Assembly: GCA_965213625.1 (NCBI GenBank)
Contig: CBDBZU010000004.1
Span: 576,001-640,000, forward strand
Reading direction: 5' to 3'
Length of the DNA stretch: 64,000 nucleotides
Source of the DNA: a bacterium
GTDB taxonomy: Bacteria > UBA8248
Shown: positions 1 to 64,000 of the stretch, piece after piece
Layout: each line of letters opens with the position of its first letter
Position numbering within the stretch: position 1 is the stretch's first letter
Notes under the pieces: generated by a model
What the model was told of the DNA's origin: nothing
The model's database searches: none
The model's input: only the letters and a program-made list of their open reading frames with translations
Translations under genes and position numbers: made by a program

Positions 1-233
1 TCGAAGCACTTGAACAGGCCATCAAAGCCCTCGAACAGGGTACAAAAGCCGACATCAAGGCTCTTGAGCAGGCCATCAAGGCCCTCGAACAGGCTACAAA
101 AGCTGACATCAAAGCTCACGAGCAGACCACCAGAGCCGACCTCGCGGCCCTCGAGCACCGGGTCACGGTCCGGCTCGGCGGACTGACCGTGGCCGGCGTC
201 GCATTCCTCGCCACACTCATCAAGTTGTTCTGA
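1..233 (+). CDS. 5'-truncated coiled-coil protein with C-terminal membrane anchor (DUF1640/CCDC90-like)
   Basis: Frame 3 is open from the window edge: EALEQAIKALEQGTKADIKALEQAIKALEQATKADIK...RLGGLTVAGVAFLATLIKLF*, with an 18-aa internal repeat and a hydrophobic tail. Confidence 0.65.
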   Translation, partial: EALEQAIKALEQGTKADIKALEQAIKALEQATKADIKAHEQTTRADLAALEHRVTVRLGGLTVAGVAFLATLIKLF

Positions 234-237
234 CCGC

Positions 238-378
238 CGCGGGAAGAAGCGCAGCGCGCGCGTCGAATTTCTTAGCGATATTGAGCGCGTAGAGGAGTTC
301 GTCCGTTTCGAAACGGGATTCGAAATCAACGACTCAACCAGGGAGCACGCAAGAGAGATGCTGGGAAAGGCGGAGTAG
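238..378 (+). pseudogene. RecN C-terminal remnant
   Basis: Translates as RGKKRSARVEFLSDIERVEEFVRFETGFEINDSTREHAREMLGKAE*, resembling the RecN tail (ERVEEIARMLGG..IT..HA.EML). An in-frame stop lies at 184-186 and there is no start codon between it and the fragment. Confidence 0.5.
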
Positions 379-457
379 CCTCTCCTCAAGTCAGCCCCCT
401 CAAGGGGGGAGTGAATAATTTTCCAATTTGCGTCCAGCTCTTTTGTATTTCCGAACG

Positions 458-1582
458 TTAGCGTTCAATCAGTGTCAACTGGGTGCCGAATTTCACGCCC
501 GCGAATTCGCAAGCGGTTTGGATCTGATCCAGCTTTTGCCCCGTGTTGCTGTTGGTTGCCAGCCACCATCCGTTCTCCAATTCCAGAGAGCTGTTAATCA
601 AGTGAGGGCTATTGATATAGAGGTCATTTCGTTTTCGCGCCACCAACCGGCGTGTTTCACTGGCCGTCTGAGCTGCGAAGCGCTCCATAAATCCAGAGTC
701 ACGCCTTGTAAATTCATTTAGCACTTCGGCCAAGGTTTGAGTAGCGTTACCTGGTGTTGCTTTCTTATCATCAAGGACAAAGCCTACTATTTGGGGTTGC
801 CAATTGCGCGTTGGTTGCGACGAGGCGGGACCCGACTCCACCGGCGGACGACGCGGGGCCGTTGAGGCAGGGGTTGACCTCAATGATCGTGAACGAGGAG
901 GTGGCTGGACAACTTCGGAAGAAAGCCTTTTCAAGAACGCTTCCACATCCTCCAGTCTCGGCCTTGTTCCGCAGGCTCTCGCGACCTCTTCCGCAAGCAG
1001 GTCACGAAGCATATCGTCGGGAGTTTCGAGCAGATTTCGCCAAACACCCGGAATGGCCTTGCGCGCTTCCCCTGACTCCCGGTTGGTCTTATGCCTTTGC
1101 TCTGCATCTCGCCGGGCATCCTCGGAAACGACTCGATTCTTCCGCAAATACATTTCCAGAGACTCCACGTATTCGGGAATTCTCTCCTCGTTCGTCAATT
1201 CCACACGATAGAATTGCCGATCGGGAGGATCACCCGCCGCCATGCTGAGGTAAAAATCCCAAAGGTTTCCGTCAGTCAGAATAAGGAACGGAACGCCCCG
1301 GTTGACGGCATATCGAAACACCTGTTCTTCGCCTTTGATGTCCACGCCGCCAAGTCCCTTGGCCTCGATAAAAACAAGCGGGCCGCCATTTCTCAATAGC
1401 GCGTAATCCACCCGCCCGCTCTCAACGGAAAATTCCGGCACGAACTCGGCGGGATCGCTATCGTCCCAATCCAAGGCACGCAGAATCGGCACGATGACTG
1501 ACTGTTTGACTTGCGCCTCATTGGTCAGTGAACCGGAATTTATGCGCTCGACCGCTATTTTTAGGACTTCCTCCAAGCTCAT
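458..1582 (-). CDS. HsdR-N-type PD-(D/E)xK nuclease fused to a SeqA-like C-terminal domain
   Basis: NEAQVKQSVIVPILRALDWD...PEF...RVDYAL...FIEAK...LTDG at the N-terminus, a Pro/Ser linker, then WWLATNSNTGQK near the C-terminus. Confidence 0.8.
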   Translation of the reverse strand: MSLEEVLKIAVERINSGSLTNEAQVKQSVIVPILRALDWDDSDPAEFVPEFSVESGRVDYALLRNGGPLVFIEAKGLGGVDIKGEEQVFRYAVNRGVPFLILTDGNLWDFYLSMAAGDPPDRQFYRVELTNEERIPEYVESLEMYLRKNRVVSEDARRDAEQRHKTNRESGEARKAIPGVWRNLLETPDDMLRDLLAEEVARACGTRPRLEDVEAFLKRLSSEVVQPPPRSRSLRSTPASTAPRRPPVESGPASSQPTRNWQPQIVGFVLDDKKATPGNATQTLAEVLNEFTRRDSGFMERFAAQTASETRRLVARKRNDLYINSPHLINSSLELENGWWLATNSNTGQKLDQIQTACEFAGVKFGTQLTLIER

Positions 1583-1693
1583 TCGTCAGATAACCTCTTC
1601 TCTGTAAACTTCGATACAAGTAAGGGACGCATATATGTCGGACATATATGTCCGACCTACACATGAATCCTCTGCCCTACTTGTCCGGCGCTT

Positions 1694-3649
1694 CTATTCG
1701 TCCTGGTACTGCTGGAGGCTCTGGAGGACGGAGATGTCCTCGAGCGTCGTGGTGTCGCCGATTGTATCCGCCCCCGAGGCGATGTCGCGCAGGAGGCGGC
1801 GCATGATTTTTCCGCTCCGCGTCTTGGGCAGCGCGTCGGTGAAGCGCATGTAGTCGGGCCGCGCGATGGCGCCGATCTCCTTGACCACCCACTCCTTGAG
1901 CCGCTTCTCCAGGGCGTCGTTCTTCCTGTTCGCGCCCTTCATGGTGACGAAGGCGGCGATGCACTCGCCCTTGATCTCGTGCGGGATGCCCACGCAGGCG
2001 GCCTCGGCCACGTCGGGGTTCGCCACGAGCGCGCTCTCGACCTCCATCGTGCCGAGGCGATGACCCGAGATGTTGATGACGTCGTCCACGCGGCCCATAA
2101 TCCACACGTAGCCATCCCTATCCCTCCGCGCGCCGTCGCCGGTGAAGTAGCAGCCCTTCACGTCGCTCCAGTATTGCTTCTTGTAGCGCGCGTCATCGCC
2201 CCAGATGGTGCGCAGCATGGAGGGCCAGGGTTTCCGGACGACCAGGAGCCCGCCGCCCTCGGGACCTACCGATACGCCGTCTTTCGTTACCACGTCGGGC
2301 ACGACCCCGAAGAAGGGCAGCGTGGCCGTGCCGGGCTTGGTCGGCGTGGCGCCGGGCAGCGGCGTGATCATGATGGCGCCCGTCTCGGTCTGCCACCAGG
2401 TGTCTACGATGGGGCAGCGCTCCCCTCCGATGACCTTGTGGTACCACATCCAGGCTTCGGGGTTGATGGGCTCGCCCACCGTGCCCAGGAGGCGCAGAGA
2501 GGACAAGTCCCTCCCGTTGGGGTGATCATCGCCCCACTTCATGAACGCGCGGATGGCGGTGGGCGCGGTGTAGAAGATGTTGACGCTGTATTTTTCCACG
2601 ATGTCCCAAAAACGCCCGGGATCGGGATGGTTGGGCGCGCCCTCGTAGATGACGGACGTAGCGCCATTGAGCAGCGGGCCGTAGATGATGTAGCTGTGGC
2701 CCGTCACCCAGCCGATGTCCGCCGTGCACCAGTAGGTGTCCTCGTCCTTCAAGTCGAACACGTATTTCGAGGTGAGATACGTGCCGCACATGTACCCGCC
2801 CGTGGTGTGCATGATGCCCTTGGGCTTGCCCGTCGTGCCGCTCGTGTAGAGGATGTAGAGGGGGTGTTCGGAATCGAGCTTCGCGGCGGGGCAATCGGTG
2901 GAGGCGTTTTCCATCAGGTCATGATACCAGTGGTCGCGCCCCCGCTTCATCGTCACCTTGTTGCCCGTGCGCTTTAGGACGATCATCGTCTTGATCGACT
3001 TGGCGCCCTTGCACGCCTCGTCCGCGTTTTTCTTGAGCGGCACGATGTTCCCGCGCCGGAAACCGCCGTCCGCCGTCAAGACGGCCTTGGCGCGGCAGTC
3101 GTCGATGCGGTCGCGCAGCGAGTTCGCGCTGAAGCCGGCGAAGACCACGCTGTGCGGCGCGCCGATGCGCGCGCAGGCGAGCATGGCGATGGCCGCCTCG
3201 GGCGTCTGCGGCATGTAGATGATGACGCGATCGCCCTTGCGGATGCCGACGCTCCGCATCGCGTTGGCGAACTTGCACACCTCGCGGTGGAGTTCCTGAT
3301 AGGTCAGGGTGCGCGAATCGCCCGGTTCGCCCTCCCAGATGAGGGCCGCCTTGTTCTTGCGCCAAGTGGTGAGGTGGCGATCCAGGCAGTTGTAGGAAAT
3401 GTTGGTCTCACCGCCCACGAACCACTTGGCGTGCGGCTCGGTCCATTCCATGACCTTCCCCCACTTCTTGAACCAGTGGAAGTTGTTCGCCACTTTCGTC
3501 CAGAACCGTGCGGGTCTCTTGACGGACTCCTCGTACATCTCCCGGTACTGGGCCATGGACTGGATGTGGGCCTGCTTTGAAAAATCGCGGCTGGGCTTGA
3601 ATACCCGTTTTTCCTGCAACAAGGTGTCGAACTGTTTGTCGTCGACCAT
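1694..3649 (-). CDS. acs: acetyl-CoA synthetase
   Basis: [20 protein letters not shown] and [12 protein letters not shown] motifs; 651 aa. Confidence 0.97.
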
Positions 3650-3762
3650 GAGAATACCTCCCGGCTCGGTCAGGTGAAATCATATCGATGGCGATTTTTC
3701 GCTATTGTTGGTTATTCGCGCGGATTTCTCAAGTAGCCGTGCGCGGATATAGACAAGACGAA

Positions 3763-4389
3763 TCAATTGCAGAGCGCCGCGCGCACCTCCCGCGCCGCCC
3801 GGGCGGGGTCGTCCGCCGCCAGGATCGCGCCGATGAGGGCGACGCCGTGCGCGCCTCTCTCGATACACGACGAAGCGTTCTCGGCCCCCACGCCGCCCAG
3901 GGCGTAGACTGTGCCGCCTGCGACAGCGAGTTCATGCTCGAACTTATCGAGGCCCAAAACGGGGCCGGATGAGAATTTGCTGTTGGTGGGGAATACCGGG
4001 CTCAGCGTGACGAAATCCGCGCCTTCCGAGAATGCGCGCGCCGCTTCTTCTCCCGAATGGGCGGAATAGCCGATGAGGCCCTTATAGCCTCCCGCGCGTA
4101 CCGCAGAGACGCTCACCGTGCCCTTGCCGAGGTGTACGCCGTCCGCGTCCAGGGCATTGGCCAGCTCCGCGCCGCCGTTCACGAGCAGGCATGCGTCATG
4201 TTCATTCGCGAGGGAGGTGACTTCCCGCCCCAGCTTCAGGCGCTCATCAACAGGCAGATCCTTTTCGCGGAACTGAACGAAGCGCACCCCGCCCGAGAGG
4301 GCGGCTTCCAGCGCGCTCAGGAAGTCGCCAGACGGGGGAGCGTTCCTGTCCGTAATGAGGTAGAGCGGATCGAGCACCGATGATTCCAA
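3763..4389 (-). CDS. thiamine-phosphate synthase family protein, probably TenI-like thiazole tautomerase
   Basis: QFREKD, GVHLG, SAHS, SPVFPT and ALGG motifs; lacks the ThiE ND and GQxD acidic residues; directly follows thiG. Confidence 0.8.
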   Translation of the reverse strand: MESSVLDPLYLITDRNAPPSGDFLSALEAALSGGVRFVQFREKDLPVDERLKLGREVTSLANEHDACLLVNGGAELANALDADGVHLGKGTVSVSAVRAGGYKGLIGYSAHSGEEAARAFSEGADFVTLSPVFPTNSKFSSGPVLGLDKFEHELAVAGGTVYALGGVGAENASSCIERGAHGVALIGAILAADDPARAAREVRAALCN

Positions 4390-4407
4390 AATTTTCCCGG
4401 CAGCAGC

Positions 4408-5181
4408 TTAAGAGCCGATGACGCCGGCCAGCGGACTCGACGCCGTGGCGTAGAGCTTCATGGGGATACGTCCGGCCTCATACGCGAGCCTGCCCGACTC
4501 GACGGCGAGGTTCATGGCGCGCGCCATTTTCACCGGGTCGTCGGCGCCCGCGATGGCCGTCTGCATCAGGACGGCGGCCGCGCCGAGCTCCATGGCGACT
4601 GCGGCGTCCGAAGCCGTGCCCACACCCGCGTCCACGATGACTGGAACCGATACCTGCTCCAGGATTATCCTGAGGTTGTAGGGATTCCGTATGCCGAGGC
4701 CCGAGCCGATCGGTGCTGCCAGCGGCATGACGGCGTGGCAGCCCAACTGTTCGAGTTTCTTGCAGATCACGGGATCGTCGATGCAGTAGGGCAGGACGAT
4801 GAAGCCGTCATCCAGCAGGATCCGGCACGCCTCGAGCAGGCCCTCGTTGTCGGGGAAGAGCGTGTCCTCATCACCGATGACCTCGACCTTCACGAAGTCC
4901 GAACCCGTGACCTCGCGCGCGAGTCTCGCCGTCGTCACCGCGCTCTTCACGTCGTAGCAGCCCGCCGTGTTGGGCAGCATCGTATATTTTTCCTTATCGA
5001 AATGCGCCCAGAAACCCTCCGAGGAATCATCTTCCAGGTCCACGCGGCGCACGGCGACGGTGACGATCTCCGTCCCGCTCGCCTCGAGTGAATCGCGCAT
5101 CACGCCAAAACTCGGATATTTCCCCGAACCCACCAATAGGCGGGAAGTAAAAGTTCTGCCCCCAATCTCATACGTGCTCAT
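4408..5181 (-). CDS. thiG: thiazole synthase
   Basis: [25 protein letters not shown] and [11 protein letters not shown] motifs. Confidence 0.97.
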
Positions 5182-5233
5182 TACACCCCCTCCCGGCGCA
5201 GGCTCTCAAGGCCGCGCCCGTTATCATATACGA

Positions 5234-5434
5234 TCAGCCCCCGCCCACGGCGCGGACGATCTCGACCTCATCCCCATTGGATAAATGCGTATCCCCGTAT
5301 TCGCCCCGGCGGACAATTTCCATGTTGAGGGCCACGGCGATGCCGTTGACCTCGAGCTCCATGAACTCCAGAAGAGCGGCGACGCTCACGCCCTCCGCCA
5401 GTTCCTTGTCCTCTCCGTTCACCCGGACTTGCAA
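5234..5434 (-). CDS. thiS: sulfur carrier protein ThiS
   Basis: 66 aa ending VEIVRAVGGG; upstream of thiG. Confidence 0.95.
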   Translation of the reverse strand: MQVRVNGEDKELAEGVSVAALLEFMELEVNGIAVALNMEIVRRGEYGDTHLSNGDEVEIVRAVGGG

Positions 5435-5487
5435 GAACTCATCTCCTCAGGCGACACCCGGAAACTTCTCCATCAAGAAACGTCGCA

Positions 5488-5520
5488 TCAAAAAAGCCGC
5501 CCCACGATACGGGAGCGGCC
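5488..5520 (-). terminator. intrinsic terminator (TPP riboswitch expression platform)
   Basis: Minus strand reads GGCCGCTCCCGTATCGTGGGGCGGCTTTTTT, between the aptamer and thiS. Confidence 0.8.
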
Positions 5521-5539
5521 AAAAACACCCGGCTTCTTC

Positions 5540-5630
5540 GGCCCGCTTCCCTTCGCTGGAATTACCCAGTGCAGGTTCCAAGGGTTGCCCGCGACTCCAG
5601 GCTCTCAGCACATACACCCCTAGCAGGAAC
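5540..5630 (-). promoter_or_regulatory. TPP riboswitch
   Basis: Minus strand reads CTAGGGGTG...GCTGAGAG...CCCTTGGAACCTG...GGTAATTCCAGCGAAGGGAAG, upstream of thiS. Confidence 0.93.
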
Positions 5631-5790
5631 TATCTCCCAAGAGCATATACGGATGCGCCCCGACTTGCAACGCCCGAAGGGAACCGGCGTGTGCAATTCC
5701 CCCCGTTTTCGGGTATGAATACGAAAAATCACAAAATACGGCCGGGGTCCACCGAACCTCGTGCCTACCCATCGACCGAGGAGCGTGCCC

Positions 5791-6891
5791 ATGAAAGCAG
5801 CCATCTTCCACGAAGTCGGCAAACCGATGACCATCGAACCCATCGAGGTGGAACCGCCCAAGGAGGGAGAGGTGCTCGTGCACTACCGCGCGGGCGGCGT
5901 ATGCCACAGCGACCACCACGCCATCGCAGGACTTTTCCCGGTGCCCACACCCATCATCATGGGACACGAGGGCGCAGGCGTCGTGGAAGAGGTGGGACCC
6001 GGCGTGACCTCCGTGAAGCCCGGCGACCACGTGGTCACCGTCTGGCGCTACAGCTGCGGCGCGTGCGATCTCTGCCTCGCGGGCCGGCCCGCCATCTGCG
6101 GCGAAGGCATCCGCATGCGGGCCGACGGCACGCTCTCGGACGGCACGACGCGCTTCTCCGTCAACGGCGAACGGGTGCACCACTTCCTCGGCGTCTCCAC
6201 ATTCAGCTCCCACTCGGTGATGTCCGAGAAATCGGTCATGAAGATTCGCGAGGACATGTCGCTCGAAAAAGCGGCGGTGGTGAGCTGCGCCGTCATCACG
6301 GGCGTGGGCGCGGTGGTGAACGGCGCGCAGGTGCGTCCGGGCGAGAGCGTGGCGGTATTCGGCGCGGGCGGCGTGGGGCTGAACGCGGTGCAGGGGGCGG
6401 CCCTCATCGGGGCGGAGCCCATCATCGCGGTCGACCTGATGCAGAACAAACTCGAAATGGCGAAGAAATTCGGCGCGACGCACACGGTGAACTCCTCCGA
6501 TGAGGACGCGGTGGAGGCCATCCGCGCGCTCACCGACGGCAAGGGCGCGCACTACGCCTTTGAGCTCATCGGCGTGCCCGAGGTGATGTCCACCGCGTTT
6601 GAGAGCGTGCGCACGGGCGGCACGGCCGTCATCGTGGGCATCGCGGACGTGAAATCGAGGGTCTCGATACCCCCCGTCTCCCTGGTGACGGAGGAAAAGC
6701 GCCTCATCGGCTCCCTGTACGGCTCATCCAACCCGCGCATCTTCGTGCCCCGGCTCATCGATCTCTACATGGCCGGCAAGCTGAACCTAGACGACCTGCT
6801 CACCAAGGTGTGGCCCATCGAGCAGATCAACGAGGCGTACGATTCGCTCTTAAACGGCGAGGTGGCCCGCAGCGTCGTCGTGCACGAGTAG
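5791..6891 (+). CDS. Zn-dependent alcohol dehydrogenase
   Basis: GVCHSD, GHEGAG, CxxCxxC..C and GAGGVG motifs; RBS GAGGAG before the ATG at 5791. Confidence 0.93.
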   Translation: MKAAIFHEVGKPMTIEPIEVEPPKEGEVLVHYRAGGVCHSDHHAIAGLFPVPTPIIMGHEGAGVVEEVGPGVTSVKPGDHVVTVWRYSCGACDLCLAGRPAICGEGIRMRADGTLSDGTTRFSVNGERVHHFLGVSTFSSHSVMSEKSVMKIREDMSLEKAAVVSCAVITGVGAVVNGAQVRPGESVAVFGAGGVGLNAVQGAALIGAEPIIAVDLMQNKLEMAKKFGATHTVNSSDEDAVEAIRALTDGKGAHYAFELIGVPEVMSTAFESVRTGGTAVIVGIADVKSRVSIPPVSLVTEEKRLIGSLYGSSNPRIFVPRLIDLYMAGKLNLDDLLTKVWPIEQINEAYDSLLNGEVARSVVVHE

Positions 6892-6914
6892 GGGTAAGGG
6901 ACTGCCCCTCAAAG

Positions 6915-7121
6915 ATGATGAACACCGCGGCTACCGGACATCTCGACAGGGAAGCCTTGATCGTCACCTGTTGCGACGGCATCGGCTGCAACGCCTCGAC
7001 CAAGGGCGCACTCAACATGACGCGTCTCGGCTTCCGTGTAAAGGAACTCATGGGCGGACTCGACTGGTGGAAGCGCGACGGCCATCTGACGGAAAGCGCC
7101 GTCCAATCGCTTAAATCATGA
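6915..7121 (+). pseudogene. N-terminally truncated rhodanese-like protein
   Basis: IVTCCDGIGCNASTKGA...VKELMGGLDWW is the C-terminal half of a rhodanese domain; there is no room upstream for the N-terminal half. Confidence 0.65.
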
Positions 7122-7222
7122 GGAGAAGGTTTCCCTGCCCCAAAACCCCCGTTTGGACACCCCCCGCCGTTTTTTGATAATCTGATTCTGCTTGTCCCAC
7201 ACCATCCCGCCGGAGGAGAGCC

Positions 7223-7852
7223 ATGGACATCATCGACATATCCGTTCCCGTAGTGGAAGGCGAAATGCCCATCTATCCCGGGAATCCGGGGCTTTCGATG
7301 CGCTTTCACAAATCCTTCGACGCAGGCGACGACGTCTGCCTCACCGAAGCAACCATCGGCGTGCACACGGGCACGCACCTGGACGCGCCCATGCACTATC
7401 TCCACGATGCGGGCGGGATCGAGACGCTGAACCTCGAAACCCTCATGGGTCCCGCCCGGGTGATTGCGGTGGAAAACCACGCGTGCATCACGGCGGAAGA
7501 ACTCGCCACCAAGAACCTCGAAGGCGCGACGCGCTTTCTGATCAAGACGCGAAACTCGGATGAGGGGTGGTGGCGGAAATCCTACAGCCCCGACTACTGC
7601 CACATGACGGCAGAAGCGGGACAGCTTCTCTATGACCACGGGATGGAGTTACTGGGCGTGGACTATCTCGGCGTGGATGCGCCCGATCCCAACGTGCCCG
7701 TCCACATGCTGCTGATGCCGCTGGGCGTCGTCCTGCTCGAAGGCCTGAACCTCGCCGATGCGCCCGAGGGCGATTATGAACTCATCGCCCTGCCCGCCCT
7801 TCTCCCAGGGCGAGACGGCGCGCCCGCGCGCGCGGTATTGAGGACCCTCTAG
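7223..7852 (+). CDS. cyclase family hydrolase (kynurenine formamidase KynB-like)
   Basis: HTGTHLDAP, GVDYL, LLEGL and DGAPARA motifs. Confidence 0.92.
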   Translation: MDIIDISVPVVEGEMPIYPGNPGLSMRFHKSFDAGDDVCLTEATIGVHTGTHLDAPMHYLHDAGGIETLNLETLMGPARVIAVENHACITAEELATKNLEGATRFLIKTRNSDEGWWRKSYSPDYCHMTAEAGQLLYDHGMELLGVDYLGVDAPDPNVPVHMLLMPLGVVLLEGLNLADAPEGDYELIALPALLPGRDGAPARAVLRTL

Positions 7853-7974
7853 CACTACCTGGAAAACCAATTTCTCAATCCTTACGAGAGCCACTCCTGC
7901 GCACGCAGCGGTTCGCCCACTCCCCCGGCGTCTGCAGCCCTTTTCTGCTATCTTGGCGAGCAGGAGGAAGCGGT

Positions 7975-8601
7975 ATGGCTATCATCGACATCACCGTTCC
8001 CGTTCGCGAGGGGATGCCTCTCTGGCCGGGAGACCCGGACCTCAAAATGCGCTTTCATGCTTCTTTTGACGCAGGCGATGCTGTCTGCCTGACGGAAGCG
8101 AGCCTGTGCCTGCACACGGGCACGCACTTGGACGCGCCGGTTCACTTCCTGCCCGGTGCGGGCGGCGTGGAGGCGCTCTCTCTCAATACACTCATAGGCC
8201 CCGCCCGGGTGATCGAAATTGAAAACCACCAATGCATCACGGCGGAAGAGCTAAAGACCAAGAACCTGGTGGGTGCTACGCGCTTTCTCATCAAGACGCG
8301 CAATTCAAGTGAGAGATGGTGGAAGAAGCCGTTCGACCCCGATTTCTGCCACATGACGCCCGAAGCCGCGCAGCTATTGCTCGAAAATAGAATGACGCTG
8401 CTGGGCGTGGATTATCTCTCCGTCGACTCGCCCGAGGGAGATGCGCCCGTGCACCGGCTGCTGATGCCCCGCGGCGTCGTTTTGCTCGAAGGACTGAATC
8501 TAGGCGATGCGCCCGAGGGCGATTATGAACTCATCGCCCTGCCCGTCCTGTACACGGGGCGAGACGGCGCGCCCGCCCGCGCGGTATTGAGGACCCTCTA
8601 A
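7975..8601 (+). CDS. cyclase family hydrolase, tandem paralog
   Basis: HTGTHLDAP motif; 3' end nearly identical to 7223-7852. Confidence 0.92.
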   Translation: MAIIDITVPVREGMPLWPGDPDLKMRFHASFDAGDAVCLTEASLCLHTGTHLDAPVHFLPGAGGVEALSLNTLIGPARVIEIENHQCITAEELKTKNLVGATRFLIKTRNSSERWWKKPFDPDFCHMTPEAAQLLLENRMTLLGVDYLSVDSPEGDAPVHRLLMPRGVVLLEGLNLGDAPEGDYELIALPVLYTGRDGAPARAVLRTL

Positions 8602-8676
8602 GGCGCTTGCCCCAAAACCGACTTTTGGGAAATACTCCCCCGCAAACCGGTATTCCAGTTCTTGATGAGGAGCCGC

Positions 8677-9456
8677 ATGGACACGTCCAGGGAACAGCGA
8701 GAGGCCGTACAGAAGATATACAACCAGGATTCGGACTACTACGTCACCAGCGCGCCCCACGCGCGGAGCAGCTCGCTCGCGCGCGCAGCCGAGGTGCTGA
8801 ATCCGAGCGGCGGCGTCCACCTGGACATCGCCACGGGCGCGGGCCACACGGCCTACCAGATGGCGGAGGAGTGCCGCCACGTCATTGCGAGCGATTTGAC
8901 CGCCGGCATGCTCGACTCCGCGCGCAGACTCGGGACCGAGAGAGGCATCGGGAACGTCTCGTATCTCAGGACCGACGCCGAGAACATCGCCGTTCAGACG
9001 GGTGCGCTCGATTCGGTATCGGTGCGCATCGCGCCGCATCATTTCCCGGACGTTCCGGCCTCGATGCGCGAGATGTTCCGGGTGCTCAAGCCCGGCGGCA
9101 GGCTCGTCTACATCGACAACATCGCACCCGAAGAACCCAGGGAACTCGACAGTTACAACGATTTCGAGCGCCTGCGCGACCCGAGCCACAACCGCTGCGA
9201 CAGCCTGCCCGGCCTGGTGGAGATGCTGGAAGCCGCCGGTTTCCGCGTACTTTATTCCGAGACCCTGAGGAAGAAGATGGTGCTCTCCCATTGGGTGCAG
9301 CGCCCCCACCTCACGAATGAGGACAAGGCGTCGCTTCGCGAATATCTCGAAAACGCATCGCCCGCGATATCCTACTGGCTCGACCCGCGAGAGGAAGACG
9401 GCGAATACGTATTCGACGAGCAGGAAGCCGTCATCCTCGCCGAACGTCCTGCATGA
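8677..9456 (+). CDS. class I SAM-dependent methyltransferase
   Basis: LDIATGAGH, DAE and RVLKPGG motifs; overlaps the bioA start (ATGA). Confidence 0.9.
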   Translation: MDTSREQREAVQKIYNQDSDYYVTSAPHARSSSLARAAEVLNPSGGVHLDIATGAGHTAYQMAEECRHVIASDLTAGMLDSARRLGTERGIGNVSYLRTDAENIAVQTGALDSVSVRIAPHHFPDVPASMREMFRVLKPGGRLVYIDNIAPEEPRELDSYNDFERLRDPSHNRCDSLPGLVEMLEAAGFRVLYSETLRKKMVLSHWVQRPHLTNEDKASLREYLENASPAISYWLDPREEDGEYVFDEQEAVILAERPA

Positions 9457-10832
9457 GCACCGACGAAACAAAGCGCATCCGCCGCCTGACGGACGCGGAC
9501 AGAAAGCACCTCTGGCATCCCTTCACTCCCATGGACGAATGGGAGAGTGAGGACCCGCCGCTCATCGTCGAGCGCGGCGAGGGGGCGTACCTCATCGACG
9601 TGGAGGGCAACCGCTACCTAGACGGCGTATCTTCCTTGTGGGTGAACATCCACGGGCACCGGAAAAAAGAGATAGACGAGGCCGTTCGCGCACAGCTCGG
9701 GCGGATCGCCCACACCACCCAGCTGGGCATGGCGAACCCCCAGGCGGTCGAACTCGCGGAGAAACTCACGCAAATTGCACCGGCAGGCCTCACCAGAGTC
9801 TTTTATTCGGATTCAGGGGCCACGGCGGTGGAAATCGCGCTCAAGATGGCCTTTCAGTACCAAAAGCAAAGAAAAACGCCAAAACCTGAAAAAGACAGGT
9901 TCCTGACGTTAAACCTCGCATACCACGGTGATACGGTTGGCGCGGTGTCTCTGGGCGGCATCGACCTGTTCCACCACATCTTCGGGCCCTTGCTCTTCAA
10001 AACGATGCGGGCCGAGGCGCCCTATTGCTTCTGGTGCCCAAGAGGGGCCGAACGCCCGCCGTGCCCGGTCTGTTCGGGCGATGAAATCGTACAGCAAATC
10101 GAGGAAAACGCGCCCCACCTCGCCGCCGTGGCCGTGGAACCCATGGTGCAGGGAGCAGCGGGGATAATCACCCAGCCGCCCGGCTTTCTCCGGAAAGTGC
10201 GTGAGGCGTGCACGGCGCACGACGTGCTCCTCATCGCCGATGAGGTGGCCACCGGCTTCGGGCGCACCGGCCCCATGTTCGCCTGCGAGCACGAGGGCGT
10301 TGCGCCCGACATACTGTGCCTCGCCAAGGGAATTACGGGCGGCTATCTGCCGCTGGCAGCGACGCTCGCGACCGAGGAGATCTTTGGCGCCTTTCGCGGC
10401 CCGCCCGAGATGGGCCGCACGTTTTTTCACGGGCACTCCTACACGGGAAACCCCCTGGGCTGCGCCGCGGCACTGGCGAACCTCGAGATTTTCGAGCGGG
10501 AAAACACCATCGAAACAAACCGTGCGAAGATAGCGCATCTGTGGAGCGAACTCGAAAAACTGAAAAACAACCCCCACGCGGGCGAGGTGCGCGGCCTGGG
10601 CTGGATGGTGGGCGTGGAACTCCTGAAGGACAAGGCTACGAAGGAGCCCTACACGCCTGCCGAGCGCAAAGGGCGGGCGGTCATCCTGGCGGCGAGAAAG
10701 CGCGGCCTCGCCGTGCGGCCCCTGGGCGACGTTGTCGTCCTGATGCCGCCTTATTGCGTGACGAACGAAGAGATAAGCCGGATGGTGGGCGTTCTGGATG
10801 AATCCATACGCGAGACGTGCGCGGCGGACTAG
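9453..10832 (+). CDS. bioA: adenosylmethionine-8-amino-7-oxononanoate transaminase
   Basis: LWHPFT, DGVSSLW, YHGDT, DEVATGFGRTG, AKGITGGYLP and HGHSYTGNP motifs. Confidence 0.95.
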   Translation: MSTDETKRIRRLTDADRKHLWHPFTPMDEWESEDPPLIVERGEGAYLIDVEGNRYLDGVSSLWVNIHGHRKKEIDEAVRAQLGRIAHTTQLGMANPQAVELAEKLTQIAPAGLTRVFYSDSGATAVEIALKMAFQYQKQRKTPKPEKDRFLTLNLAYHGDTVGAVSLGGIDLFHHIFGPLLFKTMRAEAPYCFWCPRGAERPPCPVCSGDEIVQQIEENAPHLAAVAVEPMVQGAAGIITQPPGFLRKVREACTAHDVLLIADEVATGFGRTGPMFACEHEGVAPDILCLAKGITGGYLPLAATLATEEIFGAFRGPPEMGRTFFHGHSYTGNPLGCAAALANLEIFERENTIETNRAKIAHLWSELEKLKNNPHAGEVRGLGWMVGVELLKDKATKEPYTPAERKGRAVILAARKRGLAVRPLGDVVVLMPPYCVTNEEISRMVGVLDESIRETCAAD

Positions 10833-10861
10833 CGGACGAAACCATACGCTCGACTCGCCAA

Positions 10862-11023
10862 CCCCCCCTACCCCCCCCCCCTTAACAGGGGGGTAAAGTC
10901 AAAACCCCTCGACAGGAATTCGCTTTCCATCATCTGGGCCATGACGCTAATCAGGGAAATAAAGGCGATGCGCCCCGGCGAGGGGGTGAAAGAAAAGCCC
11001 CCCTGTCAAGGGGGGTTGGGGGG
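10862..11023. repeat. intergenic palindromic repeat pair (CCCCCTACCCCCCTT.ACAGGGGGG ... CCCCCTG.CAAGGGGGG)
   Basis: Inverted arms; a close copy lies at 47345-47445. Confidence 0.75.
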
Positions 11024-11117
11024 TTCGGGGGGAATCCATTCGCGAGGCGCGCGCCTAACGCAAATTACAGGAAGCTGTTGAAAAACCTAGCATGCGACCC
11101 CTATGAAGATCGCTCCC

Positions 11118-11891
11118 TTACCGGGAGTTTCCCGGTGCGCCCACCGCGTCCACGTCGGGTTTTTTCTGCGGCACGCCCACCGGATTGACAGGAGCGCTTC
11201 CCACCGGCGGGAGGGACTCCTTCGGCACACCTACGGCGCTCGCAGGAGGCTCCGGGGTGGCCGTGGCGGCTGCGCCGCTTTGCGCTTCCGCTCCCCCTGA
11301 GGCGGGCGCGACTACCCTGTCCGATATCAACTCCTCGCGCACCCGGAGCGGACCGGTGATGGCGAACGAACCGGCGATGCTCTGCGCCTCCTGCCCCCCG
11401 ATGAGCAGCACGACGCGGTCGAAGAGATCCGGGAAATTCTTGACCACGGCGCCGGTAACGGCGTTGGCGGTCATCAACTCCGCCCACACGCCGCCCGGGT
11501 GCGCGTCGCGCAAGGTCTCGTCGAAATCGACGTAGGCGATCCCGTCCGGCCCCGGGAACGTGGCGCGCAGCTTCGCGCCTTTCGGGATAACCGGCGCGTA
11601 CCCCTCCCCCTGGGGTCCGGCGATGAGGGCGGTCAGCAGGTTGCGCAGGGTATCGATGTTGTCTTTCCCTATCTCCACTTCCACAGGGTACGCGACCAGC
11701 AGGTCTTCCTCCGCATCCGCGAAATAAAGCGTCTTCTTTACGCTCGGCGCGCGCGATGCGCCTCGACGCGCGGGGTCGAGCGCGGCGTCGCGGCCCCGCT
11801 CCAGGAAGTCCAGAACGGCTTCCTGATAATTCCATACGAGCGCTCCGCTCACCACGATGATCAAAACGCCCAGCGCGAGTTTCCTGACCAC
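11118..11891 (-). CDS. GerMN domain protein
   Basis: N-terminal TM segment, TLYFAD, ALIAGP..IP, AYVDF; GTG start just after the amidase stop. Confidence 0.8.
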   Translation of the reverse strand: MVRKLALGVLIIVVSGALVWNYQEAVLDFLERGRDAALDPARRGASRAPSVKKTLYFADAEEDLLVAYPVEVEIGKDNIDTLRNLLTALIAGPQGEGYAPVIPKGAKLRATFPGPDGIAYVDFDETLRDAHPGGVWAELMTANAVTGAVVKNFPDLFDRVVLLIGGQEAQSIAGSFAITGPLRVREELISDRVVAPASGGAEAQSGAAATATPEPPASAVGVPKESLPPVGSAPVNPVGVPQKKPDVDAVGAPGNSR

Positions 11892-11892
11892 C

Positions 11893-12798
11893 CTATCGAC
11901 CCTCCCCCGCAGGCGGAGCGGCGTTTTGCTCCTCAGGCGCACTCTCACCGGGCTGCGGCGATTCAGACGGCGCGGCCCGGGATTCAGCAGTTTCAGGCTG
12001 CTGCGGCATCTCGGGCGCCTCCGATGATTCGCTCGGCACGGGCTCGGCAGGCGCAGGCGGTTTGGGCGGCAGGTCTTCGGTGAGGCCCGCGAACTTGAGC
12101 ACCGCTTTGGCGAGCGCCGTCAAGTAGGGGTCATCCTCCGCTATTTCGATCAAGCGCGCCTCGTCCTCGGGCGTGCTGATGACGCCCAGGCTCACGTAGG
12201 CCGCCGGCATGCGCGCGCCCTCGAGATCGCGCACAGCCAGAATGCGGAGCGGTGGTTTTTCGTCCGGACGAATGGCGGCGAAGCGCCTCTGCAGGCTCAG
12301 CGCGAAGCGGCGGTTCGAGGCCAGATGGATGTTCTGGCTCCGCTGCCAGCGAAACGCCACGGCCTGGGCCGCTTCTCCCGCCACGCGCGGCGGTCGCCTG
12401 GGCGCCGCCACCATGATGGCCGGCCCACGCGCGCCGGGCCGCCAGGAGGCGTCCGCATGAATGGTGAGGAACAAGGAGGCGGCGTTGTAGTTCGCCACCG
12501 AGGCGCGCTGCACGGCGGTCATTTCCGTATCGGCCTCGCGCGTCAGGATCGTCTTCACCTCGGGGCGTCTGGATAAGAGCGCGGCCAACAGGCCCGCCGC
12601 CCGCAGGGTGAAATCCTTCTCCTTTAGCAGCGCGCCGCGGCTGCCCGCGTCCCGCCCCCCGTGCGCGGGGTCGATCACCACGACGAAAGGCGCCGAAGTT
12701 GCAGGCGCGCCCGGCTTCGCAGTCGCGGCATAGGCGTCGCCGCAAGTGATGAGGCTCACGAACCATAGCGTAAGAATGATGAGGCTGAATCGTCTCAA
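11893..12798 (-). CDS. N-acetylmuramoyl-L-alanine amidase family (Amidase_3) protein
   Basis: Signal peptide, IDPAHGG, EKD and IHAD motifs; TTG start after GGAGGAG. Confidence 0.85.
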   Translation of the reverse strand: MRRFSLIILTLWFVSLITCGDAYAATAKPGAPATSAPFVVVIDPAHGGRDAGSRGALLKEKDFTLRAAGLLAALLSRRPEVKTILTREADTEMTAVQRASVANYNAASLFLTIHADASWRPGARGPAIMVAAPRRPPRVAGEAAQAVAFRWQRSQNIHLASNRRFALSLQRRFAAIRPDEKPPLRILAVRDLEGARMPAAYVSLGVISTPEDEARLIEIAEDDPYLTALAKAVLKFAGLTEDLPPKPPAPAEPVPSESSEAPEMPQQPETAESRAAPSESPQPGESAPEEQNAAPPAGEGR

Positions 12799-12937
12799 GG
12801 GTCTCCTCCCGTAACGGCACCAAACTACCACTTCAGGGAATAGGAAACCAACCGGGAGGGGGGAGCGTTGCGATGGTATGCGAATGAGGCGTCGGTCAGT
12901 AGTTTTTTGTCCACACAAGAAACGCGAAGCCGGTTTT

Positions 12938-12965
12938 GTAGGGACAGGTCGCGACCTGTCCCTGC
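12938..12965. repeat. GTAG-family REP palindrome GTAGGGACAGGTCGCGACCTGTCCCT(A/G)C
   Basis: Near-identical copies at 47310-47337, 50470-50497 and 54192-54219; variants at about 1620-1660, 14828-15018, 16506-16588, 16730 and 37674. Confidence 0.85.
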
Positions 12966-13108
12966 CGGATATTTAGACGACCGACAAGAGTGAGGACAAC
13001 ACTCCCCTTGAGGGGTCGGGCATACCGAGGGGAATGCCTGATGAAAAAGTCCGAGAAAACTGAACCACTCCTGCCTTGCAGAGCGCCAACCAATCACTCC
13101 CCCCTCAA

Positions 13109-14628
13109 GGGCCTGTTGAAAAACCCCCGGTATTATGATTGGGTGTAAGGACACTATCTCGCCCGAGATGGGAGTTCCCTCGATGATAGGCAGGAAGAGG
13201 CGCGAGCAGATGGATTTGTTCGTGGCCGGTTCGCTGGATCGGCTGATCCCCGAGGATCACGTTCTGTACCGCGTGCATGAGGTGCTGGATTTGAGTTGGC
13301 TTCGGGAGGAGGTGGCGGATTGCTATTGCGCGGACAACGGTCGTCCGGGTATCGACCCGGAGGTGGCGGTTCGCCTGATGCTGGCGGGTCTTCTGCTGGG
13401 CTACGTTCACGACCGTCGCCTGCTTCGTGAAGCGAAGGCGCATCTGGCGATCCGGTGGTTCATCGGATACGGGCTGCACGAGGAGTTGCCGGACCATTCG
13501 AGCCTGACGCGGATTCGTCAGCGTTGGGGGGAGGCTCGGTTCCGGGCGATATTCCGCCGGACGGTGCAGGCGTGCCTGGAGGCGAATGTGGCGAAGGGGG
13601 AGGTGGTTCACGTGGACGCCTCGTTGATACGCGCGGACGTGAGCTGGGATAGTCTGGCGGCGCATCATGCGGAGAAGGTGATTCGGGAGAACCCCGTGGA
13701 GGAGAAGAGCGGGAAGAAGGGCGGAGGCCGCGGCGGCGGGGGACCGGTGAGCCGGACAGACCCCGACGCGCGGCTCGCGCGCAAGAGCGCGCGGGCGAGG
13801 TTCGAGCCGAGCTACAAGCACCACGCGGCGGTGGACGATGAGCGGGGCGTGGTTCTCGACGTGACGGTGACGGAGGGGACGTTGAACGAGCGTGAGATGA
13901 TGGCGTCCCATATAGAGGCGGTAAGCGAGTTGTCGGGCCGCGCGCCCTCGGTGGTGACGGCGGATTCGGGGTATGCGTACTCGAAGGTCTACGCGGCGTT
14001 GGAGCCTCTGGGCGTGGCGGGGGTGATACCGGCGAAGAAAGAACCCACGCAGAGCCGTGTTCCGTTGCGGCTGTTCCGCTACGACGCGCGCCACGACTTG
14101 GTGAAGTGTCCGCGCGGCAAGAAGCTTCGCCCCCGGCGGAGCGAGGAGCGGGGGCGCTACTATGGTTCGAGGACGCGTGATTGCGCGGGCTGCGCGCTCC
14201 GGGCGGATTGTCTGCCGCAGGCGCGGTCGAGCAAGGAGGTTTTGATTCCCAACGCGTATCTGGCGCTGTTGCGCGCGCGCCGGCGGCATGCGCGTTGGGG
14301 GGAGGAGGAGCGCCGGCTGTGGCGCCGGCACATGGGGCGCTCGGAGGGTTATCACGGGGAAGCGAAGAGTTGGCACGGACTGGGGCGGGCGGTGCGTCGG
14401 GGCCTTGCGAACATGAAGATTCAGTCCTACCTGACGGCGACTGCGGTGAACCTCAAGCGGCTGGCCGCCGCTTTTGCGGCGCGTATATTCGCCCTCTGGA
14501 GGGCCTACGCCGCCCGGAGACGCCGTCTGCGCGTTCATCGCGCCCTCGCGCGCTGATTGGGATCCCTCCCCGCCGCCGCGTGAACCGCCAGAACACCCGC
14601 TTCAAAAAAGGGGTTTTTCAACAGACCC
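13109..14628 (+). mobile_element. IS1182-family insertion sequence, copy 1 (1520 bp)
   Basis: Terminal IRs GGGCCTGTTGAAAAACCCC / GGGGTTTTTCAACAGACCC enclose a transposase. Confidence 0.92.
13183..14556 (+). CDS. IS1182-family DDE transposase
   Basis: GRPGIDP, LPDHSSLTRIR, VDAS, TDPDAR, ADSGY and CxxCxxRxxC motifs. Confidence 0.93.
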   Translation: MIGRKRREQMDLFVAGSLDRLIPEDHVLYRVHEVLDLSWLREEVADCYCADNGRPGIDPEVAVRLMLAGLLLGYVHDRRLLREAKAHLAIRWFIGYGLHEELPDHSSLTRIRQRWGEARFRAIFRRTVQACLEANVAKGEVVHVDASLIRADVSWDSLAAHHAEKVIRENPVEEKSGKKGGGRGGGGPVSRTDPDARLARKSARARFEPSYKHHAAVDDERGVVLDVTVTEGTLNEREMMASHIEAVSELSGRAPSVVTADSGYAYSKVYAALEPLGVAGVIPAKKEPTQSRVPLRLFRYDARHDLVKCPRGKKLRPRRSEERGRYYGSRTRDCAGCALRADCLPQARSSKEVLIPNAYLALLRARRRHARWGEEERRLWRRHMGRSEGYHGEAKSWHGLGRAVRRGLANMKIQSYLTATAVNLKRLAAAFAARIFALWRAYAARRRRLRVHRALAR

Positions 14629-14779
14629 TTGAGGGTCGGTCTATCCTCCTCGGGTAGACCGACGACGAGGTAAGGGCGTAGCCCGCAAGCGAGTCGGTGG
14701 GGGGTATAACTCGGAATGTCGATAAATCGCATTTTACCCCCCACGCATCAGCCTTCGCACAAACCGCTCGGCTTCTGCT

Positions 14780-14802
14780 ACTCCCCCTCAAGGGGGGAGT
14801 GA
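14780..14802. repeat. palindromic repeat ACTCCCCCTCAAGGGGGGAGT
   Basis: Related copies at 395-413, 13001-13016, 13094-13108, 42661-42686 and 42791/44324. Confidence 0.8.
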
Positions 14803-15159
14803 TTCCCGACCCTCGAGAATGTTCATCGTAGGGACAGGCCTCCGTGCCTGTCCTGATGAAAGGGGCTGTCTGACGGGTTCCTAAAAACGGGCGGGCACAG
14901 GGGCCCGCCCCTACGGGTTTGTTTCGATACGCGAGAGGACCATAGGGACAGACCTGTGTGTCCACCCCATCGCCCGATTGCCAAGAAAAAACGGGAGAAC
15001 ACGCAGGTTCTCCCCTACGAAGACACAATTATTGCGTAGCCATGACAACCCCCTGTGGTCGCCCTGCGCCACTCCCCTCGCTCGAAAAATCATCGTCGCT
15101 GTAATAGACTACGAGCATCGCCCGGAACCGCCCGCACCCAAAACCCGTGAGAGGAACCC

Positions 15160-16458
15160 ATGACAGCGACACTTGAACGCTTCTTCGGACTGGCGCAGCG
15201 CGGCACCACCGTGCGGACGGAAGTTATGGCAGGCGTGACGACGTTCCTGACGATGGCCTACATCGCCTTCGTGAACCCGCAGATCCTCTCCAGCGCGGGC
15301 ATGCCGTTCGACGCGGTGTTCGTCGCCACCTGCCTCTCGGCTGCGTTCGCCACGCTGATAATGGGTCTTTACGCCAACTACCCGATCGCCCTGGCGCCGG
15401 GCATGGGGCTCAACGCGTTCTTCGCCTTCAGCGTCGTGCTCGGTCTCGGCCACAAGTGGGAGGTCGCGCTTGGCGCGGTCTTCATTTCCGGCTTGTTGTT
15501 CCTGGCGATCAGCATACTGCCGGTGCGGCGCTGGATCGTCGAGGCGATACCGCAGGGACTGAAGCTCGCCATTGCGGCCGGGATCGGACTGTTCCTGGGC
15601 ATCATCGCGCTCAAGAACGCCGGCATCATCCAGGGCAGCAAGGCGACGCTTGTCACCGTAGGCCATCTGACGACGCCCGGGCCGCTGCTGTGCCTGCTCG
15701 GCTTCTGCCTCATCGTGGCGCTCGCCGCGCGCAAGGTGCCGGGCGCAGCACTCATCGGGATGCTGGCCGTCGCTGCCGCCGGCCTGATTTTCGGCGTTTC
15801 CGAATGGAAGGGCATCGCCTCGCTGCCACCCGACCCGACGCCGACGCTCCTCGCCCTGGACATCGCCGGCGCGCTTCAGGTGAGCATGCTCGCCGTGATT
15901 CTCACGTTCCTGCTCGTCGACCTGTTCGACACGACGGGCACGCTCATCGGCGTGGCGCACCAGGCGAACCTCCTCGATGAGGAAGGACGGCTCCCGCGCA
16001 TGCAGCGCGCACTGATCGCCGATTCGGCGGGAACGGTGGGAGGCGCCCTGCTCGGCACCTCGCCCGTCACGAGCTACATCGAGAGCGCCGCCGGGGCCGG
16101 CGCGGGCGGTCGCACGGGCCTGAGCGCAGTCGTCGTGGCCGTCCTGTTCCTCGCCTGCCTGTTCTTCGCTCCGCTCGCAGGCTCGATACCGCCCTACGCG
16201 ACGGCGGCGGCCATCCTATACGTGGCGTGCCTGATGGCGCGCCCGCTCATGGACCTGGACTGGGGCGACGTGACCGAATCGGCAGCCGCGATCATGACCG
16301 TCATCGCCATACCGCTGACGTTCTCCATCGCCGACGGCATCGGCCTGGGCGTCATCACCTACGTGCTGATCAAACTGATGGCGGGACGCGGAAGCGAATG
16401 CTCGCCGACGCTGTACGGGGTAGCGCTTCTGTTCGCCGTGAAGTTCGCGTGGCTGTGA
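15160..16458 (+). CDS. NCS2/AzgA family purine permease
   Basis: TTFLTMAYI, APGMGLNAFF, DLFDTTGT and YIESAAG..GGRTGL motifs. Confidence 0.95.
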   Translation: MTATLERFFGLAQRGTTVRTEVMAGVTTFLTMAYIAFVNPQILSSAGMPFDAVFVATCLSAAFATLIMGLYANYPIALAPGMGLNAFFAFSVVLGLGHKWEVALGAVFISGLLFLAISILPVRRWIVEAIPQGLKLAIAAGIGLFLGIIALKNAGIIQGSKATLVTVGHLTTPGPLLCLLGFCLIVALAARKVPGAALIGMLAVAAAGLIFGVSEWKGIASLPPDPTPTLLALDIAGALQVSMLAVILTFLLVDLFDTTGTLIGVAHQANLLDEEGRLPRMQRALIADSAGTVGGALLGTSPVTSYIESAAGAGAGGRTGLSAVVVAVLFLACLFFAPLAGSIPPYATAAAILYVACLMARPLMDLDWGDVTESAAAIMTVIAIPLTFSIADGIGLGVITYVLIKLMAGRGSECSPTLYGVALLFAVKFAWL

Positions 16459-16852
16459 GGTAAGAGGACGCGCGAGATGGAATAACGGCAATAGCTACAT
16501 CTTCCGTAGGGACAGGCCCCCGTGCCTGTCCTGACAAAGGGTAAGGTAGTCTGCTCCAATACGGGCGGGCACAGGGGCCCTCCCCTACGAATTCGGATCT
16601 AAACGCGAAATGCCCGGAGTCGATAAGGCGCAAAATCCTGTCCGGGGACCGGCGTGTCCGCCCTGTCCCAAAGTTGTCCGCATTTCGTCTACGTCGGCAT
16701 GAGGGCGGCGCAATAAAGTCCGATGGATTGTAGGGGTCGCATAAATGCGACCCGCAAGCCACGAACCGGTCGGGCCGATGGGGTGGACGCCCCCTTCCGG
16801 CAGTTTAGAATGTGGCGAGGCAACGTCACACACCGCCCGGAAGGAGGCATCC

Positions 16853-17533
16853 ATGGAAGGAGTCTACATCATCGGCATCGACTTGGCGAAAAACAGTTTT
16901 CAACTCCACGGGGCGCGCGCGGACGGTTCGGTAGCGTTCCGCAAGAAGCTCGGTCGGGCGGGTCTGCTGAACTTCCTGGCCAAACAGCCGCGCTGCGTGG
17001 TGGCGATGGAGGCGTGCGCGGGGGCGCACCGCTGGGGCCGTGAGATTGCGAAGCTCGGCCACGAGGTTCGGCTCGCGCCGCCGGCCTACGTGAAGCCGTA
17101 CGTGAAGCGCCACAAGAACGACGCGGCGGACGCGGAGGCGCGGCGTCTGATGCGTATCCCGGGGGTGGGTCCGGTTACGGCGTCTGCGATCCGTGCCTTC
17201 GCGCCGCCGATGGAGAACTTCCGGCGGGGCCGGGACTTCTCGGCCTGGCTGGGACTGGTGCCCCGGCAACACTCGACGGGGGGCAAGCCCCGCCTGGGCC
17301 GGGTATCGAAGATGGGCCAGCGCGACGTGAGGCGGCTGTTGGTCACGGGCGCGATGTCGGTGATTCGCCAGGCGCTCCGGCGCGGCGCGCCGCCGGGTTC
17401 GTGGCTGGCCCGGATGCTGGCGCGCAAGCCGAGGATGCTCGTCGCGGTGGCGCTGGCCAACAAAATGGCGCGCATCGCGTGGGCGCTGATGCGGAACAAG
17501 GACGACTACAGGGAACCGGCGCCCCTCGCCTGA
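16853..17533 (+). pseudogene. IS110 transposase/recombinase with in-frame internal deletion
   Basis: GIDLAK, MEAC and KNDAADAEA join directly to RRLMRIPGVG...STGGK; 226 aa, with the coiled-coil linker missing. Confidence 0.85.
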
Positions 17534-17559
17534 GCGGCGGGCGCGCGGATAGAGCCGGG

Positions 17560-17760
17560 AGGAATGTGGGCAGGCCACAGGAGGAGTAAGGGCAAACGGT
17601 CATCGAGACGGGGTCGGGGCAACCAGTTACATGCGACGAGCGAACCATCGAGCTCGCCGGGCCGATTCGGACCCGACCCGCGCATCTCCATACGGGCCCG
17701 CGGCCGTTACGAAGCGCCGCAACGAAGAGGCCGAATGTACGACTGAGTCGAACCGCTTTG
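17560..17760 (+). ncRNA. putative bridge/seek RNA of the IS1111 element (boundaries approximate)
   Basis: Contains TACATGCG (17628-35) and CGGGCCG (17658-64), matching the target flanks, and ATGTACG (17735-41), matching the right donor end. Confidence 0.75.
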
Positions 17761-17936
17761 CGCCGAACCCTCCCAAAAAACCGCTTGCATTCCAGGGGGG
17801 CGTCCATGTACGCATGTATGCGGCCCCTACAACAGCGTATTCACTCCCATTCATCAATCGCGTTTGACCCTTGCGCCCCCGCCGATTTTCCCCGATCATG
17901 GGTGGTAGTTTGTGAATCCCGAGGAGGAGTGAGAGC

Positions 17937-18209
17937 GTGTGGGGCGACAAGACGCCTGAGGGCGTGAAGGGCTCATCCGATCTCAAGCGCATCGCCACGG
18001 TGGGCGGGCAGATGGAGGCCCTTATCCTCAAAAGCAGGCTCGAGGCCGAGCGAATTCCCGTGCACCTGAGCTACGACTCGACGAGTTCGGTATACGCCTT
18101 CAGCCGCACGAACCTGGGCGCGGTGCACCTGATGGTGCCGGAAGCCTTCGCGGAAGCGGCGCTCCTCATCTACCAAGAGATCAGAAACACCGGACAATCG
18201 CCCGAATAA
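17937..18209 (+). CDS. DUF2007-like small protein
   Basis: EALILKSRLEAERIP...VHLMVPE pattern. Confidence 0.7.
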   Translation: MWGDKTPEGVKGSSDLKRIATVGGQMEALILKSRLEAERIPVHLSYDSTSSVYAFSRTNLGAVHLMVPEAFAEAALLIYQEIRNTGQSPE

Positions 18210-18235
18210 TCCAACCGATACACAGAGACGACGCC

Positions 18236-18790
18236 ATGACGAAAACACAAACGGACCTGGAAGCCCTGCGGGGACTTCTGCTGGAAAAATCGTATGAGAA
18301 AAAACAGGTTACGCTCGCCTCTGGCCGGGTGAGCGATTTCTACGTCGACTGCCGCCAGGTGACGCTGCACGGCGAAGGAGCGCGGCTCGTGGGCCGGGTG
18401 ATCTTCGAGCGCATTAATGGCGTCGACGCCGTGGGCGGTCCCACCCTGGGCGCGGACCCGATGGTGACGGCCGTCTCGTTGACGGCGGCGCTCGAAGGCC
18501 ACGACGTGCCCGCCTTCATCATCCGCAAGGCCGAGAAGGGCCACGGGATGCAGAACCGCATCGAGGGGTCGGGGAACCTGAAGCCCGGCATGAGGGTCGC
18601 CATCATCGAGGACGTGGTGACCACGGCGGCCTCCACCTTCACGGCCATCGACGCGGCTTTGGCCTTCGGCCTCGAGATCGCGCACGTCATCTGCCTCGTG
18701 GACAGGGAGGAAGGCGGACGCGAAAATCTGGCCAAGCGCGGCTACGAGCTCGACGCGGTGTTCACGAAGACGAGTCTGGTGGGAGAGTGA
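18236..18790 (+). CDS. pyrE: orotate phosphoribosyltransferase
   Basis: LASGRVSDFYVD, RKAEKGHG, IIEDVVTT and VDREEGG motifs. Confidence 0.95.
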   Translation: MTKTQTDLEALRGLLLEKSYEKKQVTLASGRVSDFYVDCRQVTLHGEGARLVGRVIFERINGVDAVGGPTLGADPMVTAVSLTAALEGHDVPAFIIRKAEKGHGMQNRIEGSGNLKPGMRVAIIEDVVTTAASTFTAIDAALAFGLEIAHVICLVDREEGGRENLAKRGYELDAVFTKTSLVGE

Positions 18791-19084
18791 GGTACCCGAC
18801 ACGTCCTTGCGCTTCCTCACGCATCGCTCGGGCTGACCGCCGGATTCGAGCGGCTTCCGGGTGGCCCGGCCGCTTGGGGGCGAGGAGCTATCAGCCACTA
18901 CGGAATATAAGCGCTCCTACTGAGACGCGCGGGTTCTCACCAGTCTTTGAATTTAACCGCTTCCGATTTGATTACATGCTACAGAAGATGAAACCAGAAC
19001 GGAATTAGAAAAACGTAAACCAACTATACTTTCAATGACACATGAAGATTTCATCACCGCCGGAAATACCCTGGTGGTACTAAA

Positions 19085-19170
19085 TGGCGGAGGGAGAGGG
19101 ATTCGAACCCCCGGAGCTTTCGCTCAGTGGTTTTCAAGACCACCGCCTTCGGCCGCTCGGCCATCCCTCC
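19085..19170 (-). tRNA. tRNA-Ser(UGA)
   Basis: GGAGGGATGGCCGAGCGG...GTGGT-CTTGAAA-ACCAC, long variable arm, GGTTCGAATCC, encoded CCA. Confidence 0.96.
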
Positions 19171-19249
19171 GTGAAAACCGCGAGCCCTCGCACTGGGGTC
19201 GGGGCAAGCCCTTCCTCCCCGGTCGGGGTCGACCCGGCAAGCGGGCGAG

Positions 19250-19278
19250 ATTCTACCTGAATTTTAGCATGGCTTGAA
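19250..19278 (-). promoter_or_regulatory. sigma70-type promoter for tRNA-Ser
   Basis: Minus strand TTCAAG-N17-TAGAAT about 80 bp upstream of the tRNA. Confidence 0.6.
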
Positions 19279-19300
19279 GCAGTTTTTAAGATATCAACCC

Positions 19301-19444
19301 CGACTGATGAAGGAGGGGTTGACGCGACTGATGAAGGAGGGGTTGACGCGACTGATGAAGGAGGGGTTGACGCGACTGATGAAGGAGGGGTTGACGCGAC
19401 TGATGAAGGAGGGGTTGACGCGACTGATGAGGAAGAGCTTGCGG
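19301..19444 (+). repeat. 24-bp tandem repeat CGACTGATGAAGGAGGGGTTGACG, five exact copies plus one degenerate
   Basis: Exact copies from 19301 to 19420, no spacers. Confidence 0.95.
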
Positions 19445-20195
19445 ACTGGAGAACGAGAATGGCCGCCCGCGTTCGAGAGCGTCAAGGGCCGCGCGGGGAC
19501 AAACCCTCCCTTCTCGGTCGGGTCTGTGCCCCGCTTCGGGTATTGCGTCCCAGGAGAACCCGGTCAAGACCGTCTGAGCCAAGAAGACGGTTGAATGGCC
19601 GGGTTTGGGATACGCACCCGCGCGACTGGGTGGCGCTTCCCTCTCCGGGACGGGTGTACCCGTATGCGGGGCCGCAATTCCTGGGTCCTCAATCGGAATT
19701 GACCCCCGCGCGGCGTTTCCGGCCCGCCGCCGCCCCTGCGCCCTGAGCGCGAAGCGGCCGGCGTCCCCCGCCGGATTCGCCCGTCGCCTCCACGAACACC
19801 CGCCGAGGCTACGCAAACGGGAGAAATGGTATCAGCGAAAGCGATGATTGGGGTTAAAGTTTGGGTAAAGTATCCGGAGAGGCTTCCGCTCCGCGGCGTG
19901 TTTCAGGGAGCAAACCCTCCCGCATTGTTCGGGGCCGCCCACATCGGGCGCAGGCGCATTTACGCGCATTTGCCGTAGCGGGAGAAGAAGCGGACGAGCG
20001 TATCCTGAAAGATTTGCGCGCGATGCGATTTCCTCATTCCGGCGAAGCGCACGCGCCGCATACGCGATAGAAGCCGGGTCGGCGGCGGAGGCGGGCGCGC
20101 ACATTTCCCCGCATCTGCGGTAGCGGGAGCGGGGGAGAGAGCGGGTATGATGGCGGAGCCGCGCGGTTCGTTCGGGAAAAAGCAAACTCTCCATC

Positions 20196-20288
20196 CCCGG
20201 TCGAGTCAAACGCTTGCTCATCGGTCGGGTCAAACCCTTCCTCATCGGTCGGGTCAAACCCTCGCTCATCGCTCGGGTTTTATATCTG
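20196..20288 (-). repeat. inverted, diverged array of the same 24-bp unit (CGACCGATGAGGAAGGGTTTGACC, about three copies)
   Basis: The reverse complement aligns with 19284-19444, including the AGATAT.AA.CCCG leader. Confidence 0.85.
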
Positions 20289-20479
20289 AAAATATCGATA
20301 AATTCCGATAAATTCACGGGGTTTAGCGGTAAATTACCGAAAATTAAATCGCTGGAAAAACCGGTGAAAAAAGGTAGGCCGCCCGGGGGTTATTCCCTCG
20401 GCGCGATGATGTATATTAAGCGCATCGCCGCCCGCGTTCATAACAGGAAATGCGACATAACTACAGGAGATGTGAGGAA

Positions 20480-21199
20480 ATGCCTGAAATTATCGACCTT
20501 TCCATGCCCGTCCACATGTGGATGGAGCGCTACCCGGGCACGCCGCAGCCCGTCATCCAGATGATAGAGACGACGTTCGAGTCCGCGGCGCGCATCGGCA
20601 CCGACAAGATGGGCTTCCCCGAGCTGTTCGCCCACAGCGTGTGCATCTTCAGCGAGCATTGCGGCACCCACATCGACGCGCGAAGCCACGGCGGCATGAA
20701 CGATTCGTGGTCCGAGGACATCCCGCTGGACAAATGCTACGGGCCGGGTCTCCGGCTCGACATGCGGGGCAAGAAACCGGGCGAGGCCATTCAAATCAAT
20801 GACTTGAAAGAAGCGCTCGCGAAGGAGAAATACACGATTGAGGGCGGTGAGATCGTCTTCCTCTGGACGGGGGCGGCCGCCTACAACGAGGAGCCGCGCT
20901 ACCTGACGGACCATCCCGGCATGGTGGGGGAGAGCGCTGAGTGGCTCATCGACCAGGGCGTACAGGTGATGGGCATCGACGCGCCGGGGTTCGACTTGCC
21001 CATCAAGGAGATGCTCGAGCGCAAAGACCCCTGGCCGTGCCACCGCCTCTTCCAGACACGCGAATACTGGCACATCGAGAACCTCTGCAACCTGGACGCC
21101 ATTCCCGCTGCGCACGGGTTCACGGCGAGCGTGCTGCCGCTTCACTGGCAAGGCGCCACGGGGACGCACATCCGCGCCGTCGCCATCATGAACGAGTAG
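20480..21199 (+). CDS. cyclase family hydrolase
   Basis: EHCGTHIDA, GIDAP, HIENL and IRAVA motifs. Confidence 0.9.
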   Translation: MPEIIDLSMPVHMWMERYPGTPQPVIQMIETTFESAARIGTDKMGFPELFAHSVCIFSEHCGTHIDARSHGGMNDSWSEDIPLDKCYGPGLRLDMRGKKPGEAIQINDLKEALAKEKYTIEGGEIVFLWTGAAAYNEEPRYLTDHPGMVGESAEWLIDQGVQVMGIDAPGFDLPIKEMLERKDPWPCHRLFQTREYWHIENLCNLDAIPAAHGFTASVLPLHWQGATGTHIRAVAIMNE

Positions 21200-21205
21200 A
21201 CGAGC

Positions 21206-22246
21206 GTGTCCTCCACGGGCCGCAGAGGAGCTGGAAAACGGATGGCTCTCCTCGCCGTTTTCTCGCTCGCGCTGCTCATCGGGATGTTCTTCACCGTAGG
21301 GGTTGGGGACGCGGCGAATCCGAACAACTCACTGAAATCAAAAGCAAAACAAAACCGTGAGGCGCAGCTCAAGCTGTATGAGCGTACGCTGAAAAAGCAT
21401 CTTGCTGCCGACCCCTATCCCCTGATCGATCTGGAAGTCTCGCTTGAGAAGTGGAAGAGCGCAGCAGGGCTTATCGAGGGCATGGACCGGGCGGGCATCG
21501 CTCTGAGTGCGGTCACCGCGGCGAGTGAGGAGGCCATCCAAAAGGCGGTGGCGCAATATCCCGGACGGTTGGTTCCGCTCACTACCTCGGCGGCTCAAGA
21601 AGACTGGATGCAGACCGGGGGCGATTATCTTTCGGGCATCAAACGACAACTCAATGACGGCGCATTCGGGATAGGCAGGATCTCCTGGCGGCCTGAATCA
21701 ACCGGTAAAGAGCAAATGAGACAGGCCGGAGAGGCTTTAGGGGCGATCGTACGAATGGCAATCGAAAAACGAAGCTTCCTGATGCTCGACATGCCGCCCG
21801 ATGACGGCGGTCTGGAGCAACTCGAGCGGCTATTGAGAGCAATGCCCGAGGCGAGAGTCGTCTGGACGCAAGGGGGCAGAATATTGAATTTGGACCCTTT
21901 ACCCGGATACGGACACGGCCTCCTCAGGGCGTTGAGCCTGCGGCACCCAAACCTCCTCTTCACGCTTACCCAAGACCCGCCTACCCCTGATGTAACCATT
22001 CAGCGGAAGAATCACCTGTACGACCCGGGAGGAGCCTTCTCGCGCGAATGGCGGGCGTTGCTCGAAGCGCGCGTGGGGCATTTCACCGCCGGCAACGATT
22101 CCCCCAAGATAAGCCCGGCGATTTATGCGAGAAGGACACGCATTTTCCGTCAAAACATCCTCAGGAATATCAGCCCGCCCGCCAGAAAGCTCATCGCCTA
22201 CCGAAACGCATGGCATTTGCTGACAAACCGGCGCTGGAGGCCTTGA
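21206..22246 (+). CDS. exported amidohydrolase-fold protein, degenerate metal site
   Basis: Signal/TM segment; MDRAGI, YPGRLVP, GIG, HPNL and IAYRNA pattern of Amidohydro_2. Confidence 0.6.
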   Translation: MSSTGRRGAGKRMALLAVFSLALLIGMFFTVGVGDAANPNNSLKSKAKQNREAQLKLYERTLKKHLAADPYPLIDLEVSLEKWKSAAGLIEGMDRAGIALSAVTAASEEAIQKAVAQYPGRLVPLTTSAAQEDWMQTGGDYLSGIKRQLNDGAFGIGRISWRPESTGKEQMRQAGEALGAIVRMAIEKRSFLMLDMPPDDGGLEQLERLLRAMPEARVVWTQGGRILNLDPLPGYGHGLLRALSLRHPNLLFTLTQDPPTPDVTIQRKNHLYDPGGAFSREWRALLEARVGHFTAGNDSPKISPAIYARRTRIFRQNILRNISPPARKLIAYRNAWHLLTNRRWRP

Positions 22247-22375
22247 TTCACGAAATTCCCCCGTATCCGTTGCATCAGGCCCTGCGCATGGGGATAATGC
22301 CGACCCTCGGGATTGGTTAAATCCCTGAAACAATGATTTCCCGGCTATGAAACTTACGCGCAAGGAGTTCGCCTC

Positions 22376-23524
22376 ATGTACAGCATACGCCACCCGCAAC
22401 GTACTTGGTTCGGCCTCGGAACCATAGCGAAAATCAAGGACGAGGCGGAGTTCCTGGGTGCTCGCAAAGCGCTTTTCTTCACGGACAAGGGCGTAAGGGG
22501 TGCTGGCGTAGCGGATATGGCGCTGGCCCCTCTCAAGGAGTCCGGCGTCGAAGTTACGATATACGATGAGTGCCCGCCCGAGCCCGCCATCGCTGATCTC
22601 GAAAAAGCGTTTGATGAATTTAAAAACGGTTCTTTCGACCTCGTGGTCGGGGTCGGGGGCGGCAGTTCGATGGACATGGCGAAATCCATCGGCATATTGC
22701 TGGGGAATGACGGCGCACCCAGAGATTATCTGGGTATAGAACTCGTGCCGAAACCAGGCCTCTCCACGATATTGGCGCCCACCACGAGCGGAACCGGCGC
22801 AGAGGCCACGCCCAACGCTATATTCTCGGTACCGGAAGAGCAGGTGAAACTGGCTATCGTGAGCACGCATGTCATCCCTTTCGCCGCCATCGTCGACCCG
22901 GAACTCACGCTTTCCGCACCTCCGAAAGTCACTTCCGCCGCCGGTGTGGACGCCTTCACGCATTGCCTGGAAACCTACGTGGCCAGAAATGCCACCCCAC
23001 TGAGCGAGATGTACAGCCTGGAGGGCATGAAACTCATCGCCCGCTCCTTGAGGCGCGTTTGCGACGATGGAAGCGACATCGAAGCCAGAACCGACATGGC
23101 GCTGGGTTCATACTATGGCGGAGTTGCGCTCGCAGGGGCAGGAGCCGGCGCCATTCATGCCCTGGCGTATCCGCTCGGTTCGCGGTTCCACATTCCTCAC
23201 GGGGTAAGCAACTCACTGATGTTCTCCCACGTCATGAAGGAAAACTACGAAGCGGCCCCGGAGAAATTCGCCCGCATCGCCCGAATACTGGGCGAATCCA
23301 CCGATGACATAACCGAAGCCGAAGCGGCGGAGCTTTCCGTTGGCGCGGTCGAGAAACTTTGTCGTGACTGCGGGGTGCCAACCCGACTCGGCGAAGTGGA
23401 TGTCCCCGCACACGCCATCCCGGAGCTGGCCGAAGCCGCTTTCAAGCTCGAACGTCTGTTAAGTTGTAATCCCAAAGAACTTACGCTCGAGGACATCGAG
23501 AGAATCTATCGCGCAGCGGCTTGA
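22376..23524 (+). CDS. iron-containing alcohol dehydrogenase
   Basis: GGGSSMD, PTTSGTGAE, DAFTH, IHAL and HG motifs. Confidence 0.93.
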   Translation: MYSIRHPQRTWFGLGTIAKIKDEAEFLGARKALFFTDKGVRGAGVADMALAPLKESGVEVTIYDECPPEPAIADLEKAFDEFKNGSFDLVVGVGGGSSMDMAKSIGILLGNDGAPRDYLGIELVPKPGLSTILAPTTSGTGAEATPNAIFSVPEEQVKLAIVSTHVIPFAAIVDPELTLSAPPKVTSAAGVDAFTHCLETYVARNATPLSEMYSLEGMKLIARSLRRVCDDGSDIEARTDMALGSYYGGVALAGAGAGAIHALAYPLGSRFHIPHGVSNSLMFSHVMKENYEAAPEKFARIARILGESTDDITEAEAAELSVGAVEKLCRDCGVPTRLGEVDVPAHAIPELAEAAFKLERLLSCNPKELTLEDIERIYRAAA

Positions 23525-23527
23525 AAG

Positions 23528-24313
23528 ATGTCCATGGAATTATCTTCTTCGCGAAAATTGCGCTCCATGATGGACATCGCACCTGGCGATATGGTCTGCG
23601 TCATGGGCGCCGGCGGCAAGGCCACGCTAATGAAGCGGCTCGTCCAGGAGATGCTCGACGAGCCGTTTCCCGTCATCATCACCAGTACAACGAATCTTCA
23701 CGCCTTGGGTGGCGACGACGCACCACCCGTTTTATTGAGCGAGAAGGGTCGCACCGAGTTGCAATCCGCCGCTCAGGACTGGTCCAAGCGTGGCGCTGTT
23801 GTCTGGGTGGAGAAAAAACTACCGCAGAATATGTTTCGCGGCCTCGAGGCGAGTCAGGTAGAGGCGCTGTATGCTTCGGACTTTGACGGCGTAATGGTCG
23901 TAAAAACCGATGGCGCCAGAAAACGGCTCATCAAGGCTCCGGGACCAGCTGAGCCGGTCATTCCCGAAGGGGCAACGCATTGTGTACTCGTTCTGGGACT
24001 CGCCGCAATTGGACAAAAAGCTGATGAGAAAATCGTCCATCGCATGGAAAAAGTCTACAGCATCACGGGTCTCGAAGCCGGAGATACCATTGAAGCGCAT
24101 CATATGGCGAGATTGGCGAGTCAGCCGGAAAGTTACCCGAGTCGATTTCCTGAATGTGCAAAGCGGATACTCTACCTGAGCCATTGCAGTTCCCAAAAAG
24201 CCCTTCGGGAAGCTCAAACGATATTCGAGACCGTACCCGACGGCATTTACGATTGCCTGCTCACGGGAGATTCCATTGCAGGAAATTTTTTTCGCAAGGG
24301 AGTAAATCAATGA
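23528..24313 (+). CDS. yqeC: selenium-dependent molybdenum hydroxylase accessory protein YqeC
   Basis: GAGGKAT, TSTT and DGARKRLIKAPGPAEPVIP motifs. Confidence 0.8.
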   Translation: MSMELSSSRKLRSMMDIAPGDMVCVMGAGGKATLMKRLVQEMLDEPFPVIITSTTNLHALGGDDAPPVLLSEKGRTELQSAAQDWSKRGAVVWVEKKLPQNMFRGLEASQVEALYASDFDGVMVVKTDGARKRLIKAPGPAEPVIPEGATHCVLVLGLAAIGQKADEKIVHRMEKVYSITGLEAGDTIEAHHMARLASQPESYPSRFPECAKRILYLSHCSSQKALREAQTIFETVPDGIYDCLLTGDSIAGNFFRKGVNQ

Positions 24314-25467
24314 TCGGTGCGGCCGCTATCAGAAAAGCTCTTGACGCCAGAAAAGATGAAATTATCGAGCAAATCGTCCATGTGGTGAGCATCGACTCCC
24401 CAACTTTTCCCAACACGGGAACGAACATAATTTCCTCCCACTTTGCGGAAAAATATCGCGACATGGGAGCCGAGGTGGAGATGATCCCCGGCACACATGA
24501 AACGGGAGATCATCTTCTGGCGACGTTTCATGGCGCAAGAAATGACGCCCCTCACATATTCCTGATCGGACATTGCGATACCGTTTTTCCCGAGGGAACC
24601 GCCGCGAAAAGACCATTCACCACAAAAGACGGGATCGCCTACGGCCCTGGAGTAGCCGACATGAAGGGATGTCTGGTGACATGCCAGTTCGTTATGGAAG
24701 CGCTGCTGGCCGAGGGATTCGAGAATTTCGGGAAAATCAGTATCTTATACGATACCGATGAAGAACGCGGGAATCCATCATCCAGGGAAGTCATAGAACG
24801 CATCGGGAAAGACGCCGCGGTCGCGTTGATCATCGAGTCCGGCCGCGCAAACGGCTCCATCGTCTCCTCACGGAAAGGTAGTTGTTTCGGAAAATTGCTA
24901 ATAAGCGGCGTCTCTGCCCACGCGGGCGTCGACCCTGAAAAAGGTAGAAGCGCAGTACACGAACTAGCCCATCAAATGATGGCCATTCAGAAACTCGAGC
25001 GCGAAGGAGGGACCGTCAACATCACGGGCCTTTCGGGCGGTCGAAGGCCACACATCGTGGCGGACGAGGCTTCCTGTCACGTCGAAGTGCGTGCGGAACG
25101 GCAAACGATTTTCGATTCCATGACGGATGAGTTGCTCCGCATTACCTCCATTCCCTACATCGAGGGGACACACTCAGAATTTCAGAAACTGGGCGGGAGG
25201 CCCGTCATGGAGTTTAACGCCGGAGCGAAAAGACTCGTCTCCATTGCGGCGGAAATCGCCACGGATGCGGGCGTTAAATTTCAGCACGCTCCCAGCGGTG
25301 GGGGATCTGACGGAAATTATCTCTCCCCGATCGGAGTCGCCGTTCTCGATGGACTGGGACCCGTAGGTGGGAATTTGCATACGGACGAGGAATACTTGGA
25401 ACTCGATTCGATCGCTCCAAGAGGCGCATTACTCGGGGGGTTGATAGAAAGGCTATCTGCAACATGA
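24310..25467 (+). CDS. M20 family metallopeptidase (carboxypeptidase G2-like)
   Basis: GHCDTVF, GPGVADMKG, DEE, AHAG and GGSDGN motifs. Confidence 0.92.
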   Translation: MIGAAAIRKALDARKDEIIEQIVHVVSIDSPTFPNTGTNIISSHFAEKYRDMGAEVEMIPGTHETGDHLLATFHGARNDAPHIFLIGHCDTVFPEGTAAKRPFTTKDGIAYGPGVADMKGCLVTCQFVMEALLAEGFENFGKISILYDTDEERGNPSSREVIERIGKDAAVALIIESGRANGSIVSSRKGSCFGKLLISGVSAHAGVDPEKGRSAVHELAHQMMAIQKLEREGGTVNITGLSGGRRPHIVADEASCHVEVRAERQTIFDSMTDELLRITSIPYIEGTHSEFQKLGGRPVMEFNAGAKRLVSIAAEIATDAGVKFQHAPSGGGSDGNYLSPIGVAVLDGLGPVGGNLHTDEEYLELDSIAPRGALLGGLIERLSAT

Positions 25468-25485
25468 GGCGCTAACCAAGAGTCC

Positions 25486-26730
25486 TCAATCTTCCAAGGG
25501 AATTCCAATCTCCGATCTGGGTTTAGGATCTGCGACCACATTTTCTCGAACCAACTCTTCTATTCTTTCATCACTCCACCCTAGAATTTCGGACAACACT
25601 TCGCGTGTATGTTCCCCGTGCAAGGGGGCCGGCCCTTGCACCTTCCCCGGATGCTCGGAAAATTTGGGGGGAACACCGGTAGTGTTCATTTTACCCAGGA
25701 GCGAATGGTTCGTTTCCACCACCATCTCTCTGTGGCGAACCTGCTCATCCTCGAGCGCTTCGCCGACATTATAAACCGGGCCGCAGGGAATCCCTTTTTC
25801 CTCCAGTAATCTCAGCCATTCATTCCCGTTTCGTCTGCAGAGATACCGCTCCAATATGGGGATAAGCTGATCGCGATTTTTCGCGCGGCTCGGGATGTCG
25901 ACAAACCTCGGGTCATTCGCCAACTCGGGAGCCTCGACGATGTCGCAAAAATAACCCCAGAACCGATCGCTCGTCACACCGATGATGATTTCCTTATCCT
26001 TGGCCTTGAGCGCCTGATAGGGAACGATTTGAAAATGGGCCGAACCCCAGCGCTCGCTCATGCTGCCATCCATGAAATAGCAGCCGCTCAGGTTGGTGAG
26101 CAGCGACACGCTGCTGTCGAGAAGAGACAGATCGATGTATTGCCCCTTGCCCGTCTTTTCCCTGGCGAACAATGCGCTGCTTACGCTAAAAGCCGCCCAC
26201 ATGCCCGCCGTGAGATCACTGAGCGGAACCCCGGCCTTGCAAGGTCCGCCATCCGGTTCGCCCGTTGCACTCATGATGCCGCTCATCGCCTGGCCGACGA
26301 TGTCAAAACCCGAACGCTCACGATACGGGCCCGTCTGCCCGAAGCCGGAGACGGAAACGTATATCAGTCGAGGGTTCAAAGCGGATAGTGCCTCATAACC
26401 GACGCCCAGACGCTCCGTGACTCCGGGGCGAAAATTCTCGACAACCACGTCCACCTTTTTTGCAATGGAGCGAGCGATTTCGAGGCCTTCGCTTTTTTTG
26501 AGGTTGACCACGATACTCTTCTTGCCGTGGTTCACACCCAAAAAATAGGCGCTCTCTCCTTTCTTGAACGGAGGACCCCAGGTGCGGGTTTCATCGCCAT
26601 ATCCATGAGATTCGAGCTTGATGATTTCCGCTCCCAGATCCGAGAGCATCGTGGTGCAAAAAGGCCCGGCGAGAATTCGAGACAAGTCCAACACGCGAAT
26701 TCCCTTCAATGGTCCCTGTGCGTTCATCAT
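25486..26730 (-). CDS. CaiB/BaiF family III CoA-transferase
   Basis: PLKGIRVLDLSRILAGP, ENFRPG and SGFGQTGP motifs. Confidence 0.93.
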   Translation of the reverse strand: MMNAQGPLKGIRVLDLSRILAGPFCTTMLSDLGAEIIKLESHGYGDETRTWGPPFKKGESAYFLGVNHGKKSIVVNLKKSEGLEIARSIAKKVDVVVENFRPGVTERLGVGYEALSALNPRLIYVSVSGFGQTGPYRERSGFDIVGQAMSGIMSATGEPDGGPCKAGVPLSDLTAGMWAAFSVSSALFAREKTGKGQYIDLSLLDSSVSLLTNLSGCYFMDGSMSERWGSAHFQIVPYQALKAKDKEIIIGVTSDRFWGYFCDIVEAPELANDPRFVDIPSRAKNRDQLIPILERYLCRRNGNEWLRLLEEKGIPCGPVYNVGEALEDEQVRHREMVVETNHSLLGKMNTTGVPPKFSEHPGKVQGPAPLHGEHTREVLSEILGWSDERIEELVRENVVADPKPRSEIGIPLED

Positions 26731-26867
26731 CCCCATCCTGAGTAACAAGCAAGAAGATTATTGCGAATGTATAGAATGTGCAAAGGCGCAGGGCAGTCTG
26801 TCAAGGAATCTCCGTTAAATTCAAGGCGTTTCTCCCTACGTCGGGGGCAAGGGCAGGATGAACGCTT

Positions 26868-27896
26868 TCAAGCGGAAAAGTGCTCCCAAGCCAAGTTTTC
26901 CAGAATGAAAATCCCGTCTGCGCGCTTGAGAGAAATCCCCTCCGAGTCCGGAAGAATTTCCCCGATGGGGGTGAGTGGTCCCCCTCCAGAACTTCGAACG
27001 ACTTCTTGAAGAGCGCAAACGGATTTAGCGGGCGTTGTGACGAGAAGCTCGTAATCTTCACCGCCATGCAGCGCCCACTCGCTGGGCTTTTTCTCGGCGA
27101 CCGAGGCTACTTCGAGCAGGGCGCCGGAAACGGGTAGTTCGGATTCCCAAATAATAGCACCTACCCCGCTCGATTCACATAGGTGACGAATATCGCCCGC
27201 CAGACCATCGCTGATATCCATCATCGCGGTGGCAAGCCCCGATTCCGCGATGGCTGCCCCCTCCGCCACGCGAGGCTGCGGCTCGAATTGCGCGCGGGTG
27301 AGCGAGGGACGTACCCCTTCGGGTAGTTTTATGTGCTGCCTGGAAGACAAAAATAACCCCGCGGCGGCATCACCCAAACGCCCCGTCACCAGAATCCTAT
27401 CTCCCACGTGAGCACTGCTTCTACGGAGCACCTTCTCTTCCATAATCTCGCCGACGAGAAACACGTCGACGAACAATGGGCCACTTGTCCGGGTGACGTT
27501 TCCGCCCAGAATCAATATTTTGTATTGCTCCGAGAGAGCGCGAACCCCGCCATACACATCATCCAGAAAAGAAACCGCCGTCTCCTCGGGAATGCCCAAC
27601 GAGATGAGTGCAAAGCGTGGCTTTCCTCCCATGGCCGCCACATCGCTCACATTCACAGCCAGCGACTTGTAACCCACGGCGAATCCCGAAACATCCCCCG
27701 TGGACGGGAAATGCACGCCACCTACCTGCGCATCACACGTCACAACCCAACATTTTCCATCCGCCGCCTTGATGACGGCCGCATCATCTCCGTTGCCTAC
27801 GATGACGTCTGTATCGTTCCCCACCGATCCGAGTACGTCTCTTAGACGCTCTATCAGGGCGAATTCGCCGATCTCACCAGCCGACTTGCCACTCAT
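26868..27896 (-). CDS. thiL: thiamine-monophosphate kinase
   Basis: GEFALI, GDDAA, NVSDVAAMG, DISDGL and GGEDYELL motifs. Confidence 0.95.
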   Translation of the reverse strand: MSGKSAGEIGEFALIERLRDVLGSVGNDTDVIVGNGDDAAVIKAADGKCWVVTCDAQVGGVHFPSTGDVSGFAVGYKSLAVNVSDVAAMGGKPRFALISLGIPEETAVSFLDDVYGGVRALSEQYKILILGGNVTRTSGPLFVDVFLVGEIMEEKVLRRSSAHVGDRILVTGRLGDAAAGLFLSSRQHIKLPEGVRPSLTRAQFEPQPRVAEGAAIAESGLATAMMDISDGLAGDIRHLCESSGVGAIIWESELPVSGALLEVASVAEKKPSEWALHGGEDYELLVTTPAKSVCALQEVVRSSGGGPLTPIGEILPDSEGISLKRADGIFILENLAWEHFSA

Positions 27897-28537
27897 CCTT
27901 TCGCCCTCTCAATACGATTGCACAATTCCCTTGTCGCGGCTTCCGGGTTCGGTGCCCCCATAACCGCGCCGATTACAGCTACGCCGGTGGCGCCGGCTTC
28001 GATGACGGGCTCCACGTTCTCGATACCGATTCCTCCGATGGCGACGGCGGGCAAACCAGGGGCGTGTTCGATAATCCGCCGAAATCCTTCCGGCCCAATC
28101 GGCTCTCTCGCATCGGCCTTGTTGCCAGTCGCGTAGATGGGACCTACGCCGATATAATCTGCATCCTCAGCGGCGGCTCGCGACGCCCATTCGGATTTTC
28201 CGGCTGTTACGCCGTAAAACAACGTATCTCCGCCTATCGCCCTAGCCCTCGGGAGTGGGAAATCCTCCTGTCCCAGATGCACCCCCTCCGCGCCACACGC
28301 CATGGCGACGTCCAACCGATCATTCACCGTCAAAGCACAGCCGGTTCCCTCCAGAGCATCTCGCAATTCATCAGCCAAGCGAATCATCTCCACACCACTC
28401 ATATTTTTTTCGCGAAGCTGGACCATGCCGGCCCCACTCATCGCGGCTGCCCGAACCGCGTCCCTCAGCTTCCATCCGGAAGCCTTCGCCAGAACCTTGC
28501 GGTCGGTAATGACAACCAGCGATGGGTCGAATTTCAT
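27893..28537 (-). CDS. thiE: thiamine-phosphate synthase
   Basis: QLREK, NDR, GVHLGQED, GPIYAT.K and AIGGI motifs. Confidence 0.9.
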   Translation of the reverse strand: MKFDPSLVVITDRKVLAKASGWKLRDAVRAAAMSGAGMVQLREKNMSGVEMIRLADELRDALEGTGCALTVNDRLDVAMACGAEGVHLGQEDFPLPRARAIGGDTLFYGVTAGKSEWASRAAAEDADYIGVGPIYATGNKADAREPIGPEGFRRIIEHAPGLPAVAIGGIGIENVEPVIEAGATGVAVIGAVMGAPNPEAATRELCNRIERAKG

Positions 28538-28726
28538 GGCGTCCCTCAAACAGACAAGAGCAAAACTACCACGTTGATAATGAAACACGACTACCATGAT
28601 AAGCAAGACAAGCCATGTTGAAGAATACATTTATCAATGAGAGGAGAAAAAATAATGAGGGATGTATCTCTTGCGTATTTCTTTCATGCTTGAGAATCTC
28701 TTCTCCTATCTTAAAAGGAGAGCATC

Positions 28727-29326
28727 ATGAGTTGGATCCAACCCATTTCTCCGGATGCCGCGGAGGGAGAAACAAAAGAAATAATCGAAGGCCTGCGCAA
28801 AGCGAGAAAACCCATTCCCAAAATGTTTCTGGAGATGGGCAGAAGACCAGGCATTCTGGCCGGGCGTGAAATGCTCCGCAGTTCCGTTCATGGCGGCTCG
28901 AGCCTCGGAACGAGGCGGGCTGAGTTGCTTGCCTTCTACGTGGCAGCACATGGGGGGTGATACGGCTGAGCGATGAACCACGGGCAGTTGTTCCGTGACA
29001 AATGCGATGGCGCCACAACCGTTGAAGTAGCCGAGGTGCTGGACGACCCGAAGCGCGCAGGTATCCTCGACCCCGCGGACCGCGCCATGCTCGCCTATGC
29101 GGAGAAAATCACCCATACGCCCCACCAAATGGAAAAAACGGATATCGAGCATTTGAGGCGCGTCGGTTTCAGCGAGGAAAACATCGTTGACATCATATCG
29201 GCTGCGGCCTACAGAAACTTCGCCAACACAATCAACTACGCCTTCGGGCACGTGGAGCAAAATCCCGAAGGACCCGAGGAGTTGAATGCCGCCATCCAGA
29301 GGTTGAAAAAGAGAATTCGTGTCTAA
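28727..29326 (+). CDS. AhpD/CMD-family peroxidase-related selenoprotein with UxxU motif (199 aa)
   Basis: ORFs 28727-28960 and 28973-29326 are in one frame, joined by GGG TGA TAC GGC TGA GCG ATG AAC CAC (G-U-Y-G-U-A-M-N-H) at the position of the AhpD CxxC...H motif. Confidence 0.82.
28979..28997 (+). promoter_or_regulatory. putative bacterial SECIS hairpin
   Basis: CACGGGC-AGTT-G(T)TCCGTG; the apical loop is 16 nt after UGA2 and 25 nt after UGA1, with a G in the loop and a bulged U. Confidence 0.65.
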
Positions 29327-30062
29327 TAAATCACTAGCCTTGTCATCAATCTCGTATGTGGGCCTGTTCATATCGGGCGCTTGCGCGCTGGCCGCGGCGG
29401 CATCGGGACTGGGCTATCGCTGGGGATTTTGGCATTTCAGCGCCGGGTTTCAGATTTTCAAGTCCGCATCCGTTATCGCTCTGATCTCAGTCGCCGTATC
29501 CATGGCAGGTGGGCTATTTGCCCTGCGCGACGCCTCGAGATTGAGAACCGTCTGCGCCGCTCTCGGCATCGCGCTGGGTTTTACCGTAGCAGGATTTCTG
29601 TATTCGCACATGCAAATTGCGAGACGGGTGCCCAAGATTCACGACATCACCACGGACACCCGAAACCCTCCCGCTTTTCAAACCGTTCTTCCACTCAGAA
29701 AAGGAGCGAAAAACCCTCCTGGGTATGAGGGTGTGCGCATTGCGCGGCTCCAGATAAAAGCGTATCCAGACATCAAGCCAGTCATATTCCGGGATTCAAA
29801 AGAGGAAGTTTTCAAGCGCACCCTGGACGCCGCACGCGCTATGGATTGGCATGTGGTGTCATCAAAACCGACCGCAGGACGCATCGAGGCCTATGACTCG
29901 ACTTTCTGGTACGGCTTCATCGACGACATCGTTATACGGATCACGTCGAGTAACGGATCGACGCGCCTCGATATCCGCTCGAAATCCCGCGTCGGCGTCG
30001 GCGACATCGGTGCGAATGCCAGACGAATTCGCGGATTTTTCGAAAAGCTGAAAGTGAGATAG
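29319..30062 (+). CDS. DUF1499 domain membrane protein
   Basis: Three TM helices, IHDITTD, YPDIKP, GFIDD and DIRSKSRVG.GDIGANARRI motifs. Confidence 0.85.
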   Translation: MSNKSLALSSISYVGLFISGACALAAAASGLGYRWGFWHFSAGFQIFKSASVIALISVAVSMAGGLFALRDASRLRTVCAALGIALGFTVAGFLYSHMQIARRVPKIHDITTDTRNPPAFQTVLPLRKGAKNPPGYEGVRIARLQIKAYPDIKPVIFRDSKEEVFKRTLDAARAMDWHVVSSKPTAGRIEAYDSTFWYGFIDDIVIRITSSNGSTRLDIRSKSRVGVGDIGANARRIRGFFEKLKVR

Positions 30063-30134
30063 ACTCAAACAACCTACTATAATCGGCGAGCTTCGTCGTG
30101 GATTAATTCCTTCCAATGCATGATGAGGGATCAC

Positions 30135-32462
30135 ATGCCCGACTATCAGGTTCTTGGCAAATCCATTCCGAGACTCGATTCCGTTGAAAAGGTTTCCGGA
30201 TTTGCAGATTTTGGCGATGATTTGAGGAGGCCCGGCTGCCTAACCGCAAAATTACTCCTGAGTCCACACCCCCATGCCGAGATCAAGAAAATCGATATTA
30301 CCGATGCCTTGAAAGTTCCCGGCGTGCACGCCGTTGTCACGGCGGGTGATTTCTCAGGCATTCGCCACGGCCGGCTCGTGCGCGATGAACCACTTCTGGC
30401 CATCGACAAAGTGCTTTACGTCGGCGAGCGCGTGGCCGCCGTAGCCGCCGAAACCCCCGAAGCCGCGCAAGCCGCGCTCGAGAAAATTCGTGTCGATTAC
30501 AAGGTGCTCCCCGCCGTGTTCACGACGGATGACGCCCTGAAAGACGACGCCTCGCTTCTGCACAACTCTCTGGATGATTACGCATCGTTTCCGGGTATCG
30601 TGCGCTATGGAAACGTGGCCGCCGATATTCTCATTCAATCCGGTGATCCCATAGAAAACGCGCTTGCTCGCGCCGACTTCGTTTTCGAGGACGAATACGA
30701 AACACCCCGCGTTCACCAGAACTATTTAGAGCCCCGCGCCATGCTTGCAGAACCCGGACCCGAGGACAGCACCATAGTCTATTCGCCCACCCAAGCGCCT
30801 TTCGTAGTGCGCGCCATCGCCTCGGAAATACTCGAACTTCCCATGAACAAACTACGCATCGTGAGCACCCATGTGGGAGGCGCTTTCGGCGGCAAATCCC
30901 AACATCTGATGGAAGCGCTGGCCGTTCTTTTGAGTAGAAAATCGAACCGTCCCGTACAGCTGACACTCAACCGCGAGGAGGAAACTATTACCGGAAATCC
31001 GAGGCACGCATATCGAATGCGATATCGCACAGGCGTTACGCGGGAAGGCAAAATCATCGCGCGCCATGTGCAAATCACGTCGAACAACGGCGCCTACTGC
31101 ATGACGGGGCCGATGGTGTTGGGAAAATCCTGCTACACCAGCGCAGGACCCTACAAAATCCCGAATGTCAGGGTCGATGGGCTACTCATATATACAAATC
31201 TTCCTCCCAGCGGTTCCTACCGGGGATTGGGCGTGGCGCAGGTCGCCTTCGCCTGCGAGCGTCATACCGATCGCATCTCTTCAGAACTGGGGATGGACCC
31301 GCTCACGTTTCGACTTCTCAATGGGATGGATGAAAACGATGAAGATCCCGCGGGCACAATTCTGCAGAGCGTCAGCATCAAGGAAACGCTGGAGCGCGCG
31401 GGCAAAAAAGCAGGCTGGGGAAAACAGAAAAAGAGTCATCGGGACGATAGAATCAGGCGCGGGATGGGCATCGGCTGCGCACGCTATCCCACGGGCGGGG
31501 GAGCGTCGGGCGCCGTGGTAAAGGTGAACGAAGATGGAGGCTTGGCAGTTCTGGCTGGATGCGCCGATCTTGGTACGGGCGCAGCTACGGTGATGGCTCA
31601 GGTGGCAGCGGAAGTTCTTGGGGCAGAGGTGCAAAAGGTGAGCGTCCGCATTGCCGACACCGAAACCACGCCCTTCGACGCCATCTCTGCGGGCAGTCGT
31701 ACTACGTTCAACATGGCGCACGCGGTGCGAATGGCGGCGGAAGACGCCCGTGAGCAAATGCTACGCCAAGCGGCGCGCATGCTCGAATCATCTCCTGAGG
31801 ACCTGGACATCGGCGAGGGAAACATATTCGTGCGCGCAGCACCCGCGCGTGCAATTCCGTTTGCCGAAGTTGCGTATTCCGCAGTCTGGAAAGGTGACGG
31901 TCCCGTGACAGGCCGCGGCGCCTACCGCGGGGAGAATCCTCCTCATCGGACGGACAACGTGCGTGGTCACCCGGAACCATCGAGGCCCGGGCCTGAATTC
32001 GCCACCCAAATCGCCGAGGTCGAAGTCGACACCGAGACAGGAGAAAGCAAGGTATTGAAAATCACCAGCGCGCAGGATGTGGGCTTCGCCATGAACCCCC
32101 TCACCCTGAACGGACAGATTGAGGGTGGTATCGCCCAGGGACTGGGTTGGGCCCTCGCCGAGCAGATTCACCACGAAGGAGGCGTCATCGACCATGCGGA
32201 TTTCGAAAGCCAACTCAATCCCACAAGTTTGGACGTCTCGGAAATTACAAGCGTGATTGTGGAATCACCCGATGTGGAAGGCCCCTATGGGGCCAAAGGG
32301 GCGGGGGAGATGCCGCTCATTCCGGCTGCGCCCGCGATTGCGAACGCGATCGCAGACGCCATCGGGGACCCGGCCAACCCGAACCTCAACAAGCTGCCGA
32401 TTGCGCCGGAGGACATCGTTCGTGCGGTTCACGAAAAAAGCGCTGCCGTACCGGTTTCCTAG
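30135..32462 (+). CDS. xanthine dehydrogenase family molybdopterin-binding subunit
   Basis: SPHPHA, YLEPRA, GGAFGGK, YRGLG, GQIEGG and GAKGAGE motifs. Confidence 0.94.
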   Translation: MPDYQVLGKSIPRLDSVEKVSGFADFGDDLRRPGCLTAKLLLSPHPHAEIKKIDITDALKVPGVHAVVTAGDFSGIRHGRLVRDEPLLAIDKVLYVGERVAAVAAETPEAAQAALEKIRVDYKVLPAVFTTDDALKDDASLLHNSLDDYASFPGIVRYGNVAADILIQSGDPIENALARADFVFEDEYETPRVHQNYLEPRAMLAEPGPEDSTIVYSPTQAPFVVRAIASEILELPMNKLRIVSTHVGGAFGGKSQHLMEALAVLLSRKSNRPVQLTLNREEETITGNPRHAYRMRYRTGVTREGKIIARHVQITSNNGAYCMTGPMVLGKSCYTSAGPYKIPNVRVDGLLIYTNLPPSGSYRGLGVAQVAFACERHTDRISSELGMDPLTFRLLNGMDENDEDPAGTILQSVSIKETLERAGKKAGWGKQKKSHRDDRIRRGMGIGCARYPTGGGASGAVVKVNEDGGLAVLAGCADLGTGAATVMAQVAAEVLGAEVQKVSVRIADTETTPFDAISAGSRTTFNMAHAVRMAAEDAREQMLRQAARMLESSPEDLDIGEGNIFVRAAPARAIPFAEVAYSAVWKGDGPVTGRGAYRGENPPHRTDNVRGHPEPSRPGPEFATQIAEVEVDTETGESKVLKITSAQDVGFAMNPLTLNGQIEGGIAQGLGWALAEQIHHEGGVIDHADFESQLNPTSLDVSEITSVIVESPDVEGPYGAKGAGEMPLIPAAPAIANAIADAIGDPANPNLNKLPIAPEDIVRAVHEKSAAVPVS

Positions 32463-33745
32463 TTTTTCAGTTCGAATTTCTCATCGTAAATATCAAAACT
32501 CGATGACGCCGCGATGTCCCGTGCCTGCATGATCAATTTGCGTGACAAGCTTGAAATATCTGGATTTCTGAGGAACTCGACAAAGAAATTATGGTAAAAG
32601 GCGTCGGGCCGCACGTGAACGCGCACCCGGAGTCTGGCGACATCCTCTCTTCGACCTCTCCTGTATCGAAACGTGATGGATTTTTGAGGAGGAATGCGCG
32701 TGTCATGGATTTCACGGCTGAAATCTGTCGAGAGTTTCCGCCCGATTACGTTGATTTGCCTGGAACCCGGTATTGTTCGTCCACCCTTATCCTCGAGTTC
32801 AGTGATAACTTCCACGGTAGGCGTAATATAAGTGGGAAAATAATGACCGGCTCCCGAGTTCGTAAGCTTTATCTCGGCCATCACGATTTCCCCCTGTGCT
32901 TCTACTCCCGAAGTAACGTCGATTTGCACGGCGCCCTGGGTCATATCCTTGTCATGTATGCCCCGCCACAAATGCGCACGCCCAGGCATATGGCAATTCT
33001 GGCAAGTGACGCCCTCCTCGCCCCAAAGTGAGTCTTTCCACTCGTTATACGTATTCTGAATCGATTTCCCATTCGGGCCGGGAAATGTGTGCTGGTGACA
33101 ACCCATGCAAAATTCAGCGCGGCTGAAAAAAGGCGTGCGCTCCACACCGGCGTGCGGACCACTCTTCGTCGTGTCGTTCACCTCCTCGGGTGTTTCTATC
33201 TTCGATGGACCATACACACGCCAATCGCGTACATGGCATGCTGTGCAGGCCAGTCCATGCATCTCCAACTTTTGGTCGTGAACCGCATTTTTCCGCCAGT
33301 TCGTAATTAGGCCCGCCCCCTGCTTCGCACGCTTCTGCTGTTCCGCCAAAGGCGCATGGCACTCGTTGCAGCTTTGCGCTTCCTCGGGATTCGTCTTCCA
33401 CATGTCGACGAGCTGCCCGTATACGCCCGGACTCATCGCTTTGGCGTGAAGCGTGGTCTTCCACTGTTTGTACTGCTCGGGATGACAGCTCCCGCAACTC
33501 TCCGGCAAAAGGGAGCGTTCAGCGCCTTTGTATGATTTCGGCGCCTCGCCCATGGGAGGAATAGGATAGCGGAAGTGTTCGTTCACGAAATCCCGCCAAC
33601 GCTTCCATTTGCCGGGAATCTCATTTTTTTCAGTAGCTTCGATGGAGGGGAAGAAGCCTTTAGATAATTTCGGGAAAACAGTCGGAAACGCGAAAAGTAG
33701 CATAGATAATACGATAACCATGAATTTCAAGCGCATTTCAGACAT
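32459..33745 (-). CDS. pentaheme c-type cytochrome (c554-like)
   Basis: Five CxxCH motifs (CGSCH, CNECH, CTACH, CMGCH, CQNCH) and a signal/TM segment. Confidence 0.9.
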   Translation of the reverse strand: MSEMRLKFMVIVLSMLLFAFPTVFPKLSKGFFPSIEATEKNEIPGKWKRWRDFVNEHFRYPIPPMGEAPKSYKGAERSLLPESCGSCHPEQYKQWKTTLHAKAMSPGVYGQLVDMWKTNPEEAQSCNECHAPLAEQQKRAKQGAGLITNWRKNAVHDQKLEMHGLACTACHVRDWRVYGPSKIETPEEVNDTTKSGPHAGVERTPFFSRAEFCMGCHQHTFPGPNGKSIQNTYNEWKDSLWGEEGVTCQNCHMPGRAHLWRGIHDKDMTQGAVQIDVTSGVEAQGEIVMAEIKLTNSGAGHYFPTYITPTVEVITELEDKGGRTIPGSRQINVIGRKLSTDFSREIHDTRIPPQKSITFRYRRGRREDVARLRVRVHVRPDAFYHNFFVEFLRNPDISSLSRKLIMQARDIAASSSFDIYDEKFELKN

Positions 33746-34023
33746 CCTGCTCCGGCGGCCCGACTGTCTATCCTGTGAGCTTTCACCCTACAACACTCGT
33801 GCGGGCAAGTTATTGAAAAACCGAGAAGTTGTAGCGCTGCCCCACGCCCGTATGCATTGTGAGCTTAAAGCCCTTTTTTTCTCAACAGGCGTATTTCTAT
33901 ACAAAGTTCATGGCTCAAAATTGGGAAGTGACATCTCCCGGAATGGTTTTACTTGCTTGAGCGGATTGTATAGGTTGTCTGCCGGAATCATTAACACCCA
34001 TACCCATCTAATCGGGAGTAAAA

Positions 34024-34476
34024 ATGAATTTCGCCATTCGACCCGCCACTCTTCATGACGCAGAGAAAATCGTCCAATTCAACATCGAGATGGCCCTGGA
34101 GAGTGAAAACCTGCGCCTCGAGCCCGAGAAAGTCCGCCAGGGCGTGCAGAAATCGCTCTCCGATTCGTCGATGGGTCGATTTTATCTCGCGCACCGGGGC
34201 GATGAGATTTTAGGGCAAATCCGGGTCACCCTGGAGTGGAGCGACTGGAACAACGGTAATTACTGGTGGATCCAGAATGTTTACGTCATTCCTTCGGCGA
34301 GGAACCAGGGCGTCTACAGGGCCTTGCACCACCACGTCAAAAATCTCGCCGAACAAGCCGGCGCCTGCAGCCTCCAGCTATACGTCGACGTTCAAAACAC
34401 GGCGGCCCAGGCGGTTTACAAGAAGCTGAACATGGAGCAAAGCCATTACCTGATTTTCGAGCAGGTGGAAGGCTAG
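34024..34476 (+). CDS. GNAT family N-acetyltransferase
   Basis: EWSDW, VYV..RNQG and N..AQ..Y..L motifs. Confidence 0.9.
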   Translation: MNFAIRPATLHDAEKIVQFNIEMALESENLRLEPEKVRQGVQKSLSDSSMGRFYLAHRGDEILGQIRVTLEWSDWNNGNYWWIQNVYVIPSARNQGVYRALHHHVKNLAEQAGACSLQLYVDVQNTAAQAVYKKLNMEQSHYLIFEQVEG

Positions 34477-34518
34477 CCGGGAGGGGGGGGAGAACACGCT
34501 CTCAATCGCGTCTGGAGA

Positions 34519-35055
34519 TTACCCGCCCTCGCGATTTCTCTTGAGCGGGATGACATCCGCAGGCCTTTGCGCATCATCCCGTCGGCGTCCCCGCCAGTTG
34601 GAAGGCCAGATATAGCGCACGCGCCACAGGGTTCTGGCCGCTCCTCCCACCGCCCACGTGAGCGTGCCGCTAGCTGCGCGCGTTCTTTTCCCCAGCGAGC
34701 GAAACACTTTTTTGCCGCCTTCCTCGCCAATGGAGACGAGGCGCGACGTCGCCTCTCTCGCCGCGTCGATGGGCCGGAGGGCCTGCGCGATCACCTGGCG
34801 CAAAACCCACTTCATCATCAGGCAGAATACGAAGGAGAGCGCGAAAAAGACACCCAGCACCTGGAGGCCGCGGGCGGGCTCATCCACTATCATCACGCTC
34901 ATCTGGGCGATGCCGTAAAAAGCCAGGCCAATCATTCCCAGGCAAACGGCGATAGCGCCTCCTGAACGCACTATCAAGCGCAACATGCCGAACATCATCG
35001 TCTCCGAATGTCTTTCGGTGCCGGAAAACGCTTCTGATTCATCGAGAATACCCAT
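34519..35055 (-). CDS. hypothetical membrane protein
   Basis: Two hydrophobic helices and a basic tail; fills the gap between the GNAT gene and serS. Confidence 0.55.
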   Translation of the reverse strand: MGILDESEAFSGTERHSETMMFGMLRLIVRSGGAIAVCLGMIGLAFYGIAQMSVMIVDEPARGLQVLGVFFALSFVFCLMMKWVLRQVIAQALRPIDAAREATSRLVSIGEEGGKKVFRSLGKRTRAASGTLTWAVGGAARTLWRVRYIWPSNWRGRRRDDAQRPADVIPLKRNREGG

Positions 35056-35173
35056 TTACGCAACCAAAAGCCAGCGCGGGCGTTTCATATCCTACGCGTG
35101 TTTCCATTGACGCGCGAAACCTCTCGTTTTATGTTCACTACCCCATAACGAAACAGCATGGAGGAGCAGCAAA

Positions 35174-36457
35174 TTGTTCGACATTCGCCTCATCAGAAAC
35201 GACCCCGAAGCGGTGGCGCGCGCGCTCGCGCGAAGGGGCGGCGATTGGGACCTCTCGGGCTTACTGGAAATCGACGCCCGCAGGCGGGATTTGACCCACC
35301 AGGTCGAGAGCCGGGTGGCCGACGTGAGGAAGCGCAGCAAGCGAATCGGCGAACTCAAGCGCAACAAGGCGTCCGATGAGGAGGTGCAGGCGTTTCTGGC
35401 CGAGAACCAGCGCTTGACGGCCGAGGCGAAATCCATGGAGGGCGAACTGAGGGAACTCGAGCAAAAACAAAACGATGCGCTCCTCGAACTCCCCAACGCG
35501 CCTCATGAAACCACCCCCGAGGGCCAGTCTGCCGAGGAGAACGCCCTCGTGCGGGTCTGGGGCGAGAAGCCGGCGTTTGACTTTGAACCCAAAGCGCACG
35601 ACGAGCTGGGTGAAGCCTTAGGGATTCTCGACATGAAGCGCGCCGCCAAGATAGCGGGCGCGCGGTTTGCGCTCTACCGGGGCGCGGGCGCGCAGATGGA
35701 GCGCGCCCTCATCAACTTCATGCTCGATCTGCACACGAACGAGCACGGCTACACCGAGTGGCTCCCGCCCTTCATGGTGAACCCCGAGGCCATGACGGGC
35801 ACGGGCCAGCTGCCCAAGTTCGAGGAAGACCTCTTCCGCGTAAACGACGGAAAATACTACCTTATCCCCACCGCCGAGGTGCCCGTCACGAACATCCACC
35901 GGGAGGAAATCCTGGATGGCGGGGACTTGCCCCTGAAGTACACGGCCTATACCCCCTGCTTCAGGAGCGAGGCCGGTTCCTACGGCCAGGACACGCGCGG
36001 CCTCATCCGCCAGCACCAGTTCAACAAGGTGGAGCTCGTCAAGTTCAGCCGCCCCGAGACGAGCTACGAGGAACTCGAGAGCTTAACCTTGGACGCCGAG
36101 AAAGTGTTGAAACTACTTGGGTTGCACTACCGCGTCGTCACGCTGTGCGCGGGAGATCTGGGCTTTTCCGCCACCAAGACGTACGACATCGAGGTCTGGG
36201 TGCCGTCCCAGAACACCTACCGGGAGATATCCTCGTGCAGCAATTTCGAGGATTTCCAGGCGCGCCGCGCGGGCATCCGCTACCGGCCCGGTGCGGGGGA
36301 TAAACCACTGTTCTTACACACGTTAAACGGCTCTGGTCTCGCGGTGGGGCGCACGCTCGTGGCGATTCTGGAGAACTGCCAGCGCGCGGACGGAAGCGTT
36401 GCGATTCCCGAAGCCTTGCGTCCCTACATGGGCGGAGCGGCCTCTATTCCGGCCTGA
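35174..36457 (+). CDS. serS: serine--tRNA ligase
   Basis: [32 protein letters not shown] and TLNGSGLA motifs. Confidence 0.98.
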
Positions 36458-36553
36458 AAGCCGCGCAACTCCCCGCATTTGCCGTCAGCGCATATGTAGC
36501 GGATCGTGGCAGAATTCCCCTGCGCCGCACTTCCGCGGCGTCATTTCTCAAAG

Positions 36554-36622
36554 AATTTAATTGTCTGAAATTTATCGATATACCCCGTGAATTTATCGAT
36601 ATTTATCGTATTTTTCAGAAAA
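36554..36622 (+). repeat. AT-rich element with roughly 10-bp-periodic AATTTATCG units
   Basis: Aligns with the reverse complement of 20283-20350. Confidence 0.7.
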
Positions 36623-36939
36623 TATAATTATTTTCATTCCTTCTCATCCTGTGTCGAATTCACTTGAAGTCCTTCCTATCCCGAGACGGGTTCTGCTCTG
36701 TGCCGAAGAAAAATCAACAACGGCAATTGCGGGCAAATGCGCGGCCAGTCCGAATCTGCAAGAATCGAAGCCTTACATACTGATGCGCCTCCCCCTTCCT
36801 CTTGTCTACGGTCTGCCGCCCGGGCCGCCGATAAAGCAGAGGCCGTCCTATGCCAATTCCCGTCCACCTCGTTACCCCGCAGGCGAAGAAATGCTACTAT
36901 CCGTCCACGGAATTGGAACAGAGCCGGTCGAGGGAAACG

Positions 36940-37635
36940 ATGAAGAATTCAGGCCTCTATCGAACCTACAAGTACTGTCGATACAACCTGCTGCGCTGGC
37001 TGCCGGGGAATTGGGGGCGCTATTACCAACGCAAGTTTCGGGGTCTATATGCCAAGGTGGAATTTGACGAGGCGCTCCGCCGCTCCGAAGGCAAGACGTG
37101 CATCGATCTGGGCGCCAACATCGGCATTTACACCAGAAAGATGGCGCTTCAGGCCAAACGGGTCATCGCATTCGAACCGGACCCGTGGGCCTGCGTGGAG
37201 CTTCGCGCGGGTGTTGCGGATCTCGACAACGTCACGATTGTGAACGCGGCGGCGGGCGCGTGCGAGAAAAGAATACTTCTCTACCGGCACCCCCGCTTCG
37301 AGAACGATCCAGCCTTGTATTCGATATCGAGTTCGCTGCTCGTCACCAAGCGGGATTTCACAAAAGAAAACGCCGTCGAGGTCAGGCAGATAGACTTTAT
37401 CCGTTATCTCGAAGGTCTCAATGAAGATATCGGGATACTGAAAATCGACATCGAAGGCGCCGAGGTCGAACTGCTCGAATACTTGTTCGACCGACCGGAC
37501 GTCCTGGCGTGCATTGACAATATCTTTGTGGAAACGCACGAAAAAAGGATCCCTGCTCACAAGCAGCGGATCAACACCCTCTACGAAAAAGCCCGAAGTA
37601 TCGAACGGCCTTGCATCAACCTCTCCTGGCATTAA
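36940..37635 (+). CDS. FkbM family methyltransferase
   Basis: IDLGANIG, FEP, LKIDIEGAE and VETH motifs. Confidence 0.9.
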   Translation: MKNSGLYRTYKYCRYNLLRWLPGNWGRYYQRKFRGLYAKVEFDEALRRSEGKTCIDLGANIGIYTRKMALQAKRVIAFEPDPWACVELRAGVADLDNVTIVNAAAGACEKRILLYRHPRFENDPALYSISSSLLVTKRDFTKENAVEVRQIDFIRYLEGLNEDIGILKIDIEGAEVELLEYLFDRPDVLACIDNIFVETHEKRIPAHKQRINTLYEKARSIERPCINLSWH

Positions 37636-37991
37636 GCAGTCGGGAAGAGCGCCAGTGGAGGAAATACGCATTTGTAGGGGTTGCATATATGCAACCCTGC
37701 TTTTTTCGCCTCCCAACCACGGGCCACTTGCATGCAATGGTCGATCCCGAGCTGGGGTTGTCCCCTACAAACCTAACGTAGGGGGCAGGTCGCGCTACCG
37801 ATACGTCTCCACGCCACCCACCGCTTCTATCCCCCTCGTTACCCCATCGACGAAGAAATGCTAATATCCGCCCACGAAAAGGAATGGAATTGACTGACCT
37901 GAAGCGAAAAATGTGTTTTGCCGGATTCCATGCGGAACCTGCGAACAAACCGAAACAAAGGGGTGAAACGGTGGATATTGCGCCGCTTGCC

Positions 37992-38768
37992 ATGAAGTGC
38001 ATCGTCATCAACCTGCCTCGCGCAGAAGCCCGGCGAGATGCGATGCGCAGGCAGTTCGAGGCACTCGGCATCGAGTTCGAAATTTTCGACGCCACGGACT
38101 GGCGCGATTTGAATGAGGAAGACTGGGCCCTCGTGGACAGGAAATCCCGTGATCGAGAGGGCCGCCGCCCGCTTTCGGACGGCATGATCGCCTGCCACTT
38201 GAGCCATAGAAAGGCGCTGGGAAGCGTCGCGGAGGGGGAGGATGAACTGGCCGCCGTCTTCGAGGACGACGTAACGCTCGCGCCTGAAATTGTAGGCGCG
38301 CTCGATGCGCTTAAGCGGCTCTACACCTCGGGCTGGGAGTTCGACTTTGTTTTTCTGCATCGGCACAGCAAGGGCAAACCCTTTATGCCGCTCAAGAGGT
38401 TGGATGAGAGGGTCCGGTTGGGGATCACGAAGTTTTCTGACTGGGGGACGCAGAGTTACGTCGTTTCGAAAAAAGGGGCGAGCCGACTTCTGGAGCGCTT
38501 CCCGAAAATAGTAAACCGCACCGATCACACGCTGCATGCTTACTGGGAAAACAGGTTGAACGTCTTCTCCTTGGAAACGCCCGTCGTTTTTGATGGAAAC
38601 GAGGCGGGCGGCCATTCTTTCCTTCAGGAGGCGAAGGATTCCCGACCGAGCCGGAATTTCTCGAAAATAGGGCACCGAGTACTCAGTAATCTCAGAGAAG
38701 AGGTGCTCAAGCGCGTATACTTTTATCTCAAGGTGCGGAGCGCAAAGGGTGCCGGCGATTCAGGGTAA
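37992..38768 (+). CDS. glycosyltransferase family 25
   Basis: VINL...RR, ACHLSH, FEDD and Y.VSK.GA motifs. Confidence 0.9.
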   Translation: MKCIVINLPRAEARRDAMRRQFEALGIEFEIFDATDWRDLNEEDWALVDRKSRDREGRRPLSDGMIACHLSHRKALGSVAEGEDELAAVFEDDVTLAPEIVGALDALKRLYTSGWEFDFVFLHRHSKGKPFMPLKRLDERVRLGITKFSDWGTQSYVVSKKGASRLLERFPKIVNRTDHTLHAYWENRLNVFSLETPVVFDGNEAGGHSFLQEAKDSRPSRNFSKIGHRVLSNLREEVLKRVYFYLKVRSAKGAGDSG

Positions 38769-38981
38769 GCAGAGGCGAGACGGCGCGAACTAAGACACTG
38801 AAATGACGTTTAGCGGCTCTTAAAAAGATCGTTGCTCATTGTCAGGAAAGAATTGTAAAAAACAAATCTAACCAGTCCCTGTGAATTACCGACAGCAGCC
38901 TCTTTGGTGATTAAGGAGAACTTGCGTCAATATCGTCCGGCGGATGAGTAAAGACATCCGCCACCACGAGGGGACCCGACC

Positions 38982-39764
38982 ATGAAGCTGTTCGTCGTCA
39001 ATCTCGCCAGGGCCAAGGAGCGCCGCCGCCGGATGGAAGATCAGTTCGCGTCATTGGACCTGGAAGCGACGTTTCACCCCGCAGTTGAAGCTAAAGAACT
39101 CACCCGCGAGCAATACGCACAGGTCGACAGGGAAACCAGGCGGCGGCTGGGACTCTGGCCCCAGGCGGACGGCTCCATCGCCAACTGGATAAGCCAGCGC
39201 CAGGTGATGGCGGAAATCGTGGAGAACGGCCCCGAAACCGCGGCTATCTTCGAGGACGACGCCGGGTTGTCGTCGGACCTTCCCAAGGTGCTCGACGCCT
39301 TGGAGCGCAGGCCCTTCGCCTTCGACGTCGTGAAGCTGAACCGGCGCTCGAACAGGACCTTCATCCCCTCCGAGCGCCTCGATACGGGACACCGGGTCGG
39401 CCGCGTTCGCTATTCCGACTACGGCAGCGAAGGCTACGTCATCACGCGCGAGGCGGCCCACCATTTTCTCGAGAACACGCCCATGATGATGCGCGAAATC
39501 GACCAGGCGCTATCCCGTTTCTGGGAGAACAGGCTGAACGTGTTCTACGTCGACCCGCCCGTCGTCTCGCACGACGAGCAGGATGATTCACAGATCGAAC
39601 GCGACCGCAGACTCGCGCGAAAAAAACACATGCGCGCCGACGGCGTAGTGTACGTAACGTGGCGTCGCGCAATAAGCGCCATCGTGCGCGAGGCGCAGCG
39701 ACGCATCGCTTTCCGACGCTTGATGCGCGGGGAAATCGGCGTCACCCCGCCGCCCCCGGAATAA
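38982..39764 (+). CDS. glycosyltransferase family 25
   Basis: VVNL...RR, FEDD and YVITREAA motifs. Confidence 0.88.
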   Translation: MKLFVVNLARAKERRRRMEDQFASLDLEATFHPAVEAKELTREQYAQVDRETRRRLGLWPQADGSIANWISQRQVMAEIVENGPETAAIFEDDAGLSSDLPKVLDALERRPFAFDVVKLNRRSNRTFIPSERLDTGHRVGRVRYSDYGSEGYVITREAAHHFLENTPMMMREIDQALSRFWENRLNVFYVDPPVVSHDEQDDSQIERDRRLARKKHMRADGVVYVTWRRAISAIVREAQRRIAFRRLMRGEIGVTPPPPE

Positions 39765-39879
39765 TTGACATCAGAACGAATTCTCCTTCATAATTGATTC
39801 ATCTAAGCAGATTTAAAGACCGCGGCTAAACCCTATGGCGCGGAGTGTGTGTTCCCCGTTGAATGGAAGGAGTTCGGGT

Positions 39880-41490
39880 ATGGACGCAACCGGTCGAATC
39901 GAAATCATTAATCCTATCGCTGCCGTAGCGCAAGATGACGGACCCGCCGAAGGGGCCGCCGTAGAGGGCCTGGACGGGCTCCGTATCGCTCTCCTCGACA
40001 ACAACATGCCCCACGCGGGCGACTTTCTGAGCCACGTCGGCGAAGTTTTCGCCGAACGCCACGACGCGAAGCTGCTCGTGCGCAAGAAGGGCTGGGCCGC
40101 CCAGGGCGCCGGGCAGGAGACGCTGGATGAGATCGCGTCCAACTGCGACGTGGCGGTAACCGGCTTCGGGGTCTGAGGGGGCTGCACGTCGTGGAGTGTC
40201 CACGACTCGGCAGAGCTTGAAAAACGCGGCGTCCCCACCGTCGTGGTGGTGGGCAACGGGTTCGAGACGGCGGCGCGCAGCTTCGCCAAGGCCTACAAAT
40301 CCCCCCATCTTCGGCTTCTCCTCGTCGATGACACCGTGGCCCACCAGGGCGGCGACGCCCTGTTGCGAATCGCGCAAAACGGCGTGGAATCGGTGGCCGC
40401 CGAGTGGATGAACACGGCGAACGGGGAAGCCGATGCGGTCGCCGAAGAGGACCCCATCGAGCGAATCCTCATGATCGCGGGAGACCCCATCGGCGCAAAC
40501 GGGGCGCTCTTCGATCTGGGCGCGACGGACGGGCTTCCCGTCATCCCCCCCACCCTGGAAATGGTGGAGCGGTTCGTCGAGGCCTCGGGCAGGAAGGGCA
40601 ATGAAGTAATCGCCCGCCTCATGCCGAGGCTGGCGGACATCACCGTGGAGCGTATCGCCGCCAACGCAATCATGGCGGGCTGCAATCCGGGCGCCATGCC
40701 CATCCTCATTACGGCGGTGCAGGCCATGGGAGCGGAGGAGTACCACGTCAACCACGTCATTACTACGGCGCACACGCTTTTCCCCATCGTCGTGGTGAGC
40801 GGCCCCATCGCTAAAGAGATCGGGATGAGCGACGGACGCGACTTGAGCGCGCAGGGCTGGGGGGTGAACGCCTCGGTCGGCCGCGCCGTCAAGCTCATCA
40901 TGTTCAACTGCATCGGCGACCTCGGAAACCGGGGCGCCACCTGCCAGGGTCATTTCGCAAAGTATTTCGACGCCATCACCGAGAACGTTGAGCAGAGCCC
41001 CTGGGAGCCGCTCCACGTCGAGCAGGGTTTTTCAGAATCCGACAGCGTGGTGACGGTGTTCACCGCGGAACCCCTCCACATGGTGGACGACCACAGCGCG
41101 CTCACCGCGCAGGGCATCCTCGGCACCTTCGGAACAGTGGCCGCCTGCTCGGGTACCCGGCCGCAGTTCGGCCGCTGCGAGATCATGCTCATCTTCGGTC
41201 CCACCCACGCGAACAAGGTCGCCGAAGCCGGGTTCGACAAGAAGCTCGTGCGCGATTACCTCTATGAGGTTCACCGGATTCCGGTCCATACCTACCCCCC
41301 CGAGTCACGGGAGCGCTGGAGCGACTGGAAGCAGATGCTCTACGGGGTGAACACGATGGAGGGAGCGACGATGCCCTTTGTCGAGGACAAGGACGACATC
41401 ACCATTCTGGTGCACGGTGGCGCGGGGCCGAACTCGCTCCTGGCGCCCGGCGCGCTGAACCACCGCTCCGTAACGCGGAAGATTGACTAG
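39880..41490 (+). CDS. UGSC-family selenoprotein fused to a TDGLPVIPPT-type domain (536 aa)
   Basis: ORFs 39835-40176 and 40243-41490 are in one frame; the junction reads TGFGV-U-GGCTSWSVHDSAELEKRGVP; SECIS-like hairpin downstream. Confidence 0.85.
40188..40206 (+). promoter_or_regulatory. putative bacterial SECIS hairpin
   Basis: GTCGTGGA-GTG-TCCACGAC; the stem starts 11 nt after the UGA at 40174-40176. Confidence 0.75.
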
Positions 41491-41493
41491 GCC

Positions 41494-42528
41494 ATGCCAG
41501 AGGCGCTTCTGAGCGAACTCTCGCCAGGCGCTCAGGCCGCGCTCGAAGCCGCGATGGAGGAAGGGCCGGGCGACGGCCTTCCCCTCGTCCCGCCTACCCG
41601 CAGGGCTGTCGACGCCACCCTCGCCGCCGTTCATGAGGGTTCCGGCCACGTTTTGGGGATCATGGCGCCCGCCATGGAAGAGGTGACGGTGGGCGATGCG
41701 GCCGTCTGCGCTGTGGCTGCCGGGTGCAAGCCGACGTACTTCCCTGTGGTCCTGGCGGCGCTCGAAGCCGTCATGGAGCCCGAGTTCAATTTTTTGGCCA
41801 TTCAGGCGACTACCGAGCTCGCCTCGCCCCTGGTGATCGTTCACGGGCCTATCGCCGAGCGGTTAGGCGTGCATTCGGGCAGCGGATGCATCGGGCCCGG
41901 CTTCCGGGCGAACGCCACCATCGGCCGCGCCGTCCGACTGGCCGCCGTCCGGCTGGGTATGGCGGCGCCCGGCGAGACCGACATGGCCACCTTCGGCCAC
42001 GGGGGCAAGTACGCCGCCTGTTTCGCCGAGGCGGCCTGCGGCTGGGAGCCTCTCCATGTGACGCGGGGATTCCGCGCGGAGCAGAGCGCGGTGACGGTGG
42101 TGGCTGCGGACGCGCCGGTGAACGTGAACGATTACGCGAGCGGCAGCGCGGAGAGTGTACTCCGCATGATCACGGGCACCATGGCCTATCCCGGCTCGAA
42201 CAACGCCCAGGGCGGCGGCGAGGTCTTGGTCGTCATCAGCCCACAGCATTTGGGGCTACTCGCCTCGGGCGGCATGGAACGGGCGGACGTGCAGCGCGCG
42301 CTCTTCGAGGGAGCGCGTGTGCCTATGAAGAGTTTTTCGCCCGAGATCGCCGAGCGCGTTCGCGGCAGGCGGCCGGGGCTTTTCGCGGACACGGAGCCGG
42401 AAGCCGTTCCGGTAGCGGATAAGCCGGAAAACATTCTCATCAGTGTGGCCGGGGGGCCGGGGAGCCACACGCTCTTCTTCCCCACCTACGGAGAAACCCG
42501 GGCGGTCACGAAGCCGGTACGCGATTAG
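41494..42528 (+). CDS. uncharacterised protein paralogous to the C-terminal domain of the upstream selenoprotein
   Basis: GDGLPLVPPT, AAGC.P, ANATIGRA and WEPLHV motifs shared with 40243-41490. Confidence 0.85.
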   Translation: MPEALLSELSPGAQAALEAAMEEGPGDGLPLVPPTRRAVDATLAAVHEGSGHVLGIMAPAMEEVTVGDAAVCAVAAGCKPTYFPVVLAALEAVMEPEFNFLAIQATTELASPLVIVHGPIAERLGVHSGSGCIGPGFRANATIGRAVRLAAVRLGMAAPGETDMATFGHGGKYAACFAEAACGWEPLHVTRGFRAEQSAVTVVAADAPVNVNDYASGSAESVLRMITGTMAYPGSNNAQGGGEVLVVISPQHLGLLASGGMERADVQRALFEGARVPMKSFSPEIAERVRGRRPGLFADTEPEAVPVADKPENILISVAGGPGSHTLFFPTYGETRAVTKPVRD

Positions 42529-42803
42529 ATGAACGATACGGGCGAGAGAAAAGGGAATTGCATGCGTGACTCGGAAGCGGGATTCCGGTCTCCAGGTCCG
42601 AAAAGGAGGGATTTAATCACTCCTCTTGAGGGGGTTGTTCTCTACCAAGGAACATATCGGAATCACTCCCCCCTTGAGGGGGAGTCGAAGAGGCCGAGCC
42701 CTTGGGCGAAGGCCGATTCGGTGGGGGGACATGCCACAGTAAAAATCTCCCCACACCAGTTCGCTTTCGGGCTAACGCCCTCAGCTCACTGACTCCCCCT
42801 CAA

Positions 42804-44323
42804 GGGGCTGTTGAAAAACCCCCGGCATTGTGATTGGGTGTAATGACACTATCTCGCCCGAGATGGGAGTTCCCTCGATGATAGGCAGCAAGAGGCGCGA
42901 GCAGATGGATTTGTTCGTGGCCGGTTCGCTGGATCGGCTGATCCCCGAGGATCACGTCCTGATGCGCGTGGACCGCGTACTGGATTTGAGTTGGCTTCGT
43001 GAGGAGGTGGCGGATTGCTATTGCGCGGACAATGGTCGACCGGGGATCGACCCGGAGGTGGCGCTCCGCTTGATGCTTGCGGGTATGTTGCTGGGCTACG
43101 TACACGACCGGCGTCTGCTTCGCGAGGCGCGTGCGCACCTGGCGATCCGGTGGTTCATCGGATACGGGTTGCACGAGGAGTTGCCGCATCATTCGAGCCT
43201 GACGCGGATTCGTCAGCGGTGGGGGGAGGCTCGGTTCAAGGAGATATTCCGCCGGACGGTGCAGGCTTGTCTGGAGGCGAATGTGGCGAAGGGGGAAGTG
43301 GTGCACGTGGACGCCTCGTTGATACGCGCGGACGTGAGCTGGGAGAGCCTGGCGGCGCACCACGCGGAGAAGGTGATTCAGGAGAATCCCGTCGATGATG
43401 AGGTCGGGAAGAAGGGAGGAGGCCGCGGTGGCGGGGGTCCGGTGAGCCGGACGGACCCGGACGCGCGGCTTGCGCGCAAGAGCGCGCGGGCGGGGTTCGA
43501 GCCGAGCTACAAGCAGCACGCGGCGGTGGACGATGAGCGGGGTGTTGTTCTCGACGTGTCGGTGACGGAGGGGACGCGGAACGAGCGTGAGATGATGGCG
43601 TCCCATATAGAGGCGGTAAGCGAGTTGTCGGGCCGCGCGCCGGAGATGGTGACGGCGGATTCGGGCTACGCGTACTCGAAGGTTTATGGCGAATTGGAGC
43701 GGCGGGGCGTGGAAGCGCTGATACCAGCGAAGAAGGAACCCAGCCAGAGCCGTGTTCCGCTGCAGTTGTTCCACTACGACGCGCGCAACGAGGTGGTGAA
43801 GTGTCCGGGAGGCAAGACGCTGCGCCCCCGGCAGGCGACGGAGCGGGGGCGCTCCTATGTATCGAAGACGCGGGATTGCGCGGGCTGCGCGCTCCGTGCG
43901 GATTGTCTGTCGAAGTCGCGCACGAGCAGGACGGTGTTGATTCCGCACGCGTATCCGGCGCTGTTGCGCGCGCGTCGGCGGCATGCGCGCTGGGGGGAGG
44001 AGGAGAAGCGTCTCTATGGCCGCCACCGTTGGCGCTCGGAGGGCTACCACGGCGAGGCGAAGAGCCGGCACGGACTGGGGCGGGCGGTGCGCCGGGGCCT
44101 TGCGAACATGCGGATCCAGTCCTACCTGACGGCGATAGCGGTGAACCTCAAGCGGCTGGCCGCCGCTTTTGCGGCGCGTATATTCGCCCTCTGGACGGCC
44201 TGTGCCGCCCGGAGACGCCGGCTGCGCGCACATGGCGCCCTCACGCGCCAATTGGGCTGCCTCCCCGCCGCCGCGTGAGCCGCCAAAACGCCCGCTTCCA
44301 ACACCGGGTTTTTCAACAGACCC
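42804..44323 (+). mobile_element. IS1182-family insertion sequence, copy 2 (1520 bp), CTCAA target duplication
   Basis: IRs GGGGCTGTTGAAAAACCC / GGGTTTTTCAACAGACCC; CTCAA at 42799-42803 and 44324-44328. Confidence 0.93.
42878..44278 (+). CDS. IS1182-family DDE transposase
   Basis: Close but non-identical paralog of 13183-14556. Confidence 0.93.
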   Translation: MIGSKRREQMDLFVAGSLDRLIPEDHVLMRVDRVLDLSWLREEVADCYCADNGRPGIDPEVALRLMLAGMLLGYVHDRRLLREARAHLAIRWFIGYGLHEELPHHSSLTRIRQRWGEARFKEIFRRTVQACLEANVAKGEVVHVDASLIRADVSWESLAAHHAEKVIQENPVDDEVGKKGGGRGGGGPVSRTDPDARLARKSARAGFEPSYKQHAAVDDERGVVLDVSVTEGTRNEREMMASHIEAVSELSGRAPEMVTADSGYAYSKVYGELERRGVEALIPAKKEPSQSRVPLQLFHYDARNEVVKCPGGKTLRPRQATERGRSYVSKTRDCAGCALRADCLSKSRTSRTVLIPHAYPALLRARRRHARWGEEEKRLYGRHRWRSEGYHGEAKSRHGLGRAVRRGLANMRIQSYLTAIAVNLKRLAAAFAARIFALWTACAARRRRLRAHGALTRQLGCLPAAA

Positions 44324-44488
44324 CTCAAGGGGGGAGTGAAAATAGCGCACTCCTTCTGTGGACTTTATCAACAACCCCCTCAGGGGGAGAGTGGGAGAAA
44401 CCCAAGTTCAGGGGAGTGATTTTGGATAGGGAATTTTGAATTCAACTGGTAGATTCTTCATGAATTGACCGGCATATAGGAGACACAC

Positions 44489-45874
44489 ATGGCCGATAGG
44501 AGCAACGTCGACGTCCTCGTAGTCGGAGCGGGCATGGCCGGGGTATGCGCCGCGGTCGCCGCAGCGCGGGGCGGTGCGCGGACGGTACTCACGGATCGCT
44601 ACGCCTTCCTCGGGGGCAACGCCACCGCGGGCCTTCTCGGCAACTTCCTCACCTTCCACAACATGAAGGGGGAGCAGATCTGCAACGGCATCCCCCAGGA
44701 GATCGTGGACGAACTCATCCGGCTGGGCGGCGCCTTTCCCGAGGGTCACCTCCACAACGCTTATGGCAACTCCTACTCCGTGACGCCCCAGGACGGCGAA
44801 GTGCTCAAACTCGTGAACCAGAAGCTCTGCCTGGACGCGGGCGTCGATCTGGTGCTGAATACCTACACCATCGGGCCCGTCATGGACGGCGACCGGGTGG
44901 CCGGCGCGCGCATCGTGAACAAGAGCGGGGAGAGCGAGATCCGCGCGCAAGTCGTCATCGACGCGAGCGGGGACGCGGACATCGCAGCGCAGGCGGGCGC
45001 GCCCTTCCACCTCGGTGACGAAGAGGGAAAGATGATGTCCATCAGCCTCTTCTCCCGGATGGGGAACGTGGACCTGGACCGCCACCTCCAGCACGTCAAG
45101 GCCAACCCGACGAATTTCATGCTCGGCGAGGACCCCTACATCGGGAAGAGCCGCGAGGAGATCGCCGCAGGTCTCCGCACCCACAAGGACTACCCCCTCG
45201 TGACCGGCTATTACGAGTCGGTCAAGCTCGCCCAGTCGCGCGGCGAATTCCACCCGAACAGACAGCGGGTGGTGTTCTCCATCACCAACATTCCCGGCGT
45301 GGTCACCATCAACTCGACGAGCATGCTGGGCTACAGCGGCGTCGACAACGATGACCTGAACCAGGTCGCCATCGAGGGCCGCGAGCAGGTATTCAAGGTG
45401 CGCGATTTCTACCGCAAATACGCGCCCGGCTTCGAGGAGTGCTACGTGATGGACTCGGCCTCGGCCATTGGGGTGCGCGAGACGCGCCGCATCATCGGGG
45501 AGGAGACCCTCACCACCGAGGACTGCGTCGAGGCGCGCAAGGGGCCGCGCGACATCGGTCAGGGGGCTTACTGCCTGGACGTACACCAGCCCACCGGCGT
45601 GATCGAGCACAAGCACATCCGGGACGGTGAGTCCTACGGCATCCCCTACGGCATTATGCTCCCGCAGAAGATAGAGAACTGCCTCGTGGCGGGCCGGCCC
45701 GTCTCGAGCGATCGCTTTGCGAACGGCTCCGTGCGCAACCAGGCCCACATCATGACCATCGGGCAGGCGGCGGGTACGGCGGCGGCCATGTGCGTGGAGC
45801 GCAGGACGACCCCGCGCGAACTGCCGGTCGAGCCCCTGCGGGAGAAGCTTCGCCAGGATGGAGCGGTCGTGTAA
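44489..45874 (+). CDS. FAD-dependent oxidoreductase
   Basis: GAGMAG, IDASGDAD, VRETRRI.G, YGIPY and GQAAG motifs. Confidence 0.92.
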   Translation: MADRSNVDVLVVGAGMAGVCAAVAAARGGARTVLTDRYAFLGGNATAGLLGNFLTFHNMKGEQICNGIPQEIVDELIRLGGAFPEGHLHNAYGNSYSVTPQDGEVLKLVNQKLCLDAGVDLVLNTYTIGPVMDGDRVAGARIVNKSGESEIRAQVVIDASGDADIAAQAGAPFHLGDEEGKMMSISLFSRMGNVDLDRHLQHVKANPTNFMLGEDPYIGKSREEIAAGLRTHKDYPLVTGYYESVKLAQSRGEFHPNRQRVVFSITNIPGVVTINSTSMLGYSGVDNDDLNQVAIEGREQVFKVRDFYRKYAPGFEECYVMDSASAIGVRETRRIIGEETLTTEDCVEARKGPRDIGQGAYCLDVHQPTGVIEHKHIRDGESYGIPYGIMLPQKIENCLVAGRPVSSDRFANGSVRNQAHIMTIGQAAGTAAAMCVERRTTPRELPVEPLREKLRQDGAVV

Positions 45875-45926
45875 CCGCTCCTTGGAATTCGCATCATCCG
45901 GTCACCCAGAAAAGGGAGGAGAAACG

Positions 45927-47198
45927 ATGAAACGTTCCAGACGCTGGCTATTCATTATCGCCGTGGCCGCTTTTGTGGCGGGGCTCGCGCTGCCCGCCGC
46001 GGCGGCCAAGAAGGTCACGCTCCTCATCCACCCGACCTTGTTCAAGGCGGCGGGCGGTCCCAAGGGCGTCGTGGCCGACTTAGAGAAGGAAAAGGGCATC
46101 AAGGTGACCGTGGTCACCACACCCTACGGGAAAATCAAGGACAAGGCGGTCCTCTCCTTCGCGGCCGGAGGCGGGCAGTTCGACGTGGTGTCCTGGGTGG
46201 ACGCCTGGGTCAACCCCGAGACGATAGGTTTTTTGGAGCCGCTGGACAGCTACATCAAGAGCGCGCCCAAAGACTACGACTACGGGGACCTCATCCCCGC
46301 CCTCTCGGGCACAACTCGCTTCCCCAAGCCCGGCGGGCCCGCCTACGGCGTTCCCTACCGGACGGGCACGGGAATCGTCTATTACCGCAAGGACCTCTTC
46401 GCGGCGGCCAAAGTCTCGATTCCCAAGACCTGGGATGAATTTCTCGCCGCGGCCGAAAAGCTGAACCAGCCCGGCAAGATCTACGGCGTCGTCCAGCGCG
46501 GAAAACCCGGTGTCCACGTGGAGCAGGACTTCCTGCGCTATCTCCACAGTTCGGGCCACGGCGTGCTCTCCGCCGACAACAAGACCTGCCTGCTGGATCG
46601 CGCCGATTCGATCAAGCTGCTCGAGGTATTCGGCAAGCCGTTCCGCAGCGGCTGGTCCCCGCCCGACATGCTGGCCTGGGGCCGGGACGAATACAGAAAC
46701 GCCATGATGCAGGGCCGCGCCGCCATGGGGGTCTACTTCTCCCCCTACTGGGGCCTGATGACCAACCCCAAGAAGTCCAAGACGGCGGACAAGCTGGGCT
46801 ATTTCCTCGTCCCCTCGTTGGACGGCAAGAACCGGGGCGCCACCCTGAACGGCGGCTGGCACCTGATCATGGACAAGAAGAGCAAGAACAAGGCGGCGGC
46901 CTGGGAACTCATGATGGCGCTCTCCAACAAGAAGAACCAGCTCCGGGGCGCCCTGCAGTGGGCGAACGGCCCCGTGCGCAGCTCGGTCTACAACAACGCG
47001 GACTACCTGAAGAAGTTCCCCGTGGCGAAGGCGTGGCTGACCGCCATCAGCCGGGGCAGCGGCGCGGCGCAGCATCCGCGCGCGTCCGAGATAAGCGACG
47101 CCACCTCGAAGGAAGTCATCAACTACCTGCAGAAGAAAAAGAGCGCCAAGCAGGCCATGGGGGACGCCTGCAAGCGGATCAACGCGGTTTTGAAGTAA
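45927..47198 (+). CDS. carbohydrate ABC transporter substrate-binding protein
   Basis: Signal peptide, YYRKDLF, PKTWDE and GRAAM motifs. Confidence 0.9.
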   Translation: MKRSRRWLFIIAVAAFVAGLALPAAAAKKVTLLIHPTLFKAAGGPKGVVADLEKEKGIKVTVVTTPYGKIKDKAVLSFAAGGGQFDVVSWVDAWVNPETIGFLEPLDSYIKSAPKDYDYGDLIPALSGTTRFPKPGGPAYGVPYRTGTGIVYYRKDLFAAAKVSIPKTWDEFLAAAEKLNQPGKIYGVVQRGKPGVHVEQDFLRYLHSSGHGVLSADNKTCLLDRADSIKLLEVFGKPFRSGWSPPDMLAWGRDEYRNAMMQGRAAMGVYFSPYWGLMTNPKKSKTADKLGYFLVPSLDGKNRGATLNGGWHLIMDKKSKNKAAAWELMMALSNKKNQLRGALQWANGPVRSSVYNNADYLKKFPVAKAWLTAISRGSGAAQHPRASEISDATSKEVINYLQKKKSAKQAMGDACKRINAVLK

Positions 47199-47521
47199 AG
47201 CGTCCGGGGACGAAAACCGGACGCGGAGGCATTCCCGGGGGGTCGAACCCGACCGGGGAGGGAGGGTTCGCTACCCCGGACGAGGGGCCAAGTGAAACAC
47301 GATGGTTCTGTAGGGATGGGTCGCGACCTGTCCCTACCAGAGCACCCCCCCCCTACCCCCCCTTGACAGGGGGGTAAAGGCGATGCCCCCCGGCGAAGGG
47401 CTTTTGTTTTTTCTTGCCCCCCTGACAAGGGGGGGTAGGGGGGGTTGCCTTTCAAGTGATTACGGATTGACGGGATGATGGCGACCAATACGTCGGGACA
47501 GGCGCAAGCACGGAGAGTGTC

Positions 47522-48451
47522 GTGAATACCGGAGCCGTTCAGAAAACAGCGCGGCGGGGCGGCATGGCGTGGCTCACCCCCGCGCGAAAGCAGACGATGG
47601 CGCCCTACCTGCTCATGGCGCCCGCCTTCGCCATCCTGGGCGGGATACTGGTCTATCCTTCCTTCTACAACATCTATCTCTCCATGTGGAAATGGCGGCT
47701 CACTACGCCGCACCTCTCCACCTTCGTCGGCTTTGCGAACTACGTGCACCTGCTCACGTTCGACCCCGACTTCTGGCAGGTAACCCGCTTCAGCCTGGGC
47801 TTCACCGTGGCCACCATCGCCCTGGAGTTCATCCTGGGGGTAGCGAGCGCGCTGCTGCTCTACGGCCTGGTTCGCGGCAGGCGGCTCATGACGTCCTTTC
47901 TCCTCACCCCCTACATGGTCGCTCCCATTGCGGTGGGCCTCGGCTGGCGGCTCATGTGGGACCGTGACATCGGCATCGTGAACCTCCTCATCGCACTCGT
48001 GGGAATTGCCAAGGTGAACTGGCTCGCCGAGACCGGCCCAGCCTTCTGGGCCATCGTGATCTGCGAGGTCTGGCGTTCGACGCCCTTCGTCACCATGATC
48101 CTCCTGGCGGGCATCACGGCGCTCCCCAACGAGGTGTTCGAAGCCGCCCACGTGGACGGCGCGAACCGGGTGCAGGTATTCCGGCGGATCACCTTTCCGC
48201 TCATCCTTCCCCCGCTGGTGGTGGCGTTGCTGTTTCAGACCATCTTCAAGCTGCGGGTGTTCGACATTCCCTACATTCTCACGGAAGGAGGCCCCGGCAC
48301 GTCCACCATGCCTTACGGCCTGTTTATCCAGCGCATTTATTTCCGTTATTTCGACGTGGGCAACGCGGCGGCCACCTCGGTCGTCCTCCTCGTGCTGGGC
48401 GCCGGGATCGCGTTCGCCTACATGCGGCTCATTCGGGACAGGGACGGCTAG
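47522..48451 (+). CDS. carbohydrate ABC transporter permease
   Basis: FVGFANY, EAAHVDGA and TEGGPG motifs. Confidence 0.93.
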   Translation: MNTGAVQKTARRGGMAWLTPARKQTMAPYLLMAPAFAILGGILVYPSFYNIYLSMWKWRLTTPHLSTFVGFANYVHLLTFDPDFWQVTRFSLGFTVATIALEFILGVASALLLYGLVRGRRLMTSFLLTPYMVAPIAVGLGWRLMWDRDIGIVNLLIALVGIAKVNWLAETGPAFWAIVICEVWRSTPFVTMILLAGITALPNEVFEAAHVDGANRVQVFRRITFPLILPPLVVALLFQTIFKLRVFDIPYILTEGGPGTSTMPYGLFIQRIYFRYFDVGNAAATSVVLLVLGAGIAFAYMRLIRDRDG

Positions 48452-48454
48452 GCG

Positions 48455-49303
48455 ATGGCGCGGGGCGAAGAACAGATTGGGCCGGGGATTCCCTCCTTCC
48501 CGGCGGCGCGTGGGGCGATGCTGGTGCTGCTTGCGTTCAGCCTGTTTCCGATCGTCTGGATCATGCTCACCTCGGTGAAGAACGAGACCGCCATCTTCAG
48601 CATCCCGCCCACGGTTTTCGTGACCCCGGATTTCTCATCATACTGGAAGTTCCTGGGCTTCGGTAACGAATCGGCGCTGCTGTTCATCTGGAACAGCGCG
48701 TTCATCGCCGTGGTGACGACCTTTCTCACCCTGCTTGTCTCCTCGCTTGCGGCCTACGCGTTTTCGCGCTACCGCTTCCGGGCGTCGAACTATCTTCTCT
48801 TCTTTATGCTGGCCACGCGCCTCCTGCCGCCCGTAACAGCGGTGGTTCCGCTCTACCTGCTGTTCCGCTATCTCCAGATTCTCGACACGCGGCTCATCCT
48901 GATCCTCATCTACACCGCCCTCAACATCCCCTTCGGCACCTGGCTGATGAAGGCGTTTTTCGACGGCATCCCCAGGGAACTCGAAGAGGCCGCGGCGCTC
49001 GACGGCTGCGGCGCGCTGCGCACGCTGGCGAAAGTGACCTTCCCCCTCGCGTCCTCGGGTATCGCCGCGACCTCCATATTCGTCTTCCTGCTGGCCTGGA
49101 ACGAGTTCATGTTCGCGTTCATGCTGACGAACGTGCACGCGCGCACCATCCCCGTCCGCCTGGCGGAGACCATGGGCGAGATGCAGGTCTTCTGGCAGGA
49201 TATGTCCACCCTCGCGACGCTCATCATGCTGCCCGCCCTGCTCGTGGGCTTTTTCATGCAGCGCTATCTCATCCGCGCCTTGACGGCCGGAGCGGTGAAG
49301 TAG
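48455..49303 (+). CDS. carbohydrate ABC transporter permease
   Basis: IPRELEEAAALDG and AWNEF motifs. Confidence 0.93.
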   Translation: MARGEEQIGPGIPSFPAARGAMLVLLAFSLFPIVWIMLTSVKNETAIFSIPPTVFVTPDFSSYWKFLGFGNESALLFIWNSAFIAVVTTFLTLLVSSLAAYAFSRYRFRASNYLLFFMLATRLLPPVTAVVPLYLLFRYLQILDTRLILILIYTALNIPFGTWLMKAFFDGIPRELEEAAALDGCGALRTLAKVTFPLASSGIAATSIFVFLLAWNEFMFAFMLTNVHARTIPVRLAETMGEMQVFWQDMSTLATLIMLPALLVGFFMQRYLIRALTAGAVK

Positions 49304-49314
49304 GAGGAGTCGGC

Positions 49315-50391
49315 TTGGGCACCGTCAGTATCGAGAACCTGAGCAAGCACTTCGGCAGCGTGCGCGCCGTGGACGGAATCGACCTGGAAGTCTCCGAGGG
49401 AGAGTTCCTCGTCCTGGTGGGGCCATCGGGCTGCGGCAAGACGACGACGCTGCGCATGGTGGCCGGGCTGGAGTTTCCCACCGACGGCGAGATCCGCGTG
49501 TCGGGCGAGCGCGTGAACGAGATTCCCGCCAAGGATCGCAACATGGCCATGGTGTTCCAGAACTACGCCCTCTACCCACACATGACGGTGTACGAGAACA
49601 TGGCCTTCGGTCTCCGCGTCCGGCGGATTTCTGCGGGCGACATCGACCGCCGCGTTAAGGAGGCCGCCGCCCTCATGGGGCTCGAAGACCTCCTCCACCG
49701 CAAACCCCGCCAGCTCTCGGGCGGCCAGCGGCAGCGCGTGGCGGTCTGCCGGGCCATCGTGCGCGACCCGGTCGCCTTCCTCTTCGACGAACCGCTCAGC
49801 AACCTCGACGCCAAGCTCCGCGTCACCGCCCGGGCCGAGATACGCAAGCTCCAGCGCCGCCTGGGCACGACCTCCATCTACGTCACCCACGACCAGACCG
49901 AGGCGATGACGATGGGAGACCGCATCGTCGTCATGGATCTGGGGAAAATACTGCAGGTGGGTCCTCCCATCGAACTCTACGACCGCCCCGTCAACCGTTT
50001 CGTGGCAGGGTTTCTGGGGAGCCCGGCCATGAACTTCATCGAAGGCCGCGCACAGCAATCGGAGGGCCGTCTCGAACTCGAAGCGGGCGCCCTGCGCTTC
50101 CCGCTGCCGGAGTCCTGCCGGGAAGGAGACGCCTATACCCTCGGCTTCCGTCCCGAGCATCTGGGCTTTCAAGAGGGCGGGGAGCGCCTCGTCTCCGCCG
50201 AGGGCCGGGTGGAACTCGTCGAGCCTTTGGGTTCGGATACCTTCGTCGCCCTGGACCTGGGCGGTGAGGTCCTCACCGTAAAGGAAGAAGGCCATTTCCG
50301 AGCGCAGGTGGGAGAGCGCATCCGGGTGTTCTTCGAGATGGACAACGCCCATCTGTTCGACGGCGACACCGGGGAGCGGCTGGAAGGCTAG
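49315..50391 (+). CDS. carbohydrate ABC transporter ATP-binding protein (MalK/UgpC-like)
   Basis: GPSGCGKT, LSGGQRQR and DEPLSNLDAKLR motifs. Confidence 0.95.
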   Translation: MGTVSIENLSKHFGSVRAVDGIDLEVSEGEFLVLVGPSGCGKTTTLRMVAGLEFPTDGEIRVSGERVNEIPAKDRNMAMVFQNYALYPHMTVYENMAFGLRVRRISAGDIDRRVKEAAALMGLEDLLHRKPRQLSGGQRQRVAVCRAIVRDPVAFLFDEPLSNLDAKLRVTARAEIRKLQRRLGTTSIYVTHDQTEAMTMGDRIVVMDLGKILQVGPPIELYDRPVNRFVAGFLGSPAMNFIEGRAQQSEGRLELEAGALRFPLPESCREGDAYTLGFRPEHLGFQEGGERLVSAEGRVELVEPLGSDTFVALDLGGEVLTVKEEGHFRAQVGERIRVFFEMDNAHLFDGDTGERLEG

Positions 50392-50558
50392 ACCCCTGCG
50401 GAATGTGAGATGGGTTTGCAGGGGCGGACCTGTGTTCAGCCCGCACCATACATTCCAGGTCAAACAAAAGTAGGGACAGGTCGCGACCTGTCCCTACGCA
50501 GTTTCAGAGAAAGAAAGATTATCCCGACAGACCTGGGTTTTTAGAAAACCCGGAAACC

Positions 50559-51659
50559 CTAATACACCTCCGTTGCGCCGCCTTCGCCTGCGGCTTGCTG
50601 TTTGGGCCGCCATCGCAACAGATAGCGCTCCAGCCAGTTCACCGCCGTGTTGGCGATGAGCACGATGAACATGAGCAGGATGAGGCCCGCGAACGAGCCC
50701 GCGATGTTGAACAGGTTGCTCGTGTGCTGGATCATGAAGCCCAGCCCCTTGCTCGCCGCCATGAACTCGCCCAGGATGGCCCCGATGATGGCGAAGGGAA
50801 CGCCTATCTTGAGGCCCGTGAGTATCCAGGGCATCGCGGCGGGCAGCGTGACCTTCCAGAGAACCTGCATCTCGTTCGCGCCCATCACCTGCGCCAGGTT
50901 CTTCAGGTTGGGGTCCACGCCCCTCAGGCCCGAGTAGGTGTTCATGAAGGTCAAGAAGAGCACCAGGCTCACCGCCAGCACGATTTTCGATTCCACCCCG
51001 ATGCCGAACCAGATGATGAGAATCGGCGCCATCGCCACGCGCGGGATGCCGTTCACCGCGACGATGAAGGGGTCGAGTATCTCGGCCAGGGTTTCCAGCC
51101 GCGCCAGAATGAAGCCGAGCGCGATGCCGAGAGCGGCGCCCAGGATATAGCCCAGGAAGGCCTCGTACATCGTCGTCCAGGTATCGACGAACACGCTGCC
51201 CGAAAGCGTAATCTCCACCATATAGCTCATGACGCGCAGGGGCGAGCCGAACCAGAACGGGTCCACGCAGAGCCACTGTTTGGGGCCGATCTCCCAGGCG
51301 CTGAGCTCCCACATCGCCAGAAAGCCGCCCGCGAATGAGGCCCGGTAAATGAACATGCGCAACTTCTGGTTCTTGATGAAGCGCCCGGTCCTCGATATGG
51401 AGACGTCAACGAAGGCGATGGCGTGGAAGAACATGCCCGTGACGGAGCACATCATGTAGCCGGCCACCGTGAGGAACAACAAGAGCGAGCCAATCAGGTA
51501 ATCGCCCCGCCAGAGTTGCGGTACGCCCGGCAGGGGAATCGTCAGGAGGATCTCGCCCAGTTTGGGAATCCTGACGCGGCCGGAAGCCTCATGGGTGGTC
51601 TGTATTGCCTCGTCCGCTCCCTTGTCCCCGCTCGCCTCTTTATCGATCATGTCGACCAT
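50559..51659 (-). CDS. SsuC/TauC-type ABC permease with N-terminal extension
   Basis: IPRVAMAP, WFGIG and GEFMAASKGLG motifs. Confidence 0.88.
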   Translation of the reverse strand: MVDMIDKEASGDKGADEAIQTTHEASGRVRIPKLGEILLTIPLPGVPQLWRGDYLIGSLLLFLTVAGYMMCSVTGMFFHAIAFVDVSISRTGRFIKNQKLRMFIYRASFAGGFLAMWELSAWEIGPKQWLCVDPFWFGSPLRVMSYMVEITLSGSVFVDTWTTMYEAFLGYILGAALGIALGFILARLETLAEILDPFIVAVNGIPRVAMAPILIIWFGIGVESKIVLAVSLVLFLTFMNTYSGLRGVDPNLKNLAQVMGANEMQVLWKVTLPAAMPWILTGLKIGVPFAIIGAILGEFMAASKGLGFMIQHTSNLFNIAGSFAGLILLMFIVLIANTAVNWLERYLLRWRPKQQAAGEGGATEVY

Positions 51660-51685
51660 GGCAATCCCCTTCTTATCCGCTCGCT

Positions 51686-52489
51686 CTAACTCGCGGACCC
51701 GTTTTTCATCCAATCCTCGCTGCGCTGGACCTCCTCGCGCAATTCCTGCCACAGCTGATCGTAGGTCTGCCGAAACTCCTCCTTGCTGTGGATGGTGAAC
51801 ACGTCTCGCGGACGCGGAATGTCTACTTCGGTGACGCTCCTGAGCTTGCCGGGCCGGCTCGTCATGACGACGACCCTGTCAGCCAGGGCGATGGCCTCGA
51901 CGAGGTCGTGCGTGATGAATATCACGGTCTTTCGCGCCTCGCGCCAGAGTTTCAACAACTGATCCTGAAGGATAATGCGCGTCTGCGCGTCGAGCGGCCC
52001 GAAGGGCTCGTCCATCAGGATGACTTCCGGGTCGTAAATAAGAGTGCGTATGATGTTGGCCCGCTGGCGCATTCCGCCCGAGAGTTCGTGGGGGTAGTGG
52101 TCCTCGAACCCCGCGAGGCCGACGCGCTGGATGAGTTCGCGGGCCTTGTCGTGCCTGGTCTTCTGGTCGACCCCCCGCATCTCCAGCGGGAAGGCGACGT
52201 TGTTGATGAGCGTGCGCCAGGCGTAGAGATAGTCCGACTGCGGCACGTAGCCGATGTCGGTATTGATGCCGTGCAGCTTTTTATCCTTGTACGTGATGGT
52301 GCCCGAGGTGGGGTGCACCAGCCCGATAATGCAGTTCAGCAGCGTGGACTTCCCGCACCCGCTCGGTCCCACGATAGTGATGAACTCGCCGTCTTCGATC
52401 TCGAGGCTCATATCATCGACGGCGATCACGCGGTTTCCACGCGAGAAGAATTCCTTATGCAGGTTCTTGATCGAGAGAATTGGAGGCAC
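51686..52489 (-). CDS. SsuB/TauB-type ABC ATP-binding protein
   Basis: GPSGCGKS, LSGGMRQR and DEPFGPLD motifs. Confidence 0.93.
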   Translation of the reverse strand: MPPILSIKNLHKEFFSRGNRVIAVDDMSLEIEDGEFITIVGPSGCGKSTLLNCIIGLVHPTSGTITYKDKKLHGINTDIGYVPQSDYLYAWRTLINNVAFPLEMRGVDQKTRHDKARELIQRVGLAGFEDHYPHELSGGMRQRANIIRTLIYDPEVILMDEPFGPLDAQTRIILQDQLLKLWREARKTVIFITHDLVEAIALADRVVVMTSRPGKLRSVTEVDIPRPRDVFTIHSKEEFRQTYDQLWQELREEVQRSEDWMKNGSAS

Positions 52490-52566
52490 GGCGCATGAAT
52501 CTCCGCCGCCGGGGACAGGCTCTCAAAAGCCCCTCCCCGGCGGTTTTCAGAGTCGGAAGTGTTAGT

Positions 52567-53613
52567 TCACATCTTGCCGGGCAGATACTCGTCCGTGACG
52601 AGGGTGCTCCTCGGGAACGCCTTCTTGAGCTTGCCCGCCGCGATGAGCAGGTTCTGTGTAATGTCCACCGCACGCTGGGTGACTTTCCCGTCCAGCGAGA
52701 CAGCCTTCTTCACCGCCGCGATGCTGGTGCGCAGCAGCCGCTTGTCGGTCTTGGCGAAATAAAGCTGGATTTTCTCGCGAATCTGCTCGGCGGTGTGCTT
52801 GTTGATCCAGTTGTTGGCCTTGAGAAGCGCCCGGACCACCTTGCGGACGGTCTCGGGGTTTTTCTTCGCGTAATCGGGCCGCACGAGCAGGACCTCCATC
52901 ATGAACTGGTCCATCTCCGGGTCCTCACCCGCAGAGTTCGTGACGAAGGGAATGCCGATGTCCTTGAATATGGCTGTCTCCGGCACGGGAATCGTCTGTA
53001 TCGCTACATCGATTTTGCCGCGCTGAAGCGCCGCGATGAGGACCGGGCCCGCGCCCGCGCCGATGAGCTTCACCTCTTTCTGGGGCGTATAGCCGGCCTG
53101 GCGGATCCAGTATTCACCCTGGTTGTAGGTGAGCGCGCCGGGACGCGTGGCGCCCACGGTCAGGCCCTTCAGTTTCTTGATCTTTTCCTTGTAGGGCGTC
53201 TTGGCGGTGATGCCGAGCCTCTTCGCCACATCCTTGCGGATGGCGGAGTTGACGATGCTGCGGTTCAGGCAGCTCATTACCGCGATGAGGGCGCCGCCCG
53301 CCTTGACGGCGTTGATCTGGTAAGTGCCCGCCGCGATGGAGAAATCCGCCTGGCCCGCGAGGTTGGCCTTGATGTCCGGCCCGCCGCCCCGCGTGGAGAT
53401 GACCTCTGCGGCCAGACCCTCTTCGGCGAAGTAACCGTTCGCACGCGCCACGTAGTTACTGACGAAGGCGAGACTCTCGACCGCCTGGGTGATGACGACC
53501 CGTTTGACGGCCGACTCAGAAGGCGTGACGGCTGTAAAGACGAGCGCCACTCCCAGGATAACCGCCAATACCGATTTGAAGATGAGACCCCGTACATTCA
53601 TTCTGTTATCCAC
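52567..53613 (-). CDS. NMT1/SsuA-like ABC substrate-binding protein
   Basis: Signal peptide, GYFAEEGL, LKGLTVG and GKIDVA motifs. Confidence 0.88.
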   Translation of the reverse strand: MDNRMNVRGLIFKSVLAVILGVALVFTAVTPSESAVKRVVITQAVESLAFVSNYVARANGYFAEEGLAAEVISTRGGGPDIKANLAGQADFSIAAGTYQINAVKAGGALIAVMSCLNRSIVNSAIRKDVAKRLGITAKTPYKEKIKKLKGLTVGATRPGALTYNQGEYWIRQAGYTPQKEVKLIGAGAGPVLIAALQRGKIDVAIQTIPVPETAIFKDIGIPFVTNSAGEDPEMDQFMMEVLLVRPDYAKKNPETVRKVVRALLKANNWINKHTAEQIREKIQLYFAKTDKRLLRTSIAAVKKAVSLDGKVTQRAVDITQNLLIAAGKLKKAFPRSTLVTDEYLPGKM

Positions 53614-53974
53614 GATTTCAGCCTCCCTCTGGGCCGCAGGATTCGCGGCTGCGTCATGGACTCGATCAACGCCCCGAGACGGGGCGCACTCAGTGTATCG
53701 GGAAGATATGACTTTCCTTCGATTCCTCCTGCTTGCAACAAGACAATACCGAAAGAAACTTTATGATTTCATGATGACGAGTAAAGAGAATACCATGTTT
53801 GCCGAAGCCGTCGCAAGATGCCGGAATCCGGTGCCGCATCATCACGAAACGCTCTGAGCCGCTTCATCCGGCTGGCGCAAGCCTCAAACCCCCCTGGATT
53901 GGGATGTTGAAAAGTCCTGATGAATGAAGGGGGTTGGGGGGCAAGGCAAGGAGAGATGGAAAGGCTGGTTTCCG

Positions 53975-54172
53975 TCGTCCCTCGATACGGCCCTTACGGG
54001 CCTACTCGGGATGAAGGTGATTTTTTTCCTCACCCTGAGTAGTACGCCATATCATCCTCACCCTGAGTAGCCGCCGAAGGCGGCGTATCGAAGGGCGCAC
54101 ATGGGCCTGCGAACCGCCCCTATCTCACCTCGATCCGCAGGTTATCGTCATTCCGGCTTTCGCCGGAATGAC
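53975..54172. repeat. cluster of intergenic palindromes
   Basis: CCCTCGATACG...CTACTCGGGATGA inverted against TCACCCTGAGTAG...CGTATCGAAGGG, plus CGTCATTCCGG-CTTTCG-CCGGAATGACG. Confidence 0.7.
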
Positions 54173-54276
54173 GAACGAAATCGCATTTATTGTAGGGACA
54201 GGTCGCGACCTGTCCCTACGGAGGTTGTTGAAAATCCGTGTTTCGGAAGCGGGCGCTTTCCCCTCGAAGGACTCCT

Positions 54277-55947
54277 TCAACAACCCCCCGCCTGCGCGCG
54301 CTCGCGCTCCAGCTTCCGAAGAGCACCCCTTTGTATCTTTCCCGTGGCCGTGAGGGGCAGGCTTTCCAGGAACTCCACCTCTCTCGGGTATTTATAGGGC
54401 GCGAGCTGGGCTTTCACGAAATCCTGAAGCTCCTGCACCATTGCATCTTGCGCGCTCTCAGACTCAACTTCGGCGCTTCCCGAGAGAACGACGAACGCCT
54501 TCACGATTTCCCCGCGCTCTGCGTTCGGCGAACCCACCACCGCGCACTCGCGCACATTTGCGTGTTCGAGCAGCACGGCCTCCACCTCCAGGCCCGACAC
54601 GTTGTATCCCCCGGTGTTGATCATGTCGTCGGTACGCGCCTCGAAGGAGATGTACCCTTCCGCGTCGACGCGGCAAAGGTCTCCCGTCATGTTCCAGCCG
54701 TCACGCACGTAGTTCCGCTGGCGCTCGAGGTCATCGAGGTAGCGGCAACCGGTGGGGCCTTTGACGATCATCTGGCCCACTTCGCCGGGCGGCGTGTCGC
54801 GCATCTCCTCATCCACCACGCGCACCTGGTAGCCGGGCGCCGCGCGGCCTATCTTTCCGGGGCGGACATCTTCCCCGCTCGCCGAAATGAAGATGTGCAA
54901 AAGCTCCGAGATGCCGAGGCCGTTGATGATAGAAACCCCCGTACGCTCGCGCCATTCGCGGAACACCGAAGGCTCCAGCGGCTCTCCCCCCGCGATGCAG
55001 GCGCGCAGGCTGCTCAGGTCGTAACCACCCGCGATGTCGAGCATCTGCTTGTAGCCCGAGGGTGTGCTGAAGCACACCGTTCCCTTATATCTCTCGACCG
55101 ATACCAACAGATCGCGCGGCGTTCCCCGCTCGAGCAGAACCGAGGAGGCGCCGAAGCGCAGGGCGTCGGTGATGAAGGCGCAAAACCCGTACAAAAAGGC
55201 GATTTGCGGGCTGCCGCAAACGACGTCATCCGGCCCGAGATCGAAAAGATATTTAGGAAACGTATCCGCCACGGCGAGCAGGTCGCGGTGGAAATGCACC
55301 GTCCCCTTGGGCGTACCGGTGGAGCCCGAGGTAAAGCCGATGAGGGCCACGTCTTCCGCCGCCGTATCCGCGTTTTGGAATTCGGGCGAGGCTTCGGCCA
55401 TCAAGGCTTCGAGGCCGTCCGCCTGACCGCCCCCGAACAAGACGACGTGTTCCAGTGATTCAGAAGACTTGGCAGCTGCGCTCAAATCTTCGCTCAGTTT
55501 TTCGTCGCAAATGGCAAAACCGACCTGCGCTTTCTCCAGCACGTAGGCCAGCTCGCGCTCACGCATCACGGGCATGGTCGGAATCACGACCCCGCCCGCC
55601 TTCAAAACCGCAAGGCTCGCAGCCACGAGAGTCGGATGGTTTGATGAGCGAAGAAGCACGCGGTTTCCGGGCACGAGACCGAAGCGATTCGTCAGCACCG
55701 AAGCGATGCGGCCTGCGTTCTCCAAAAGCGAACGATAGCTCCAAAGCGTTTCGCCGTAATATATCGCAGGTCGCTCTGCCTGCGCGCCCTGGGCCATCTC
55801 GTCGATGAGTACAGCGCCTGCATTGATACGAGCGGGATAGGCCGCAAGCTCCGGCAAGACGCCGTAGTCCATCTCCGGCCACAGGGATTCCGGCGGCAGG
55901 TTGTCCCGCACGAACGTATCGACGTGCCCGCTCGCCTCAGCCGGCAT
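54277..55947 (-). CDS. aryl-CoA ligase, 2-aminobenzoate-CoA ligase-like
   Basis: HVDTFVRDNLPP N-terminus, FTSGSTGTPKG, ELLHIFIS, KGPTGCRYL and APYKYPR motifs. Confidence 0.88.
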   Translation of the reverse strand: MPAEASGHVDTFVRDNLPPESLWPEMDYGVLPELAAYPARINAGAVLIDEMAQGAQAERPAIYYGETLWSYRSLLENAGRIASVLTNRFGLVPGNRVLLRSSNHPTLVAASLAVLKAGGVVIPTMPVMRERELAYVLEKAQVGFAICDEKLSEDLSAAAKSSESLEHVVLFGGGQADGLEALMAEASPEFQNADTAAEDVALIGFTSGSTGTPKGTVHFHRDLLAVADTFPKYLFDLGPDDVVCGSPQIAFLYGFCAFITDALRFGASSVLLERGTPRDLLVSVERYKGTVCFSTPSGYKQMLDIAGGYDLSSLRACIAGGEPLEPSVFREWRERTGVSIINGLGISELLHIFISASGEDVRPGKIGRAAPGYQVRVVDEEMRDTPPGEVGQMIVKGPTGCRYLDDLERQRNYVRDGWNMTGDLCRVDAEGYISFEARTDDMINTGGYNVSGLEVEAVLLEHANVRECAVVGSPNAERGEIVKAFVVLSGSAEVESESAQDAMVQELQDFVKAQLAPYKYPREVEFLESLPLTATGKIQRGALRKLERERAQAGGC

Positions 55948-56902
55948 GGCGCTTCACCTCGGGCAGAAGTTCTTCGGCCAGCCGCATCATGTGTTCCACC
56001 TCCTCGCCTGCGGACGCCGCCGCCTTAAAGATGAAGTGCCGGACGCCCGCCTTCCGGTACGCATCGATCCGCTCGGCGCAACGCGCAACCGAGCCGTGGA
56101 GCAGGTATCTATTCGCCGCCTCGCGCATATCCATCCCATACCGCATCGAGAGATTCCTCGCACCCTCATCAAGTGCTTCATCCTCTTTTTCGCGCAGATT
56201 CACGAACAGGTGAAGCGCGGGCGTCCAGGGATTTTCGGAATCGTCAAGCGCGCGCCCCGCCTCGGCCGCGAAACGGTGAATCTGGTTCAATGCATTCTCA
56301 TAGCGCGATGTAGAATAGAGATAAGGCGCGTAGCCGTCTGCCAGAAGAGCGGCGCGCCTTTGCGCGGCCTCACTCCTGCCGCCCACCCAGATCGGAGGCC
56401 CGCCCGGAGTTAATGGCGGTGGGCTTTGCCGCGCATCCGAGAATCGGAAGAATCTCCCCTCGTGCCTCACCGCCTCCCCCGACCACAACTTGCGCAACAC
56501 CTCGATGGCCTCATCCGTCCGCGCCCCGCGCTCTGTTTTCGGTACACCGCAAACCTCGAACTCCTTCTCTTCCTCGCCGCCTACGCCCACGCCGAAGATG
56601 AAGCGCCCGCCCCCGCTCAGGTAATCCACCGTGGCCGCCGCTTTCGCCGCGATGGCGGGCCGCCTGAGCGGCAGGAGATAGACGAGGCTGCCCAGCGTGA
56701 TGCGCTCGGTTCTGGCCGCGGCGGCGGCGAGAGCGGCGAGGCTTTCCAGGAAATTGCCGCGAAAAGCGATGTGATCGTCCAGCCAGAAAGAATCGAAACC
56801 TGATTGCTCCACCTTCTCTATGAAATCGAGAAAATCCAGGTGCGAGGGCGGATCGCCCGGCTGCATTCCGTAGCCGTATCCGTATTTCACCGCTTCGTTC
56901 AT
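55937..56902 (-). CDS. LLM class flavin-dependent oxidoreductase
   Basis: GFDSFWLDDH, LSGGGRFIFGVGVG and PPIWVGG motifs. Confidence 0.92.
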   Translation of the reverse strand: MNEAVKYGYGYGMQPGDPPSHLDFLDFIEKVEQSGFDSFWLDDHIAFRGNFLESLAALAAAAARTERITLGSLVYLLPLRRPAIAAKAAATVDYLSGGGRFIFGVGVGGEEEKEFEVCGVPKTERGARTDEAIEVLRKLWSGEAVRHEGRFFRFSDARQSPPPLTPGGPPIWVGGRSEAAQRRAALLADGYAPYLYSTSRYENALNQIHRFAAEAGRALDDSENPWTPALHLFVNLREKEDEALDEGARNLSMRYGMDMREAANRYLLHGSVARCAERIDAYRKAGVRHFIFKAAASAGEEVEHMMRLAEELLPEVKRHAG

Positions 56903-56920
56903 GGGGACCCTTAATACAAT

Positions 56921-58945
56921 TCAGCCCGATGCGCTCAGGTGTAGATGTCCTCGAGCGTCCCGTCTCGCCGCCCAGCCGGGAGGGACGAGAGTGTTCGAGC
57001 CGTATTCCTCGATTACCGCAGGCCCGCTTATCTCGGCGTCTGAAGGCAGGGAATCTCGCCGGTAGACGGGGCAATCGGGAACTTCCTCCTCGAAAACGAC
57101 GCTTCTTCTCTCCAGGAGCGCGTCATCAAGCACGCCGCCCGGATTTTCCACCTTCACCCACCCCAGCTTGTCCACCATGCCGGAGGCCCGCACCCTGAGG
57201 TTCACGATCTCGAGCGGATCGTCCGGATGGCAATGCCCGTAGCGCGCCTCGTAGCGTGTGTGGAACTCACTGCCCAGGGCGTCGAGCCAGCCACTGGATT
57301 CCGGAACCGGAATCGTGAGTTCGAACGCCTGTCCGACATATCGGACGTCTACGTGACGGAGCGTCTCGATTTCACTCAATCCGGCCCCGCGCAACTGCTC
57401 GGCGCAGGGAGCTTCAAGATTCTTGAAAATGCGCTCCAAATCGCTTTCTTGCGCATCTTCCAAAGCAACGAAGCACGTCCCGACGTTCTCCTGCACCACA
57501 TCCGCCATGAGGAGACCGACTGCTGAGAAATTTCCGGGAAAGCGCGGTACGACGACGCTCGACATGGAGAGTTCCTTCGCTATCAGGGCGGCGTGCAGCG
57601 GCCCCGCGCCGCCGTAGGCGAGGAGGGTGTGTTCCCTCGGGTCGAAGCCGCGTTCGATGGAAATCTCGCGGATTGAGCTCACCATCCGCATTACGGCGAG
57701 GTCGACCACTCCGCGCGCCATCGATACGGCGCCTGAAATCCCGAGTTCCACGGCCAGCGACCCGAGGGCGCTCTCCGCCTTTTCGGGGTGGAGTTCCAGC
57801 CCTCCGGCCAGCAGCGTGCGCGGCCCGATGCGCGAGAGGGTGACGTTCGCGTCCGTGACCGTCGGCTCCTCGCCCCCAAATCCGTAACACGCAGGTCCCG
57901 GACGTGCCCCCGCGCTCTTTGGCCCCACGTGGAGCGCGCCGTCCTCATCGCGCCAGGCGATGCTCCCCCCGCCCGCGCCCACAGTGTTGATCTGAAGCTG
58001 CGAGGTCTTGAGGGGATAGGCGCCGATAGTGTTGTTCGTGCTGACGATGGGTCTGCGGTCGCGGATGAGGCATACGTCCGTGCTGGTGCCGCCCATGTCG
58101 TAGGTGATGAGGTGATCGAGACCCAGCGACTCGGCAACCGACACGCCCGCCACCACGCCGCCGGCGGGGCCGGAGAGTATCGTACGCACAGGAAACCGCG
58201 CCGCCCGCCCGGCGTCGAGCATCCCGCCGTTCGAAGCCATAATAAAAAGGGGCGCGCTGCATCCATTGTCTTTAAGCGCTCCCTCCAGACGGCTCACGTA
58301 GTTTTTAATTTTCGGGCCGAGATAGGCGTTCAGCGCGGCCGTGGAGAAGCGCTCGAACTCGCGGTACTCGGGCACAACCTCGTGCGATAGGGAGAGAAAT
58401 ACTCCCGGCAGCATCTTTTCGAGATACTCCGCCGTGCGCCTTTCGTTCTCTCCGTTGGCGTAGGCGTGCAGATAGCAGATGGCGAGAGCTTCCGCGCCAA
58501 GACGCTTCAAGCGTTCGGCCTGCTCCTCGACCTGCGCTTCTTCCACGCGGACTTCCACTCGCCCATCGGCCAAGGCGCGCTCTTCGATTTCGAGCCGCAA
58601 CTCACGGGGAACGACCGGCCGAGGGCGAACGAATTTCGGGTCGAAAAGGCTCTGGGGCACGAGGCGCTGCGTCCGGCCAATCTCAAGAACGTCGCGGAAG
58701 CCGTGCGTCGTCAGGAGAGCAGTGCGCGCGCCTGAGCCTTCCAGGATCGCGTTGGTGCCGACGGTGGTGCCGTGCGTGATCCGCTCGATGCCGGAGATAT
58801 CGAGACTCCCGACGCCTTCGAGAAAAACCGCGTCTTCTCTCCCGCGAAGCGTGGGAATCTTGGAAACCTCTATCCGTTTTTCGTCCTCATCGTAGAAAAC
58901 GAGATCGGTGAAGGTTCCTCCGGTGTCTATGCCGACGAGACTCAA
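56921..58945 (-). CDS. hydantoinase A/oxoprolinase family protein
   Basis: DTGGTFTD, HGTTVGTN, SGPAGG, DMGGTSTD and GGAGPLHA motifs. Confidence 0.95.
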   Translation of the reverse strand: MSLVGIDTGGTFTDLVFYDEDEKRIEVSKIPTLRGREDAVFLEGVGSLDISGIERITHGTTVGTNAILEGSGARTALLTTHGFRDVLEIGRTQRLVPQSLFDPKFVRPRPVVPRELRLEIEERALADGRVEVRVEEAQVEEQAERLKRLGAEALAICYLHAYANGENERRTAEYLEKMLPGVFLSLSHEVVPEYREFERFSTAALNAYLGPKIKNYVSRLEGALKDNGCSAPLFIMASNGGMLDAGRAARFPVRTILSGPAGGVVAGVSVAESLGLDHLITYDMGGTSTDVCLIRDRRPIVSTNNTIGAYPLKTSQLQINTVGAGGGSIAWRDEDGALHVGPKSAGARPGPACYGFGGEEPTVTDANVTLSRIGPRTLLAGGLELHPEKAESALGSLAVELGISGAVSMARGVVDLAVMRMVSSIREISIERGFDPREHTLLAYGGAGPLHAALIAKELSMSSVVVPRFPGNFSAVGLLMADVVQENVGTCFVALEDAQESDLERIFKNLEAPCAEQLRGAGLSEIETLRHVDVRYVGQAFELTIPVPESSGWLDALGSEFHTRYEARYGHCHPDDPLEIVNLRVRASGMVDKLGWVKVENPGGVLDDALLERRSVVFEEEVPDCPVYRRDSLPSDAEISGPAVIEEYGSNTLVPPGWAARRDARGHLHLSASG

Positions 58946-59026
58946 TGAAACAGCCTTCCTTTAATAATAAAGCGAAGAAATAATCACGCCCTCATACGGA
59001 CAAAAACGGAAAAATTATAAATCTGC

Positions 59027-61063
59027 TCATACTTTCACGGGAGACAGAAAGACCCCGTCTCCCTCCTCGGCGTCGAGCATGGCGATACCGTCCGCGTCAA
59101 GACCCGCCGCGTTCTCGGGCAGCGCATCGTCCGCTTCCATCCATGCGCGAAGCGGCACTCCCCACTTTCCGCGCAACTCGACCAAATCCCCTTCATGAAG
59201 ACCCCGCCCCGCGAGCGTCGCCGGGTTCATGTAACACCTACGGCGGGAATCCTCGCGAGCTTTTTTATCTTTGAGTACAAGAGTCATCGCGCGTCTCGCC
59301 GCCCGGGCGGCCTGCCTGCGAGCGTGCGTTCCTTCTTCATCCAATACGCCGTCTTGTACGATTACGGCGTAATCACGCCTCGCTCCTTCTTCACTTACAT
59401 AGCCCGCCCGCACGTCGGCGAGAACCGACTCGATATCCCGCTGAAACGGGTCGCTGAATCCGCCGCCGCCCGAAGTTTCCATGACGAAAACGTCACACCT
59501 CTCAAGAGGATAACCCGCCGCCTTACCGGGGGTTTCCGTGGGCGCGAGAGTTTTCTCTCCCCTTTCAACGACGAATCGGTTGGGCATTCCCGGCCCTCCG
59601 CCGAGTACGCCAAAGGGCGGGATGACGTTCTTATCCGAGGATATCGAGAGGAGCGCGCTCTCCGCCAACACCTCCACCTCGCGGTGTAAGCCCAGCCCGC
59701 CTCTGTGGACGCCGGCTCCGCCCGAATCCACACGCAGGGAGAGTTCCCTTATCCTGAGCGGCTGGCCCTGCTCGATGACCTCGACCGACTGGATCGATGC
59801 GAAATCCCCTTCCGTGAAATTCCGCGTGGCGTTGTTGCCGTCGCTCTCTGCGAAGCCGCCCGTGCCGCCCGCCGGAAACTCGTAGAAGAGAAACGGCTCC
59901 CCGCTTTGCGCGTCCCTCCCGCCGATGTAGACGTGGTTCGACGTGCCCTTGAGATCGCCCGTCACGGCATCGGACGCGAAGCGCGCGGTGGCGCCGATGA
60001 GAACGGAGACCACGGCGTGGCTCACCTCCATCGAGCCTGCACAACTCGCCGGGTAGCGCGCCGAAAGCAGCGAGCCGGGCTCGACCCGGATGGTAAGCGG
60101 ACGGAAGGCCCCGTGGTTGATGGCGCCCTTGGGGTCCAGGAACGCCTTGATGACGCTGAAGGCGGCGGATGGCGCCATCGCGGGGCCCACGTTGTAGGCG
60201 CCTTTCGTCTGCGGGTCTGTTCCGTGAAAATCGACTATCAGCTCATCGCCCGATTTTTCCACCCGCGCTCGGATGCGTATCGGTTCGAGCGAGTGGCCGT
60301 CATGATCCATGAAATGCTCGTAGGTGGATTCCCCGTCGGGCAGGGCGGCGATTCTGCGCCGCATGGAGGCTTCGGCGCGCTCGAGCAGGCGATCCTTCGC
60401 GGCGAGGATGACCTCCCAGTCGTATTTCGCGGCCAGTTCCTCCAGCCGCTTGTGAGCGGTGTGGCAGGTGGCCAGCATGGCGAAAAAATCTCCGCGCCGC
60501 TCCTCGGGAACCCGCATGTTGTGCAGGAGAAGGTCGAGAATCCCCTCGTTGAGCTCCCCCTTCTCGATGATCCGCAAGATGGGGATGCGCACCCCGTCGT
60601 GGAGAATCTCGGTGTTCTTCCCGGAAATGCTCCCCGGCGTCGTGCCGCCCACGTCACCCCAGTGCGCGCGGACGACGGGGTAGACCGCCATTTCCCCGCC
60701 ATGAAACAGGGGCGAGATGATCGCCACATCGTTCAGGTGCGTTCCGCCCGTATAGGGGTCGTTGTGGATGAAAACGTCGCCCGGATGGATGTCGCCCCCG
60801 AAGCGCTCGAGCATTTCTCCGACTTCCATCGGCACCGGGAAGATATGAACGGGGTTGTCCTCCGCCATGGCGACGAGCTGTCCCTCGCCGTCCACGAGCA
60901 CGCAGGAGAAATCGTGCCCCTCGTAGATGATGGAGGAATACGCCGTGCGCACCATGTTCGCGCGCATCTCCCGGACGACGGCGACGAAGGATTCGTTGAT
61001 GACTTCCAGGGTTATGGGGTCTATTTCCCCGCTAATTTCCCGGTACATGGATTCCCCGTTCAT
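59027..61063 (-). CDS. hydantoinase B/oxoprolinase family protein with C-terminal extension
   Basis: DPITLEV, NDPYTGGTHLND, HWGDVGG, DSGGAG..RGG and GGGG motifs. Confidence 0.94.
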   Translation of the reverse strand: MNGESMYREISGEIDPITLEVINESFVAVVREMRANMVRTAYSSIIYEGHDFSCVLVDGEGQLVAMAEDNPVHIFPVPMEVGEMLERFGGDIHPGDVFIHNDPYTGGTHLNDVAIISPLFHGGEMAVYPVVRAHWGDVGGTTPGSISGKNTEILHDGVRIPILRIIEKGELNEGILDLLLHNMRVPEERRGDFFAMLATCHTAHKRLEELAAKYDWEVILAAKDRLLERAEASMRRRIAALPDGESTYEHFMDHDGHSLEPIRIRARVEKSGDELIVDFHGTDPQTKGAYNVGPAMAPSAAFSVIKAFLDPKGAINHGAFRPLTIRVEPGSLLSARYPASCAGSMEVSHAVVSVLIGATARFASDAVTGDLKGTSNHVYIGGRDAQSGEPFLFYEFPAGGTGGFAESDGNNATRNFTEGDFASIQSVEVIEQGQPLRIRELSLRVDSGGAGVHRGGLGLHREVEVLAESALLSISSDKNVIPPFGVLGGGPGMPNRFVVERGEKTLAPTETPGKAAGYPLERCDVFVMETSGGGGFSDPFQRDIESVLADVRAGYVSEEGARRDYAVIVQDGVLDEEGTHARRQAARAARRAMTLVLKDKKAREDSRRRCYMNPATLAGRGLHEGDLVELRGKWGVPLRAWMEADDALPENAAGLDADGIAMLDAEEGDGVFLSPVKV

Positions 61064-61221
61064 AAAGACGTGGCCGATGGCCGCATCTTAGCCCGAACGG
61101 GGAGGTTTATTCACCCGGCTCCCGTGTACGGGCGAGAGTCCAGACAAAGGGTTTCGAGTGAAAGCGGAACGGCTTCCGGTGTTGTCGAATCTTTAGGGAG
61201 ATGCAGCAGAGTACCCGGAGA

Positions 61222-63366
61222 TTAAACCGGAGTGAGTGAAGCGCGTTTCTCCTCGCGCTCGATGCGCACGGCGCAGCACTTGAGTTCCGGTTGGTGGGAT
61301 ACCGGATCGAGCGCGGGGTTGGTGACGCGGTTCACGTTCGTCTCGGGATGGAACGACTCGCCCCAGTGCATCGGCATGAAGAGAAGCCCCCGCCGGATGC
61401 GGCTCGTGTATCTGGCGCGGGCGTATGTTCTTCCCCTGCGACCGATGAGGAAAATCCATTCTCCTTCTTTCACGCGGTGGCGGGCGGCGTCATCGGGATG
61501 AATCTCGATGAAAGGCTCGGGCTCCTGGCTGACGAGTTGGGGCACCTTCATTGTGCGCGTCCCCGTATGCCAATGCTGGGCCACACGGCCCGTGGTGAGG
61601 GTCATGGGATATTGGGCGTCTGCGGCTTCATCCGGCGGCTTGTGGGCGCAGGGCATGAACTTCGCCCGGCCGGATTCAGTCGCGAACCTGCCTCTCAGAT
61701 AGCGCCTCGGCGTGCCAGGATGCCTCGGGTGGGGACACGGCCATTGCATGGGGGCCTGCCTCAGCCGCTCGTCCGTCATCCCCGCCATATCACAGGACGT
61801 GCCTGCGGTGAGGCGGCGGAACTCGTTCCAGACATCCTCGTGGGAGGCGAAGTCGAATCCATCGAAACCCATTTCCCCGGCGATTTGCGATGCGATCCAC
61901 CAATCGGGCATCGCCTCGCCCGGCGGGTCGAGAAACTTCTCACTCCACACGACGAGGCGTTCGCTGTTCGTCATCGTCCCTTCCTTCTCGCCCCATTGCG
62001 CGACGGGCAGGAGAACGTCCGCGAACTCCGCCGTCTCCGTCGGGAAATAGCAATCCTGCACGATGACGAGTTCCGCCCGCCTGAGACCCTCGCGCGCTAC
62101 TTTGACGTCCGGCATGGTGACGGCGGGGTTCGTCGCGGCTATCCACATGGCGCGAATCTCTCCCTCCGCCGCCGCCTGAAACATGGGCACGGCCGTCAGG
62201 CCCGGCTCGGTCGAGATGCTCTCCGGCCGGATTCCCCAGGCGCCTTCCAGGTAGGCGCGGTGCGCATCGTTCGCTACGAGGCGATGGCCGGGCAACTGGT
62301 GAGACAGGTAACCCACCTCGCGGCCACCCATGGCGTTGGGCTGGCCCGTCAGCGAGAACGGACCCGCCCCTTTTTTCCCGATCTCTCCGAGTTGGAGGTG
62401 TAAGTTCTGAAGCGCCAGACATTTCTCCACGCCTTGGGTGCTCTGGTTTGTCCCCTGACAGTAAAAGCTGAGCAGTCTGCAAGGCGTCGAAAGATATTCC
62501 ACCATCTCGTCGACCCGGGCGGGGTGGATATCGCACGTCTTGAGGAGGACTTCTTCATCCAGCGCTTTGAGATGCGCGGCGTATGAGGAAAAGTCCTCCG
62601 TTCGCCTTCTGATGAATGGCGCATCCATCCTGCCGATTCCCAGGAGTCTCTTGGAAAGGAGTTGCAGAAACGCCACGTCGCTTCCCGGCGCCAGGCGTAT
62701 GTGAACATCCGCGAACTCCGCTGTGGGGTTCGAGCGCGGATCGACGACGACCACCCGCACGTTTCCGCCCTTCACGCGGCGCTTACGGATCATCTGGAAA
62801 AGAACCGGGTGGTTCTCCGCCATGTTCGCGCCGATGATGAGGATGACTCCGGCGTGCTGGATGTCGTCGTAGCACGTCGGAGGCGCGTCGGAACCGAAGG
62901 ATTGCGTATAGGCGGCCACCGCGCTCGACATGCACAGGCGGCTGTTGGTGTCCATGTTGTTCGTCTGGAGATAGCCCTTGAAGAGTTTCGTGAAAAGATA
63001 GGACGCCTCGGTGTCGAGTTGGCCGGATCCATAAAATCCGACGCTGTCCCGCCCGTGTTCCTTTTGTATCTCTAGGAGTCTTACCGCGGCGAAGTCGATG
63101 GCTTCCTCCCAGGAAACGCGGGTCGGCGCCATGCCACGGTGGCGGCGAATCAAGGGATATTTGAGTCTTCCCGATTCATCGAATACTTCTTTCAGATAAG
63201 CGCCCTTTGGACACAGCATGCCGAAATTGGGCGCCTGATCCTTATCGGCCCCGATTTTGATGATCTTGTTATTGCGCACTTTGGCCGTGATGACGCACCC
63301 CACGCCGCAGTAAGGACACACCGCCTTGCCCGAACGGATTGATGCGTCTATCTCATCCACATCCAT
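61222..63366 (-). CDS. assimilatory nitrate reductase catalytic subunit (NasA/NarB-like)
   Basis: CPYCGVGC...CPKG, NSRLCMSSA, SLTGQPNAMGGRE, TNSER and QPELK motifs. Confidence 0.93.
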   Translation of the reverse strand: MDVDEIDASIRSGKAVCPYCGVGCVITAKVRNNKIIKIGADKDQAPNFGMLCPKGAYLKEVFDESGRLKYPLIRRHRGMAPTRVSWEEAIDFAAVRLLEIQKEHGRDSVGFYGSGQLDTEASYLFTKLFKGYLQTNNMDTNSRLCMSSAVAAYTQSFGSDAPPTCYDDIQHAGVILIIGANMAENHPVLFQMIRKRRVKGGNVRVVVVDPRSNPTAEFADVHIRLAPGSDVAFLQLLSKRLLGIGRMDAPFIRRRTEDFSSYAAHLKALDEEVLLKTCDIHPARVDEMVEYLSTPCRLLSFYCQGTNQSTQGVEKCLALQNLHLQLGEIGKKGAGPFSLTGQPNAMGGREVGYLSHQLPGHRLVANDAHRAYLEGAWGIRPESISTEPGLTAVPMFQAAAEGEIRAMWIAATNPAVTMPDVKVAREGLRRAELVIVQDCYFPTETAEFADVLLPVAQWGEKEGTMTNSERLVVWSEKFLDPPGEAMPDWWIASQIAGEMGFDGFDFASHEDVWNEFRRLTAGTSCDMAGMTDERLRQAPMQWPCPHPRHPGTPRRYLRGRFATESGRAKFMPCAHKPPDEAADAQYPMTLTTGRVAQHWHTGTRTMKVPQLVSQEPEPFIEIHPDDAARHRVKEGEWIFLIGRRGRTYARARYTSRIRRGLLFMPMHWGESFHPETNVNRVTNPALDPVSHQPELKCCAVRIEREEKRASLTPV

Positions 63367-63475
63367 ACGTTGCACTCCCGCATTTCAAAACGCGTTCATC
63401 GCCGAGCGGCAAGGGAAGACGCAGCCCGCGATGCCGACTGCGCATTCCTCATAACCGGAATAAAGGGCGTCCGCC

Positions 63476-64000
63476 CTAGGCTGCCGGGCGCATACCCACT
63501 TGCTCCCTCTCGTTGAGCGCCGCCGCCAGGGCTTCTTTCTCCCGGGAGATCACTTCGGGCGTGAACTGCACCGCAAGCGCCAGGACGGAACATGCCGCCA
63601 CCGTCGCGCCCAGGTAGAAAAGGGCTTCCTGCGTCGTCAGACCCTCGGCGCGGAACAGGAAGCCGGCCGCCACGGCGCCCGCGTTTCCGCCTGCGCCCAC
63701 GATACCGGCCACCGCGCCCAGCGCCTTTTTATTTATAAAGGGAACGATGCCATAGGTGGCCCCCTCCGCCATCTGAACGAACAGGCTAAAGATGAGCATC
63801 GCCGGAACCGCTAACAACAGCGTCTCCATGTTCGCGAAAATCATGAGCGCGATTCCTTCGAGAAATATAACGATACCCATGAACCAGACCCGGCCCTTGA
63901 GGCCGCCGCGCACGGCCACTTTGTCGGAAAACACGCCGCCCAGCGTTCTGGCGAAGATGTTCATGAGTCCGAAAAGACCCGCGATGAGACCGGCTGTCTT
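63476..64000 (-). CDS. NarK/Nrt2 family nitrate/nitrite MFS transporter, partial (start lies beyond the window)
   Basis: FGLMNIFARTLGG, EGATYGIVPF and GIVGAGGN motifs. Confidence 0.9.
   Translation of the reverse strand, partial: KTAGLIAGLFGLMNIFARTLGGVFSDKVAVRGGLKGRVWFMGIVIFLEGIALMIFANMETLLLAVPAMLIFSLFVQMAEGATYGIVPFINKKALGAVAGIVGAGGNAGAVAAGFLFRAEGLTTQEALFYLGATVAACSVLALAVQFTPEVISREKEALAAALNEREQVGMRPAA

Follow-up and report, generated by a model that had tools for sequence, protein, structure and literature searches.

SeqA is a protein without catalytic activity, and its dimer needs two nearby sites. MutH, a PD-(D/E)xK nuclease that nicks at hemimethylated GATC, reads this sequence through its own catalytic domain and requires MutS and MutL. 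SeqA is described as a dimerising part, a flexible linker and a reader, with N150 and N152 as residues of a DNA-binding loop whose N150A/N152A substitution abolishes binding (PMC2691817); R116, T117 and R118 are reported to touch the GATC sequence (PMC6225831, citing Fujikawa 2004), and hemimethylated sites are reported as bound, fully methylated and unmethylated sites as unbound (PMC12707154). Modification-dependent restriction enzymes of types IV and IIM (Mrr, MspJI/SRA, PUA/EVE fusions, DpnI) join a nuclease to a separate reader, a design described for modified bases (PMC6765204), and are encoded by solitary mobile genes without an adjacent methylase; the readers named in abstracts on these enzymes are SRA, PUA, DUF3427, EVE and winged-helix domains. 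SeqA domains have a precedent in restriction-related proteins, because the RAMA domain of adenine-methylase restriction–modification systems is described as fused to ‘the hemimethylated m6A-binding SeqA domain’ (Iyer, Zhang and Aravind 2016, PMC4738411). A nuclease joining an HsdR-N-type domain to a SeqA C-terminal domain was not found described in the open literature searched.

Here we analyse a gene from a 64,000-nucleotide stretch (the window; positions 576,001 to 640,000 of contig CBDBZU010000004.1) whose host lineage, in a difference from SeqA and judged by the gene's nearest relatives, is not gammaproteobacterial. The reverse-strand open reading frame at 458–1,582 runs from an ATG through 374 codons without an internal stop to a TAA at 458–460, and has 536 full-length relatives at E ≤ 1e-3. 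The encoded protein has four parts: an N-terminal PD-(D/E)xK nuclease of the HsdR-N/type IIG–IIL cleavage-domain type (residues 1–130; 1,193–1,582), a helical region predicted to dimerise (residues 131–224; 911–1,192), a Pro/Ser/Arg-rich disordered linker of 36 residues (225–260; 803–910) and a predicted DNA-reader domain of SeqA-C fold (residues 261–374; 461–802). This order resembles the plan given for SeqA in PMC2691817, except that the nuclease and helical region take the place of the SeqA N-terminal oligomerisation domain. The original prediction, made from the sequence alone, had named an intact E…D…EAK nuclease with no motor domain and no hsdM in the window, a disordered linker, C-terminal motifs TRRLVA and GWWLATNSNTGQK, and a lower GC content than the neighbouring acs. 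All of these were borne out: the linker falls below a pLDDT of 50 in the structure model and varies in sequence and length in the alignment, the two motifs lie at residues 310–315 and 338–350, helicase and motor families are absent among the Pfam matches, the only two N6_Mtase (hsdM-type) matches of the genome lie outside the window at 37.7 and 207 kb of the same contig, and the GC fraction of the gene, 0.540, is below those of acs (0.637) and of the genome (0.591). The gene probably encodes a new, stand-alone kind of methylation-sensing restriction enzyme.

The nuclease assignment rests on profile, fold and active site together. Pfam HSDR_N (PF04313) matches with 39.9 bits (E 5.6e-10) against a cut-off of 25.1, and the PD-(D/E)xK fold is shared with type I HsdR and type IIG–IIL enzymes at Z 12.0–13.2 (Vibrio vulnificus HsdR fragment 3h1t, 12.0; BpuSI 3s1s, 13.2), with DrdV (7lo5) at 11.5 and EcoR124I at 8–9. 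The catalytic residues span 1,310–1,519, comprising E22 (1,517–1,519), D59 (1,406–1,408), E73-A74-K75 within IEAKG (1,358–1,366) and Q87xxxY91 (1,310–1,324), the last of which we take to be the HsdR/RecB-type nuclease motif; D…ExK and QxxxY are thus common to the window protein and those enzymes. D59, E73, K75, Q87 and Y91 are identical in 119 of 119 aligned relatives and E22 in 118, and because of this invariance an inactive enzyme is disfavoured; we infer nuclease activity from the intact active site. The window protein differs from type I and type IIG–IIL enzymes in having no helicase motor, methylase or specificity domain. A fragment of a type I R subunit was considered and rejected: no helicase family is among the Pfam matches, more than 360 kb separate the gene from the nearest hsdM-type match, the EcoAI-type R-subunit model, whose cut-off is 550 bits, scores only 10.8, the reading frame is intact and the 536 relatives are of equal length.

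Between nuclease and linker, helices at residues 132–223 are modelled at high pLDDT, and homodimer prediction places an interface at residues 169–216. The ipSAE of 0.45 (runs 0.41–0.49) compares with 0.00 for the best control, the runs share at least 55% of their contacts, with a partner pLDDT of 79 or more; the ipSAE mark used was reached by 20 of 30 proteins solved as pairs and by 1 of 23 solved as single chains. On these models the protein is probably a homodimer held together by its helical region.

The original prediction had further proposed a SeqA fold for the last ~110 residues, naming a structural comparison beforehand as the check, and the modelled C-domain does adopt that fold (Z 10.7–11.4). 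Folded alone (pLDDT 96.5), it retrieves SeqA as the top two of 48,161 PDB representatives (3fmt_A, Z 10.7; V. cholerae SeqA, Z 9.9), the third standing at Z 6.8, and SeqA 1lrr_A gives Z 11.4. The superposition takes in 103 residues at an r.m.s.d. of 2.4 Å and covers SeqA 71–180, so that the fold is common to the whole domain as known from E. coli and V. cholerae (PF03925; 1lrr, 3fmt, 3sk7). At the level of sequence the likeness is faint, with an identity of only 16–18%, a Pfam SeqA score of 15.5 bits (E 0.019) below the gathering threshold of 25.5, an hhalign probability of 6.3% and Foldseek E-values that all exceed 1e-3 (4.6e-3 to 9.2e-3). Searches of the PDB with phmmer (whole protein) and with the full-length profile returned only the HsdR fragment 3h1t and noise (CorA/FAM166B), without SeqA, and the NCBIfam full-length SeqA model (NF008389), with a cut-off of 185 bits, reaches 14.5, the N-terminal part here being a nuclease. 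The domain’s own profile, which gathers 1,250 clusters at E ≤ 1e-3, has SeqA as its top PDB sequence match in a gapless alignment of 87 columns (E 0.23). Three of 50 scanned relatives found with this profile reach the Pfam SeqA cut-off of 25.5 (P0150, 35.9; P0254, 26.5; P0131, 25.5 bits), and of 40 family members 8 have a Pfam SeqA match at E ≤ 1, the strongest at 6.9e-5. Because relatives sharing the same domain attain the Pfam threshold, homology to SeqA is supported by transitivity; sequence comparison thus supports descent beyond mere likeness of fold, with the window sequence itself below formal Pfam membership. As modelled, the C-domain is a divergent version of the SeqA domain that reads adenine-methylated GATC.

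The putative reading loop, W339-W-L-A-T-N344-S-N346-T-G-Q-K350 (533–568), aligns with Y145-W-V-I-T-N150-T-N152-T-G-R-K156 of SeqA, with TNSNTGQK and TNTNTGRK identical at 6 of 8 positions (T-N-x-N-T-G-x-K) and the register agreeing across BLASTP (E 3e-4), hhalign and HMMER. The E. coli sequence quoted in the original prediction proved correct (NC_000913 gives …GRTRVYFA…YWVITNTNTGRK, with N150 and N152 in the loop), as did its statement that both asparagines are kept, N344 falling on N150 and N346 on N152. Upstream, the basic strand E309-T310-R311-R312-L-V-A315 (638–658) lies on SeqA R116-T117-R118-V-Y-F-A in the HMMER alignment, which equates T310 and R311 with T117 and R118 and replaces R116 by E309; hhalign shifts the equivalents of R116, T117 and R118 by one residue. 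Loop and R118 equivalent are therefore shared with SeqA, and the R311 position is arginine in 111 of 119 relatives. The loop itself is hypervariable across the 119 sequences, with dozens of variants: the second asparagine is kept in 20 and is serine in 81, and the exact loop occurs in 4. Since the loop varies and its second asparagine is found in only 20 of 119, reading of GATC or m6A can be proposed for the window allele alone, and most family members probably read something else, as far as their sequences tell.

Set beside the described systems, the protein combines a nuclease with a predicted modified-DNA reader and lacks an adjacent cognate methylase, as type IV and IIM enzymes do, and its gene is likewise solitary. 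Its reader has the SeqA-C fold, which is not among the readers that abstracts on those enzymes name, and in a sister architecture of the same family Mrr_N stands where the SeqA-like domain would be. It differs from the RAMA–SeqA fusions in that no RAMA domain was detected in it, and the accessible text of PMC4738411 does not mention an HsdR-N–SeqA-C fusion. MutH (PF02976) also has a PD-(D/E)xK fold, whereas here the reader is a separate domain.

Our preferred reading, to which we give a probability of roughly 45%, is a stand-alone, probably homodimeric restriction-type endonuclease with a SeqA-like reader, most likely for hemimethylated GATC. The HsdR-N-type domain would cut, the helical region would join two subunits and the SeqA-C-fold domain, tethered by the flexible 36-residue linker, would select the DNA. 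Ligand and defence role are what we infer: for the window allele the ligand would most likely be m6A-GATC because its loop is nearly that of SeqA, and most likely in the hemimethylated state because the host itself has Dam. The host does encode a Dam-family methylase, whose presence the original prediction had proposed checking (195 bits on TIGR00571, where the cut-off is 114.85; identity to E. coli Dam 36%). It is a core orphan, found in 22 of 22 further species of the genus both with and without the nuclease, and its conserved block suggests that it methylates GATC. An enzyme cutting any m6A-GATC would kill this host if its Dam methylates that sequence. The original claim of an m6A-GATC-dependent nuclease is therefore supported for the architecture and made doubtful for plain methyl-GATC cutting, which would be suicidal alongside Dam; its aside, that the DNA sensed may be hemimethylated and replicating, holds up best. 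A dimer with two tethered readers would need two nearby sites, and could act on persistently hemimethylated DNA, for example incoming single strands copied inside the cell or invaders that outpace Dam by fast replication, while resting host DNA, being fully methylated, would be spared. Host replication forks are hemimethylated too, and for that reason a safeguard against self-damage would be needed. The narrowest form of this proposal, in which the dimer cuts only DNA bearing several persistently hemimethylated GATC sites and in this way detects foreign DNA that over-replicates or has just been copied, we consider unlikely as a specific claim.

A somewhat unlikely alternative, which we nevertheless weigh most seriously, keeps the restriction nuclease and changes what its reader recognises, either unmethylated GATC with methylation blocking or a different sequence or modification. 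Methylation as protection would fit the constancy of Dam throughout the genus irrespective of the nuclease, and other targets would fit both the hypervariable loop and the low reader–SeqA identity; the window loop, on the other side, keeps exactly the residues with which SeqA reads methylated GATC. Under methylation-blocked reading the unlinked core Dam would be the protecting methylase, similar to a split DpnII-like system. Among 50 carrier genomes (50 of 60 loci, excluding L044, L047–L051, L054, L055, L059 and L060), 24 have a Dam-family gene above the cut-off and 26 none, and 38 have a match at E ≤ 1e-3 and 12 none; because such a match is absent from these 12, GATC cutting would be lethal in them unless specificities differ. 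Neither linkage of Dam to nuclease carriage nor exclusion from it was seen in these 50 genomes or in the 22 species of the genus. Among the 4-base palindromes of the genome GATC ranks second in avoidance (Markov O/E 0.60), which would suit an enzyme acting on it, but within the genus O/E is 0.61 in carriers (132 kb) and 0.60 in non-carriers (50 kb), and carriers from other phyla show 0.94. Being equal in carriers and non-carriers, the avoidance gives no sign of an enzyme acting on GATC. As a genus-wide trait absent from other-phylum carriers, it was dropped as a mark of carriage.

The genomic setting bears on the restriction-type reading and on two further explanations. The gene is solitary and occupies a variable interval between acs and recN, with recN adjoining; in five non-carriers the interval holds other cargo or is empty, and in two relatives it contains duplicated 3′ ends of recN. 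No conserved neighbour was found across 22 loci (133 of 146 flanking ORFs scanned), no methylase within ~12 kb on its left or ~6 kb on its right, and no intron, intein or transposase beside the gene in the window. Rfam over 14 kb around the gene gave nothing, and promoter and terminator counts did not exceed those of shuffles. The nuclease is found in 14 of 22 other species of the genus and was not found in 8, all with Dam. Across related loci Acs is 90–97% identical and RecN 71–90%, against 65–89% for the nuclease module and 46–76% for the reader; by these sequences the gene diverges faster than its flanks. Three types of reader allele (ATNSNTGQK, QKGTRSTTKE and GTNLST) occur at this one locus. 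A solitary, patchy, faster-diverging gene with an exchangeable reader fits a defence gene, a role proposed here from sequence pattern.

That the protein instead maintains or repairs the chromosome of a Dam-positive lineage, standing in for MutH or for SeqA at forks, is very improbable to us. The host has Dam, no second SeqA-domain gene was found in its genome and no MutH sequence match at E ≤ 0.1 (PF02976; genome 96.6% complete), and the gene lies beside recN at an identical chromosomal position in eight related genomes. A maintenance factor would nevertheless hardly be missing from eight Dam-retaining species, be interrupted by stops or split in others (one TGA in L004/G052, a split gene in G051, three TGA in a second copy in G053), change its reader between close relatives (in L002 the nuclease module is 84% identical and the reader 46%), appear with Mrr_N as the fusion partner of the module (L055) or occur under 12 phylum labels. 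Least probable of all is a selfish or decayed element, whether a homing-type endonuclease gene or a nuclease-dead DNA-binding protein, since the solitary gene with GC 0.54 against flanks of 0.64, the variable interval with its duplicated recN ends and the spread across phyla are offset by catalytic residues invariant in 119 of 119 relatives, by the lack of an adjoining intron, intein or transposase in the window and by a modular reader exchange more typical of restriction enzymes.

If the restriction-type reading with a hemimethylation-sensing SeqA domain holds, it would add to the readers named above the one domain known to distinguish hemimethylated adenine sites from those methylated on both strands or on neither, and would provide a defence logic workable in hosts that methylate GATC themselves, one that reads replication state and not foreign sequence. 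The enzyme would, moreover, be the first nuclease for selective cutting of hemimethylated m6A sites and a tool with which newly replicated DNA could be cut or mapped. The relatives, in some of which the reader is multiplied to two to five copies per protein, would supply natural alleles for studying target choice (dozens of loops in 119 sequences; one, two or five readers per protein).

Outside cellular genomes, phage and plasmid collections gave distant matches to the nuclease module only (26–38% identity), with at least 80% protein coverage in 0 of 18 phage and 0 of 30 plasmid records; no family of the PADLOC-DB 2.0 defence models matched at E ≤ 1, and the ESM Atlas returned ‘hypothetical protein’ and HSDR_N clusters only. 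The family’s occurrence under 12 phylum labels at 40–85% identity offers a clean example of gene sharing within one community type, and in a quick tree a Latescibacterota copy is nested among Gemmatimonadota copies with 100% support. In sponge-type communities, enrichment and lateral transfer of restriction systems have been reported (PMC8163846). Relatives of the gene include copies from Poribacteria and Poriferisocius, taxa known from sponges.

The gene is a single intact open reading frame of 374 codons (window 458–1582, minus strand), and its translation contains the strings quoted in the original prediction, namely the nuclease residues E22...D59...E73-A-K75 and, in the C-terminal reader, TRRLVA (residues 310–315) and GWWLATNSNTGQK (residues 338–350). 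Residues 52–111 match Pfam HSDR_N at 39.9 bits (cut-off 25.1). An AlphaFold2 model of the whole protein, built from 40 relatives (pLDDT 87.3), comprises an alpha/beta nuclease domain (residues 1–130), a helical region (131–224), a stretch with pLDDT below 50 (225–260) and a compact C-terminal domain after residue 260; its N-terminal portion aligns structurally with cleavage domains from BpuSI (Z 13.2), DrdV (Z 11.5) and a V. vulnificus HsdR fragment (Z 12.0). Of the 120 best relatives, 119 were used to count conservation, a 244-aa fragment being set aside for its length. D59, E73, K75, Q87 and Y91 are invariant across the 119, and E22 is kept in 118, so the active site looks to be under selection. 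Prediction of two copies placed a homodimer interface at residues 169–216 (ipSAE 0.45, where the highest of three controls reached 0.00; runs sharing at least 55% of contacts, partner pLDDT at least 79). The score mark, reached by 20 of 30 proteins solved as pairs and 1 of 23 solved as single chains, supports, but does not show, homodimerization through this region.

The SeqA fold of the C-terminal domain, on which the original prediction was set beforehand to stand or fall, held up, with SeqA chains ranked top by structure. Compared with SeqA chains, the whole model scored Z 11.4, 11.0, 10.7 and 9.9 (r.m.s.d. 2.4–2.5 Å over 98–103 residues), and the aligned region in SeqA, residues 71–180, is the complete DNA-binding domain. 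When the reader was modelled alone (pLDDT 96.5) and aligned to all 48,161 PDB representatives without the Foldseek prefilter, the only chains at Z of at least 8 were the SeqA proteins of E. coli (Z 10.7) and V. cholerae (Z 9.9). Foldseek put five SeqA chains on top (TM 0.58–0.66), with E-values of just 4.6e-3 to 4.7e-2. Support from sequence is weak for this protein alone and cumulative over the family: the Pfam SeqA match at residues 277–356 lies below threshold (15.5 bits versus 25.5), 8 of 40 family members match that model at E ≤ 1 (best 6.9e-5), and a profile of the C-terminal domain only, searched against the PDB, ranked SeqA first over 87 columns without gaps (E 0.23). The reader profile matched 1250 clusters at E ≤ 1e-3 among 1.84 billion representatives, and three of the 50 clusters scanned reach the Pfam SeqA threshold (P0150, 35.9 bits; P0254, 26.5; P0131, 25.5). 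We consider the reader homologous to SeqA-C, though diverged, and not a product of convergence. The claim of an intact, stand-alone nuclease joined to a SeqA-fold reader is thus borne out by the frame, the HSDR_N match and the fold, and this architecture is as secure as computation allows. A literature search found no description in print of an HSDR_N-type nuclease with a SeqA-C reader; fusions of SeqA domains to the RAMA domain of adenine-methylase restriction-modification systems are reported (PMC4738411), and the public names of the relatives read ‘hypothetical protein’. Among solved structures, the SLED domain of the Polycomb protein Scml2 comes closest after SeqA (Z 6.8, followed by a drop to below 5; 85 residues aligned at 8% identity with the reader model m33108b1b8bb1, window 461–796), which raises the possibility that the folds of SeqA-C and of a chromatin domain of eukaryotes are remotely linked.

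The residues by which SeqA contacts GATC include N150 and N152 of its DNA-binding loop, and DNA binding is lost in N150A/N152A (PMC2691817); R116, T117 and R118 are reported as further contacts (PMC6225831, including its Table 4). The SeqA sequence given for comparison in the original prediction was accurate, the E. coli protein (NC_000913) having GRTRVYFA and YWVITNTNTGRK, with N150 and N152 inside the latter. Both loop asparagines are retained as predicted, N344 falling on N150 and N346 on N152 in three independent alignments (BLASTP, hhalign and HMMER), and the loop T-N-x-N-T-G-x-K is identical to SeqA at 6 of 8 positions. Along the basic strand, HMMER sets T310 on T117, R311 on R118 and E309 on R116, a register from which hhalign is one residue off.

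A dam gene, whose presence had been left to be checked, was found: the host genome holds one D12-class methylase, which scores 195 bits against the NCBIfam Dam subfamily model (cut-off 114.85) and has E. coli Dam, M.DpnII and T4 Dam as its best solved relatives. With E. coli Dam it shares 36% identity, and the block YLNRxGYNGLCRxNxxGEFNVPFGRYK, which we take to hold the GATC-recognition residues of Dam, is nearly unchanged; the conservation of this block suggests that the host enzyme methylates GATC. The orphan gene (G000:C4:2766687-2767412 on the contig holding the window; L061:1354-2283) adjoins a metE-like gene, and no nuclease gene is among its neighbours. All 22 other species of the genus have a Dam-family methylase, whether or not they carry the nuclease, as do most members of the family and class; neither a MutH match nor a further SeqA-domain gene was found in the host genome. 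If Dam acts as suggested, host DNA would be GATC-methylated and an enzyme cutting any methylated GATC could not be kept.

For this allele we favour hemimethylated m6A-GATC as the ligand, given the retained reading loop and the Dam of the host. SeqA itself is reported to prefer hemimethylated sites (PMC12707154), and a reader that keeps this preference, directing the enzyme to persistently hemimethylated DNA, remains one account of its action. Alternatively, the reader may be blocked by methylation, Dam then serving to protect the host, or the SeqA-like fold here may read something else. Dam-family genes score above cut-off in 24 of 50 carrier genomes and have no match in 12, a distribution that is uninformative between these readings. 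So is GATC avoidance, which is equal in carriers (observed/expected 0.61) and non-carriers (0.60) of the genus; GATC ranks second in avoidance among the 4-base palindromes of the host genome (Markov observed/expected 0.60; CTAG 0.48), and carriers from other phyla show no avoidance (0.94). Among the 119 relatives, R311 is retained in 111 and the first loop asparagine in 93, while the second position is N in only 20 and S in 81; the exact loop recurs in four, and the SeqA-like loop is one allele among dozens in the nuclease family.

A defence role is well supported, as the gene is solitary, patchy, exchangeable and laterally spread. It is flanked by acs on one side and, on the other, by a small membrane gene of coiled-coil type that adjoins recN and ppnK, with no methylase or other restriction gene in its surroundings, and its GC content is lower than that of acs, as predicted (0.540 versus 0.637; genome 0.591). 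Away from this site, the chromosome carries two type I restriction-modification loci (G000:C4:33291-38721 and 207356-210913), the second with an in-frame TGA in its hsdM-type match. The order thiG-thiE-acs-[nuclease]-recN-ppnK is common to eight related genomes, in which identity to the window is 90–97% for Acs, 71–90% for RecN, 65–89% for the nuclease module and 46–76% for the reader. One relative (L002) has a nuclease module 84% identical and a reader just 46% identical, and another (L036) has flanks as near to the window as those of L001 and a nuclease module only 67% identical; these mismatches look like allele replacement at a fixed site. Five non-carrier species of the genus have other content between acs and recN: the interval is almost empty in one (607 bp), holds one or two coiled-coil genes in two and a 402-aa PLP-enzyme-like gene in two. 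The recN-acs interval (window 1–1693, G000:C4 about 575,750–577,700; L066–L070) is a variable spot within the genus. The 25–26-codon 3′ end of recN is duplicated inside it at L067 and L069, which may be an insertion scar. The coiled-coil gene itself (window 3–233, plus strand, extending left of the window; L063:11865-12233) encodes a CCDC90-like protein with a C-terminal membrane helix and the repeat unit KALEQA(T/I)KADI; its relatives, of 122, 156 and 174 residues, therefore differ in the number of repeats, and one species carries the gene twice. In the 111 bases that separate acs from the nuclease gene lies a perfect 20-base palindrome, GTCGGACATATATGTCCGAC (window 1637–1656, some 55 bases upstream of the nuclease start), after which its second half is nearly repeated. 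The palindrome may be an operator or a terminator of acs, in the latter case one lacking a T-run.

The nuclease family occurs in 14 of 22 other species of the genus, and some copies are broken: an in-frame TGA interrupts one, another gene is in two pieces, a second copy carries three TGA codons and one genome keeps a C-terminal remnant only. Beyond the genus, 185,579 species genomes were scanned by pattern, which gave 60 loci. At six related loci (L004, L005, L020, L035, L054 and L057) the frame from the start codon stops early while the protein match continues, which may reflect either pseudogenes or indel errors in long-read assemblies. Examination of 22 of the 60 loci (133 of 146 flanking ORFs, excluding for size those of L053 and L056) found no conserved neighbour. 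Several adjoin toxin-antitoxin, transposase/integrase or other restriction-modification genes; at L014, for example, the nuclease gene sits between ThaI and CfrBI systems. In a quick tree, the 46 rows bear 12 phylum labels. These are clustered, but a Latescibacterota copy falls inside Gemmatimonadota copies with 100% support and, with 95%, a Spirochaetota copy inside Chloroflexota copies.

Relatives show the reader to be a modular unit. The same nuclease-plus-helical module carries Mrr_N as its C-terminal domain at L055 (8001–9092) and other domains without an assigned family at L047, L048, L050, L059 and L060. The reader is also found with HTH_17 or with Mrr_N, without the nuclease, and other proteins have two SeqA-like readers in tandem, or five in P0122 (874 aa). 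One 8-Mb genome has three tandem paralogues beside recN/ppnK (L021:6496-10316; G065:C43:101320-104942), all three with HSDR_N and the third with a weak SeqA match (E 0.028).

Follow-up and report, generated by a model that had tools for sequence, protein, structure and literature searches.

An IS1111-type element inserted in a REP hairpin and its probable two-armed guide RNA

Introduction

REPs are short imperfect palindromes with a GTAG/CTAC tail, which occur in many copies, lie between genes and are often arranged as inverted pairs. Within the 64,000-nt stretch of bacterial DNA analysed here (the window, to which all coordinates refer), one such hairpin is interrupted by an insertion sequence of the IS1111 group, whose members usually have subterminal inverted repeats of 11-13 bp with short terminal extensions beyond them. 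This arrangement raises the question of what directs the element into the arm of a REP, and whether the answer can be read in the element's own non-coding DNA.

The element lies inside the 5' arm of a REP hairpin

The boundaries of the window copy (copy A) were fixed by comparison with empty sites in the same genome, giving the following layout:

16730-16753, forward strand: partner REP (REP1), GTAG-first, reading GTAG-GGGTCGCAT-AA-ATGCGACCC, with stem GGGTCGCAT/ATGCGACCC
16754-16771, forward strand: spacer of the REP doublet, with the same letters in copies A, B and D and absent elsewhere in the genome
16772-16777, forward strand: left half of the target REP, GGGCCG, made up of left target GGGC and core CG (16776-77), common to 5/5 copies
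16778-17812, forward strand: body of the IS1111-type element, 1035 bp with the right CG core (17811-12) included, derived by deletion from a 1380-bp element
16784-16794, forward strand: left subterminal inverted repeat TGGACGCCCCC, 6 nt inside the left end; 11 nt, 100% complementary to 17796-17806 (I4)
17796-17806, forward strand: right subterminal inverted repeat GGGGGCGTCCA, 6 nt inside the right end with the core counted
17813-17830, forward strand: right half of the target REP, consisting of right target CATGTATG, 3' arm CGGCCC and CTAC

The element is thus flanked by CG cores at 16776-77 and 17811-12, and the split hairpin reads GGGCCG/CATGTATGCGGCCC-CTAC, with the element (at the slash) inside the 5' arm. 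An earlier note on this DNA had claimed that removing the element and one CG restores a GTAG-family REP paired with the REP at 16730; the strings are indeed in place, and the 14-mer of the target site is found uninterrupted nine times in the genome. Together, REP1 and the split REP form an inverted doublet (inverted repeat I1, 22 nt, 91%) at a locus between a permease-like ORF and a small ORF. Insertion occurred without target duplication beyond the core, as empty sites contain a single CG.

The subterminal inverted repeats pair at 11 of 11 positions and leave a left extension of 6 nt and a right extension of 4 nt plus the CG core, so that the inter-repeat spacing in a circle would be 12 nt, compared with the 9-10 nt spacing and the extensions of 7 and 3 nt that the published account gives as usual for IS1111 elements (PMC11187229). 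Non-coding ends of 75 bp (16778-16852) and 279 bp (17534-17812) lie upstream and downstream, respectively, of the transposase gene (tnp). Assignment to the IS1111 type, already made in the earlier note, is well founded: the full-length copies encode a DEDD and PF02371 transposase, and the element has 11-bp subterminal repeats, a long downstream non-coding region and a CG core.

Five copies share one 14-bp site

The genome contains five copies that are identical inside the element apart from a deletion, and 5/5 sit in GGGC-CG-CATGTATG, so that every other copy was found in the same 14-bp site as the window copy. The 14-mer itself, GGGCCGCATGTATG, is uninterrupted at nine further places, which represent empty sites; six of the nine continue into CGGCCCCTAC and three into a second REP hairpin. 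The site is thus identical in five occupied and nine empty copies. Spacers vary among the REP doublets at the empty sites, and a strict REP pattern, GGGnnGCATnnATGCnnCCC, has 52 occurrences in the genome. The 14-mer is kept even in the three of nine empty and three of five occupied sites that are without a simple hairpin 3' arm.

The 18-nt flanking spacer common to copies A, B and D means that the five copies do not represent five independent insertion events. A 13-mer from this spacer occurs three times in the genome, each time adjoining an IS copy, and we suspect that gene conversion, a better fit than independent insertion, accounts for the sharing. Right flanks vary among the copies (simple REP, compound REP or another REP type). 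A number of contigs join xxGGGC straight to the CG-CATGTATG at 17811; these were considered as excision products and rejected, since they correspond to other REP doublets of the genome. A clean empty orthologous site was not found in five same-genus relatives, where the intergenic region is too variable; the relative G002 keeps only REP1 at the orthologous place.

The window copy carries an in-frame transposase deletion

The coding part of the element includes the following features:

16843-16855, forward strand: Shine-Dalgarno sequence GGAGG and ATG start, inside an IRR-like sequence complementary to the left inverted repeat (I3, 17 nt, 88%)
16853-17533, forward strand: transposase gene with in-frame deletion, whose 226-aa product corresponds to residues 1-96 and 212-341 of the 341-aa full-length protein
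17126-17140, forward strand: deletion junction, at which 345 bp were lost between short direct repeats (GGAGGCG perfect; 14/15 with flanks)

This internal deletion had escaped the earlier note. It removes residues 97-211, and with them a third of the RuvC-like domain and the entire linker, and spares all four DEDD residues and the complete C-terminal domain. In run X1, assembly contigs branch at 17134-17140, at the deletion junction. The full-length protein (P0001), whose 341 aa fall in the range of about 330-350 aa usual for IS1111-group transposases, matches PF01548 (E 2.3e-12), PF02371 (E 5.5e-23) and NF033542, 'IS110 family RNA-guided transposase' (316.5 bits; cut-off 140), while the PF01548 match of the window product is sub-threshold (16.6 bits; cut-off 29). 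Both contain GLVPRQHSTG, an instance of the C-terminal motif GL-P----S(t)G described for the IS1111 group (PMC11187229).

The deletion form is represented by copies A and B, and three full-length copies with an intact 341-aa frame are found elsewhere in the chromosome. Since it has no full transposase, the window copy is non-autonomous, and the three full-length copies could at best mobilise it in trans. Of 43 distinct homologue pairs, 28 show complementarity of at least 9/11 between the IRR-like sequence around the start and the left repeat, and variants covary, a pattern suggesting that this complementarity may serve fold-back control of translation.

The 3' non-coding region has a conserved two-armed RNA fold

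Folded as a single sequence, the downstream region (17534-17812) is no more stable than its shuffles (z 0.80). Because the single-sequence fold was uninformative, a comparative analysis was used instead, and this recovered a common fold of six helices from 64 homologous sequences:

17597-17755, forward strand: putative bridge/seekRNA gene (covariance model R1, 119.9 bits), in which closing helix P1 (17597-17602/17750-17755) encloses target-binding and donor-binding arms
17611-17679, forward strand: target-binding arm, with P2 (17611-18/17672-79), P3 (17623-24/17669-70) and inner hairpin P4 (17638-40/17653-55)
17695-17732, forward strand: donor-arm helices P5 (GGCC/GGCC, 17695-98/17729-32) and P6 (GCGGC/GCCGC, 17700-04/17716-20)

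Across the 28 pairs of these helices, 94.9% of cells are paired, compared with 26-46% when partners are slid, and compensatory two-sided changes affect 17 of the 28 pairs (135 cells); none of 500 shuffles reaches any of these measures. Two-sided changes are seen in six of eight pairs of P2, whose strands read GGGTCGGG and CCCGACCC, in all three pairs of P4 and in four of five pairs of P6, and the donor-arm helices are 98% paired. Many G.U pairs, such as the 16 at each of two P2 pairs, fit the tnp-sense strand alone. The folding proposed in the earlier note therefore gains its support from the comparison and not from the single sequence; its stem GGGTCGG...CCGACCC is P2, which covaries and encloses the target guides, with the variable loops where the note had put them.

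The covariance model finds exactly eight places in the genome, all of them within IS copies or remnants. An Rfam search of 16000-18500 with E up to 1 returned no bridge-RNA family. Two matches to Rfam microRNA models were set aside as chance; they fall on a different palindrome at 16505-16590. Taken as a whole, it is highly probable from the conserved fold that the 3' non-coding region encodes a two-armed bridge/seekRNA, whose transcription and binding by the recombinase we infer from the family.

Guide segments covary with target sites and element ends

Four short segments of this RNA match the target or the element ends and are predicted to act as guides:

17628-17635, forward strand: right-target guide UACAUGCG (TACATGCG in DNA letters), complementary to the top strand of core and right target (CG-CATGTA)
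17658-17666, forward strand: left-target guide CGGGCCGAU, with the same letters as the top strand across left target, core and the opening 2 nt of the IS, and able to pair with the bottom strand
17685-17690, forward strand: right-donor guide CUCCAU, able to pair with the left end ATGGGG (one G.U) and followed by a nearly invariant AC
17735-17742, forward strand: left-donor guide AUGUACGA, identical to the right end ATGTA, core CG and first left-end base

The guide that complements the top strand comes first (5') and overlaps at the core with the one that matches the bottom strand, the same order that has been published for IS1111 seekRNAs (PMC11187229). On the window sequence alone, sense and antisense matches to the restored site at least as long as those observed (7 and 8 nt) arose in 141 of 2000 mononucleotide shuffles of the non-coding region, so that single-sequence matches are suggestive only. 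We therefore turn to homologues for the weight of the evidence. Of 80 loci, 67 had enough 3' sequence; both junctions could be read in 52 (the reference copy included), and these yielded 42 distinct guide pairs. Among these 42, left junctions match their own guide at 7.88/9 positions and those of other elements at 4.70; right junctions score 7.12/9 and 3.86, and right ends score 7.45/8 and 5.86 against own and other left-donor guides. In each of the three tests, 0/5000 permutations were as high. Three of the four guides thus covary with the sequences they match, and these comparisons place the predicted guide matches far beyond chance.

The agreement is imperfect. About a third to a half of the homologues fall below a guide-flank match of 8/9, and there are clear disagreements at L128 (right target 5/9), L125 (guide and flank of different types) and L047, L036 and L018 (right 3-4/9).

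On the donor side, the left-donor guide varies together with the 4 nt that separate the right inverted repeat from the core (ATGTA, ATATA, ATAGA, ACAGA, ATACA, AGACA, AAACA and others). The right-donor guide pairs with ATGGnn with mismatches or G.U, leaves the core uncovered and shows modest covariation; by our own tally, 43 of 52 loci have a Watson-Crick or G.U pair at position 5. Both donor guides appear to match the element ends, the right-donor half being the weaker. CCATCG at 17645-50 was rejected as a right-donor guide for its lack of conservation and its position within the inner hairpin loop.

Most of the guide segments had been recognised in the earlier note. Its reverse complement of core and right target at 17628-35, its left target plus core (CGGGCCG, 17658-64) and its right end plus core (ATGTACG, 17735-41) are confirmed in their letters and covary in homologues, which also answers its question of whether guides and targets change together. 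Its match of CCATACG (17688-94) to the left end stands in part: the letters are present, and CCATAC is an almost invariant motif among homologues, but the pairing runs 5', CTCCAT against ATGGGG with one G.U, and not into the core.

A further same-genus set of 11 loci in seven genomes supports this picture, with left matches of 7-9/9 and right matches of 5-9/9. In these relatives, changes of one or two bases in the guides track REP variants (GGGC/GGGA/GGGT on the left, CATGTA/CATATA on the right). Judged by sequence, the genus shows what looks like step-by-step natural retargeting of guides to REP variants.

A promoter would form at the circle junction

One half of a possible promoter lies near the right end:

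17785-17790, forward strand: TTGCAT, the -35-like half of a junction promoter, whose -10-like TACGAT arises only when 17809-12 joins 16778-79 in a circle

Joining the ends would therefore give TTGCAT (17785-90), 18 nt and then TACG+AT, exactly the TTGCAT-N18-TACGAT arrangement that had been predicted, and in 39 of 52 loci a TTGnnn precedes the junction hexamer by 17 or 18 nt. By analogy with the family, this promoter would drive expression. A promoter scan gave one weak site (16784-16811), and a terminator scan found none. Public runs were available as assembled contigs, which carry neither read ends nor strand information, with identical tables for X18 and X19, perhaps one data set filed twice; neither a circle junction nor an empty allele of the window locus was seen in these contigs. 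RNA-library contigs over tnp and the non-coding region come from near relatives only (2-18 differences) and may reflect DNA carry-over.

Discussion

These data make it very probable that the window holds a copy of an IS1111-group element of the IS110 family whose site-specific insertion into the 5' arm of a REP followed the RNA-guided mechanism of the family. According to this mechanism, a DEDD/serine recombinase would excise the element as a circle, in which right and left ends are joined at the CG core; like the production of the RNA, circle formation is expected from what the family does. An RNA of ~160 nt from the 3' non-coding region would fold into two arms closed by a helix. In the target arm, UACAUGCG would pair with the top strand of CG-CATGTA and CGGGCCGAU with the bottom strand of CGGGC-CG, while in the donor arm CUCCAU would pair with ATGGGG and AUGUACGA with the joined ends ATGTA-CG-A, and the recombinase would then exchange strands at the CG core.

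The most serious competitor is that the window copy is an inert fossil, and perhaps its whole family in the genome as well, the copies having arisen by gene conversion or segmental events and the deleted copy being immobile even in trans. The loss of residues 97-211 from copies A and B, the REP1 and 18-nt spacer that A, B and D share with nothing else, which points to conversion between copies, and the failure to find a circle junction or empty allele in the contigs examined, or a clean empty orthologous site in five relatives, all favour it. We nevertheless consider it unlikely, as there are three full-length copies with an intact 341-aa frame, five copies identical bar the deletion (implying recent activity or homogenisation), right flanks that differ and so mark distinct loci, and, in the window copy itself, intact ends, core, inverted repeats and all four guides.

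The guide-like segments might also act as DNA, as internal pseudo-ends or recombinase-binding sites, with no guide RNA involved. Read as DNA, the left-donor and left-target guides repeat the junction sequence letter for letter, and at two loci the right end is joined to internal non-coding sequence, to the bases after the donor-guide segment in L018 and to the right-donor zone in L034, showing that such internal sites can recombine. Yet the helices around the segments are kept by compensatory changes and strand-specific G.U pairs, as expected of RNA and not of duplex DNA, and each pair consists of one antisense and one sense guide, as in the bridge RNAs described in PMC11208160. Furthermore, RNA from this region is reported to co-purify with IS1111-family transposases, specifically TnpKpn4 and TnpPa11, and to be essential for transposition (PMC11187229), which leaves a purely DNA-based role highly improbable. 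Barely credible, finally, is recognition of the hairpin shape by the protein, with the short non-coding matches a coincidence. While all the sites are REP hairpins and the window-only matches are not strongly beyond chance, homologues with other guides occupy quite different sites, many of them not REP-like, each matching its own guides, and the sites noted above keep the 14-mer yet lack the simple 3' arm. RNA guidance thus remains the preferred reading.

How does the element compare with characterised systems? Its closest functional analogue, judged from the published description, is ISPa11, an IS1111-family element of Pseudomonas aeruginosa. That account gives it the same type of layout, a fixed place in a REP, and a seekRNA encoded downstream of tnp, in which a complement of the top strand precedes a match to the bottom strand and both overlap in the target (PMC11187229). 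Host, REP family and guides differ; here covariation also supports a donor arm and a closing helix, and the window holds a deletion derivative.

IS621 (IS110 group, E. coli) likewise targets REPs, using a two-loop bridge RNA with LTG/RTG and LDG/RDG, the core dinucleotide inside each target guide and discontiguous RDG-RD pairing, according to the account in PMC11208160, and the C-terminal domain of the recombinase studied here is detectably related to that of IS621 (8wt6, E 2.3e-08). In IS621, however, the RNA lies upstream of tnp, guide order is reversed, the inverted repeats are 2-3 bp and the core is CT, whereas the present element has its RNA downstream, a guide order of RTG before LTG and RDG before LDG, 11-bp subterminal repeats and a CG core (NG throughout the clade).

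In a comparison confined to proteins, the transposase shares 41% identity over 98% of its length with proteins annotated as belonging to the family of IS4321/IS5075, IS1111-family elements of enterobacterial plasmids. These are reportedly the elements on which the subterminal inverted repeats of the IS1111 family were defined. In Pseudomonas putida, the IS110-family elements ISPpu9 and ISPpu10 are described as occupying REPs and forming circles at the core dinucleotide, with a junction promoter used by ISPpu10 and module-like partial copies of ISPpu9; ISPpu9 differs in that the same account places it in the IS110 group, without subterminal repeats, with its bridge RNA upstream and with an additional sRNA, Ssr9, that is dispensable for transposition (PMC12288879).

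Since REP-targeting guide RNAs have already been published for ISPa11 and IS621, the element is not of a new kind, and the mechanism, known since 2024, gains nothing new from it. The earlier suggestion of a natural REP-targeting guide RNA with a CG core therefore overstated its novelty, although site identity, conserved fold and guide covariation all speak for the suggestion itself.

Internally deleted elements damp transposition in other transposon families. The deletion form seen in copies A and B has kept its ends, core, junction-promoter half and complete guide RNA, which would suit a maintained non-autonomous partner of the full-length element as opposed to debris, an idea we regard as a long shot. 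If true, the deletion form would be a natural RNA-guided 'mini-IS' moved in trans, and its 226-aa protein could poison recombinase assemblies and so damp transposition.

What the locus offers is a clean natural example of RNA-guided recombination, with four legible guides and both occupied and empty target sites in one chromosome, together with close relatives whose guides differ by one or two bases and which sit in matching REP variants. The genus as a whole is a natural data set on tolerated mismatch, such as G.U wobble and the outermost left-target base, and on the evolution of retargeting.

A target REP split by an IS1111-type element

Reading positions 16400-18200, we recovered in place every string that the earlier note had used to propose an IS1111-type element, guided by RNA to a REP and recombining at a CG core. 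A 1035-bp insert splits the target REP, and lies beside a partner REP (REP1) in the following arrangement:

16730-16753, REP1, in GTAG-first orientation
16754-16771, spacer of 18 nt between REP1 and GGGCCG
16772-16777, GGGCCG, left half of the target REP
16784-94 and 17796-806, perfect 11-bp subterminal inverted repeats
16853-17533, open reading frame of the window copy, with a strong match to PF02371 and only a sub-threshold match to PF01548
17813-17830, CATGTATG-CGGCCC-CTAC, right half of the target REP

A search of the element's own genome (4.15 Mb, 4 contigs) identified five copies, internally identical except for a deletion: copy A (in the window) and copy B have a short form, which copies C, D and E exceed by 345 bp. 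Every copy has GGGCCG as its left flank and CATGTATG as its right flank. The uninterrupted 14-mer, GGGCCGCATGTATG, occurs at nine additional positions, the empty sites, where it is followed either by CGGCCCCTAC, which completes a perfect hairpin (6/9), or by a second REP hairpin (3/9), as is also the case on the right side of copies B, C and E. Target site occupancy in this genome is 5/14. Since CG is present on both sides of occupied sites and only once at empty ones, the element spans 16778-17812 with a CG core, in agreement with the core first proposed. The earlier note had suggested checking that all copies sit in CGGGC-CG-CATGTA; this holds for GGGC-CG-CATGTATG (5/5) and fails at the preceding C, found at only 4/5 occupied sites. 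Because the same base is A at 7/9 empty sites, this position is not required.

The 18-nt spacer and REP1 are identical to the left of three of the five copies: A (16754-16771), B (C4:2343.1 kb, C4 being a contig of this genome) and D (C4:1823.7 kb). This spacer is absent elsewhere in the genome, and those of the nine empty REP doublets are all different. It was probably spread by gene conversion from copy to copy, the converted tract extending beyond the IS into REP1, and these copies are therefore not independent insertions. The flank at 16754-16773 is also 85% complementary over 20 nt to 17390-17409 inside the transposase gene, which may be chance in G+C-rich DNA. The window also holds a second type of palindromic repeat at 16505-16590 (GTAGGGACAGGCCCC...GGGGCCCTCCCCTAC), a long hairpin pair that gave rise to spurious matches to Rfam microRNA models and has similar units at the orthologous place in relatives; perfect 24-bp tandem repeats at 19301-19430 (5.4 copies), which in one frame read as a repeated LMKEGLTR peptide; and a second 24-bp tandem array at 20198-20278 (3.4 copies).

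A deleted transposase gene in the window copy

Subterminal inverted repeats, together with a short left and a long right non-coding end (here 75 bp and 279 bp), are described in parts of PMC11187229 and PMC11208160 as defining traits of the IS1111 group. The 341-aa transposase of the full-length copies (P0001) matches both PF01548 and PF02371, scores 316.5 bits against the NCBIfam model NF033542 ('IS110 family RNA-guided transposase') and contains GL-P----S(t)G, a motif of IS1111-family proteins according to PMC11187229. Plasmid proteins with an IS4321/IS5075 family annotation share 41% identity with it over 98% of its length, and through its C-terminal domain it is related to the transposases of IS621 and ISCro4, whose structures are solved. 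The window product joins residues 1-96 of P0001 to residues 212-341, owing to a 345-bp in-frame deletion between short direct repeats at 17126-17140 that is common to copies A and B. The deletion takes out the final third of the match to the RuvC-like domain and the linker in its entirety; the C-terminal domain and the DEDD residues remain. The initial assignment as an IS1111-type element was thus sound, but had missed this deletion, which makes the window copy non-autonomous.

A conserved RNA scaffold with hypervariable guide segments

We assembled 80 homologous loci (57-80% protein identity), 67 of which have at least 330 nt 3' of the stop codon; in these 3' regions, a conserved scaffold is broken by short hypervariable segments. 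The alignment comprised 64 distinct sequences (the window, two diverged relatives in the same genome and 61 homologue loci) after removal of identical rows and of locus L079, whose 3' region is non-homologous. Two arms were obtained from RNAalifold and a closing helix was added from a scan:

17597-17602 with 17750-17755, closing helix
17611-17679, target arm
17680-17749, donor arm

In the resulting structure of six helices and 28 pairs, 94.9% of cells are paired across the 64 sequences; shifting the partners by 1-3 columns lowers this to 26-46%. Changes on both sides are seen in 17/28 pairs (135 cells), and 0/500 shuffles attained any of the five measures used. The frequent G.U pairs are compatible with the tnp-sense strand only. 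When the genome was searched with a covariance model of this alignment, exactly eight places matched: the five copies, both diverged relatives and a truncated remnant. A single-sequence fold of the window non-coding region was no better than shuffles.

Guides covary with the flanks of each element

Both junctions were readable at 52 loci (the reference copy and 51 homologues), giving 42 distinct guide pairs.

Match of flanks to own and to others' guides (mean score; scores of at least 8)
Left junction 9-mer (5 nt target, 2 nt core, AT) with the 3' loop segment: own 7.88/9, others' 4.70; own 28/42, cross 30/1706
Reverse complement of core plus 7 nt of right target with the 5' loop segment: own 7.12/9, others' 3.86; own 21/42, cross 30/1714
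Right end plus core plus A with the 3' loop of the donor arm: own 7.45/8, others' 5.86; own 22/42, cross 81/1700

In each of the three tests 0/5000 permutations reached the observed mean, bearing out the earlier reading of these segments as guides. Across the clade the core is NG (CG, TG or AG), its first base agreeing on both sides. The right-donor segment is a conserved xxCCAT-AC that does not cover the core, recalling the discontiguous pairing of right-donor guide and right donor described for IS621 in part of PMC11208160; its two variable bases pair (Watson-Crick or G.U) with left-end positions 5-6 in most loci (position 5: 43/52). Of the donor guides originally placed, the left-donor segment is retained and the position of the right-donor segment is corrected. 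At several loci one side scores no more than 3-6/9, as the right side does at L018, L036 and L047. For the window alone, shuffling the non-coding region gave matches to the restored site as good as the real one in 141/2000 cases; the guide inference was right, yet beyond proof without homologues.

At the right junction of L018, the right end is joined to bases that lie beyond the donor-guide segment in the non-coding interior, and at L034 to sequence of the right-donor zone. Judging from these two joins of right ends to internal non-coding sequence, guide-encoding DNA may be used as a recombination half-site in its own right.

Stepwise retargeting among relatives

The full element was present in 12 of 23 genomes of the genus, this one included. 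From 30 loci fetched, both junctions were pattern-readable in 11, from seven other genomes and possibly overlapping the first set of records; these match at 7-9/9 on the left and 5-9/9 on the right. The closest relatives (83-89% DNA identity) reveal stepwise retargeting.

Guides and sites in the closest relatives (genome; left-target guide; right-target guide; site)
This genome; CGGGCCGAT; TACATGCG; GGGC-CG-CATGTA
G002; CGGGACGAT; TACATGCG; GGGA-CG-CATATA
G008; CGGGTCGAT; TATATGCG; GGGT-CG-CATATA
G004; CGGGTCGAT; TACATGCG; GGGC-CG-CATGTA (U.G wobble)
G011; CAGGTCGAT; ATATATGTCC; TAGGT-CG-GACATATAT, a different REP type

Three loci run against the guide model: L128 has a right match of only 5/9, at L125 a guide of one variant stands beside the flank expected for another, and the right flank of L108 is IS-internal sequence. 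Recombination between sibling copies would fit these cases.

A second IS lineage, 74-78% identical, occurs in this genome in three forms (C4:927.6-929.0, 4129.7-4132.5 and 4124.8-4125.0 kb). In a full copy, 2/9 positions of the left-target guide differ from the flank; in a copy split by ~1.3 kb of other DNA, guide and flank match perfectly; and a remnant retains no more than the RNA gene's 3' half, with a decayed right end.

Putative control elements and public sequence data

Joining the ends of the element creates TTGCAT-N18-TACGAT, a putative junction promoter. TTGnnn lies upstream of a junction-spanning nAnGAT in 39/52 loci (at 17 nt in 37 and 18 nt in 2), and junction promoters are known in the IS110 family, as described in part of PMC12288879. 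The transposase ribosome-binding site and ATG (16837-16853) fall within a third, IRR-like repeat copy complementary to the left repeat (16784-16800). Variants of the two covary across homologues (TGACCGCC with GGCGGTCA, TGGATGCC with GGCATCCA, TAGACGCC with GGCGTCTA), with at least 9/11 positions complementary in 28/43 distinct pairs; a fold of this kind over the ribosome-binding site may block translation of read-through transcripts.

Public runs were examined as assembled contigs throughout. Those of the best-matching DNA run end precisely at 16772, 17820 and 17134-40, the pattern that a repeated element in two forms should give. RNA-library contigs carry parts of tnp and the non-coding region with 2-18 differences and therefore derive from near relatives; they record presence in libraries, not transcription. 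One, from run X22, has a loose end at 17627, where the conserved 5' scaffold up to the first guide position gives way to a different guide and hairpin; it is a relative with other guides.

Relation to known systems

The original observation is confirmed and its interpretation supported. Corrections concern three points: the deletion in the transposase, the position of the right-donor guide, and novelty, REP-targeting guide RNAs being known in both groups. According to sections of PMC11187229 and PMC11208160, respectively, ISPa11 (IS1111 group) targets REPs with a demonstrated seekRNA and IS621 (IS110 group) with a demonstrated bridge RNA. Right-end bridge RNAs are predicted for 93% of ISfinder IS1111 elements in part of PMC11208160, and natural retargeting between relatives is described for ISEc11 and ISXne4 in part of PMC11187229. 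The present element therefore belongs to a known kind.

Follow-up and report, generated by a model that had tools for sequence, protein, structure and literature searches.

A reading frame of unusual form raises the question addressed here: is a gene of the AhpD-like family broken by two stop codons, or are both codons read as selenocysteine (Sec)? The window, that is, the whole stretch of 64,000 nucleotides that was analysed, carries on its forward strand a single frame of 199 codons that runs from the ATG at 28727 to the TAA at 29324-29326 and is broken only by TGA at 28958-28960 and TGA at 28967-28969, with TAC GGC between them. Under genetic code table 11 the gene is cut into open reading frames (ORFs) of 77 aa (28727-28960) and 117 aa (28973-29326). 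The first-pass annotation of this DNA had described two ORFs in the same frame parted by TGA-TAC-GGC-TGA, which is what a direct reading of the frame gives, and the product that it proposed for read-through, 199 residues long and containing U-YG-U-AMNH, was recovered by translation with TGA as U (...ELLAFYVAAHGG-U-YG-U-AMNHGQLFR...).

The preferred answer, to which a probability of about 80% is given, is that this is one AhpD-like gene in which both UGAs are recoded as Sec with a shared hairpin at 28979-28997, so that the product would form a diselenide. The features of the locus are the following:

28715..28720, + strand: Shine-Dalgarno-like AAGGAG, read directly, 6 nt 5' of the start codon
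28727..29326, + strand: coding sequence (199 codons and a TAA stop) of the AhpD-like selenoprotein (TIGR01926); Sec predicted at codons 78 and 81
28958..28960, + strand: UGA-1, codon 78, on the first Cys of CxxC; TGA in 24/24 orthologues
28967..28969, + strand: UGA-2, codon 81, on the second Cys of CxxC; TGA in 50/50 UxxU and CxxU sequences
29319..30062, + strand: DUF1499 membrane-protein gene (PF07386, 84.7 bits), its GTG start lying inside the selenoprotein gene, with an overlap of 8 nt

The DUF1499 gene is a probable operon partner of the selenoprotein gene. All 19 same-genus loci have this overlap; in genus g3 the DUF1499 gene also follows, at a greater distance downstream, and in the g2 loci there is no DUF1499 gene within the examined flanks. 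Two RNA runs map to the flanks only (28600-28651 and 29423-29500), which speaks neither for nor against expression of the gene.

Both TGAs fall on the catalytic cysteine columns

The read-through protein scores 92.2 bits with NCBIfam TIGR01926, the AhpD-like "peroxidase-related enzyme" family (curated cut-off 81.8), and its residues 2-178 lie on profile positions 1-176 of 178, unbroken across both TGAs. The Pfam CMD family PF02627 is also matched (24.6 bits, cut-off 23). Judged by its sequence, the protein belongs to the CMD/AhpD superfamily, for which the family assignment predicts an all-alpha fold.

Regarding the active site, the first-pass annotation had placed the CxxC-x3-H motif of AhpD/CMD proteins at the TGA positions and had proposed homologue and HMM alignment as a check. 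Besides the TIGR01926 match above its cut-off, this gave cysteine at both columns in most homologues: the first TGA column is C in 80 and the second in 83 of 99 representatives, and the column of His85 is H in 95 of them (the 99 are those of 165-260 aa among 149 listed representatives, the other 50 having been dropped for length). The redox motif CxxCxxxH is here written U78-Y-G-U81-A-M-N-H85, so that it is present only if UGA is taken as a Cys analogue. Loci L068-L102 form a subfamily without the CxxC motif and carry no information on the TGA columns. Five solved AhpD-like chains are similar in sequence (E from 4e-14 to 4e-9), and PDB 6k40, which we take to be DR1765, has its CxxCxxxH motif at the matching place, with CVYC aligned on both TGAs (E=4e-14, residues 57-181). 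According to the review PMC8945050, both cysteines of DR1765 are required to complement H2O2 sensitivity fully.

Conservation and origin of the two UGAs

A protein search in 51 genomes of the phylum returned 24 orthologues, which come from the genera g1 (19 of 23 genomes), g2 (4 of 5) and g3 (1 of 1) and have 52-87% identity to the query. All 24 keep both TGAs, the frame and the 9-nt spacing, although, being related and drawn from three genera, they do not count as 24 independent trials. TAA or TAG occurs at either site in 0/24; the true terminator varies, being TAA in 16 of 20 and TGA in the other 4. The two codons between the TGAs vary only synonymously (TAT in 1/20 and GGT in 1/20 distinct UxxU rows of alignment A1). 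Within g1, dN/dS is 0.13 before the TGAs and 0.18 after them, with dS of 0.5-0.7, and purifying selection is thereby indicated on both sides. The first-pass annotation had considered two independent nonsense mutations on exactly the motif positions unlikely. That judgement stands, and chance is excluded because the TGAs are conserved in the orthologues, an argument which a single sequence would not provide.

The two codons differ in age. The UGA-1 column is TGC or TGT in 26/26 sequences of the CxxU clade, whereas the UGA-2 column is TGA in every UxxU and CxxU sequence. In the tree, the UxxU rows form one clade (SH-aLRT 99) that requires a single change, and its sister group, the paralogues and the outgroups are CxxU; L127, the CxxU paralogue locus of G022, yielded no motif and was left out of the tree and the counts. 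Since the UxxU clade is nested among CxxU paralogues, four of which lie in the genome analysed here, the first Sec is derived. UGA-2, on the other hand, is by this comparison ancestral, since it is a Sec codon in the CxxU paralogues too and CxxU is the usual form of the family. UGA-1 would go back to one TGY-to-TGA change in the ancestor that the three genera share, and would have been kept since.

Outside these genomes, an exact degenerate DNA pattern gave 12 matches in metagenome contigs, 8 of them same-clade orthologues and 4 due to chance; the pattern demanded both TGAs, so these matches are not counted as evidence of TGA retention. Among 401 sampled genomes of another phylum, TIGR01926 had 45 matches, none with two TGAs and 15 with one, and among 401 sampled genomes of a second one it had 95 matches, all without stops.

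Selenocysteine machinery and genetic code of the genome

The first-pass annotation had named selA, selB, selC and selD as genes to look for, and all four components are present above their curated cut-offs. The selB (388 bits) and selA (564 bits) genes adjoin and are without internal stops, selD (333 bits) itself carries one in-frame TGA, and the tRNA-Sec gene scores 75.9 bits. ARAGORN found 46 tRNAs in the genome, with one each of tRNA-Sec (UCA), tRNA-Cys (GCA) and tRNA-Trp (CCA), and no second selC-like gene among them. TGA terminates 1433 of 3044 long frames and is the commonest stop. The earlier proposal that both motif cysteines are replaced by Sec codons agrees with the position of the TGAs on the Cys columns, their conservation in 24/24 orthologues and this complete machinery, from which Sec itself is predicted.

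A candidate SECIS within reach of both UGAs

The RNA features downstream of UGA-1 are the following:

28979..28997, + strand: SECIS candidate hairpin B, CACGGGC/AGUU/G-U-UCCGUG, 7 pairs with a bulged U and an AGUU loop, -7.6 kcal/mol
28961..28996, + strand: depressed synonymous variation at codons +1 to +12 after UGA-1, a segment that holds UGA-2, the spacer and the hairpin
28961..28968, + strand: 5' strand of a long-range pairing A, which pairs with 28985-28997 and competes with hairpin B for its 3' strand

The hairpin with a bulged U and an AGUU loop that had been noticed at 28979-28997 does exist and folds at the energy given. Counted from UGA-1 and UGA-2, respectively, the hairpin starts after 18 and 9 nt and its loop after 25 and 16 nt; the motif His85 is encoded by the first three bases of the hairpin. 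According to the legend of Fig. 2 in PMC13188914, a bacterial SECIS has an apical loop of 3-9 nt on a stem of 4-16 bp, a G within the first two positions of the loop and a U or G after it, a distance of 16-37 nt between UGA and loop, and a minimum free energy of -7.5 kcal/mol or lower. Hairpin B fits all four criteria for both UGAs, with the 16 nt of UGA-2 equal to the published minimum and 1 nt below the 17-24 nt of five single-Sec genes in the same genome.

The pair columns of hairpin B hold in 21-22 of 22 distinct UxxU sequences. Its two upper pairs are specific to them (22/22 and 21/22, vs 1/15 and 0/15 in CxxU). None of the 7 pairs shows changes on both sides, and the stem encodes the conserved H-G...F-R, so that constraint on the protein explains part of its conservation. 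The loop is AGUU in 14 rows, GGUC in 5 and GUC in 1, and other SECIS candidates of the genome have such loops too. Synonymous diversity in 28961-28996 averages 0.068, vs 0.281 in the rest of the gene (19 same-genus orthologues); as low a value is reached in no more than 6 of 141 sliding windows, and permutation gives p of about 1e-4. Two little-used codons are invariant in this segment, namely TTG (12% of Leu) and CGT (13% of Arg).

Folding energy, in turn, is not used as evidence, since the hairpin regions are no stabler than synonymous recodings of them: 402/5000 recodings of the same peptide were as stable for the gene described here and 922-2080/5000 for other orthologues. Dinucleotide shuffles folded as stably as hairpin B in 8/200 cases and as well as the L104 hairpin in 48/200, and the 66-nt region is no more stable than its shuffles (z=+1.13). 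Rfam gave no match at gathering thresholds in the whole window, nor at E up to 10 in 28900-29100, which says little because bacterial SECIS elements are poorly covered there. The first-pass proposal that one SECIS serves both UGAs is therefore kept in part: the hairpin agrees with the published model for both codons, but it is no stabler than synonymous recodings and an alternative pairing exists. From the sequence comparisons, a single hairpin common to both UGAs is plausible.

A precedent for such sharing is found in the same genome. A Prx-like gene (PF00578) reads W-U-P-Y-U, and among its orthologues the second site is TGA in some and TGC/TGT in others, while the hairpin stays unchanged; the distance to its loop is 34 nt for the first UGA and 25 nt for the second. 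One unchanged hairpin accompanying one or two UGAs is thus an in-lineage precedent for a shared SECIS. This gene surfaced when a codon-usage filter was applied to a genome scan for paired in-frame TGAs, which unfiltered gave 653 matches, mostly non-coding. A multi-copy element was also brought out by the filter.

In the mechanism that can be proposed, the ordinary SelA/SelB/SelD/tRNA-Sec system would recode both UGAs. The cis element would most likely be the hairpin at 28979-28997, with its GU-containing tetraloop within reach of both, and SelB-GTP-Sec-tRNA would bind hairpin B two times in a row while the ribosome moves on by three codons. Oxidation would turn the di-selenol of the product into an intramolecular diselenide, and reduction would reverse this. 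If AhpD is taken as the model, U81 would attack and U78 would resolve, His85 could take part in a proton relay, and a role as a peroxide- or disulfide-reducing enzyme is predicted. We infer in this way the Sec at each UGA, the diselenide and the substrate.

Alternative explanations

Other accounts of the double TGA were considered. That the TGAs are sequencing or assembly errors, or that TGA is a sense codon genome-wide, has a negligible probability, and nothing was found in its favour. A contig of depth 57 is identical, although it is possibly the source of the window; a contig from a second study (run X5), covering 28600-29070 in a related strain, has 38 differences of which none touches either TGA, and 23 other genome assemblies agree on both, which on the present data answers the concern over assembly errors that the first-pass annotation had raised. 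The frequency of TGA as a terminator, the CCA anticodon of tRNA-Trp and the intact selA and selB speak against a reassigned code. It is very improbable, too, that the locus is not one gene, being either a decaying pseudogene or the source of separate 77 aa and 117 aa products. Public protein collections do carry pieces only, with the 117/118-aa C-terminal ORF named 'hypothetical protein', an 82-aa N-terminal piece is included in the representative library, and the table 11 ORF list splits the gene. However, a split would sever the AhpD domain within the active-site motif, TAA and TAG never appear at the two sites, and frame, spacing and purifying selection are kept on both sides. Moreover, the would-be restart ATG is GTC, GTA, ATT or ATA in 4/22 distinct UxxU sequences in which the downstream protein is still conserved, and therefore a split gene or pseudogene is excluded. 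Somewhat less remote, yet still improbable, is a full-length product in which one UGA, most likely UGA-1, is not Sec: Cys could be inserted by a SelB-dependent tRNA-ReC/selC*, or Trp or Cys by near-cognate read-through. According to a 2026 survey (PMC13582414), tRNA-ReC-like genes occur in about 56% of genomes with UxxU hydrogenases vs about 2.3% of other Sec-type genomes, and its authors caution that with tRNA-ReC one or both UGAs might be read as Cys. In this genome, the single tRNA-Sec (UCA) is accompanied by one ordinary tRNA-Cys of 75 nt, and the seven strongest of ten sub-threshold RF01852 matches belong to tRNAs for Leu, Ser and Tyr; with a genome completeness of 96.6%, a tRNA may have been missed. 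Cys insertion at low efficiency would also predict frequent reversion to TGC/TGT, as at the second Prx-like site, whereas 24/24 orthologues keep TGA.

It is more of a contender, although unlikely, that both UGAs encode Sec without one hairpin in one conformation serving them, either because UGA-1 uses hairpin B and UGA-2 the remnant of hairpin C, which lies further downstream and is that of the CxxU paralogues, or because the mRNA changes between hairpin B and pairing A while the ribosome passes. RNAalifold gives pairing A as its consensus: 97.1% of cells are paired, two pairs have changes in both partners (U-A in L104; U-A also in 4 sequences of genus g22), and the covariation statistics are slightly better than those of hairpin B. 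Nevertheless, pairing A is without a small G-containing apical loop and has a consensus energy of only -6.17 kcal/mol. Hairpin C is the better SECIS candidate of the CxxU clade (columns 31-36 with 43-48, CGUGCU loop, -6.7 kcal/mol). It begins 18 nt after UGA-2 and has one compensatory change from G-C to A-U through a synonymous AGC-to-AGU substitution. Hairpin B begins at that same distance after UGA-1, so the element seems displaced by exactly the 9 nt that separate the UGAs. Against its use by UGA-2, hairpin C is degraded in the UxxU clade, where columns 31-48 pair in 0/22 sequences and columns 35-44 in 12/22, and the Prx-like hairpin is unchanged with one or two UGAs. The preferred reading is still that of one gene with two Sec codons and one common hairpin.

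The displacement admits a further, tentative suggestion, which we regard as possible but hardly probable: the gain of the second Sec may have coincided with a re-positioning of the SECIS, in which the old hairpin was lost and a new tetraloop hairpin appeared exactly 9 nt upstream. The loop distances of 25 and 16 nt are roughly centred on the 17-24 nt of the single-Sec genes of the genome. If this suggestion is true, the gene, together with the UxxC/UxxU Prx-like gene, constitutes a natural experiment on the reach of SelB from one SECIS, and the fixed diselenide would mark a redox function, namely a very low-potential couple in the all-alpha AhpD fold, that is out of reach of a selenenylsulfide.

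Significance

AhpD-like proteins rank among the most abundant predicted selenoproteins of marine microbes, and the published lists show them with a single Sec (CxxU). If both catalytic residues are indeed Sec, fixed as they are in three genera, this protein would be the first diselenide candidate of the all-alpha AhpD fold. The locus also bears on mechanism, namely on whether one bacterial SECIS, bound by its distance to the UGA, can serve two UGAs 9 nt apart, and it comes with built-in controls in the nearest CxxU paralogue, with its differently placed hairpin, and in the UxxC/UxxU Prx-like gene. Furthermore, all public protein sets searched mis-annotate the gene, with a 117-aa 'hypothetical protein' in its place; double-UGA genes escape current pipelines.

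Comparison with known selenoproteins

The sulfur enzymes of the DR1765 type have cysteine at both motif positions, whereas Sec is predicted at both here. The reductant partners of those enzymes are lipoamide systems, and no counterpart of these partners was identified beside the selenoprotein gene. Closer relatives are the AhpD-like CxxU selenoproteins (TIGR01926 / COG2128), which are of the same family, have Sec at the same second position and His four residues on, and likewise carry an intragenic hairpin after the UGA. Their first motif residue, however, is Cys where Sec is predicted here, and in the nearest CxxU paralogues the best SECIS candidate lies 9 nt further downstream than in the UxxU gene. 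In the tables of the 2022 and 2026 reviews, the AhpD-like family and every other AhpD/CMD-type selenoprotein class are given as CxxU. The Prx-like gene differs in another way: there, Sec is invariant at the first position and alternates with Cys at the second within one genus, whereas in the AhpD-like UxxU gene both are fixed and the ancestral one is the second.

The first-pass annotation had held UxxU motifs to be very rare and of SelL type. This has to be amended, as bacterial UxxU is listed in several other folds. The reviews name UxxU in Prx-like oxidoreductases, in a MerA-like metal-binding protein (NF041115) and in an FmdB-family protein, and a 2026 paper reports 16 UxxU Group 4 [NiFeSe] hydrogenases, for which its authors propose a single SECIS for both UGAs. 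Like the gene described here, these other bacterial UxxU selenoproteins have their two UGAs at a distance of 9 nt and a single evident hairpin after them; they have a thioredoxin-like fold or a metal site, in contrast to the all-alpha fold assigned to the AhpD/CMD family. No UxxU AhpD-like protein was found in the passages of the literature that were searched. For bacteria the UxxU motif is not new, but for the AhpD fold it is. The gene is a real, unannotated UxxU form of a known selenoprotein family, with predicted selenium insertion, diselenide and shared SECIS.

SelL is the eukaryotic counterpart to be considered. Shchedrina and co-workers are said to have described it in 2007 as a UxxU protein with a diselenide in its redox motif. 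It has a thioredoxin-like fold, and its eukaryotic SECIS lies in the 3'-UTR, where the distance to the UGA is not limiting. As in the AhpD-like protein, UxxU replaces CxxC and a diselenide is expected in the oxidised state. The AhpD-like protein shares the UxxU motif with SelL-type proteins, but it lacks the thioredoxin-like fold and homology to SelL and belongs to the CMD/AhpD superfamily instead. Hence, it may work like SelL, through a diselenide redox couple, without being a member of that group.

Gene structure and family assignment

On the forward strand, a single frame opens at ATG 28727, with an AAGGAG box 6 nt upstream, and ends at TAA 29324-29326. The only stops inside it are TGA 28958-28960 (UGA-1, codon 78) and TGA 28967-28969 (UGA-2, codon 81), separated by TAC GGC. 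ORF calling with table 11 gave two pieces of 77 and 117 aa, and reading through the TGAs gave 199 residues with the motif ...AAHGG-U-YG-U-AMNHGQLFR... (U, selenocysteine, Sec). The first-pass annotation had described the two same-frame ORFs parted by TGA-TAC-GGC-TGA and a 199-aa product with U-YG-U-AMNH, and both were recovered here. An antisense open frame of 221 codons (28706-29371, minus strand) lies opposite the gene and is open in many orthologous loci too; the simplest explanation is that GC-rich codon usage in the conserved gene leaves the opposite strand open.

When Cys was substituted for Sec, the read-through product matched NCBIfam TIGR01926 ('peroxidase-related enzyme') with 92.2 bits (cut-off 81.8). 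This alignment is uninterrupted across both TGAs, since residues 2-178 cover profile positions 1-176 of 178. The score for Pfam CMD (PF02627) was barely over threshold. Five solved AhpD-like chains were matched by sequence, the best being 6k40 (E=4e-14), whose C-V-Y-C-A-V-S-H aligned on U-Y-G-U-A-M-N-H. A search of 1.84 billion representative proteins returned 1270 matches at E up to 0.001, and the Cys columns were aligned in 99 of the 149 best matches (length 165-260 aa). Among these 99 representative homologues, Cys occupies the UGA-1 column in 80 and the UGA-2 column in 83, the His four residues on is present in 95, and all three occur together in 69. Therefore, both stops coincide with the redox cysteines of CxxCxxxH, and the frame is a single AhpD-like gene in which UGA occupies each catalytic position. 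The initial proposal of an AhpD-like protein with TGAs in place of the CxxC-x3-H cysteines, for which homologues were to be compared at these columns, agrees with this result.

Conservation and selection

Searched at protein level in six frames, the 51 available genomes of the phylum yielded 24 orthologues, each with two in-frame TGAs, in 19/23 genomes of the window's genus, 4/5 of a second and 1/1 of a third, at identities from 87% down to 52%; these genomes are kin from three genera and not independent trials. The motif GG-U-Y-G-U-A-[M/V/I]-N-H is present in 24/24, and neither TAA nor TAG occurs at either TGA site in any of them. The true terminator is variable (TAA in 16 and TGA in 4; n=20). 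Another genome of the same genus, G010, is without this UxxU gene and carries two fragment copies (G010:C4:127142-127390 and G010:C5:835962-836210), 75% identical to residues 115-197 and free of stops, which may be remnants or duplicated pieces.

The two pieces obtained with table 11 could also be read as a pseudogene, or as a gene with two products and a restart at ATG 28973. Within the genus, where dS is 0.5-0.7, dN/dS is 0.13 before the TGAs (171 pairs) and 0.18 after them (170 pairs), which places the gene under selection. The two codons between the TGAs show synonymous changes only, and the would-be restart is GTC, GTA, ATT or ATA in 4/22 distinct sequences. Taken together with the distribution and the motif, these data exclude both readings. 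Assembly errors at the TGAs had been named at the outset as grounds for refutation; a contig from an independent run, belonging to a related strain and spanning 28600-29070, has 38 differences, none within the TGAs, so sequencing errors are ruled out as well.

Selenocysteine machinery and genetic code

In the window's genome (4.15 Mb and 96.6% complete), selA (564 bits) lies next to selB (388 bits). The genome also encodes selD (333 bits), whose own reading frame is broken by one TGA, and one tRNA-Sec gene (75.9 bits, anticodon UCA), which completes the selA/selB/selC/selD set to be sought in the genome. ARAGORN found 46 tRNAs, only one of them a tRNA-Cys (GCA); the tRNA-Trp has anticodon CCA. 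A second selC-like gene, a candidate for the Cys-inserting tRNA-ReC discussed in connection with UxxU hydrogenases in PMC13582414, was not found among these tRNAs. TGA terminates 1433 of the 3044 open frames of at least 300 codons. These findings describe a selenocysteine-using organism with the standard genetic code. The early claim that Sec replaces both Cys thus stands for the position of the UGAs and the complete machinery, and we infer that both are decoded as Sec. A 2026 database paper ranks MAGs labelled Nitrospinota/Nitrospinaceae among the richest bacterial selenoproteomes (48-54 genes); these MAGs may belong to the lineage of the window's genome.

Candidate recoding signal

A hairpin (hairpin B, 28979-28997; 19 nt, 7 pairs, -7.6 kcal/mol) has the bulged U and AGUU loop noticed in the first-pass annotation. 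Its loop starts 25 nt past UGA-1 and 16 nt past UGA-2. The bacterial SECIS model of PMC13188914 (legend to Fig. 2) has a 3-9 nt loop whose first two positions include G, mostly with G or U next, a 4-16 bp stem, 16-37 nt from UGA to loop and an MFE of -7.5 kcal/mol or lower; hairpin B fits it for both UGAs. In five single-Sec genes of the genome the loop begins 17-24 nt past the UGA, and loops GUU and GGUC also occur in post-UGA hairpins of three other selenoprotein genes.

Synonymous diversity in the gene is lowest in the twelve codons that follow UGA-1 (0.068 vs 0.281; as low in 6/141 sliding windows), where hairpin B lies, despite two minor codons there, TTG (12% of Leu), whose G closes the tetraloop, and CGT (13% of Arg), whose U pairs with the A of the His codon. 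The upper part exists in three versions by genus (C-G closing AGUU; C-G or U-G closing GGUC; A-U plus G-C closing GUC) and pairs in 21-22/22 distinct UxxU sequences vs 0-1/15 CxxU sequences. Against hairpin B, its stem region codes for conserved residues, contains no doubly changed pair, and is no stabler than synonymous recodings of the same peptide (402 to 2080 of 5000 being as stable). RNAalifold favours a rival long-range pairing, 28961-68 with 28985-97, with two doubly changed pairs. In the CxxU clade, a different and better hairpin lies 9 nt downstream of this position:

L044 and 25 further loci (own copy in the window's genome, G000:C4:2409920-2410492): CxxU clade, hairpin C at columns 31-48, counted after the first motif codon, loop CGUGCU

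Hairpin C shows one compensatory change (G-C to A-U, from the synonymous substitution AGC to AGU); UxxU genes have it in degraded form. Hairpin B is probably the SECIS of the UxxU genes and may have been displaced upstream by the inter-UGA distance so that both UGAs are in reach. Of the single shared SECIS first suggested, the fit to both UGAs held up; the stability is ordinary, a rival pairing exists, and the sharing is plausible.

A codon-usage-filtered scan of the genome for paired in-frame TGAs gave a second UxxU candidate:

G000:C4:678117-678638, minus strand, outside the window (L145:504-1025, also in L146): Prx-like gene, PF00578 66.8 bits

It encodes an AhpC/TSA-family protein with W-U-P-Y-U, and this family is listed as UxxC/UxxU in reviews of 2022 and 2026. 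Across the phylum, some orthologues of the gene carry both TGAs and others just one, the second site then being TGC or TGT; switching occurs within the genus. The hairpin UUCUCCC-GGGC-GGGAGAA, with its loop starting 34 nt after the first site and 25 nt after the second, is constant over four genera in UxxU and UxxC genes alike, except for the loop GGGU in two UxxC orthologues, and is missing from three remoter UxxC orthologues (genera g20 and g21). So, in this lineage, a UGA lying 9 nt away from a Sec codon already in place is gained or lost while the SECIS stays unchanged, as a shared element predicts. The gene also widens the working UGA-to-loop range of the lineage to at least 17-34 nt. A one-TGA paralogue (C4:678804-679295) lies about 165 nt upstream of it. 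The same scan found a multi-copy element in at least 8 places of G000:C4, with same-frame ORFs of about 130 and 318 codons joined by TGA, five codons and TGA (...HPLA*GQPKE*TMTA...), which looks like an insertion-sequence gene junction and not a selenoprotein.

Origin of the double-Sec motif

Closest to the UxxU genes are a sister gene from a fourth genus and a paralogue that most of these genomes carry (48% identical to the UxxU protein in the window's genome), both with GG-C-Y-G-U-T-[M/V/L/I]-N-H; the first site is TGC or TGT in 26/26. Remoter paralogues of the genome are CxxU as well, except for two that are CxxC. In a maximum-likelihood tree of 57 rows (paralogue locus L127, with no motif extracted, was left out), the 28 UxxU rows form a single clade (SH-aLRT 99) with CxxU outgroups, and one change of motif state is sufficient. 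Therefore, the second Sec is ancestral, matching the published family entry, and the first was gained once by a one-base change. TGA is retained at this newer site in 24/24 while the comparable Prx-like site flips freely, which argues that Sec at UGA-1 is selected and not just tolerated. The window's genome has seven AhpD-like members (one UxxU, four CxxU with one TGA each, two CxxC), an unusually large group of AhpD-type selenoprotein paralogues.

Genomic neighbourhood

27893-28630, opposite strand to the selenoprotein gene: ThiE, upstream neighbour
26868-27896, same strand as ThiE: ThiL, beyond ThiE
Downstream, start overlapping the selenoprotein stop by 8 nt: DUF1499 membrane-protein gene
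After the DUF1499 gene: molybdopterin-dependent (xanthine-dehydrogenase-type) subunit gene

The DUF1499 arrangement is conserved in 19/19 same-genus loci; in the second genus, a TauE/SafE exporter and a seryl-tRNA synthetase are found downstream instead. No reductant partner was evident among the gene neighbours of the UxxU loci. A TPP riboswitch (RF00059, 57.8 bits; 5531-5631, minus strand) is on the same strand as ThiL and ThiE. The seryl-tRNA synthetase of the second genus (L143:7576-8859) is about 1.3 kb downstream of the UxxU gene, and 35174-36457 in the window, 6 kb downstream, has the same length and TTG start and is probably that gene. This enzyme charges tRNA-Sec with serine; its proximity is probably a coincidence.

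Proposed mechanism and comparison with known systems

In M. tuberculosis AhpD the second Cys is the nucleophile; by analogy, U81 would attack the substrate and U78 would resolve to a diselenide, in a predicted role in peroxide or disulfide reduction. One hairpin could serve both UGAs via two successive SelB ternary complexes.

The full-length product is absent from a collection of 5.8 billion proteins, which holds only the 117/118-aa C-terminal ORF ('hypothetical protein' where named), and two TGAs occur in none of the 140 TIGR01926 matches from two other phyla (401 genomes sampled in each). A full-text literature search, with BSepDB and paper supplements outside its scope, found no description of UxxU in an AhpD-type protein. 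The BSepDB pipeline is said to handle proteins with at least two Sec (2026 database paper), so the gene may already be in that database.

AhpD-like selenoproteins have been described for many years, and the classes given in the reviews of 2022 and 2026 (TIGR01926, CMD-like, 'AhpD-related' and 'distant AhpD homolog') are all CxxU with one Sec, whereas the window gene is UxxU. The motif had been considered very rare and SelL-type; the same reviews give bacterial UxxU in Prx-like oxidoreductases, a MerA-like metal-binding protein and an FmdB-family protein. Therefore, what is new is UxxU in the AhpD-like family, both the family and the motif being already known in bacteria. UxxU has also been known since September 2026 in Group 4 [NiFeSe] hydrogenases, for which, in PMC13582414, one SECIS is proposed for both UGAs, as it is here.
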